A stretch of DNA of 64,000 nucleotides, taken from positions 64,075,261 to 64,139,260 of the forward strand of contig JAUZTB010000087.1 in assembly GCA_034780895.1 (NCBI GenBank), in the 5' to 3' direction. A model generated the notes under the pieces. The model was given only the letters and a program-made list of their open reading frames with translations. It did no database searches and had not been told where the DNA came from. This DNA comes from Rhynchobatus australiae. Taxonomy: Eukaryota. Within the stretch, counting starts at the first letter, position 1; each line of letters opens with the position of its first letter. Shown in pieces: positions 1 through 64,000 of the stretch. The position numbers and the translations under genes are program-made.

Positions 1-555
1 TCTCCCCTCCCACACTATCACAGATATGTCAGTCCTTGGCCTCCTCCATTGCCGGGAGAATTCCAAGCGTATGCTGGAGGAACAGCAACTCTTTTCCAAT
101 CTTGGAACCTTGCAGCCTAACTGCATGAACATTGAATTCTCTTGCTTTAAGTAATCTCCACCCACTCACCCCCACCAACCATGCCTCTTCTTTTCCCTTT
201 CCCAACCTCTTTTTTTTCTCTACCCCTCTTTTTTTCTCCTTGCCTTTGACCCATCTCCTGGTGGATCTGTGCTCCCATCTTCCCCCACACCTGCCTATCG
301 CTAATTCTTACCTGCATCTACCTATCACCACCTTGTGCCCACCCCACTCCCCTCTTTTGTCCATCTATCACTGCTCTGCTTTTCTCTCTTATATATTAAG
401 CTTCCCCTTTTCCTATCTTCAGTCTTGAAGAAGGGTCTTGACCCAAAAAATTGACTGCCTGCTTTTCTCTACGGATGCTGCTTGGCCTACTGAGTTCCTC
501 CAGCATCATAAATGTTTTTAATCTAGACTACAGCATCTGCAGTCATTTGTTTCTC
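1..555 (+). mobile_element. Penelope-like element 3' end (GIY-YIG C-terminus, pyrimidine tract, pLTR with hammerhead remnant)
   Basis: Translates to 'LEEQQLFSNLGTLQPNCMNIEFS', the typical PLE GIY-YIG end. Terminal 'cagtc ttgaaga agggtcttgaccc...gactg...gatgctgcttggcctactgagttcctccagca'. Confidence 0.8.
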
Positions 556-559
556 TATA

Positions 560-1116
560 TATATTGATGACTTGTACGTAAATGTAGGAGGTATGATTAG
601 TAAGTTTGTGGATGATGTGAAAGTTGGTATTGTTGTGGATAGTGAGGAACGCTGTGTAAGGCCACAAGTAGATCAGATGTAAAGTTGAGCGGAGCATTGG
701 CAGATGGAATTTAATCCCAACAAGTGTGAGGTGATACATTTTGGGAAGTCAAATAGGTTAGAACATGTACAGTAAATGGTAAGGCACGAGGGAATGTGAT
801 GAACAGAGGCACCTTTGGGTTCAAGTCCATAGTTCCCTGAAATTGGCAAAAGGGTTCAATAGGGTGGCGAAGAAGGCATATGACATGCTTGCCTTCATAG
901 GTCAGGGCCTAGAATATAAAGGTTGGAAGGTTATGTTGCAACCAGACAAAATGCTGGTTAGGCCACACTTGGAGTATCGTGTGCAGTTCTGGTTGCCACA
1001 TTATAGAAAGGATATGATTGCATTGGAGAAAGACTGCAGAGGAGATTTACCAGGATTTGTCTGGATTGGAAGTCTTTAATAATGGGGAGAGATTGGACAG
1101 GATGCATTTGTTTTCA
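560..1116 (+). mobile_element. CR1/HER1-type LINE ORF2 3' fragment
   Basis: 'LVRPHLEYRVQFWLPHYRKD' motif and degenerate SKF(A)DD region; frameshifted. Confidence 0.9.
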
Positions 1117-1839
1117 NNNNNNNNNNNNNNNNNNNNNNNNNNNNNNNNNNNNNNNNNNNNNNNNNNNNNNNNNNNNNNNNNNNNNNNNNNNNNNNNNNNN
1201 NNNNNNNNNNNNNNNNNNNNNNNNNNNNNNNNNNNNNNNNNNNNNNNNNNNNNNNNNNNNNNNNNNNNNNNNNNNNNNNNNNNNNNNNNNNNNNNNNNNN
1301 NNNNNNNNNNNNNNNNNNNNNNNNNNNNNNNNNNNNNNNNNNNNNNNNNNNNNNNNNNNNNNNNNNNNNNNNNNNNNNNNNNNNNNNNNNNNNNNNNNNN
1401 NNNNNNNNNNNNNNNNNNNNNNNNNNNNNNNNNNNNNNNNNNNNNNNNNNNNNNNNNNNNNNNNNNNNNNNNNNNNNNNNNNNNNNNNNNNNNNNNNNNN
1501 NNNNNNNNNNNNNNNNNNNNNNNNNNNNNNNNNNNNNNNNNNNGGGGGGGGGGGGCAGTGCGGTTTGTGTTCCTAGAAAATGGTCCGTATTGCGATTTTT
1601 TTTTTCTTTTCTTAAACATGATGCTGCCTCATCTGTGCATGTGTCAAGAAACGAGTTGAAAAACAAAATGTTTATTTATTTACTTTTATTTCCATAAAAT
1701 TTGCTCTCACCAAATTGTTATTCTATATCTCAAATATTTGGGTAGTCATTTGTGAACTCTTAAGTTGAATTTCCATTACGCAAACAACTGTAATGTGGAG
1801 GTCACCTGTGATAACTTTAAATTTTAGACTCCTGGAAAG

Positions 1840-2400
1840 AAATCTGGGTGCTTGTTGATGTTTTGATTTTGTTGCTGATTGAAAGTAAACTGATAGGAGT
1901 TAACTGGATCGGATTTGTCCTACTTTTGTGAGGTGGACACACTGGGCAATTTTCCACGTTTGTTGTGTAGATGTCAATGTTGTAACTGTACAAGAACAAT
2001 TTGAGTGGAGCCACAGTGAGTCTGAAACCAGTCAGTACAAGAGCCAAATGCTGTCTGGTCCCATAGCCATAGCCGGTGTTCTCAGCCGATTCACTTGGAT
2101 GTACCTGAAGTGAATCGAATCAGCTGACAACTGGCTTCTGTGATGTTGGGGATCTCAGGAGGAAACTGAGATGGATTGGCCACTCAGCACTTCTGGATGA
2201 ACGTGGCTGCAAATATTTCAGCCTTGTCTTTCACATTCATACTGGGCCCCTTCGTTGTTGAGTAGTTGTTATGTTCTTGGAGCATCCTCCTCTCTTTAGA
2301 TATTTAAGAGTCTATTGCCATTCATGACTAGAGGTAGTAGAACCATAATACTTTAAACTGATCCCCTGGCTGTTAACTCTGCAGCTTGCTGTTTTTTTGG
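1840..2400 (-). mobile_element. Degenerate non-LTR retrotransposon RT fragment (CR1/L2 group)
   Basis: Minus strand gives 'AMGPDSI...APLKLFLYSYN...PISLLS', the start of an RT domain; decayed. Confidence 0.7.
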
Positions 2401-2955
2401 CACTGTAGCAGATTATGATATTACTTGATCTGTAATTCATTCCTTTTCTTAATTTCTCATACCTATCTTTCTAATTATCCCTATCATTCTCTCTTCTTGC
2501 ACTTCTTTAATTGCTCATTTTNNNNNAACGCAGCCCTGCCCCTCTTGATTACTGCAATGCTACCATTGCAATGATAGTATTTGCCCTTTAACCATGAGCT
2601 TCCTGGAGAATGCGTGCAGAGGGGTTCTACAGTCAAAATCCCATAGCTCTTTACCTAGGCACTTCCCCACCTTAGTTTTGAGGAACCTTTCCCACAGTAA
2701 CCCACTCTATTTGCATTTTTCATCTAAATTATGCATTGTTAACCTAGCCATTTGTATTTATAGTACAAATCTTAACACCAGGTCACGCTGCAGTCACCAA
2801 TTACTGTAATGGGTGTTGGTATTACTTTATCCATAATTAAGTCAGGGTTCAGTGTCTCATCAATTTACTCACTTTTATTAATCTTGTATCTTATAGTCAC
2901 TTTCGAGGTTTTGAAAATGTATCACCCAGTCTTGGATGGTCCAATACAGGTGTTT

Positions 2956-3345
2956 CAGGAGTGAAGTTCTCTTTCCCATTCATTTTTAATTTTATCAAGT
3001 ATCTCTGGATGTATTTTCATAATTAGATCATAAATTATTGCTATCAAGCTCTTCTGATAGAGATTAAAACCTAAAATTTTTTCCATAATTTCAATTTTGT
3101 ATGGAGTTGGAAAAGAAGGCATAGTAACTTCTAAAAAAATTTCTAATCTGTAAGTATCAAAAAAGGTGTGATCTAGGCAAATTGTATTTATTAGACAAAT
3201 GTTCAAATGATAAAAAACAGTTAGCAGTGAATAAATCACAGAGACTTGTTATTCCCTTCATTTTCCATAAAGAAAAAGCTGAGTCGTTCTATGTGGCAGG
3301 ATTTTAGAAGATTGTTTTAATAGACTCTGATAACTGAAATCTTTG
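2956..3345 (-). mobile_element. L1/Tx1-clade LINE ORF2 fragment
   Basis: 'KSLIAIIYDLIMKI...DKIKNEWEREL' resembles the region before the L1 C-terminal zinc knuckle. Confidence 0.65.
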
Positions 3346-3347
3346 AA

Positions 3348-4450
3348 TGACGTTCAACACAATCATCCCATCCAAACTCCTCATCAAGCTTCAAGACCTT
3401 GACCTCTGTATCTCCCTCTGCAACTGGATGCTTGACTTCCTCATTGGCAGACCTCAATCAGTGAGGATTAGTAATCATCAACATGTTGGCTGATCATCAA
3501 CGCAGGTGCACGTCAAGGCTGCGTGCTTAGTCCCCTGCTCTATTGTGTGGCTAAGCACAGCCCCAATGCCATCATCTTCAAATTCGCTGATGAAACTACT
3601 GTTGTTGGACGGATCACAGGTGCCGATGAGTCGGCTTCCCAGGGCAAGATTGGACACTTGGTTGAGTGATGCCACAACAACAACCTAAAGAGCTAATTGT
3701 TGACTTCAGGAAGGGGAAAACCACATGGGGGGATTGGCAGTGGAGAGAGTCAGCAGCTTTAAATTCCTGGGTATTAATATATCGGATGACCTGTCCTGGG
3801 CCCAGCACATAGGTGCAATCATAAGGAAAGCATGCCAGCATCTTTACTTTCATGGAGGTTGAGGAGTTTGGGCTTGTCACTGAACACTCTAATAAATTTT
3901 TATAGATGTACTGTTGAAAGTATCCTGACTGATTGCATCATGGTCTGGTACAGCAATTCGAATGTGCAGAAATGTAAGAAGCTGTGGAGAGTAGTTGACT
4001 CTGCCCAATACATCACGGGCACATCCCTCCCCACTACTGGTAATATCTACAGGAGGTGCTGCGTCAAGAAGGCAACATTCATCATGAAAGATACCCACCA
4101 ACCAGGCCATGCCATCTTTTCACAACTACCACCAGGTAGGAGGTACAGAAGCCTGAAGACCCACACCACCGGGTTCAAGAACGGCTACTTCCCTTCAACT
4201 ATTCAGTTTTGAACCAACTAGCAAAACCCTAATCACTACAGTTTAGCAACACTATGACCACTTTGCACTAAAATGGACTTCATATTTTGTTCTAATTGTG
4301 TTCTTTCTTGTAAACAAAAATGTGTATAATTTATGTTTTACTTGTGAATGCTGCTTATATGATGCTATGTGCCTGTGATGTTGCTGCAAGTAATTTTTTC
4401 ATTGTACCCATGCATACATGTAAATGCACATAGACAATAAACTCTACTTA
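3348..4450 (+). mobile_element. Rex1/Babar-type LINE 3' half
   Basis: '[13 protein letters not shown]', 'IFKFADETTVVG', 'NFYRCTVESILTDCIMVWY', 'LPPGRRYRSLKTHTT' motifs; ends at gacaataaa. Confidence 0.85.
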
Positions 4451-4598
4451 ACTCGTCATTTGGAGTGGCAATGTCCTAGTGCTAGTTTTTGAGATGGATA
4501 AACAAATGATACATTCATCGTAAGTTTCTGTTACAGGAATCTCATTTAAAATCTTGATTTGTCGTGTGTATAAGACTTCTGTTTTTATCTTTTCCCAG

Positions 4599-4653
4599 TG
4601 GCAGAAAAATCCAGCTAACAGTATTTTAGCATCAGGTGTCCAAGCTGTTCACA
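4599..4653 (+). CDS. Candidate internal exon of the + strand gene (WQKNPANSILASGVQAVH)
   Basis: Strong acceptor gtttttatcttttcccag and donor ACA|GTAAGT. 55 nt, ending in phase 1, which fits the downstream exons. Confidence 0.5.
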
Positions 4654-5309
4654 GTAAGTACCTATTCATTGATATGACTCAGCCTGTACACACTGGATAG
4701 AGTAGAATATTATGATTTATGGATCTTGCATAACTTAGCTGTTTGTTTTCAAAATAANNNNNNNNNNNNNNNNNNNNNNNNNNNNNNNNNNNNNNNNNNN
4801 NNNNNNNNGGAGAGTTGTGTTGAGCCAACTTCAATACACTATCTTCCCTGCCACAGAATACCTACCAAGTTTTTAAAAAATCTCTCTGGGCAAGAGTTTC
4901 AGATTTCCTGCCTATTCTTTAATTTATAAATATGGTCAGACCTGAGATGGAGAGAGAGAGCTAGCTGTTGGTCTGAGTTAGAAAACTACATGCATAGTTG
5001 AAGGTTGATTACACCTATTGAGATTCTGCAAAGGGTTCCTTTCTGAGGAGTGTATGTTGGCACATTAAGCCTACTTTTACTCAAAATGTGTAATGCATTT
5101 ACAAGTCCTGCAGAATTTTTAAAATATTGGTTGCCCCGTTTGTCCCATCTTGTTCTTGATTTTGTAATGGTTTTGTAAAGGGAATAGTTTGCTTTTAAAT
5201 AACCTAATGAACTTCTTTAACATAGAAAGCTGAGGTATAGTGTGTTTCATAAGCACACGGGAAATTGCTTTGCTAGTTATTATTAGTTACAAGTATCCCT
5301 TTTGAACAG

Positions 5310-5372
5310 GATGTGCTGCCTGTAGGAAGCTTCAGGCTCCAAGACAGATGCTTATCTGCCCCTGTACATGGG
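5310..5372 (+). CDS. Candidate internal exon of the same + strand gene (xCAACRKLQAPRQMLICPCTWG)
   Basis: Acceptor cccttttgaacag, donor TGG G|GTAATT. 63 nt, phase 1 to 1, open and in frame with both neighbouring exons. Confidence 0.5.
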
Positions 5373-5441
5373 GTAATTCTGCGGACCTATACCTGGTTGT
5401 TTCCATCATCCTGAGTGCATCTTCCTATGTTCTCTCAACAG

Positions 5442-6289
5442 GGAAACGAGGACCAGCAAAGCCATCCATTCTCGAGAGCAGCATTGCCCCAAGAATAGCA
5501 AACACATGCACAATGAGCTCTAGCTCTGAATCAGAGCTACATTGCGAGTCATCAGTACAGGGAAAATCCTATCCAAGTATAGAAGATCCCCAGTCTCCCT
5601 TGTCCAAAGGTGATTTGAAGAGGCCACTGGTAGCTCCTCGGCCAGAGCCCCAAATGGAAGAATTATTAAACCTGGAGCTTAGTGAGCCCGCTTTTAAACG
5701 GAGATTGGTGGAACATCAGTGTTACCTGCAGAGTCTCGTGACCTCATTGGCTACTGTAATGAATGATGTGGTATGTGGGATGGAGAAGATCATGTCAAGT
5801 CTGAATACCTCCATGTCTGATGTCCACAGTGTACTGGATCATCATTTGAGTGCATTGCAGTCCAGCAGAGAGTCCGTGTCATCTCAGACAGTTTTGGTGG
5901 AAAGCTCTTTTACACAGGGACTGAGCTGCATTGGAGCAGCACTTCAGACTGCCCTCAGTGCTGCTATATCTGACATGGGTTCTAAAGTGCAAGAAAGCTT
6001 GCAGATGGGATTTGAAAGCCTTGGAGAAAAAGTACAGTCAGCCATAAGGACGGGGTTTGCTGATCTGGTAAAAGAACATGCCTCTACTCACCAAAGCCTA
6101 TACAGCAGACAGGGTGGCGCAATCTCATCCACCAATAGCTCTTCACGTGAGGAGGCAATTCATAACAGTGGCCTGTCCCTTCCATCATCCCAACCCAGTC
6201 AGCTTTTGCCTGGTTCCTTGCTGGAAAGCAGAGGTCCCTCTGTGGTGATTCATGCACCTGGAAACATGAATCTAAGGAGCTTGCAGTAA
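5442..6289 (+). CDS. Terminal coding exon of an unidentified gene; Ser-rich linker plus long amphipathic/coiled-coil region
   Basis: Part of the 313-codon ORF 5348-6289, by far the longest gap-free ORF in the window. Good acceptor cttcctatgttctctcaacag at 5441 (phase 1), TAA at 6287-6289, AATAAA at 6356-6361. Confidence 0.75.
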
Positions 6290-6355
6290 GGAGGGAAATA
6301 AGGACTTCCTTGTAACTGAGGAATAACTAGGATAATTGAGAAAGCTATTGAATTA

Positions 6356-6361
6356 AATAAA
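6356..6361 (+). promoter_or_regulatory. Candidate polyadenylation signal AATAAA of the + strand gene
   Basis: Canonical hexamer about 66 nt after the stop codon. Confidence 0.4.
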
Positions 6362-6595
6362 ATGGACACAAGGCATCTGAAATGTAATTCTGCTGAAGAA
6401 AGTGATTGAAATGGTCCTCTCAACCATACTGTTGTGTGGCATGAATCACATACCAATTATGTAGGATGTGTACTATTTAAATCATTGACTAACCTAATAC
6501 AGCATTTATTAATGGTTCCTTTTATATTACAGTAGCTTTCACAGAAGATTCTAGAGTGACCTACTTGCTGCTTCATCTCCAACCCCTATCAAAAA

Positions 6596-6785
6596 ACAAA
6601 CTGCTGTTAGAGCTCGGATGGTCAGGCAGCATCTGTGGAGGTAGAAGGATGTTGATATTTTGGGTTGAGACTCCAGTTCTGATGCCTACGTCCTTTGGCT
6701 CCACAGATGCTGTCTGACCTGCTGAGTTCCTACAGCAGTTTTTTTTTGCTCTAGATTACAGCATCTGTAATCACTTGTGTCTACA
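6596..6785. repeat. Inverted pair of Penelope-type terminal repeats (hairpin)
   Basis: 'aaactgctg..ggtcaggcagcatctgtggag' is followed by its reverse complement 'ctccacagatgctgtctgacc..cagcagttt'. Confidence 0.75.
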
Positions 6786-7289
6786 ACCCTCATCAGTTCT
6801 CTTGTAGCTGCAGGACTCAGTATGTCCTTTCTCCACACACTTTCACAATTTGCCAGTCTACTTAGCACATTCAGACTTTGCATTTACTCTGTCCCTCAGT
6901 ACAATTCTTCACAATGATCATATCTAACCACAAGATACAGGTGCTTGCTCCAATGCTTTGGGGTTGGCTTTTTCACCTATACAGAACTTCCAAATGTCAA
7001 TGTATCCTGGTAAATCTATGTTGAGTTCAAGAAAAAAATTGCATTTCTATGTTTTTATTCAATTAAGGAACAGCAGCTGAATTGACACTTGTGGCTTTTC
7101 CTACTCTAACCAATTTTAATTATGGCTAAAAAAAACCTTCTTCTCTGGAGTCCCTACTATGTTGTCCCCATGCTTCCCATGGAATGCTATGGAACTAATG
7201 TGGGTAAATGGGTTTAGTGTAGATGAGTATGACAGTTGTTGCAGACAGATATATGCCCTTCAGTCCATCCTGCTTTATGACTCCATGAC

Positions 7290-8070
7290 TCTTAAACAAT
7301 TGAGTACACTTGTTGAACGGACTGGGCCTCTCTTGAGGAAAGAAGACTGAAAGGTGATCTAATAGGTTTTGACAGAATGCTTCTGTATGTGGGGAAGAAT
7401 GTAACAGAGGCCATAGTTATTAGATGGCCACCCAAAATTCCAGTGGGGAATTCAGAAGAAACTTCATTACCCAAATGCAGAGAATAGTTGAGGTGAATAG
7501 TATTGATGCATTTAAGAGGGGCCTGGACATGCACATGATGAGAAAGGAGAAGGCAGATGCACTAATAGGTATAGATGAGGAAAGCTGGGTAGAATTTCAA
7601 GTGGAGCATAAATGCCAGCATGTTCTGGTTGGATTGAATGGCCTGTTTCTGTTGCATACGTACTCTTATTTTTTTAAAAAATTCTTGCGATACTGCATTG
7701 TATCACTACTTTATGTTAGACTTATTTTTTTAGCAAGTGGTGATCCAATTAAATGGTACTTACATTTGTAAATGAGCTAGAAAATATCTCCTCCAGGCAT
7801 GGGAGTCTAGAATAACAAAAAAATTAAAGCTCTTCTTCACACATGTGAAATTGTGGAACTATGCTATGTTTTCAAAAGTTGCCTTGTTTCTCTCAAAAGC
7901 TGAGCTTATAAATTGAAAATTTATAAATTGAAATTGATTTTTATTATGCTAAAGGAATTGAAGAATATAGAACCAAGGATTTAGATGGAATTGAGGTACA
8001 GATTAGCCATGATCTAAATGCGTGGCTGAATGGGATTCAGAGCTGAATAGCTCATACTTGTTCTGTGACT
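7290..8070 (+). mobile_element. Two degenerate CR1-type LINE 3' ends
   Basis: 'RRNFITQ', 'NSIDAFKRGLD' and CR1 tail 'gaatggcctgtttctg'. Confidence 0.65.
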
Positions 8071-9539
8071 CTAAGGTTATTGGCAGTTTCACTGCATATT
8101 GATTCCTATCAAAACATGAAGCATTTCACAACAGACCTTTTCCATAATCAAAATCCAAAGTAGCTATATTGCTGGAAATCATCAAATTGGTGTTTTTTGT
8201 AGAACTGTGGTTTATCTTTGTTACAACTTCTGAATCTGTGCAATGTTTCTTAAAGAATGCTACTTTCACCATAAGAAAAATATAAATTGGGTTGTGTTTT
8301 CAAGATCTCTTTTAATTTCCTTGCTGTGCTCTGTAGCACAGTCTCCTTAAGCATGCTTTGTGCTTTACTAAAGTTTCTTTTGTGGGTTATGATAAAAGAC
8401 ATCAAAGTGTGCGCTTTCTATAATACTAATTAGTCTTGCATGATTTTGCACAATGGGGGAAGAGGAGTCAACACTTGAAGAGTTGTAAAAGTTCCAAAGA
8501 ATGTGATGATATATCTTAAAATAACAGATGCTATTATTAAAACTTTGAAAATAAAATAGAGTTTAAATTAAAACACCTTCACAGTGTTTGATTGTGCATG
8601 TTGGAATACTTGCACTCACACAAAATAACAAGACAAAGTAAATTCAGTGGTTCATTGATGACAAAGGACAAAGAACAGTTGCATAGCTAAATAGGCATTA
8701 CTAATTAATAGTTAAAATGCACAGGATATTCATTAAACATCAGTAGTGAAATCCATTGAATTGAAAGAGGAAGTCACAAGCAATGTAAGAGCTTAAGAGA
8801 TGGAACAACAAACTATTATCAGGAAATATTTCTGGTAAGTTTCTGATGAAGTTGGAATTAGAAGTAATATATTTAACCAAACTATTTGGATTTAACAGCA
8901 ATGGCCAATTCATCTACAGAAAATGCCTACCTAAAATTCACTGTCCAGCTTCATATATTGCATGTGAATTTGATCTGTTAATTCAGGTTAAAAATAACAG
9001 CCAATTTGTGAATAGACCTTTGTGTAGGGAAACCCTCCAGAAATCTGAGCCAACTATGTTTTACTCTTCAGCCCTGAGTGTAGAAAAAAAATGCACAGTT
9101 AAGACCAACAAGGCAGAATGTCCATTTGGGGACTGTAGGTAAAATGGCTAAAAATCTATGGAATGTCTTGAGAGACGAAATGCACAGTGTTAAAAAATAT
9201 TTTTCTTGTCAATTAAACATTGAATGCTGTATTATTTAAAAGACTAATGTCAAAATTTTCTAGTTCTCAGACAAGCCATTAGAGGGAGCTCTACAGCAGC
9301 AATGTTCCATTGCAAGTACAGAAAAGCATTGAATCTTGTGAACAGGAAATAGAACAACATGTGCAAATAAGGTATGCACACTTCATGTTTGAGGTGGTTA
9401 CCTTTTGTGATTGTTTAAGTATTTTGTTTATTCTTATTNNNNNNNNNNNNNNNNNNNNNNNNNNNNNNNNNNNNNNNNNNNNNNNNNNNNNNNNNNNNNN
9501 NNNNNNNNNNNNNNNNNNNNNNNNNNNNNNNNNNNNNNC

Positions 9540-10225
9540 TTATTTGAAATGTGGCCAGTGCAAACCCAACATTTATTGCCCATCCTTAAATGCCTTTGAG
9601 AACCCTTGATTCACTGCAGGTCCTGTTCTGTATTATCATGGGATATAGTTCTGCTTCTGTTGGTAACCTATAACACTGCATGGTACCTTGGTTTGGGCTG
9701 CTATGTTGGTTCTGAATCTATCCCATTTAATATAATTGGTAGTGCTGCACAATGTGGTGGAGGGTGCCCTCACTGTGATGAGACGCTTTCCATAAGAGCA
9801 GTGTGATCATCCTAGCGATATTAACATGGACAGATGGATCAACAAATAAATTGGTACAGATGAGGTCAAATGGGGTTTTCCTTTGTATCAATTCCCTCAT
9901 CACCTGCCATAGGTGCAGTCCTTTGGAATTTGGCCATCAACAGTCAGATGCGGTGCCTCAAGTGAAGATGCATTCATCCATACAGAATACATTCAGTGCC
10001 CACGCTGCTCCCAATGTTTAGTCCAATGGTGTTTAATCTAGTGTACTAATTCATTCCTTATGAGGATGATAATGAGGATGGCAAACAGTAGGAAGTTTAC
10101 TTGCCCATTGGGCTTGGATTTGATGCTGAGGCCTTCCAATGCTACACCTTTCAGACTGTATGCAACCACCACCTCTGGTTGGTGTGACCTGGCATTGAAT
10201 TCTGCCTCTGGACTGGATGGTTGCA
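9540..10225 (-). mobile_element. Old LINE fragment (endonuclease/5' region)
   Basis: Similar in sequence character to fragments at 36340-37560 and 43870-44420; no intact ORF. Confidence 0.45.
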
Positions 10226-10229
10226 AATA

Positions 10230-10990
10230 TGACCCCACTCCAGTAATTTTAAAAAAAGGGAGAGGGAAAATGAACTACAAATTGGTTAGTCTCATATGTA
10301 GTAGGGAAAATGCTGGAATCTATAATGAAAATGTAATAAAAAGGATTAAGAAAAGGATTGAGAAGAGTTGGCATGGATTTATAAAAGGAAACTTGTAGGA
10401 CCAGCAAAGAGTTCAAAACACAAAGTTCAATGCAGATTAATATATTTTGGTAGGTAGAATAGGGAAATTGCATATCATTTGGCTGGTGTGTCTAGATAGA
10501 ATAAAGTTTTATATTTAGAGGAATAGAACTGAAAAGTAGCAAAGTTATTGCTAAGTCTGTACGAACCTTAGACAGACAACACTACTTGTTTAGAATACCA
10601 TGTACTATTCTGGTTTGTTGTATTACAAAAATGATTATAGAGGTACTGATGAGAGTGCAGGGAAGATTTAGAATGATATCATCAAATGCAGGGGTATTTG
10701 TTCCAGGAAAGGATGAATAGACTGGGTCTTTTTTCTCTTGAGGGTCTTTAAAATTATGAAACATTTTGATTGAGTGAATATAGAAAGAATATTTCCACCT
10801 GTGGGAGGAGCTAAAAAAAAAGTCCATCAATACAGGGTAGTTACCAAGAAATCCAATGGGGAATTTGGAAGAAAACTTTACCCAAAAAATGGGGTGAATA
10901 TGGTTGAAGAGAACAGTATAGTTGCACTTAAAAGGGAGAAGAGAGTTCCAGGGTTGTACTGATAGATTTAGATATGGAAAGATAGGATAC
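10230..10990 (+). mobile_element. Degenerate CR1-type LINE
   Basis: 'NYKLVSL', 'HGFIKG' and CR1 3' motifs, with internal deletions. Confidence 0.7.
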
Positions 10991-11099
10991 AACCCAAGAA
11001 ACAGGTGGTGGAAGTAGATGAAGTTAATAAAAGCTTAAGTGATACCTAAAATTTAAAGACAACATTAACACTGTGTACAGTACTACACACACTTATATG

Positions 11100-12465
11100 C
11101 ACCAGAACTGCTGTCTTAATAGCCACATTTTTTAATTTTTCAACTATATCCACAATGTCATATAGTCATTCACCAGTGAAATAAACAATCAATTTAACCT
11201 GAAGGATCCTCTATATAATTTCCTTCAGTAATAATTCCCTTAAGGCTGGTACAATGTTTCACAACTTCATAGTAGCAGTAATAAAGAAATTTCCCAAACA
11301 ATCAGATTTTGAAATGTAAAAAAAATTAACATGATTAGCAATGTGAGAATTAATGACCTTTCAAAATAATGCAGAATTCATGTCACATCTTTAAAGGTGA
11401 AATTGTGAATGTTTGGCAAACATACAGCATAAATGATTTAAAACAAAAGTCATTTTGTCAGTTTCATAACTTTTATTTAAAAAGTACTCAAAGTAGGCTG
11501 TATTTGTGACCTTGTGAAAAATTGACCAATGGAGCAGTAACAACTGCAGCCATACAGTGTAACAGGTATTCATTGAATGCACCACATATGTACAATTACA
11601 CATTTTAAAAAGGAAAACGATATGTGCAACCAAAAAATTAAATTATAGCTTTACCCCTTCCAAGTAAATAAAAAATGATGGGGACATGGTTTCATTTTAT
11701 ACTTAAAGAAAATATTCACCAATCATTCTTCATCTGCTTTATCCTGATCTGTTCACAATGTGAAAAATGTATTAATATAAATGAGTAGATTTATGGAAAG
11801 AAAGGAGCCTCATTAATTTAGTGAGGCTACTTTAAAGTAGGGCTATTATGGTGGGTGATTTTCAGTTGGATTACATCAGAGAGATTTAACAAGACCATTC
11901 TCAAAGCTATTAGAGATCTTAGAAACAGCCGGTTCTGTACATTTACAATTGTGAACAGATGGTTTTGCAGACTTTCCCTAATCCATTGTGATAAACTTAA
12001 TCAAAAAACTAATTTACATAGTAAAACAGTAGCAAGATCTCATTTAGCCATGATAACCAAATCNNNNNNNNNNNNNNNNNNNNNNNNNNNNNNNNNNNNN
12101 NNNNNNNNNNNNNNNNNNNNNNNNNNNNNNNNNNNNNNNNNNNNNNNNNNNNNNNNNNNNNNNTCAACAGCATACTAGCCTCAGTATTGGTTATCTGAAA
12201 ATTTAAAAGTAGGGAATCACTGCTACTGTGCAAGTATGTAAACTCCTAAACTCACATACAACCTTAAGTGTAGGAGGAAAAAAAACTAATATACAGGCAC
12301 TCTGAAAGACAATATGCATGAATAAAATTAGTTTTATTATATATAAATATTAGAGGTGAGTTACTGTTACTACACAATCCCTTTCCTACAAAGAAATGTG
12401 ATCATATTGTATACAGATACAGCAAATAAAGCTCCATCCACAGACACTGCTTTGAACCAAACATG
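11100..12465 (-). other. Probable 3'UTR of the CAB39-family gene (distal end uncertain)
   Basis: Repeat-free AU-rich stretch after the stop. Minus-strand AATAAA at 11472-11477 and a UGUACAUA Pumilio-type element at 11587-11594. Confidence 0.55.
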
Positions 12466-12654
12466 TTAAGACTGTTGAGGCGCTGGTCTTTTCAAATCCC
12501 TGATCTGTTTAATCAAATAGGATTTCTCATCATTAAACTGGTCATCGTCTGTTCTGTCTGCTTGGAATTGACTGAGGAATTCTATCAGTTTGGTCTGGTT
12601 TTTCAACAGGATGTCCAGAATGGGTTGTGTTTTATTTGGATTTGCCACAAAAAC
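12466..12654 (-). CDS. cab39l1: CAB39/MO25-family last coding exon ([16 protein letters not shown]...[12 protein letters not shown])
   Basis: 189 nt including TAA. Acceptor ccttttag|GTT. The spliced CDS totals 339 aa with no frameshift. Confidence 0.96.
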
Positions 12655-15600
12655 CTAAAAGGGTAAAGAGAGATCAACATACAAAGCATTAAGAAATTAG
12701 GCAGATTTGATTTTTCAAATGATATCTAGATTTCACCTATATTATTTTAATCTTTCAATGTGGTTGCAAAACTATGTCCATCCAAAGCATTCATTTCTTC
12801 TCAAATTGTAATAAATTGACTTGCTTTTGCACCAGCTGGAAAGTTAAGCCTTTGATCAGTTTGCTAATATATGCAACTGCTCAAAGGCTCCCAATCTCAG
12901 ATTTTCTTGAGATAGAAAGTTAATGCTTTAGGGCAATGACCTTACAGATGACCCAATCAATTTATTACATTTTTCTTTTCACAGTTACTGCCTGACCGGC
13001 TGAGTATTTCTAGTGTTTTCTATTTCTAAATTTGTGTTCCCAGCATCTGTAATGTTTAGCTCCTAGTTTTCATCACATTCTCTTATTCTTTTGTGCTTTA
13101 CTTAAACTGCTCATATCCACTCAGATCATTTCCCTGTATTTTGAGCCTTTGGATAAGCAAAGGGATACATCAAAAGACAAGAGGTTTCATATCCTCTGAT
13201 GGCACACCAGGCAATGGGCACTTTAAAACAAACAGCAAACAACCATACACTATCTGTTTACTTGTGAATCAGCCTAGAAAGTCAAGGTTCACAACACACA
13301 AACAAAAAGAACTGCAGAATAATGCTTTAGTTAGAATGGAAATTACTTTCAGCTGGTTGGTCACTGTGTAAACTAACACTGAAATAAACATTAGAATTAA
13401 CATTTCAGTAAACAGCTGGAATGGGAAAAAATGAGATTCAGTCTAGCNNNNNNNNNNNNNNNNNNNNNNNNNNNNNNNNNNNNNNNNNNNNNNNNNNNNN
13501 NNNNNNNNNNNNNNNNNNNNNNNNNNNNNNNNNNNNNNNNNNNNNNNNNNNNNNNNNNNNNNNNNNNNNNNNNNNNNNNNNNNNNNNNNNNNNNNNNNNN
13601 NNNNNNNNNNNNNNNNNNNNNNNNNNNNNNNNNNNNNNNNNNNNNNNNNNNNNNNNNNNNNNNNNNNNNNNNNNNNNNNNNNNNNNNNNNNNNNNNNNNN
13701 NNNNNNNNNNNNNNNNNNNNNNNNNNNNNNNNNNNNNNNNNNNNNNNNNNNNNNNNNNNNNNNNNNNNNNNNNNNNNNNNNNNNNNNNNNNNNNNNNNNN
13801 NNNNNNNNNNNNNNNNNNNNNNNNNNNNNNNNNNNNNNNNNNNNNNNNNNNNNCTTCATCCACCACTCTATACATTCCTTCCACCACTTGCACACAGTAA
13901 CTGTGGCGAATACTATCCACAAAGTGTACCAACTACTTGAACAGAATTTCCAAAATGGATCTCCATCGCCTAGGAGGAGGGGAGTAGTTACTTGGTAACC
14001 CCTCCAAACCATACACCATCCTGACTTGGAACTATATCCCTGTTTTTTCATTGATGCTGATTTTAAATCCTGAAATTCCCAAACAACATTATGGGAGAAA
14101 CTTTACCGGCAGAGGTTCAAAAAGTTTGGATCACCACCACTTTCTCAAGGGCAATTAAAGCTGTCACCCACATCCTGGAAAATGAACAAATAAAACTCAA
14201 CTACTTCATGAATGCTGGCATGGACTGGGTGGGTCAAATGGCCTGTCTATCTCTGTCCCTTGTGTCTTGTATAATCCTATGTAAAGAGGGATCCTTGCTG
14301 TGGTTTGTAGCTGATTTGCAAAGTAAAACTGCTGACAATTCTACCGAAAGACAAATTCTCAGTTTTCCTACTATAATCCATTATAAAAATGACAAATAAT
14401 ATCCAAGCAAGACTTAAAAAAAACACATCTAGAGATTTACTGTCTATTCTCACTAAAGTACTGGCAGAGGGCAGGGTGCTGTCAGACTAAACACACACTC
14501 TTTTCACAACAAAGCTAGAATTTCAGTTAGTTATATCCCAAGCATAAAATACTCAATTGGTCCTAGACACCGTTTCTGCGGATTGGGCCATAACACCCGC
14601 AACACTCTCCCTGTCAGAGCGAAACAAAACCCACACCCCAAAGGAATACATCTTGCTTTGGTGGTTCAGAGGTCAGTGGGTGGATGACACAGCTGCACCT
14701 CTACATCTATTGCCAAATTATAAATGACAACAAAATAGGTGTGGAATGAGGTGGAGCTGCAGGGGCAGAGAATGGGGGAACCAAAGAAGGCACATCGAGG
14801 AACCAGTGGGATTGGCTCATTGACATGAAAGGACATTAGAAAAATACCTTTGAAATAATGCACAAAACTGAACAAAATAACAAAGGCAAAAAAACTTTCT
14901 AATCAAGAACATGGTTTCAAATAAAACACAATATGCCTTGAACCTTGGGTGACATGCAACTTAAACAGATAAACCAATTTTCTGCAAAGAATTATGAAGC
15001 AAATTGGGATTGTGTTTTTCTATTGCCAAAGAAAATACACATAAGCCCTACAGCACCATTTCACAATCTCTGCAGGTCCCAGTGCACAAATGAAGTAGAA
15101 ATCTAGAAACCTATTTCACAATAAATTCTACAAGTCAGTAACAGAAGACACATATCATACCACTTACAATATTAAGTGCCGTGAATAACTGGTAGCATGT
15201 TTTATTGGGACATATTTTGAAATGGGTCACACCTATATAAGGGGAATTATAAACATGATTGGAGTTAAAATTTTATGGTTAGTATAGAAGGTGAAGAGTT
15301 AGTTATGCACTGTTGCTAAATTGGTGTCCTTTAACTTCAAGTATTAATAGAGATGAGCACTCTTCTGAAGTGCAGATTAAAATTTGCTACAAAGTTCTGA
15401 ATGGCAATCTTTTTAATCTGAAAAATCTAAACCACACAATTATGAACGATTCTGTACCAAAATGTGTACTGAATTAGTGTAAATGAAGGAGATGTCCCAA
15501 GAAAAACAAGATCCAGCATCCTATTGGCCAACATTTTCCACACTGCTGGGACTAGATGCATCCATAAAAGGCACAGTAGTGGACTTGATAAGGTGCTCCT

Positions 15601-17230
15601 TTCAATTTGAGAGTGGTGTTCCAGCTGGAAGCTGCAGCAGGCCTATATCAATTATATAGACCTCTGTTTTTCCAATTAGAATACCACAGTGCTTGCCAAA
15701 TGAGGAGGAGGTGCAATATCTTCCTCTTTTATTCTGCCTTGAGATATGTGTCAGAGGTTCAGGCTCAATAGTCACTTCTCCTGATGAGAAATGTACATCA
15801 GAATGTCATGTGCCCAGACAGCCCTACTTAGGGATGATTTAATATTCTTCCTCAGTATAAAGTAATCCATTTTTGTGAAATAAACAGATGGTTTACTTCT
15901 GACAGAGAATGCAAATAAAGACACTAAGACACAGGCTCCACAGCCACAAAAAGACAAATAAAAAACAACTTTAATTCCATTATAACAAAAATAAAATCAC
16001 ACTGCAATTTGTGCCTATGGACAATACAATTCTTGCACCAGCCCACCAGCCATTTTTGTTGCATGCTGAATTCAATAATCTCCACCATGTTCTCTGTAAC
16101 TCACCCCCAAGCTCTAGTTGTAGCAGTGATGTGAAAAGCAATTTGCACTCAAAACTCGATAATAGCAAACAGCATCCACTCCATGCAGTTTTGTTCATAT
16201 AAAAAATGTGTGAAGTTATATTTACAAGTATTGGTCATGAAATCAGTGATACGCTTCTTGTAATGACTGTTCCTACATTGAGAACTTTTGATATTCCATT
16301 TAGAACAATTTGATTAAATTGACACAGCTGCAAGTACAGAATGATATGCAATCTTGTATTACACAAAAACTGAATGAAACAATGTGTTTAATGATTTTTC
16401 TCTCTTCTAAGAACCATAAAAGGTTTACATTGCATGTTTTAACTTTGCTTTGGTCATGATTGCACAACTCGTTTTCTCATACACCAGATACCCAAAACAC
16501 ACTATTCTGTCACATCAAGAGATTACCAGGTGGACAGAAGAAGATACAAAGATGTTCTCAAAGCCTCCAAAAAGCTGTAACATTCCCACCTATGCAAGGG
16601 ATTCCCTGCCCTATAACAGCTGTAAAAATTCCCTCCTACTCACAGGATTCCCTGGCCCACAACCACTTAGAATGCTGAAGGAGAATTCAGGACGGCAATG
16701 GGTATCTTGACTCCATTCACTGGGAGCACAGAGCAGCCCAGCATAACTGGTGGAATGAGGACACCACCTTCCAAACTAGACAGCCACCCACTCAAGCACT
16801 TATTGTTTCACTTGCGGTAGAGTTTACAGTTCCCACATTAGCTTCATCAGGAACCTCAGAGCCCACAGAAGTCACCCTCAAAACCAAGGAACTGCCTAAG
16901 AACAAGAGGAAAAAACAAATATGGGATGCATTACCTAGTCAGGAGCACAAGCAGCTCCAACAAACAACAGTGTCACCTCTCAACAGCACTAACACTGGAC
17001 CAACCCTACTGTATTTGTCATATAATCACCGTCTTGTTTGCTCAAACTCAGGGTAGATTTTGATAGAACAGATGAGAAATAGTTTCTACTGACAGGATGG
17101 TAATTAGCAAGAGGACAGAAATTATACACAATTTTAACTTGGAGTAAATTTGTCCAAACTGAGTCAGTTTTTGATGCAAGCAATTTTCAATTTAAACATC
17201 TATTAGTAGGTTAATATTGTTGTCTCTTAC

Positions 17231-17374
17231 CTTGAATACATGAAACGCCTCAAACTGGATATTTCTGCTTTGGTCCTTTAAGAGGTTCATCATGAGCTTG
17301 AGATTTTCAGGTTTACTGATATACCGAGTCATAACTGTAAAATTGTGCCTGTCCAACAGCAGCTCTCCTATAAG
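17231..17374 (-). CDS. cab39l1: CAB39/MO25-family coding exon 7 ([12 protein letters not shown]...[10 protein letters not shown])
   Basis: 144 nt. Acceptor gtgtcaag|CTT, donor AAG|GTAAGA. Confidence 0.95.
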
Positions 17375-18719
17375 CTTGACACAAAATGGATGATAACCAA
17401 ATGTCAACAGAATAACACACAACATAAACATGGATTTATTTGAAATCAATTACGAGTCTATAGTTTCTCACTTCCTCAATAAATTCCAGCAATAGCTTAG
17501 GACACATTGACCCGATAGCAAGATAAGAGTCTAAACAAATGATTATATGAGTGCTGTATACAGATAATGAGTCATAGTTGGGATACAAAGTGGGTACCCC
17601 TTGGCTTGCAAGGTTAACAAGAGGACACTAAAGGTTATTGCTTGGAGTGTATTCATTGGGCAAAACTAAGTCAATGACTTGCTATAGGAGCTAAATAAAA
17701 GACACTGGGGAAATATATGTGCTAATATTATTAAGATATTTATACTTCCAAAATGAAAAGAAAAGTGGATGCACAATATAAAAACTCCAGGCAAAAGAGA
17801 TTCANNNNNNNNNNNNNNNNNNNNNNNNNNNNNNNNNNNNNNNNNNNNNNNNNNNNNNNNNNNNNNNNNNNNNNNNNNNNNNNNNNNNNNNNNNNNNNNN
17901 NNNNATGTTAAGATAATAAAAAACAAATAGAAAGCAGAGATATAACTTCTTCGTAAGGAGTGGTGAATATGTGAAATAGCATTACCATGGAGTCACTGGG
18001 TGTGGAGGATTTTGAGTGAATGATGCAGAGATTTTTTGGCAGACAGGATTGTTGAAGAATGAAGTTGGCAAGGTCTGACACATGAAGCACATATGAATGG
18101 AAGAGATCACTTCCAGTACTGTCAGTTCTATGCTTGATGAGAAATTGTGACACAATGGATTGGTAATGAGGAAGAAGAGGTGATTACATGCATCTTAAGT
18201 AACCACCATTCCCTGTAGCTTGCTAACATCCCAGAGTTATTCCTGAAATTGATCAGCCTCTCTGCCTTCTCCAGCCAGGAGGAAGCAGTACATGATTCAT
18301 GGACAAGGAGAGCCCACTGGACCATTTCTTTGTTCGCACATGGACAGTATGCAAAAATGAATATGCACATTAATAAATGAATGGAAATAGAATCATCGAC
18401 ATTCTGCTCTAAAAGAAGGTTCTTCTCAATACAACAGAAGCTCTTCAAGTATAACCCCTATACTGGCAATTTAGCACTCACCTCTAATCAGTGCCCTCCA
18501 TTTACTACTCCAACCAAAAACACATTTCAAATCTGACAATGCCTGTATAGCTGTTTTATTTATCAGAACAGCATTCCCACTACTTCCCATTAAAAATGAA
18601 CAAAACATTTCCCGCACTGAGCCAGGTTCTTATTGCAACAAATGAAATTTATTCCAAAGCCACTTCACAGCAGAGCAGAAATGGTTAGGAGGGATGTTAT
18701 TGAAATGGCAGCTTCAGAT

Positions 18720-19450
18720 ACAAGGTACTGCAGCCGCTAGAAATCTGAAATAAAACAGAATATCGCTGGAAATACACAGGAGGTCAGGTAACATCTGTGG
18801 AGAGAGGAATAAGGTTAACATTACAAGGCCAGTGACCTTTCACCAGAATTGTGAAAAGTGAGGGGTGAAACATTTTTAACAGCTTCATTACAGCCTTTGG
18901 ACAATGAATTCATATAATCAGCAATTCCACCCTATGTACCTCATTATTTCCTGCACGTCTCGTTTGGGGGGGGNNNNNNNNNNNNNNNNNNNNNNNNNNN
19001 NNNNNNNNNNNNNNNNNNNNNNNNNNNNNNNNNNNNNNNNNNNNNNNNNNNNNNNNNNNNNNNNNNNNNNNNNGTACCTCATTATTTCCTGCACGTATAG
19101 TTTCCCTCCCCCCCCCCCCTATTTCTTTTATGCTGGTAATTTCATAATAATGATCCTCTCCTTTCTGTAGCTCTTCCAGACCACACATTCAATATTTAAA
19201 TTCCTTTACCACCCTCTTTCACTCAGCTCCATTAGCCTTTTTGTCTTTTAATCTCTCCTGTCCTCCATTTTATAATATTCTCATTTGTTCTCTCCTTCCC
19301 TACCCCATTCACTCCCCTCCAGCCATTTCTTTACTGCTTAAAATACCCCTTTTCTCTGTTCTGATGAAACTTTATTTAGCTGAAACATTAATTCTGTTTC
19401 TCTCTCCACAGGTGCCTGACCTATCTATTTCCACTATCTTGTTTTATTTC
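18720..19450. mobile_element. Penelope-derived element bounded by inverted terminal repeats
   Basis: Minus-oriented terminus at 18720-18850 and plus-oriented terminus at 19350-19450, each with a hammerhead-like CTG(A/G)TGA motif. Confidence 0.6.
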
Positions 19451-20639
19451 ACTTCCACGCTAGTGGACAGAAGCGCCTTTCATTGCCAGGGAGCTATAGT
19501 TGAGGTTCCTGACACAATGTGGTTGAGGAGGAGTGTGAAATATTGGATGAGAAAAAGAGGACTGTGAAATATTAATAGGAAATATTAACAGATTTAATGT
19601 CATTGAAAGTAGATAAATTACCAGTCTTGAATAAAAAGTACCACAAAGCATTAAAAACAAGGCCAGAAATAAGAGGTTCTACTATCATTTTCCAGTGCTC
19701 TCTTAAATTGAGGATGGTGCTGGATGAATGGACGTTGCTAACTTGGTACCATGGTACTAAAAAATTAAACCAAGCCACTAAAGATCAGTCATCCTAATAT
19801 AACTGGCAGGCTATTTACTGCACAAATAAATCTGAGGAACTGTACTGATCTCATTCAGAAAGGCAGAGAATAATCAAGGACAGTCAGCATGGATTTGTTA
19901 AGGGAACTAAGTTTAAATTTTAAACATTTGAGGACATCTACCTGGATTTTTCCCCCAAGGCTTTTGACTAAGTCACACATGGCAGCCTGATCACAAAACA
20001 AGCAATGATTCAGTGGAAAATGGCAACTAGGATCCAAAATTGACATAGTGACAGGAAGTGCAGGAATCAGTGTTGGGCATTTGGATTTTGTGGTACATGG
20101 CAAAGATATACAATGCACAGAGATCGCACAGAAGAACAGCTTCTCCATCAGATTTCTGAATGGTCCATGACCCATGAACACTACCTCATTATTCCCTTTT
20201 TTTTGGAATTGTATATTTATTTTTGTAATTTATAGCAATTTAATATCTCTGCACTGTACTACTGCTGCAAAACAAAGATTTTCACATCTGAAAATCAGTC
20301 TGTATGGGGATAAATTACTCCTTAACAAATTTCAGAATTCCAGTTTATGAATAAAAAGTCAGAAATTAATGTTTTAATAGATTCTCCAGTTATAACTGTC
20401 TCAACTATCTAAGTATTATGAGAGAATACATAGCTCTTTATATAGTTTTTGTATAAAGGCATCCATTCAAAAATCAAATGCTAAATATTTTGGATAGTAG
20501 GGTAATCAGACACCAAGACATCAAATCTCATTTGATGCATTCAATAAAATAATCAGAACCTCCTAAAAAGGTGGGGAGGAGGGCTTTGGCAACGAGTGAG
20601 TTGAGAGAGGATCATGTCAGACATTGTGTACTGAGATTG

Positions 20640-21305
20640 AAGCAAAATTTGTGTTACTGTGGTTATTTCATTAAGTTGAAAAGAAACCACAAGGCCATGG
20701 ACATTAGGCTGTATAACCCAATTTATCAAAAAGAAAAAGAATCAATGGATTTCACTTGCTTACAAAATGTACACCCCTTGGACTGCATGCAGTTTTAGTC
20801 TCATAACCCAAGAAAGGATATACCACCTTTGGAGACAGTTCAGGGAGAATTCACTAGGCTGATTTGTGGGACAAGTTGTTTTATTAGGCTAAAAAGATCT
20901 GTATTCTTTGGAGTTTAGAAGAATGAAAGTGAATCCTATTGATACAGATAAGATCCTAAGAGGCCATAACAGGGTAGATGTTGAGATATTTCTACTGCTG
21001 GAGGAGTTTCCAATGAGAGGACATTGCTACAAATAAGGGAATATTCATTTAAAACTGAAGCGAGTAGGAATTTTCTTGCAGTGTGAAGAATCTCTGGAAT
21101 TCTCTACCCCAGAGGGTTATGGAGGGGCTACGTTATTGGAGTATTTAAAGAGGAGGTAGTAACTTTTTGAAAGATCAGGGAATTGAGGGTTATGTGGAAC
21201 TGGCACAGAAGAGGAGATGTTGAGACTTGGGGCAGGTCAGCCATTATTGCATTAAACAGGAGGGAGGTTTGACGGGGCTAGGTGGCTTACTCCTGCCCCT
21301 ATTGT
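20640..21305 (+). mobile_element. CR1-type LINE 3' end
   Basis: Degenerate 'HPLDCMQF', 'YSLEFRRM' and tail 'ttactcctgcccctatt'. Confidence 0.8.
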
Positions 21306-21914
21306 TTGTTTAGAAATGAAAGATAGAAGAGACACTTTGCTACCTTGGTAAAATTAAAATGGGACCATTGTAACAAGATTCAACTTTTTAGCCATCACAG
21401 AGCTTCCAGTGGATTTTTAACTCCTACCTCTCAATGTTGCAAATAAATATAAAAACCTAATAAACATGTTGCACAGTTGAACACAGGCTATAAATTGAAA
21501 AAAATATTTTTGAAGCTCAACTAAATGCTAGTCAGTTCTGGAATTACAGTCAAACAGAACACATATTTAAATGCAATGATACTGATACATAAATATGCAA
21601 AGATTAGTTCTTTAATTACGCTTGCAAATCATTATTGCACTCTCTCCTCTGTTTCTATATACTTTTTATAAAATGGTGGTGAGGTCCAACTAATATTCTG
21701 ATTAGGTTTAACAAGTTCTGCTTTTGAAGTCTATTCCTAATATTCCATTTCAAGTATGATTTAAAATACTGTCCAAACACCCTGCTGCTAATTTGGGGCC
21801 AAAAGATTCTGATATCCTCACAAATGGGTAAAATGCCTAAACAAGTAATTTGGCTTGCTCTTCTATAAATAGTATATAATGGAGCATAAAGTAAATAGAC
21901 TCCTTTTTTATTAC

Positions 21915-21980
21915 CTTTAATGATTGCCTTTTTGTCACATAGTTCTCAGAGTGCAGCAACTTCTCATAGTCATTAAATAC
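21915..21980 (-). CDS. cab39l1: CAB39/MO25-family coding exon 6 (VFNDYEKLLHSENYVTKRQSLK)
   Basis: 66 nt. Acceptor tttccag|GTA, donor AAG|GTAATA. Contains the NYVTKRQSLK motif. Confidence 0.96.
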
Positions 21981-22087
21981 CTGGAAAGAAAAAAAATTCA
22001 TTTGAACAGAATCAAAAATTATGCCATTTAAAAAAAGTTCTTTAAACATGCAAAGGGACATTTAAGCCAAGAACCAAATTTATTTAC

Positions 22088-22147
22088 CAAATCATAATTC
22101 TGTTCTAAAAACTGTCCACACATGACTTTATGTCTGGTAAGCAAGTC
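22088..22147 (-). CDS. cab39l1: CAB39/MO25-family coding exon 5 (DLLTRHKVMCGQFLEQNYDL)
   Basis: 60 nt exon absent from the ORF track, found manually. Acceptor cttttatag|GAC, donor TTG|GTAAAT. Confidence 0.95.
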
Positions 22148-22880
22148 CTATAAAAGAAGATGGCAGAAGTTAAGACTATTCAAGAAATATAATCAGTATC
22201 TCAAAGCATTAAACTATATAATAGTTTAATTATCTTAAATCCAAATTCTTCCAAAACTAAAGCTTCCTGATTGGAGTGAAATTTCTGTGTTTAAAATACA
22301 CAAGAGATTAAGCACTCGCACAGAAAAGATATTTAATTGCTATGGCAGTGAAAGATAAATATGCAGGGAACTCTAGTTCAAATCTCACCAGCATGTGATT
22401 TTGAATTCTGTTTAGGTAACAGGAAAAAGTGACTTTGAAGTTGTTAGATTGCCATAAAAATGAAATGGATCCACAAGCTTCTCTGTGGCTCCAAATCACA
22501 ACAACTAATAAAACCAGCACTATGGGTATACTTCACTTTTCAGACTTCAGCCACTCACAAGAAAGGCTCTTAATAAAACACTTTAAAACGTTCCAAGACA
22601 GAAGATCAGATGTACTAATCTAAATGGATGCATTTTCTTAAAAAAATATAGACTATTATAACATTTCTTCACTGTTACATTACTGAAGCAATTAGATTAC
22701 TTTCAACAATACTACATGGCACAGGAGGAGTAACATGAATGGGGATCCCCTACAATTTGCCAATGATACAATAGTGTGGAAAGCATTAATGATACAATAG
22801 TTAACACGTCTGGATTATAAGAGCATACATTTAAACATGTCAAAGTTAATGAAGGTTTTTTTAAAAACAAGCTTATTTAC

Positions 22881-23049
22881 CTTAAACGTTGCAAAGGCAT
22901 CTGAAGCGATATCAAATGTTGACATTTCCACATATTTGAAGAAATCTCTAAAATGTTCTGAATAAAGGATTATTTTGGCAAGTGGTTCATGTCTGATGCA
23001 TTCTCTCAGCATGATGCCACAGTTCAAGGCAATCTCTGGTGTTTCATAC
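22881..23049 (-). CDS. cab39l1: CAB39/MO25-family coding exon 4 ([21 protein letters not shown]...[12 protein letters not shown])
   Basis: 169 nt, phase 2 to 0. Acceptor ttcattcag|G, donor AAG|GTAAAT. Confidence 0.96.
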
Positions 23050-23809
23050 CTGAATGAAAGAATATACATTGGAGAACAAAGTAGTGATATCAAGGTCTAG
23101 ATTCAGCATGGAGCTGAAACTTTAACAAAAAAAAGCATTAAAGTTTCATTTACAAACAATGCTCAGTTACTGTATTTCCATAGTTTGGTTTTGTTTGGGG
23201 ACTATTTCTAATAAATTAATTTCATCAATTAAGATGACAAATTATATTGTTGCCCTTTAAGATTTGATAGGAAAATGAGGAAAAAAGATACTTTGTTTTC
23301 TACTAAGTAAAGCTTATCCACAGGGCACGAGGTAAAATGCCCAGAACAATTATTCTTATTATGCATTTGAGGTTTCTTTAGTGTTCCCAATCAATGCACA
23401 AAAATAAATTTTCCTAGTAGCTTGTGCTTTACTCCACTATTAGCCAGGAAATTAACACAGTTTAAAGCGAGTTGTATGTTAAGTATTATGACTAAAGAAA
23501 TTAGTCCTCCTGGGGCTCTTGTACCAAAAAATCCATATTCCANNNNNNNNNNNGGAAAATTGACTGCTCTGCTTTTTTTTCAAAACACATAATCTATTAA
23601 TCTGGGGTTTCCCCTCAGATTCAATTAGATTTTCTCTATATTTCAATAACTTTGTTTTTATTTGGAGGAATATGCAATAGTGCAAGATTCCAAGTCAGTA
23701 TCTTGCTTTATACCATTCCTGTATCCAAAGCACAAGAGCTTTGAAACACGTACCGGTTCCAGATTAGGTCAGAAGATGAAACCAAAGAGATGAAATTCAG
23801 AAAATGCCT

Positions 23810-24315
23810 TATTTTCAGTAATACAGGGGACAGAGGTCATACTGCTGCTATACAAATTCTTGTTTGGACCACGCCTGGATGACAGAGTAGTTCTAAACTC
23901 CAAACTATGGGAAGGAAATATGGTCCTTATCAGAAGTGTAATTTAGATTCACTAGAATGATTTCTGGGTGTAAAGGTTAAATCATGGAGAGGTTACAGAA
24001 ATTAGGTTGTACTCCTGGGAATTTAGAAGATTAAGGGGTCATCTAAGCTAATCATTAAGCTAAAAATTAGAGCCAGGCCTTTAAGAAGTGAAATTAGAAA
24101 ACACTTGTAAGAGAAAGGGTGACAGGAGTTTGGAGCATTCTTCTTATAAATAGCAGATGAAGGGCCAATAGTTAAATTTAAATCTGAGACTGATAGATTG
24201 CATTAATCAATAGTATTTAAGGATGTGGAGTAAAGGCAAACTTATGGAGTTAGGTTATTAATCAGCCAAGATCTCACAAAACAGGCCTGAGGTACTATTC
24301 CCTATTCCTATTCTC
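23810..24315 (+). mobile_element. Degenerate CR1-type LINE 3' end
   Basis: 'LLLYKFLFGPRLD', 'gaatttagaagattaagggg' and tail 'tactattccctattcct'. Confidence 0.7.
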
Positions 24316-26934
24316 AAATCCTTAAAATGGCATATTTCTGATGAAATGTCATCAACGTGAAACATTAACATTTTCTCTTCCTGGACCTTTAGTTTCAGAT
24401 TTCCAGCATCCACATTAATTTGCTTTCATATTGAAATATGAAATCAGTTTGAAGATGGCATACATTACACTCCCTCAGGATTTTGGCCACACATTTTTCA
24501 GTGTTCTAAGTACTTGCATACGAATCAAACAAAATATTTACCAAGCACATGTTGCTACAATAGCAGATTTTTCTTTTAGGCAAGTGGTGGTTGGGGAGAT
24601 TTAATGTTTGAAATGCTTGAAACTATAGGGTTCACCTATAAAATATGAGCAGTACCAATAACAATACCAGATTCTTGGGTATTTTTATTTATACAGGAAC
24701 ATTATAGGAGAAACTGATTCAATGACGACCAAACCAAAGTGCTTTGCAAACATTCATAATGATCAAAATTTAGTGAAACCATTGAGAGCAAAATGGATAG
24801 CATATGATATTTGTCAGAAGTGAAATGTATAAATTAAACCAAAGAGATGGGGAGAGATGGACAGTGATGCCCATTCACAACCGTCAGTACTGGAGAAACA
24901 CTGAAATGTACAGAGTTGAATTTGGTGCCAAGAATCAGGACAAATGGATATTAATAAATTGTGTAATTGCTGAAAGGTTAAAATGCTTTTCTTGGGTCTT
25001 ACACACATCAATAACAATCTTTGGTTATTATATTTACATAATGTGTATTTAAAAAGGGACAATGGAGAGGAAGGGAAAGGCACTCAGCCAATTATCAGCA
25101 GTCAATCAATTTTCATTCCATCCTAAAGATTCAATGCAGCCAAAAATTCATGTATATTATTCCATGCACAGTCATCACCATGGTCACAAACCTTCACTGG
25201 CATTTCCGCATTTGGCCAATGTCTCCCTGAACAATGAGTTGAAACAAAATTAATTTCAAAATTCCTCCACAGTTTTAATGCTCCTCAAAATTTAGAAAAC
25301 CTTACAGCATCACATGGCTAGCTCCACAATTCTAATACATCATGCATACAGCATCTTCAGCCANNNNNNNNNNNNNNNNNNNNNNNNNNNNNNNNNNNNN
25401 NNTGTTTCATCTACAAAAAGACTAAAATCCTCCATTCACCTTGTTTCAATTCTCACTCATGAAACTGCTTGGCTTGTTCTTTGATAAATTGTTTGATGTC
25501 ATTAACACCTCCACCAGCTTGGTAATGTCACAAACTGCTGTGTCTAACTGATGCCTAACAGCAGCTGGTGTCAATAAAGTATGCGATGTCACCAAAGAGA
25601 CCTCTAGACTCATTTCATGGACCTTCCGTGCATGCCTCCCCCCTCCACCCCACCACACCCACACTCCCCCATCAACAGGAAGAGTTAATTGCTGATAGTA
25701 AATTCTGGGACTTTGTACTTCATAATCAATAGTCTCAGTTCACCTGCTCCTCTTCGACATGTCATATATTCCAAGGGAATTAACAGTTGAAGGTCAAACT
25801 CATCCCTATTGTTAATGCTAATAAATATTATGCTATAAACTAAGCAAAAACTTGAGTAATACATATATACATTTTAATTTAACTAAATTTGCACTGGTAC
25901 CCTGGTTAGTGTTACATAACAAAATATTGACTCAATGTAGTTCTCCTGATACTGCAATTTGAACACTCACAGGTAAATGTCTGCCTGTGCTTTTATAAAG
26001 TCATCCATTCAAGTTGCTACTGCTATGTCAAGGACCTGGGGCAAATCCTGTTCTCGCTGCTGCTGTGCTCAGGACCTTGTTCAAACCCCTTGCTCTCTGC
26101 TGGGGCTCCTGCATCAAAGAATTGCCCACGGCTCAGTGTGGAGAGGCTGCCTGGTTGGACCCTGACTAACACAGTAATAAGCTCAACAATATAGAAGTCT
26201 TTGGGTTGGAGAGAATTGAGCAGACAAACAAAGAGAGGGTTCCATCACATCCAACTGGGAGGTGATGAGAGAGATCACAAGATCTGGGTAGACTATTAAC
26301 ATGTGGGGCAGGTGCTAGCAGTCACCAGCAATGGCCCACACTCACTGTGCTTGGAGCAATGCAGCCCTGAATCTCACAATGCCGAGCAACTGCACAGACC
26401 TCCCAACCAAGCAAGCAAAGGTAGCATCTCTACACTGAGCTTTGGGCAATTCATTGCAACAAGGCAGAGCAGTGGACAACAATGGGGAGGGCAGGAGGTT
26501 GTGCTAGGTTCCAGGGACACTAACATTACTAGTCACACATAAAATGCCTTAATGGCCCATTTTAGAATGGATTTCATGGGCACTCCCATTCCTAGGAACA
26601 CATCCTGAGCATTAAGTGAGGTACCAGTGTTCCAGATTTTATGTCAAAAGTATTGCTTTGCAAAAAAAAACATTTAGAAAGGACATCCAATGTTATTTAT
26701 ACATTCTGATAGGCAAGACCTGCAAGGACAATTCATAAATGGGCAAGATTTGCATCTTCAGCATCTTGCAGTGAACTTTTGAATCACTAGCAGATTCAAA
26801 GCTTCTCTAGATCAATTCAAAAATCAAACACTGAATCAAAGACTACACTCTAGTCCTATTTAGTGACCTCCAAGAACACCAAACACTCTTTCTGCAAACT
26901 AGTACTTCCCAATTAAAGACTACCAGGTTCTTGG

Positions 26935-27730
26935 CACATAAAAAAAAATTGCTGGAGGAGCTCAGCAGGTCAAGTAGTATCTGTGGAGGCAAAGGGGTAG
27001 TCAACATTCCAGGTTGAGACCCTGCATCAGGACAGGGAGTAGAGAGGGCAGATAGCCAATGTAAAGAAACAAGAGGGAGGGGTGAGGCATGGGCTGGTAT
27101 TTGATAGGTAGAACCAGGTGAGCAGGGGGTGATGGGTAGATGAAGCTAGGTGGGGGAAGGGCAAGTGGTTGAGTTGGGAGACAACAGCTGGTGGGTGAAA
27201 GGTAGAGACAGATAAGGAGAGAAAAACAGGAAAAACAAAGGGCAGATGGAGGGTGGAAAGAGGAGGATGAAGGTAGAATCAGAGGCTAGAAGGTTATAAT
27301 CAGAGATACAAGAGGCTGCAGATTCTGGAATATCATAAGTTATAAGTTGTACCAGTTAAGGGAGGGATGATGGGCAGATGGAACCAGCTGTGGTATGGGA
27401 ATAGGAGACTCAGTAGGTATAGTCCATGGGTGATAGGCAGATGGGGCCAGGTGGGGGAGTGGAGAACCTAGGGTGGATCAGAAGGAGACAGAAAGGAGCA
27501 CAGGGGGTGTGGGTTACCTGAAGCTAAGAAGTTCAATGTGCATACCATTGGGTTGTTGACTACTCAGGCAGCTCATGAGGTGGTGTTCTTTTAGTTTGCA
27601 TTTGGCCTCACCCTGGCAATGAAGGCGGCTGAGGACAGTGAAGCATTGGGAAGGGGAGCTGAGATAGCTTGCAACTGGGAGCCAAGGGTGGCGATTGTAG
27701 ACAGAGCACAGGTGTTCTGCAAAACAGTGA
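26935..27730 (-). mobile_element. Penelope-like element 3' end
   Basis: Reverse-complement layout of 1-555: GIY-YIG end (27515-27730), purine-rich tract on +, pLTR with 'gtcctgatgcagggtctcaacctggaatgttgac'. Confidence 0.8.
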
Positions 27731-27920
27731 CCAAGGCAGTTTCTTGGTCATACTGATGATGATGTTATGATGGCAAAGGCTCACACATACTATAGGCTTG
27801 ATAATCAATTTATTTTGTTCATTTTACATTCTTATTTTATTTTCTTTACAAAAGGTTTAGGCTTATACATTCGCGAGTTACAATAAATTAAATTTTAGAA
27901 AACTACTGGATAATACATAC

Positions 27921-28039
27921 CCCTTCAAAAGCATAAATAAAATTTGCTCATGAGAACATATATATTCCACTGTTGGAGTGCGAATGCCAATCTGCCTCCG
28001 CAAAATGTTGTTGAAGATCTGGGTAACATCCTTCTTCCC
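27921..28039 (-). CDS. cab39l1: CAB39/MO25-family coding exon 3 ([18 protein letters not shown]...FMLLKG)
   Basis: 119 nt, phase 0 to 2. Acceptor aaacag|GGG, donor GG|GTATGT. Canonical MO25 motif. Confidence 0.95.
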
Positions 28040-28599
28040 CTGTTTTTTTGAAGCACATAATAACAAAGTCATAAGACTGACTATCAGCAGATGGGTATTT
28101 TTAAAATAATTGTAACAGTATGAAAATGCATTCATTAAAATCAATAAACACAAGACTTTAGAGCCAAATCTTTTAAAACCAAGTAAGTACTCAAAATGAA
28201 AAAACTAGTTAGCTGATTGGATAACTCAAAAGCTCAAAATTATGGCCTATATCTTCCAATAAAAGGTTGATCTTCCACACAGGACTGCCAGCACTTTTCT
28301 CTGTATTTTTAAACTTGTTCAGGATCCTACACAAGGATACTCAAACCAAATGTTTCATATTAATGCATGGCTGAATACCACTGATAAGACTACTGTACTC
28401 TGCTGCTGCACTAGTCCAGTGTTGAAGCATAAACTTTAGAAGTTTCCCAATAAATCTGCTGGGAAGTCTGCCCACTGAACCTACAGCAGGTTAGATTTGA
28501 CACAGGAACAGTGAGACCATTCATCTGAATGCTGAGAAATGACAAGAAGAAAAGCAAGTTCAAGATAATTTACATTTTTTGATGAAATCATTTTTAATG

Positions 28600-29100
28600 C
28601 ACAGTAAAACTCTGATGACCCACTATTCAGAAATCCCAAAGCTTTGGCAGCTGGCTCACTGGGCCCTGATCCTCAAGCTCCCTCCAACAAACTGGGGCCA
28701 CTGTTCCCATGCTCCCTCCGAAGCACAGAGGCCCTAATTGCTGTGCTCCCATGAAACTGAATTGGTTCAGTTTTCTACATTCCTGTTAAACTTACCAGGG
28801 CCTTCTTTCCTGCCCTCCCTATAACCTTACTGTGTTCACTGGAAAATGTCTTATTCTACTTCTGAGCAGTTTACATTTCAAGTCTAAAATGGATCTGCTT
28901 AATATTGGCAAATAGAAAAAGTTCTTAATTATTTAAACTGCATCTAATTTGTGTTTAAAAAGCAACTGTTTGATGCTACGTGTTGAAATACCCTTTCCTG
29001 TACATAATTTGATACTAAAGTTCCCGACTCTGTACAGCTTTCAATAATCCCAGACTGAACAGTTTCTTGTTAATGTGCCCAGAATCTCCTACTGCAAGCT
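28600..29100. mobile_element. Possible old Tc1/mariner(Tigger)-like non-autonomous element with internal ~34-bp repeats
   Basis: Starts cagtaaaactc. About 5 degenerate units 'actgggccc...gctccct' at 28658-28830. Right end poorly defined. Confidence 0.3.
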
Positions 29101-29957
29101 AGAAGTAAACTGAAGTATCATAGCACTACGTAAACTAAGAAAAAGTACAAATCTGGAGGCCTGCAGTGGTTTGACTATATAAATCCAAAAAAGTCTTTCT
29201 AAACATATCCACAACAGCCCTTTACTGTCAATCACGATTTTATTTATATTCTATTGTGAGGATATGAACCTGTGACAAGTCAAAATGATTAAGTTCTGCA
29301 GTCAAGGATGTAGTTAGTATAATGAACTGTGTGCAAATGCTAATACAAATCCCAGAATTACAAACTACAGGAAACTTATCTGGAGCTGAGNNNNNNNNNN
29401 NNNNNNNNNNNNNNNNNNNNNNNNNNNNNNNNNNNNNNNNNNNNNNNNNNNNNNNNNNNNNNNNNNNNNNNNNNNNNNNNNNNNNNNNNNGAGAGCTATC
29501 AACTTTGGAAAATACAAAAGGAGTAACAAAGTGTTGTGTTGCATAGTCAAGTGTAAGAAACAAGTTTTTGCGGAAGCAGGAACATTTTCTCCTTGCTTCA
29601 AATAATCTTTATTTTATCTTGGCTGTAGCAAACATTATCTGTGGTCACGTTACATACATCAGGCTGAACAGATGCTAAAAAAATCATTGCTGTTAAACCT
29701 AGGCCTTATAGTTTAAACTTGAGATCACACACAGAAGCCTAAATTTTACAAATGTTTCCTTCCACTTTGATGCATAATGTAATAAAAACTATAGAATAAC
29801 TCTGCCTTAAAAGATATAACATGAAAGCATTTTGAGAAAATGTCTTACATCTATGTGATAGTTGCACTTTGAGCAAAAGGGACATAGTCACCATCACCTG
29901 AAATACTCCCTTTTTATGGGATAGCTATCACAAATACACCACTCCAGGATTTCTTAC

Positions 29958-30122
29958 CTCAAAGTCTATCAGTTGCAAGTGTGCAATTAATGATATCAGC
30001 AATCCACTATTATATAGCTCCTGTGCCAGCTGTGCAACTGTTTCAGTTTGAGGCTCCTTATCATTGGTGCCACAGAGTATCTCTTTCATGGTTAGCAGGC
30101 ATTTCGACACTTCCTCAGAGGC
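29958..30122 (-). CDS. cab39l1: CAB39/MO25-family coding exon 2 ([10 protein letters not shown]...QLIDFE)
   Basis: 165 nt. Acceptor ctaag|GCC, donor GAG|GTAAGA. Matches MO25 '[21 protein letters not shown]'. Confidence 0.95.
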
Positions 30123-31046
30123 CTTAGGTCAAAGAAAGAGAGGTAAATTTGTTTCCAGGTTTCAGCTGAGGAAAAGTGTAATATTAACAAAATCTGGATG
30201 GAAATCAATTCTTGTTAGAGACAAGATCAAAACTAAAATTGGTGGCGAGATCTCTCTCTGGTGTTGCATCAGTCACAATAGGTACAGCTTTAAGATTAAA
30301 TTTCAGAAATAAAAAAACATTAACACAAGTTTTTCATATACAATTTTCAGCAATAAGCACCACTTTTAAATATAATGCCATTATCTACACCATACTGTCA
30401 AACTTATATGGATAATCCATATGTCTAATGATATCATTGGGTAAATGACACGTTTCCTTCCCATGGAAGTTTAAGACAGCTTAAAAACATTGAGGAAATC
30501 ACGCCCACTACATGCAAATACAAATATTGTGATAGTGCATTGTATTGTCATATGATCTACATGGATGGGATCAACAGTAGGTTAACACCATTCTTTCACT
30601 AAAATAAAACCTTTATTTCTCCACATAATACAGAAACATACTGAATTTGAAATATTCAGGAAGATGCAGAGGTAAAATTCACAGGAACCAAAAACAAACA
30701 GCTGACAGGACCAAATCTGTGAAATATGCAGTCTTGGAAGGTGATGCTTAACAGCTATAGATCAGTTTGGGCAGCTATATTTTCATGACGAATGATTCCT
30801 TCTCTTTACTAACCATCCTGTGCAACTCCCAATTACGAACTTCAAAATTGATCCTCAAAAAGAATCAATCACCATTTTAGTCCACCTCCAAACACCTTGA
30901 ATAATTTTGTCACTTCAGGGATTCATGCTCATTGCATCCATAACTCCATTTGAATTACTTAAGTGCTGCATCACCATACCACTAAAATGGGTCTAATTAA
31001 AGGCACAAGCAATATCTGCGCTGTCACAATGTTGCATTAACTCATC

Positions 31047-31830
31047 TGTTATGAACCAGCAACAAAAGAAACACACCGAGTCATATATCAGTGTTAACAT
31101 TTATTTTATTATTAATTACTTCTTATAATAAGAAAAATAAAAGTAAAAATATTAGAAGGTTAGAAGTAAAAATGTTAAATCTTAAACATTAACCCCAAAA
31201 ACTAACTAAACTTGTCGTGTGTGTGTGGCAAATTCCCAAACTCCACGTCCAGGAATAGTTCCTAAAGTTCAGTTCAGCAAGCCATAAGGTGAAACATGAG
31301 TAGAGGCTTCTTCAACAACCACCATTGTCTGGAGTTAAAACGTAGATGCAGAGAGATAATAGAGATTATCGTGGCCGTCTACACCAACTACCTGTTTCCT
31401 TCGACAGGTCAACAACCAAATGAACTCCACTTCTTCATCTCGACATGTCTGCCACACCCTAGAGCATCCGTGCCATGGCCGTCCACACCAACTACCTGTT
31501 TTCCTCCACAGGTTACCGNNNNNNNNNNNNNNNNNNNNNNNNNNNNNNNNNNNNNNNNNNNNNNNNNNNNNNNNNNNNNNNNNNNNNNNNNNNNNNNNNN
31601 NNNNNNNNNNNNNNNNNNTCTCTGACTGACTCTGTCTGCTCCAAAACGTCATTACGTCCTTTATCTTCTGTTGAAATAAGCACACCACACACACAAATCC
31701 TTGCCCCTTCTTCTAGTGCTGTAGGGGCATATGATGTCACATATCTCTCCCTTATCCCCACCTTCCTCCGTACATCCACTTCCTCTAATCCAATCACATG
31801 GCTCCTCTAACGGCATGTTACCATAGCAAT
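31047..31830. mobile_element. LTR-like repeat with internal ~104-bp-period direct repeat
   Basis: Starts TGTTATG. 'tggccgtc(t/c)acaccaactacctgttt..acaggt' occurs at about 31372 and 31476 next to a gap. CpG is retained relative to the flanks. Right end not seen. Confidence 0.4.
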
Positions 31831-32086
31831 TAAGTTACTGTACTGGCATCCAGAGTTCTGAATCACTGATCAAAAAAGACAAATACAAATCTCACCATCG
31901 TAGTTGCTGAATTTAAATTCAAGTGATGAAATAAATCCAGAATTTAAAAAGGAGCTGTCTCAGCAATATTAACTATGAAACTACTGGATTGTCATTAAAG
32001 CAAAAGACTGCAGAGGCTGGAAATGTAATTAAAAACAGAATAGTAGAAATACTTAGGATCAGGCAACATCTATGTAGATAGAAAAA

Positions 32087-32125
32087 GGGTTAACATTTCA
32101 GGTCAATGCCCTTTCATCAGAACTG
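32087..32125 (-). ncRNA. Minimal type-I hammerhead ribozyme motif in a Penelope-type terminus
   Basis: Minus strand: CAGTT CTGATGA AAGGGC ATT GACCT GAAA TGTT AACCC. Both core boxes are intact; helix I GTT/AAC, helix II AGG/CCT. Activity unproven. Confidence 0.5.
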
Positions 32126-32224
32126 ACAAAACTTAGAAATCAAATGTGCTTTACAGTAAAAGGTCACAAAAGGGAATATCTGCCAGTACCAACCAGGAGA
32201 GTGTGGTGAAGTAACAAAGTCTAT

Positions 32225-33260
32225 TGATGATTGCAATGTAGCTGATGCAGTCGACGTGAAGATCTTCGACAAGGTACCACAAGGAAGACTGGTCCAGAAG
32301 TTTAGAGCCCACGGGGTCCAAGGCAAATTGGATCTAACATTGACTTGATAATAGGAGGCAGAGGGCAACGATGGAGTGTTGCATTTGTTAATAAAAGCCG
32401 GTAACCAGTGGTGCATTGAAGAGATGGGTGCTGGGACCCTTACTGTCTGTTGTATTGATTAGTTGCTAAGATGGGCAAAGAATTTGGTCCATGCCAACCA
32501 AGGTAGTCCCATATCCCTCCAAACCCTTCCTATCAGTGTACCTATCAAGTGTCTTTTAATTGTGAACATACCTGCCTCAAACACTTCCCCAACAGCTCAG
32601 TCCATATAAAGACTGCCCTCAGAGTGAAAACGTTGCCCCCAAGGTTCCTATTTATTCCCTCTCACCCTAAACATATGTCCTCTCGTTCTCGATTCCCCAA
32701 CCATGGAAAAAAGTGCATTCACCCCATCTACGCCCCTCATGATTTTATATGCCTCCATAAGATCACCCCTCATTCTCCCTCGCTCCAATGAATAAAGTTC
32801 CAGCCTACTCAACCTCTCTCCATAACACAGTCCCAGCAACATCCTTATAAATCTCCTTTGCACTCTTTCCAGCTTAATGGCATCTTTCCTAGAGCAGGGT
32901 GACCAAAACTGAACAGAATATTCCATATGTGGCCTCACCAGCATCTCGTACAACTGCACTATAATCTCCCAACTTCTATACTCAATGCCCTGACTGATGA
33001 AGGCTGGTGTGCCAAAAGCCTTCTTCACCACCCCGTCTACCTGTGATCCCACTTTAAGGGAACCAATTACTTGAACTCCTAGGTCCCCCCGTTCTACGAA
33101 ACTCCCCATTGCCCTACTGCGACACCTTGCACTTATCAGAATTAAACTCCATTTGCCATTCCTCAGCCCACTTTTCCAGCTGATCAAGATCCCTCTGTAA
33201 TTCCCGATAATGATCTTCACTGTCTACATCAACTATTTTAGTGCCTTCTCCAACCTACTA
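32225..33260 (-). mobile_element. CR1/HER1-type LINE (minus, 32480-33260) abutting a + strand CR1 RT fragment (32225-32460)
   Basis: 190-aa ORF with 'LVRPHMEYSVQFWSP..KDAIKLERVQRRFIRML' and 'SRTRGH'. The + fragment has 'FDKVPQGRLVQK'. Confidence 0.9.
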
Positions 33261-33429
33261 ACCTCCTGCAATATATTTAAAAAATATCCATAGAATGCAG
33301 ACAATGTCAGAATTTTTGTTGTGAGTTATATCATTAATCTATCTTAACTATATTTGATATGCATTTAGAAGTGTATATTTCTGAAGGCTAAAAGATGATA
33401 AGCATCTGCAGTCACTTGTAGCTCCAAAT

Positions 33430-33675
33430 ACAGCTGCTGGCCACATAAGAGAATGCCGTATCAGCTTCCAAAGCAAATCTCTTAAGTGCCCCCCCACCTC
33501 CCGTTGTGACCCAGTAACTGTGGTACTCTGTTACCACAGACAAAAATATCCCATGGGATCACATTTCCACTTATAACATAGGATTCAATGGGAAAAATGG
33601 GTTTGTGTTACAGAAGATCATGATATGGATGCTGTCTAGGAACACAACCCCACTGTAACACAGGGGTACACTGTA
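33430..33675. mobile_element. Possible Tigger/pogo-like DNA transposon remnant
   Basis: Right end 'gtaacacaggggtacactg|ta' resembles a Tigger TIR plus TA; left TIR is unclear. Confidence 0.3.
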
Positions 33676-33728
33676 TCTTGCATCACACATAGTCAGGGAG
33701 GTACAAAAGACAGTGGGTCAGAAGGATG

Positions 33729-33970
33729 CAGCAAGGTAGTGTAGCAGTCAGCATGATGCTATTACAGCACCAGTGATTGGGGTTCGATTCCAGTGATTGG
33801 GCTGTCTGTAAGGAATTTGTACATTCTCTCCGTGTCTGTGTGGGTTTCCTCCGGGTGCTCCGGTTTCCTCACACATTCCAAAGTCATACGGGTAGGTTAA
33901 CATGGGTTTAAAATGGGCAGCGCAGACTCATTGGGCCGGAAGGGTCTGTTACCACGCTGTAAATAAAATT
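33729..33970 (+). mobile_element. tRNA-derived V-SINE (HE1-like)
   Basis: A box 'ggtagtgtagcagt', B box 'ggttcgattcc', V domain 'gtgtgggtttcctccgggtgctccggtttcctc', LINE-like tail 'gggccggaagggtctgtt' and AT-rich end. Confidence 0.88.
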
Positions 33971-34159
33971 TAAAAAAATAAATTTTAAAAAATTAAAAAT
34001 TTAAATTTAAAACTTGAATGGCCAGTCATGCTCTTGAACTGAGCAGCACATTGAAAAGCAGAATATTGTTTGTCAGTTAACTTTCATACAAGGTGACACG
34101 TCTCATAGAACTTTTCAAAGTAATTGTTTCCAGAATCCCTTCTCTTGTGACAGTTGAGA

Positions 34160-34790
34160 TCCCTGAAAGGGACAGCACAGCTGGATAGGGTCATGAGGGT
34201 GGTGCATGAGATACTTGCCTTCATTAGCTGAGGCACAGAGTATAAGAGTAAGGAGAACTTGATAAAACATTTCGGCCACAGCTGGAGTATCTCATGCACT
34301 TCAGACTGCCACACCATGGAAGTGATGTGACTGCACTGGAGAGCTGCAGGAGAGATTCACCAGGACGTTGCCTTCGCCAGGAGATGGAGCGTTTCAGGTG
34401 TGAGGAGAGACTGGATGGGCTGGGTTTGCTTTCCTCAGAGCAGAGAAGGCCAAGGGGGTGCCCTGACCGAGCTGCACAAAATCATGAGGGGCACAAAAAG
34501 GGCCAGTGGTTAGAAATGTTTTCCCATGGCAGAGGCATCTAAAACCAGAGGTCACAAGTTTAAGGTGAGGAATAAACGACTCAGAAGGGATCTGAGAAAG
34601 AATTTTTCCACCCAGAAGATGTTTGCAATCTGGAACCCACTGCCTGAGAGGATGGCAGAGAATCTCACACATTTAAAAGCATCTGGATGAAGCATTTAAA
34701 TCACCAGGGCAAGCTAGGCCATGGGTTAGTATGGATGGACACAATGGTAGAATGGACATGTGGGCCAAAGGGCTTGTTTCTGTGCTGTGA
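34160..34790 (+). mobile_element. CR1-type LINE 3' end
   Basis: 'RPQLEY', 'ERLDGLGLLSSEQRR', 'aaaaccagaggtcacaag' and tail 'gggccaaagggcttgtttctgtgctgt'. Confidence 0.85.
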
Positions 34791-35459
34791 AGAAAGGTCC
34801 CACAGACAGGCCCGTGCAGGAAGTGTTGTGAAGGAGGAACCAGCTGATGCACCATCCTGGCACACGACCTGACCTCCCTGCTATTGCTGCTGGCACTCAG
34901 TAAGCTGGGCTGTTGATTGATGAGACTGGGGCTGCAGACAAGCAGACAACATGCTGACTCAGCTGAGAGCCACAGCACTAAGTGATAAGTGGGCAAGTGA
35001 CATGAAGGAAGTCTACCATAGGAGAATATTACAGGAAGACCATGCATGTAATAACCCAGAAATGCCAGCTGTCCCAGACATGTACATGTATACCCAACCC
35101 TAACCCCTACACAAGCCCCTCAGTGAGTCTGCTGTGAAATGGGCATTGTTTCTCAGTGCTAATTATAAGGCCAAGTACACCATTGTCCGAAGAGCAATTA
35201 TCCTCAAGAGTGCTTTAATTTGTTACCTTTCACAAAATAAGAAATGTATCCAATAAACAATTATTGACCTTAAGAAGTGAGAACTATAATTAATTAGAAC
35301 ATTCTGNNNNNNNNNNNNNNNNNNNNNNNNNNNNNNNNNNNNNNNNNNNNNNNNNNNNNNNNNNNNNNNNNNNNNNNNNNNNNNNNNNNNNNNNNNNNNN
35401 NNNNNNGTGGGGGGGGGGGGCGGGCGCGCCACCTGGACACGTGGCTGGATCAGTCAAGT

Positions 35460-37560
35460 TTCTGATCATAGGCAAACTTTGTAAATACTGAAGGCGGGTA
35501 TTTTCAGGATAGTTATCCTGTTGACTGCCCGAGTGATAATTGGGTGACATTTACATAGGAGAAATGTTAACCATTTATCAATCCATCTCTGAATGTTGCT
35601 CAGTTCTTGCCTGTATACATAACCAACTGTTTCATTACTTGAGGAGTCACATGTGGAATCGAACACTGAATGCAGTCCTCAGCAGGCATTCTGGCCTCTG
35701 ACTTTGTCGTGCATTGACATCAGTGATGAAACAATTGAAGGTGATTGTACTTAAAACACTACCCAGATGAACTTCTGCAGTGGTAACCTGCTGCTGCAAC
35801 TTTGATTCTGAGAAAACTTGACAACAGATGCTGAAAGAAATTTCTGAGGAGAGGTTGGATCCAGGAACAGTTGCAGAATAGGGCTGTAGGGGTACTGGGA
35901 TGGTTCATTTGAAGAGGAACAACTACTCTTAGAAGGTTAAGAATCTTTGTAATTCTCTAACCCAGGCTGCTGTGAAGGTTGCAACTGAATGCATTTGAGG
36001 CTGATACAGACAGATTTTAAGGGAATTCAAGGGTTAGGGCAAACAAGGAGGAAAGTGGAGTTGATACTAAGACTGCGTAAGCGAATACAGCTTACTTCTG
36101 CTATTTCTACTGCTTTATTGACCTCAACCATCTTTTGTCTAAATATGGCTTCAGTTTGCAAAGAGTTTCCCCCGAATCCTCACCAACTACAATTTTACTA
36201 ACAAACCTTGATATCAAAGACAATCAAATGTGCTTGCGTTGAAGCTAGTCACTTGTCTCAATTCCAAATTTCAACCCTTTCAACCATGAACCAAGGCCTG
36301 GAATAGAACAGCTTCCATTACTTTGCAGTATTATTCAGAGTAATCTAGTAAGGGGGTAATTAAACAGACTGGGTTTATCCAAGTTTTTTTTTGTGCAGGG
36401 GACACTGAGATAATTTACCATGTTGATGCCAGTGTTGCATCAGTTGTAGTGGAACAGTTTGGATAGAGGAGTTTCTTTAATTGTATCAAGAGCTCTTGGC
36501 ATTTCTCTGTAATATGTGTTATGTCATCACATAATGAGAATCAAACTATATGAAGACTGGTTCTGTGACAGTCATCAGGGAGGTGGTAGAGGTAGATCAT
36601 CTCCTCTGCATTTCTAGCCGATAGATTGATAGGTACTTGATAGCTAACGTACATTTAGTGGGCCAAAGAACTTGCTTCTGTGCTGCAAAACTATCATTGC
36701 AAACTAGGCTCAAGCATTATTGCAGATGGAATGCTCATGGAGACTCATCTTCCCATTGTGTCATGACTGCACACATGAAAACATTGATCAGATTTGTTGG
36801 TTGTTAATCAGTTAGCTTTGTTAAAATCACCCTACTTCTACTGTTTGGCACAACAATGGGTCTATGTTGTACTTTCACCAAGTTGGCATCGCACTTTCAG
36901 ATACCCTTAATGCTGCTTCTGGCAAAGCTCTATCTTCTTCATTGAACCAGGGCTAAAACTCTAGTAGTGGCAGTGATGGATATGCCATGAGGTTATAAAT
37001 TGCAGGAAATACAGTTCTGCTCCTTATTGCCCACATTTCATGGGTGTCCAGTTTTTAGCTGCCAAATCTGTTCCAACTCTTCCATTTAGTACAACAACAG
37101 TGCCATACAACATGACAGAGTGCCTGGTTCTGTCTCTACAATGTCACTCCTCCCACTACTGTCAAGTGTCTACATCTACAACAGATGGATTGGCAAGAAC
37201 AAGATCTTGCAAATTTATCCTTCTGGTTTGTTCTCTTACCTTTTGTCTGAACACAATTTGACAGCCATGTTTCCCCAAGACTCAGTGGTGCTTTTAAGAG
37301 GGCCACTGTTGGTGGTGGGCATTGAAGTTCTCCTACCATTGTGTCTTTGCTAATCAGTGCCACTTTCAATTAGCATTCAATGCAGAAGTATATTGATTCA
37401 TCAGTTGAGTGAGAGTGATGTGACCTAAAGCCATAAGACCTCATGAAATCTGAAGTCCATATTGAGGACAGCACTACTCCCTCCTAATTATAAACCACAG
37501 AGTCACTCCCCCCAGCCCAAACCAACTGCCCACCCCACCACCTCCAGTGGGGCTGACCTG
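35460..37560 (-). mobile_element. Fragmented old LINE (RT and endonuclease remnants) interleaved with small CR1 pieces
   Basis: Minus strand 'RQELSNIQRWIDKWLTF' and further decayed RT segments similar to 1840-2400. Confidence 0.55.
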
Positions 37561-39019
37561 ACCCAGAAGATATACTATCGTCAAGAATCATGAAACAGAA
37601 ATAAAATGCCACTATTGCTGCAAAAAAAGTAGTTCATGCTAGTGTTGCCTCTCAACCTGACTGCTCAGCTGTCCATCCTCCAAAACAGTCTAAACTCTAT
37701 TACCTGTGACTTTAAATTTAAGTAGGAATGAGAGTCAGTGCAATCAGCAAGTGGGTGACTGGGATTTAAATTTCTCATAAATGAAGAGATTTAAGCACAT
37801 GTCCAGAAGAGATATGGTAATATCATCTGGTCCTACAAACTATTCCCTCAACTCATCCCATGTGAAGCAATCTACTTTCATCCCAATATTGAATGGTGGA
37901 GGCGAGGGAGGGAGAGATAGTTTCAAGCCTTCAGTCATTTAGGCCCAATGTTCTTAAAAATGCCCAGAATCTCCTCTTCCCACCCCCCTCATGACCATTT
38001 ATATACTGTAACTCAACATCAAGCCTTTGTCAAACTCCTAACATTTCCCTGCGCAAAATATTTTGGGATGATTTTCAATACTTCATACTACATTATGGCC
38101 TGGCTTCAGCCTTGTGAAAATAGTGCTACTGTAGGTTGTCAACTTTTTGTAAACTGTTGCTATGTCCATTATTGGTCCTTTCACCATGGAGAATTTTTAA
38201 ATGAGTTATATCTGTGTTTCACAACAAAGCATCAACTGTTGGGTATTGAAGGCATGCATTAAAGCTTAAAAAGCCAGTTGATGGAATGTCACAAATCAGT
38301 TAATAGATTAAAGTTAGTTAAGATGCTATGGCTTCATTTTTCTATGCATAGTTCAGTGTGGTCTCCTACAAAATTAATACATCATGGCAATTTTGAGCAA
38401 AACAGGCCAATATACCCTTAAATAACTGAGCTAAAAGAATTTCATGCTTGGCTGTGATGACAATAAAGTCAATAGCCTGCCAGCACTCACTGTCAAGATC
38501 CACATGGAGTGAAGCCAGTTCATGTGAAACTATACCCAAACACGAAGCAGAACATTTAGGAAAGGAGTGGTATAAAACAGTTACATCAATGATATGGGCT
38601 TCGTGTATTCTTATTTGGATTCACTGCTGTAACCAGGTAACTAAACGTTCTGAAAATTCCCTTGTACCTACATGATGTGTGACATATCAAGAGCTTAATT
38701 GCATCGATTTGAGAATGTGCAAAGTTTAAAACCTAAATATTGACTGTCATCTACTTTTCTCATTTGCCACTGCAAAGTCACTGAGCATTTTTACAATTTG
38801 GTATTAATTAGCAGTCAGCTTCTATTGGCAGTTAAATCAGGACCAAATGTTCTCAGGCAGTTATGAAAGCGCAACACTGCATGGGCATGCTATTTTAAAC
38901 AAGATCGTTCAAATAATACTATAGTAATGTAACACATCCTAAGCATTTTAACTTGAATCCACAGAATTTTCCAGCTGTTGTTCACTCCAATTTAAACATG
39001 AATATTTAAATAAAATAAA

Positions 39020-39290
39020 TAAGACACTGCAGATGCTGGAATCTGGAGCAAAAGAAAAACTGCTCAAAAGAACTCAGTGGGTCCTGCAGCATCTGTTGAG
39101 GCAAAAAGATGGTCAACAGTTCAGGTTGAGACCCTGCATTAGGACATTACCATTGATATCTCCATTATAACCCAGTCTGCAGGACCAGGACCTGATGCAA
39201 GATTTCATCCTGAAACAGCGACCATCCCTTTGCCTCCACAGATGCTGCTTGACCCACTGAGTTCTTCTAGCAGTTTATCTTTTGCTATTA
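39020..39290. repeat. Inverted pair of Penelope-type terminal repeats
   Basis: 'aactgctcaaaagaactcagtgggtc..gcagcatctgttgaggcaaa' pairs with 'tttgcctccacagatgctgcttgacccactgagttcttctagcagtt'. Each arm carries a hammerhead-like remnant. Confidence 0.8.
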
Positions 39291-40633
39291 AATAATACCT
39301 TTACAACTGAAATGTTTGATAGCAAGATTTTATTTTAATGCCACAGCACTCTTGGTGACCATAGGTGTAGCTCATGGAGCCTAGTGAATTTGTTTGATGG
39401 GCACTTCCTGTTATGATTGTTTGGTCTGCACCATACCTGCAGACCGGCTTATTTTGGAGATATCAGTGGAGTTGGCAGACTATGCAGAAGCCCTACCCAA
39501 TCTTGAAACTGTGCAAAAAAAAAAAGGTCAAATAATAAAGTGGCAATGTCAAATCCAGATGGGCAAGCGTGAGGATCCATGACAATGAACAGGTTTATGG
39601 CTGATGGTAGACCCCAATTTTCCTGCCATGGCACGGCTGTCTCAATCACAGAGAAAAAAGTGAGAGAGATATGTAGCTGGTGAGCCGAAAAAGTTGTTAA
39701 ATGGAAGCAGGTGGGGTTGGGATAACAAGACCGATATTGCTTGTATCGTAGTACCAGAACTCAATTATTTCTACCAACACCAATTCCATCATCATCTTAA
39801 AGCGTTACCAAATTGCTGGGAAATACATACATAATACACTGGAAAACTGATTTTCATTTCTAACTGCAATTTATGTTCATGGAACATTGCTTTCTTGCTA
39901 CATCATCTATAATATTTCATGCCAATAATTACCCATACAGAAGAACCATCCACACACAAATATTTACCACAACTCACTACCATATCACCCTCCCAAGCCA
40001 ACTGGAAATTTTTTTGGTCAGATCTCCTTCCCCTTCTCTCCTGGCTCGTTCACCAGATGACATCTGGAAATTTTAAACTTGCATCCCTACTCCCATTCCC
40101 CACCTCCCAATAAAAATTTGATTTTACCCACCTGACTCAATAGTCTCCTTTCCCTCACAGATTAAACAGCCATTGCATATTGCTTACTTACCATCAGGGC
40201 CAATATTGTTATATTGGAATGAGCAATTTGATAAAATTGATGACCTTTTAAAAACTTAACCATATAGGTCACCATACAGCACAGTTTTAGGTAATCTAAG
40301 GACCACACACAGAACTAGGGAGGTGAGCAAGAAGTACTTTTGAATCGTCAAGCGTGGAGGCAACAAGGAAGTATTCACCAGTTAAGGCAGGGATGGAGTT
40401 AGCCGCAGACCAAGGTTGTGTGAAGTTTGGTTTAGTTATGGATAGATGCAGAGCAACAGATGGAGTCGATAGCTAGGGAGTACTGTGGACAATGGCTTTA
40501 GTATTGAAAATATCTAGTTGAAAGAAATTTGTCTTCATTAGCATTGGATCTCAGAAGCATCTGGCAATTTAGAGTTAGAAGAGTCAGTGGACATGGTGGA
40601 GGGGGAGAACTGGATGTAATCAGTACACAGAAA

Positions 40634-40815
40634 GGTGGCATGGTAGTGTAGCAGTTAGTGCTGCAGTCTTACAGCTCCAGAGACACTGGTTCAATCCTGA
40701 CTTCAGGTGTTGTGGAGTTTAGACTTTTTCCTCTGTGACTACATGGGTTTCCTCCCATAACACAAAGGTTTGTTGGTCGGTTAATTGGCTTGTGCATATT
40801 ACTCCTTGGTAGGTT
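40634..40815 (+). mobile_element. Degenerate tRNA-derived V-SINE
   Basis: 'ggtggcatggtagtgtagcagttag', 'ggttcaatcc' and 'tgggtttcctccca'. Confidence 0.75.
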
Positions 40816-43399
40816 AATGGCAAAACAAAAAAGGAAGTTTTCTTTTCAATGTCCTTCTGTGTCATTATAATTATATGGAAACAGACTTTTTGGATGATGT
40901 CTCTAAGGACAAAAGAGGAAATAAGGACAATCCTAGTGGGACAACAGCAGAATAGAAAAACTTACTTGCAATTTACTGCCAAAGAGGAGATTTAAAAAAA
41001 AGCAGATAAGTGCAATTCCACTCAACTAGGTGACAGAGGAGGTAGAGGTATCGGAGCAGGATGATGTGGTCAACTATGCAGAAGACTGCATAAAAGTTTG
41101 TGGTGGATAGATTAACTATGTCATAATCATATAGGACATGACTTGACTATAAAAGCATTCAGAAGTACTTTTATGATTACCCAAGGCCTTGAATGTCTTT
41201 CAAGGCTTGAGAACACCTTTTGTAATTCACAAGGAAAAGACTCAGGATTTGAAAAATCTGAAATTAAACAGTGAATACTCAGGTGCTGCTGGACCTACAA
41301 AGTCTTTCCAGATAATTTTTTTTGCACATTCTTGGTAATCCAAAAACCAAGAGATCTGATTTCACCGAGTAATATCAATTCTCCCTCTTGAAGTCACAAG
41401 ACTCCAGGATTAGACAAAGCAAGCCCTAAACGTCTTCACCACAATCTGCATCCTTTTCTAAGCCCTCCCTCCTCACCACTGTAATCAAATTAAAAGAATT
41501 GCTTATTTTGTCTCCAAAACTCTGCCACATTGGCATGGTCACACTAACTCCCTTCCAACTTACAAAAGCTTCTTTCCATCTTGGTCCCAATTCTATTATC
41601 CTCATCTTGACTTTGCTTTTCTCAAAGCCATTATAATCATTCATTTTCTAATTGATTCTTGAAGTCATGCAATTCCTATTAGCTTACACATCATTTGAGC
41701 TTTCATCCCATTTTACTAGAAAGCTATCAAAGTGCACAAGGCAAAACAATTTTCTTCAAATTCTCTGCAATTGCACTTGAAGTTCATACCTTATTGGTGG
41801 TCCACTTTGTCGATCCACAGGTGGTTCATCCATCCCTTCTTTGTCTCAATACAGCAAATTCTGCTAAATGTGGCACCAATTTGTAGATAATATGTTGACA
41901 TCACCCAGCCTGTCAGCATTTTCCAATTCCACAACTATTATACTGGTGACATTTTTAACTACGCCTTTTCCTGAAGGCATGATATGCCCTCCCTCCCCAA
42001 TAACCTGGTAGATTTAATGCAATATATGATATTACATTAGCTGCCTTTAACTCTCCAACTGTGTAGGATTAATTGGTATGTCAATTACAATCATATTACC
42101 CATTGCATCTGTGTTGATGCACTAAGACACTTTTACCATATTAGTTCCACCCATTGCTCCTTCCTCACAACCGCAGATTTCTTAATTTACATCTAATGTC
42201 CTCAGAAAGTTATTATTGCTTCCACCACACTTGCAGTATATTCTGATAATTTGTTGCATAAACAGGATTTTGCAGTTGTAAAACTGTCACCGTTCACCAG
42301 TGATACACCATAAAACTGATAACAAACATCCTTAAAAGGAAGAAAATCTAATACCCTTACTAACCTGACCTGAAAGCAGCAACTCAATACCCATGATAAA
42401 GTACCTGAATTTTAACTAGCTTCTGAAATAGCCAGGTAAGCCATGCAGTTGGAAGTTCAATAGGAATAGACAATAAATGCAAGCCTCATCAGTTATGCCA
42501 ACATCCTTCACATGATGAACAGTGATTTCTGTGCATGCATAGTTTAACCCTAAAATTCTGAAGTTGGTATCAGTGATTCAGGCCTCATCCACAGACCTTT
42601 GCAAGCTTNNNCCTGGAATATAGGGAAGATTCACTTCAATTTGAGTTACTTACAAGCACATTTTTCAATTAATTACCTTGATAATGTTAAACTATACTGC
42701 ATAACAATAGAGTTATTAATTGTTTACCAAATTCTCTGATCCTTAAACTGGTTTACAATTCAAACCCCATTTAAAAATAGCATTAAACTTTATAAATGAT
42801 TTTAGTTATTTCATTAAACATAAGGTAGCTTAGAATACAAATGTATGTTCTAATTTTGAAGTGTTTAACACTAATTAAAAGTTGTACTTTTTACTTCCTT
42901 GTATGCTACTCAAGACTTTTTTAAAAATACAATTGATTTTAATGAGATTGATCAGCTTGACAGCAGAGTTGCAGGACTGGCAATCCCTTTGAACTGAAGC
43001 TTAATAGCAATCTACAATAGAGAAGTCCAGGTTACAGAGATCAACACATTTTTTTTTAGAGACATCAAACGTTGTCAGCAGCAAGTAATACTGCTTCACC
43101 ACCAATCTTAAATTCTTATCACTCTTCTGCTTCATTTGCTGATTTTAAATTTGAGTCCTGCGTGTACTGATCTTCACTCCAATAGAAAGTTTCAAAAGAA
43201 TACACTTTCTAAAGTTTTAATTTTGAATGGCTTATTTAGTTTCACCTGAATTATCTGCAAACTACATCTTTTCCAGCCTAACCATTCACAAAAATCTCCT
43301 CTACACCCTCACCCAAAGCCTTGACATTTCTTTCAAGTGTGTTGTGCGCAACTGACCTAACCAATGATTTATAAAGTTCAGCACAACTACAGTATATTC

Positions 43400-43600
43400 A
43401 TTTTTGTACTGACGAAATTGGAGGGGAGATCTTCTGATATGATGAGATCTGTGACATTGTGGGAGATGATGGCCTGGTGTTTGTCTGGAGGGGAGGCCTG
43501 ATGCAGGGTTTCGACTCGAAATGTTAACAATTTCTTTCCTCCCACAGATGCTGCATGACCTGCTGAGTTCCTCCAGCATGTTGTTTGTTGCTTCATTTTT
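43400..43600. mobile_element. Penelope fragment: minus-strand coding remnant fused to a + oriented terminal repeat
   Basis: 'KHQAIISHNVTDLIISEDLPS' (minus) is joined to 'ctgatgcagggtttcgactcgaaatgttaac..cacagatgctgcatgacctgctgagttcctccagca' (+). Confidence 0.65.
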
Positions 43601-44622
43601 GTACTCTGGTTCTGATCATAAGGCACAGGAGCATCAAGGTTTGAAAGGCCTAATTAAGTTTCTGCCTGCTTTAAGGATTTGTGAATATGAACGCCCAGAC
43701 TAAATTTTTCTTGTTCTACATTCTAAAATGAATTCTTTCACATTCACTATTAAAATTTAATCTGCATGCAGTTGGCCATTTTACTGGACTACATCTTCCT
43801 GAAGTTTGCTGCTGTCTACATAATTGTAAACTATGTTTCCAAGGTTTGCACATTTAATTTAATTGATGTGAGCATTGCTGGCAAAGTCAGCATTTACTGC
43901 CCACCAGTAAATACCCTCAAGTGGAGATGGCCATTGCCTTGAACTGGTACATTCCTGATGATATATTTCGTGTTTATGGAAAGGAAGTTCATGAATTTAG
44001 ACCTAGCATTATATTTGCAAATTAGGATAATATCCCACTTGAAGGCAAATATGCAGGTGGTGATATTCCCATAGAAAAGCTGCAGTACATTTTGTAAAAA
44101 GTATACACTCCAGCCACAGTATTCTAGTAGTGGAGGAAGCAAGTAGGTTGCATTGTTCTGGATAGGGTCAAAGTTAGTGTGTTGTTGGAGCAACCCTTCA
44201 TTTCAGCAAGTGGAATGTATTTTATTACACTTCCAACTAAGGTCTTGCAGCCAGTGAAAAGGATCTGGAATGTCAGAAGATGAATCCATGGTTATGGGTA
44301 TTTATGTGGCTTGCCCAGTTTAGTTTCTGGTCAATGAGGAGCTCAGCAATTGGTAATGTGGTTGAAAATAAAAGTAATTAGACTGTTTTTTTGTTGGAGA
44401 CAGTCATTACTTGGTTCTTAAAATGATACTTCTATCCTCTGCAAACCTTAAAATAGATGGTATTAATTACGTAGGCCTGAGAGGTGTGTTGCACAGGTAA
44501 AGGGGATGCAGAGAAACATGCAACTTAAAATAACTGCCCACTAATAAATCTGCAGAAAATATATATCAGGAGAGAGTAATGACACAAGGACATGCACTGC
44601 TTTCAAGCTCACAGAACAAGTG

Positions 44623-44741
44623 GCATTTCCATGAGATATCATTATGCTAGTTTTATCTCATGGAGATGCTGATCAGTGTTGCAACTAAAAATCTTTTAAA
44701 AAATTGCACCAGTGATCAGCATCTTCGAGATAAGACTAGCA
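44623..44741. repeat. Compound inverted repeat / hairpin
   Basis: 44645-44684 pairs with 44704-44741 (about 38-bp arms). 44623-44638 pairs with 44654-44669 (15/16). Confidence 0.85.
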
Positions 44742-46367
44742 AAAGAAAATTAATAATACACAACAGAATTCATGGAATTAAAAATCATTCAGCTTCTCAG
44801 GCTTAGAGAGTGTTGCAGCATCTTATAAAAGAACAGGCTTTCAACTCTACAGCAAAGTCAAATGACTACAAGTTTCATGAATCTCAAGTTCTACACTTTC
44901 AAGATAATCAAGTGTAAAAGGCTATCACAAGCCACACACAAAAAGTTTTAAATCAGCACTCTAAGTACAAATCCTTCTTTCAGATTCTGCAAGTTTCTTT
45001 ATTCAGGAAAAATACAGACACTATTTTACGTTAAAGCTTGCTTTCATTTACCAGACATCAGGAATTAAGGAAAGCTTTACCAAGGTGTTAACCATTTCCA
45101 ACAGAGAAACAAAGTGCAATATTATATGTTCAGTCAGCGATCCCATTTAAAGATTGACTGCAAGTTCCTCAACATTTAAATTAAGTTGGAATGCTCCGCT
45201 TCAGTTCAGTGAATTCCACTCAACCATTCTTTGCATTCCATTTTCATTTCTACCACGTTTTCTGGAGATTTTTTAAAACTAGAGGGGAGGGGGAAAGAAT
45301 TAGAAAGCAGCAGCACAAGATGGTGTGTGTGTGAGAAAATGCAACAATGGTAGGTGGGATCCGATGAAACTACATGGAATACCAAAAGCAACTTTACAAG
45401 GTAACAATTTTTGAAAGGAACAAAGATTTAACATAGTCGAATGGTCTAGCACATGTACAATTGTTTCATTAATCCAATTTAGGGATGATATAAAGAGTTA
45501 AGCAAAGTTACAACATACCAATATTTTGCACAGAAAACATTCAAGCCACTGCAGCAGAGATACGACCCAAGTTTATAATTAAACATTTTAACACTACAAT
45601 ACATTACATAACCACCAGTCTTCAGATTTACCAAGTAAATCTGCAACCTTGCACCTACTTCATATATTTTCCACCAGGATACCAAATCATGTTCCATCAT
45701 TGATTTAACACACTAGTTTCTTCTTAATTTAGAACACATCTGGAACCAAATGCTTGTGATTACATAAAGTTTTCCAAAAATACCTACAGATTATAGAGTT
45801 AATTGAAGCAGATTTTGCCCAAAATTTGTGTTGAATCTTTAAATTACAAGATGCGATTACATCCCAAACTTAATTTACTGGGATTACAGCAAACATTTTC
45901 TTTCACTTTGATATTGTAAGTTTCCAGTTTTGATCATGTAGACCAATTTTTATTTCTACTTATAAAATCAATGTGATACCTTTTCTTCCTCCACTTGCAC
46001 TACAGAAGTAGATGTGCATTGTTTTAACAATGTACAATTATTCAGACCATAGTAAATGCCCAGACAAAAACATTACTCACACACTAAAACCCAAAATCCT
46101 TTCACGCAAAGGAAATGCAGTTGACTTAGGAATGGTTATAAAAGAAGAGCATTTAAAATTTCATCAAAACCTGATTTATTCAATTTCTGGTCCAGGGGAA
46201 CAGATGATTGATGAAAAGCTAACCACTGGTCATTTGATTTTTGATTCAAAGTAGTAGGAGTACTCCAGTTCCAGAAACAATGGAAGTTAAATGAGATTCC
46301 TCTTTGCCTCAAAAACCAGATGAGTCTTTCTGCCAGTGTTTTACCCAGAAAACTTCTAATACTCCCT

Positions 46368-46728
46368 CTTTGGATTCGACTGCTTTTAAATAGTTATTAA
46401 AAATATACAGTGTTTTATACACCTGAAGTGGCTGTAGAACATATAACCTCTTTTTAGCTTATTGGTTTGTCTATCAGGTGAATATGTGTTTTCTCATTGG
46501 TTGGTTTTGCCACAGGTACCTTAATCAGTCTCTTGCTCTCTTCCCCCAGCTCATTTTAAAACCTTTGTCTTGGCTCATCTCCAAGTAGTAAAGCTAGTGC
46601 CATGTGCTCTGTTACTGTTTCTTTGTTTTAAACTTTTCCAATAAAACGTTAAGAAGCACCAGGGTGTTTTCAACCCATTCTTGGGCTCCTGAAAGAACCT
46701 GCAGATTCAAAAATAACCAGATCCAACA
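46368..46728 (+). mobile_element. Probable solo LTR (Gypsy-like)
   Basis: Ends ...gatccaaCA, left end ctttggat (decayed TGTTGGAT), flanked by a CCCT direct repeat. Internal ATTGG boxes and AATAAA near 46640. Confidence 0.5.
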
Positions 46729-49700
46729 CCCTATCCATCATCCCCTGACATTTTGAAATAAATTTTTTAACTTTAAGATTCTCTAATACCATCCTCAATC
46801 TCCCAAGTAGTAGATTCAGAAGTCTACTCCATGTTCCATTTTAAATGATATTCCTGAACCAAATGTCATAAGGTGTAGAAGTTTAGTCAAATTTTCCTTC
46901 ATCAGTTCGTCCTATTGAGATTAGGAATCCAATGAGCAACAGGCTAATGAAATGAATTGACATCATCCCACTCTTAATATACCCTTTTCCAAGTGTCTAT
47001 ATGCCTATCACAGCTGGTGAATCTCTGAATTCCTGAAGATCAGAGATCAATAAAGTTTAACAAGTTACATGTAATGGAACAAGATTTTGATTGGCAGGGC
47101 TTAGAACATCCAAACACAGCATCAGATTTCTGAGCAAGAGTGGAATTGTTTCTGTTCCTAAATGACAAATTTTTGGTTCTCAGCATCAACTCCATTCTAA
47201 TATGAAAGCTTTATTCCAATCTACAAATTGCACCACCTTTAGATATTCTGTCCCCCCCCAAAAAAAAAACCAATGACCTTCATGAAGAATTTCTCCAAAC
47301 ATCATATACAATGGATTATATTTGTAGTGTATGCGCAAACACACACAAATGGAGGAGTGTGTGGTGGGGGGAAGAATGTAGTGTAAAAAAAGGTGGATGG
47401 AAAAAAAAAATCAGGTGGTAGAAATCTCCTGATTGGGCTGCATCCTGGACATGGTCAAGGTGGCCATTCTGTCCCTTACCAAAGGCTTTGTCTATGCTCA
47501 ATGACATTGGAGAGAAGCACATGGTATCCATTAGTATGCCAAGACCTTTTGCAATCAGTGGGTGCGGGAGGTAAAGTGCAGGCTGAGAGCCAAAAGCAAC
47601 ATCTTAAAATTATTTTGAAATTACATTTTCACAACTGGAAAATTACATTTATGAAGAAAGATTAGGTAAATTGCTGTGTTTTGGAAAATAGATTGAAAGT
47701 AAAATTATGAGGGGCCCCAAGATAAGTAAGAACTTATTTCCCCTACCAGCAAGGTCAAAAAATGGGACCACAGATTTAAAGTGACTGGTAGAAGGATTAG
47801 AGGGATGAGATTGTTTTCCCCCACCGAGGGCAGTGGGGATCTGTAACTTGCTGCCTGTGAGGGTGATGGAGGCAGAAAACTGTAATCCATTTAATTGGTG
47901 CTCAGTTGTGTACTTGAAGAGCTATGATTAGGTTGGGGAGCTCTTTTACAACTGGCACAGACAATGGGCCAAAATACCAACTCGTGACAAATTTTCTGAT
48001 TTTTGAAACCCTAAAAGAAAGTCAGCCACTTTGTGCATAACAAGATCCCACAACCAGTAACAAGATGAATGACATTTATTCTGATATTTCTGGTTAAGAA
48101 GGTTGATTATTGATCAGGATATAAGGACATCTGCCACTCTAAGTTAGTCCTTTAGCAAATTTAAGTCAGGAATGAGGAAGAACTAAATTTAACCCACAAA
48201 GGAAAGACAACATCTGGCATTGTAGAACTTCTTGTCAGTATCTATTGAGAAAATATTGGCAAAGGACATACCTGCCCACTTATACCAAGAAAAGCAACGT
48301 CTACTGAGCCAAGCTGATAGATAAAACAGTAATGAACTAAAGATGCAATGTAAAGTGCTTACAAGTGGTTTTATTTACTTATCTGATAATTTTAGTTCAG
48401 CTACTGGTTAAAAAGTTTGTAAAAAGCACCCTTTAAACCACAAAATGTGCACAAAACCACACTGAGTATCAAAATAAGTGTGCATGTCCTGACCTGCAAC
48501 AATGATTGATACCAAATATGCTCACGCATGCAAAAGACTGCAGAATTTAATTTAAATTCTGCAAAGATTTCAAACCAACTTGTATTGGTAAAAACAGTGG
48601 ACACAATTGACTGCCTGTGCCATAAATGAAATTCTATGAATAATAACTAGGTACATATGCTTCACCCTGAACTCACACTTTGTGTAGAATATATTTCAAA
48701 AGTCTGATCATCTTTCTTCTGAAACAAACAGCAATATTACTAAACAGGCTGTAACTTACTATTATATTTAATAATATGTTCCACTCTATGACACTTCATT
48801 TAGAAATCAATTTTAAACAGGCATATTGTGGAAACATTGTACAAATAGGCCATGCCCCAACATATTATGCCTTATGAAGACAAAATTATTACTGACTTTT
48901 GGATGTATTGGGCACAAACCATTGTTGCCAGCTGTAATGCACAGGAGGCACCAAATTAACAACCATGGTAAAGCACTCCCAGTCCTTCTGTCACATATTA
49001 ATATTTTAAAGACCAAGTTAAAGCCAAGAACTTAAATCTTACAGTGCATGTATCAGCATATAGATACTAAGCATATGTACATCCAATTTGTTAACTATCT
49101 TTAAACTGAAGATGTTAATCCATTCAGATTAATGATTTAGTGCCATCTTCAAAATGTTTGACAACAACTGAAATTCAAATATTTGGCAGTACTTTAGCTT
49201 TTAAGAATATCTAAGCATTTGTATTTCCAATAACCTTGCATTTGGTTTCTATGGTGGTCAGAAGGTAGCAATTTCAAGCTCTACACCAAGAGTTTAGCAC
49301 AAATCTGCAAAGCACTGTGGGTCAAGAGGTATAATTTTTGAGAGAAAAAAAATTCTTAAACCAAAGTTCTGTTCATTCAACTGAAGATAAAGATTCTGCA
49401 GTACTGCTCCCAAGAAGGGAATTCATTAGGTGTTCTTGTCACCATCTAAATGACCAATACGAAGTAAAAAAAGTTATTTATATCATTCCTGCAAAAAGAC
49501 TGGCTGCTTCATTTGCTTCTATTTATGAAGCAAATCATTAGTTGAAAAGGAGTACAGCAATGCAAGTTCCTTCATGCCAAGAAAGCCACACAAAATGTTT
49601 TAAAAGCTAACAAAATACCATAATAACAAATTAAATTGTAGAACTAGCATTTAACAAGAAAAATTACTAGAGAATTTCTTTTGTCAGCTTTTGACTACAC

Positions 49701-62929: not shown

Positions 62930-63915
62930 GAGAAAGGAGCACAACCCACGGTTAGCAAAGAGGTAAAGGATAATGTTGAATTGAAAGTGGCAAGAGCAGA
63001 GGACTGGGAAGTTCTTAAAGATCCAGCAGCAGAACAATAAAAAAATTCATAAGGGAGCAAATGAATCTTGAGAGAAAACTTGCAAGTAGTATAAAAGCAA
63101 ACAGTAAAAAAGTTTCTATAAATAGGACAATGGCAACTAAGGTAAATATNNNNNNNNNNNNNNNNNNNNNNNNNNNNNNNNNNNNNNNNNNNNNNNNNNN
63201 NNNNNNNNNNNNNNNNNNNNNNNNNNNNNNNNNNNNNNNNNNNNNNNNNNNNNNNNNNCCTAAGGTATCAGATGAGCTAATTTCAAGTAACATTGTAGAA
63301 CTAACAAAAATTCCAATTACAAGGGTTAAAGAGTTGGGAGAAACTCAGGGGACTAAAAGCAGATAAGTTGCTAGGACCAATGGACTGCACACTAAAGTAA
63401 GTGGCTGCAGAGATAGTGGATCCATTGATTGAAATTTATCATAACTTGCTAAACTCCAGGTGGGTGCCAGAAGATTGGTGCCAGAAAACAGCCAAAGTGA
63501 CTCCCTTGTTCAAAATGGGACAGAAGGCAGGGAACGACAGGCCAGTTAATTTAACAGCTATTATTGGCAAAATGCTAGAGTCAATAATCAAAGTGGAAAT
63601 GGCTAATCATTTAAGAAAGCTGAATATAATTAAACAGAGTCAACATGGTCTTATGAAAGGCAAATCATTTTTGACAACTTTGCTCAAATTCTTTAAGGAT
63701 GTAACAGGGAGAGCTGATAGAGGAGCATCTGTAGATATAGTGCATTTTTTGTTCTCCAAAAGGCATTTGACAAGGTGTCACATAGGAAGCTGGTGCATAA
63801 ATTAAGAGTCCATGGTATCAGAGGAAGTGTGTTAGAATGGACTGAAAACTGGCTGTCTTGTGGAAAGCAAAGTTATAATAAATAGATCCTTTTCAAACTG
63901 GAAGGAGGTAACTAA
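62930..63915 (+). mobile_element. CR1-type LINE ORF2 fragment
   Basis: 'VTPLFK..GNDRPVNLT', 'QSQHGLMKGKS' and a degenerate KAFDKV motif. Confidence 0.88.
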
Positions 63916-64000
63916 GAAAGATACAAGACATAAAATATCTTTATTAGTCATATGTACATCAAAACATAGTGAGATGTTCTGGGGGCAGCCCACAAGTGTT

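Follow-up and report, generated by a model that had tools for sequence, protein, structure and literature searches.

The exons between positions 4599 and 6361 of the window (the complete stretch of 64,000 nucleotides from Rhynchobatus australiae analysed here) are the 3′ end of a known gene, CDADC1, which encodes a dCTP deaminase, and do not represent a new gene. Probably, the short terminal exon of CDADC1 gave way, in an elasmobranch ancestor, to that of a Harbinger Myb/SANT gene, which provided the enzyme with a tail of 281 residues and a predicted coiled-coil binding function.

Identity and exon structure of the gene

A HMMER scan of 1.84 billion representative proteins with the tail as query yielded four matches. 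In the top match (P0001; 746 aa, 75%), the query corresponds to the last 279 residues, located behind two dCMP-deaminase domains, and the cluster of this protein is named CDADC1 and contains RefSeq CDADC1 from two skates. Two tandem stretches of the CMP/dCMP-type deaminase domain (PF00383) are present in P0001 and P0029, with matching exons upstream of the window, where tblastn located seven more coding exons 5.2 to 24.5 kb to its left (67 to 100% identity). In the upstream exons of the source genome, both catalytic motifs of the C-terminal domain, HAE and PCxxC, are preserved (VHAEQN, KCPCDEC), as in vertebrate CDADC1 (NYD-SP15) with its two deaminase domains (PDB 9HFQ-9HFT). A related Pristis protein shows 95% identity over the tail and an E-value of 1e-186 against the human CDADC1 structure, and the long fusion protein is already contained in RefSeq as CDADC1. 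The original prediction had described an unrecognised gene with 5′ exons to the left of the window. The seven coding exons are indeed located there and, together with the homology to P0001, identify the gene as CDADC1, which makes the terminal exon a clear match to the last exon of a known gene, an outcome that the original prediction had named as a refutation.

The convergent neighbour proposed earlier was found as well: 3′ exons of a Mo25/CAB39-family gene extend from 12469 to 23096 on the minus strand (Pfam PF08569, E 5e-25 to 1e-22 in the three pieces scanned). In human, too, CDADC1 is a neighbour of CAB39L. A PF00383 scan of the source genome overlooked CDADC1 because the domain is split across exons. 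Searches with the tail alone gave no useful match in Pfam and the ESM Atlas and 0 matches among 1472 candidates in a word-indexed homologue search; the homologues were recovered later by the HMMER scan.

The penultimate coding exon (WQKNPANSILASGVQAVH) comprises 55 nt at positions 4599 to 4653 of the plus strand, leads from phase 0 to phase 1, is bounded by cag/TGG and ACA/gtaagt and corresponds to residues 449-468 of P0001. Its WQ start is common to the CDADC1 proteins of chimaera and bony vertebrates. It is followed by the last intron (4654 to 5441, plus strand; 788 nt, GT..AG, phase 1) and by the captured terminal coding exon (5442 to 6289, plus strand), which has a length of 848 nt, encodes 281 aa, begins at the acceptor acag/GG and ends with the stop codon TAA. 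The frame from 5306 to 6286 is free of stops for 327 codons and is thus the longest of the window, the runner-up having 191. Both exons, their splice signals and the open frame were thereby confirmed in the sequence, and the gene is single-copy in that the DNA from 5300 to 6370 has one match within the 2.2-Gb genome.

A third exon of 63 nt had been predicted between these two, with junctions 4653/5310 and 5372/5442. Contigs from all four RNA-like runs (X1-X4; one related organism, one study, the RNA nature being guessed by the tool) pass directly from 4653 to 5442 and include as many as 1506 letters ahead of 5442; the segment from 5310 to 5372 is therefore skipped. A comparison with 156 proteins did not recover its peptide (best E 0.78), and since 63 is a multiple of three, the frame holds with or without it. 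Two further interpretations of this segment were discarded. As a decayed ancestral last exon it scored 13.9, a value reached by 467 of 1200 control windows, and as a remnant of an upstream exon of the donor it lacked similarity at both the DNA and the protein level.

At the 3′ end, the predicted poly(A) signal ATTAAA is present at 6352, while its role as transcript end was not confirmed: overlapping contigs cover 5442 to 8561, and an AATAAA at 8550 lies beside the contig end at 8561. The 3′ UTR therefore probably occupies 6290 to 8561 on the plus strand, and most transcripts may continue past the ATTAAA at 6352; this is a weak hint, as contigs do not show transcript ends. Decayed repeats of LINE-like and SINE-like type at 783-1079, 3358-4212 and 6590-6790 of the window attract high-copy contigs.

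It is extremely improbable that the terminal exon is part of an independent, domesticated Myb/SANT gene whose 5′ exons lie concealed in gaps and which annotation wrongly merged with CDADC1. The assembly does contain N gaps, and there are Logan proteins made up solely of the tail (P0012, P0014), but the whole fusion of 732 to 746 aa is encoded on single Logan contigs (P0001, P0013, P0015, P0017); that of P0001 measures 4,963 nt, compared with a gene span of about 30 kb here. Moreover, the tail is spliced to the WQ exon common to all CDADC1. The Myb/SANT exon suspected upstream did not emerge either: the window and the 200 kb upstream of it gave no Myb match below E 1.7 (assembly gaps being unreadable), and the fused proteins have no Myb domain. 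The stand-alone NAIF1/MSANTD-like gene of the original prediction was abandoned accordingly, the upstream exons being those of CDADC1.

Distribution of the tail and selection on it

A survey of CDADC1 proteins, comprising the best 120 of 510 matches, included 21 elasmobranch entries and 99 others, namely Callorhinchus as the sole holocephalan, bony vertebrates and eight unnamed Logan proteins. The tail is present in 18 of the 21 elasmobranch entries and, among these best 120 of 510 matches, in 0 of the 99 entries from chimaera, bony vertebrates and the unnamed proteins. Of the three remaining elasmobranch entries, two are short isoforms of skates, and the third is a catshark model of older date which ends soon after the tail begins. 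Skate CDADC1 isoforms P0008 and P0038 end five residues past the WQ exon. Tailed CDADC1 was found in 16 named sharks and rays, including the species of the P0001 cluster, and ranges over skates, sawfish, manta and electric ray as well as cow, saw, bullhead, carpet, mackerel and ground sharks.

CDADC1 of Callorhinchus and of most bony vertebrates has a short, basic final exon, roughly of the form NG...KK/R-L-C (56 ends among those listed). According to the available text of PMC12088426, this basic end is part of a putative bipartite NLS in human CDADC1, situated in a short disordered tail (residues 477-514). The elasmobranch proteins differ from the human one in that the second part of this tail is swapped for 281 aa in which two long helices are predicted. 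No remnant of the short basic exon, i.e. of the putative NLS half, exceeded control scores between 4654 and 5700. Its replacement is a lineage variant and does not exclude the gene from CDADC1. In a phylogenetic tree, 11 CDADC1 tails form one group (support 97/98), within which the rays cluster together (99/100), and the simplest reading of these sequences would be one gain on the elasmobranch stem. Such a gain would date back about 300 to 400 million years.

The tail is under purifying selection, as its intactness had suggested from the beginning. Two DNA runs from two other organisms were aligned to the terminal exon, one completely and the other with a hole, and neither contains indels. Among the 37 distinct differences listed in incomplete tables (34 from the DNA runs and three from RNA-like contigs), 21 are synonymous and 16 non-synonymous, corresponding to a dN/dS of about 0.27-0.36 (p 0.0001-0.0015), i.e. 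about 0.3 overall. The value is lower in the helical core (about 0.14, range 0.11-0.15), with nine synonymous versus three non-synonymous differences; linker and distal end show ratios of 6:6 and 6:7, which are not significant (p > 0.06). Ray-shark identity amounts to 54-66% in the tail versus 81-88% in the enzyme part, so the tail evolves faster. Within the tail, identity of the ray to sharks is 50-82% in the helical core and 32-63% in the flanks, with 33-63% for residues 1-50.

On these grounds we regard it as improbable that the tail is a tolerated appendage, its frame remaining open merely because the exon provides a stop codon and a poly(A) site. The low dN/dS and the higher identity of the core relative to the flanks argue against this explanation, as does the open frame at full length in 16 species, even though constraint in linker and distal end is weak, skates possess short isoforms and mice tolerate the loss of CDADC1 well (PMC12088426 and PMC12184417, available text).

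Relationship to Harbinger-type Myb/SANT proteins

Second in the HMMER scan was P0002 (E 8e-17), an elasmobranch protein with a Myb/SANT domain (PF13873) and a C-terminal half which aligns with the tail. A hidden Markov model built from CDADC1 tails alone recovered all 11 members of the P0002 cluster with E-values of 1e-32 to 7e-35, and the orthologue of P0002 in the source genome (C17 gene) shows 61% DNA identity to the tail exon over 258 nt. Further tail-bearing Myb genes of this genome are located on C62, C68 and C75 (two). The donor family shares a layout of PF13873 Myb/SANT domain, acidic linker and helical tail, and phase 1, in which the last intron of CDADC1 lies, recurs at the final intron of the C17, C68 and C107 relatives. 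Among named matches, the tail family is confined to elasmobranchs in a word-limited search. Sequence comparison shows homology between the tail and the C-terminal half of Harbinger-type Myb/SANT proteins of elasmobranchs. The likeness to the C-terminal half of a Harbinger Myb/SANT partner, which the original prediction had proposed, is thus supported by P0002 and by the ties of the family to transposase remnants. Two other tails (L086, L087) without significant similarity to the window tail were left out, as was P0004 with its compositional match.

Tail-sharing Myb/SANT genes with open frames are found at C17:1.61M (L003), C68:32.76M (L005), C75:6.70M (L140) and 8.67M (L090), and C127:88.41M (L089). 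Orthologues of the C17 and C68 genes are conserved in sharks and rays and are mostly named 'uncharacterized'; the gene set looks like a group of undescribed Harbinger domestications. The tail of a further gene (L004, C62:18.455M) is split over two frames and its Pristis counterpart P0003 is continuous, indicating a broken copy or an assembly error. A gene matching P0148 has its Myb exon on L042 (C42:33.06M) and its later exons on L005 (C68:32.76M) after an N gap, a separation which is probably an assembly misplacement.

The connection to transposons is provided by the gene at C127:88.41M (L089), which combines a Myb exon (PF13873, E 9e-13) and a tail with a convergent broken HARBI-like transposase (pieces of 30-35 bits). 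It joins the tail family with E 7e-9 (HMM) via a C75 gene; compared directly, it resembles the window tail weakly (z 3.6; 1 of 300 shuffles). For the L089 tail, scoring 150 of 1714 candidates gave at least 151 matches in the genome, most of which contain stops. Of 18 decayed copies of this type, three are accompanied by a convergent transposase remnant of at least 12 bits (52, 22 and 12.5) and 0 by one on the same strand, and 2 of 80 control strands reach 14 bits. These remnants were called with a purpose-built HMM from four intact PF13359 frames; Pfam recognised none of the three transposase fragments scanned. A second case is an open tail-family exon of 328 codons in phase 1 at L175:7471-8454 (C107:12.89M) with a convergent transposase remnant of 41 bits and no Myb exon in about 37 kb upstream. 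The tree places it next to the CDADC1 tails, weakly (90/83, long branch), and it could represent a second capture by another host gene.

Harbinger elements have a two-ORF layout (PMC9179366, available text), and the Myb ORF, transposase and decayed copies of the tail family fit this layout at the level of sequence. The same text reports Harbingers as undetected in elephant shark, and the CDADC1 of this species is without the tail. The source genome contains four long open HARBI1-like transposase frames (L047, L049, L054 and L057; 387-447 codons, L057 across an N gap), and no Myb partner was present within 10 kb of L047 or L057, the two flanks inspected. Mammals possess only one HARBI1. Upstream of CDADC1, about 29 and 55 kb to the left of the window, weak HARBI-like fragments of 12-14 bits occur (L009:520-801, L012:5256-5387).

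How the exon reached CDADC1 can be outlined in a conditional manner. An element, or a domesticated copy of it, would have arrived at the gene's 3′ end in the same orientation as CDADC1, whose splicing would have taken the donor's last-exon acceptor in frame; as the last exon of the donor and the last intron of CDADC1 are both in phase 1, in-frame capture is straightforward. The Myb exons and the transposase of the donor would then have been lost, or were never brought along. No transposase was detectable at the locus, with negative HMM scores in the 4 kb downstream and no tblastn match in the window, and this absence of transposase and Myb remnants means that the immediate donor could have been an already domesticated gene. 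Terminal inverted repeats and 3-bp target duplications of an insertion this old would hardly survive. A segmental duplication of such a host Myb/SANT gene of the C17/C62 type, ultimately still of Harbinger origin, is a less probable yet serious alternative to capture from an element. The nearest sequences, those of the C17 gene, which is intact and under strong conservation, and of its paralogue on C62, speak for it, together with the lack of a transposase trace downstream of the tail in the window, but the flanking intron is dissimilar to the C17 and C62 loci and the orphan C107 exon with its transposase remnant lies next to the CDADC1 tails in the tree, weakly supported as it is.

Predicted function and significance

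An AlphaFold prediction from 15 sequences divides the tail into a Ser/Pro/acidic linker (residues 1-82; 5444 to 5689, plus strand), predicted to be disordered with pLDDT < 50 for residues 1-73, two amphipathic helices and a disordered distal end. Predicted helix 1 (residues 83-142; 5690 to 5869, plus strand) begins at the family motif PAFKRR and has a heptad-like hydrophobic period of 3.54. Predicted helix 2 (residues 148-223; 5885 to 6112, plus strand) has a period of 3.80 and a threefold 15-residue repeat, which is common to the Myb relatives and whose lag-15 score was reached by 0 of 5000 shuffles. Repeats of 15 residues are typical of right-handed parallel coiled coils. The pLDDT of both helices is mostly 80-90; given a pTM of 0.29, the prediction does not define their packing. 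A Foldseek search with the tail model gave no match, and VIA-align gave generic long helices only, the best of which (Z 9.6, rmsd 2.4, 151 aligned, 8% identity) falls short of the score that is trusted for helices.

The human enzyme assembles into trimers, and its active form is a hexamer (PMC12088426, available text). From this oligomeric state and the coiled-coil-like helices of the model we infer self-association: the flexible linker would lead to two long amphipathic helices, which would pair with the tails of other subunits of the trimer or hexamer. That the tails pair among subunits and stabilise the oligomer has, in our estimation, almost an even chance. Binding to related Myb/SANT or HARBI1-like proteins is less likely than such self-pairing, and we consider it doubtful that the tail docks the deaminase on these partners and takes the conversion of dCTP to dUTP to chromatin or transposon complexes. 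In favour of such docking, several intact Myb genes bear the same tail and the source genome has four long open frames for HARBI-like transposases; furthermore, NAIF1 binds HARBI1 (cited in the available text of PMC9392472) and the C-terminal region of plant HDP2 is required for HDP1 binding (PMC5339849, likewise). On the other hand, the segment right after the Myb domain, maybe the transposase-binding part, is absent from the captured piece. Somewhat less likely still, the tail may mainly alter localisation, the old basic terminal motif having been lost.

Host-transposase fusions such as SETMAR, in which a host gene is spliced into a coding exon of a DNA transposon and the product is maintained by selection, are established. 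The elasmobranch CDADC1 differs from this type in two respects: the captured piece stems from the accessory Myb ORF and not from the transposase, and the host is an enzyme of nucleotide metabolism and not a chromatin or transcription factor. Like NAIF1 and MSANTD1-4, which are domesticated derivatives of Harbinger Myb-like proteins (PMC9392472, accessible text), the donor family has a Myb/SANT domain, and its members adjoin convergent transposase remnants. The CDADC1 tail itself displays traits of this type, i.e. single copy, orthology across species and purifying selection. In contrast to those genes, the CDADC1 locus harbors the C-terminal half alone, without a Myb domain and fused to an enzyme. 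The nearest precedent, as far as the available part of the preprint goes, is tSNARE1 (bioRxiv 10.1101/2021.02.09.430442), which likewise joins a host gene with part of the second Harbinger ORF in a vertebrate lineage. It acquired the DNA-binding Myb half, which is fused there to a SNARE domain; CDADC1 acquired the C-terminal half, which does not bind DNA and took the place of its last exon.

The tail is known as a RefSeq sequence; its transposon origin has apparently not been described before in the literature searched. Titles and abstract openings of work on CDADC1/NYD-SP15 and Harbinger domestication, outside subscription papers, gave no account of the tail or its origin. The word 'shark' occurs once in the main texts of two CDADC1 papers (PMC12088426, PMC12184417), concerning conserved lysines; in PMC12088426, an alignment in Fig. 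S18 includes shark sequences, where the extension may be visible.

According to the available texts of these two papers, the biological role of CDADC1 is openly unexplained, and (d)CTP deaminase activity is established for the human enzyme alone (PMC12088426). The add-on of 281 aa, selected since before the shark-ray split, offers a natural handle on the regulation and the partners of CDADC1. It is also a clean example of a metabolic enzyme gaining the non-DNA-binding half of a transposon accessory protein. Beyond CDADC1, Harbinger-derived Myb genes and a decayed family are revealed in elasmobranchs, the published survey having covered, in its available text, just the Harbinger-free elephant shark (PMC9179366). 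As a distinctly speculative extension, an early elasmobranch Harbinger burst might have left a private Myb/SANT family with a common coiled coil of 15-residue repeats, into whose network the captured coil of CDADC1 plugs as an address tag. If true, the tail would bring the dUTP-making CDADC1 to chromatin or transposase complexes, possibly against transposition.
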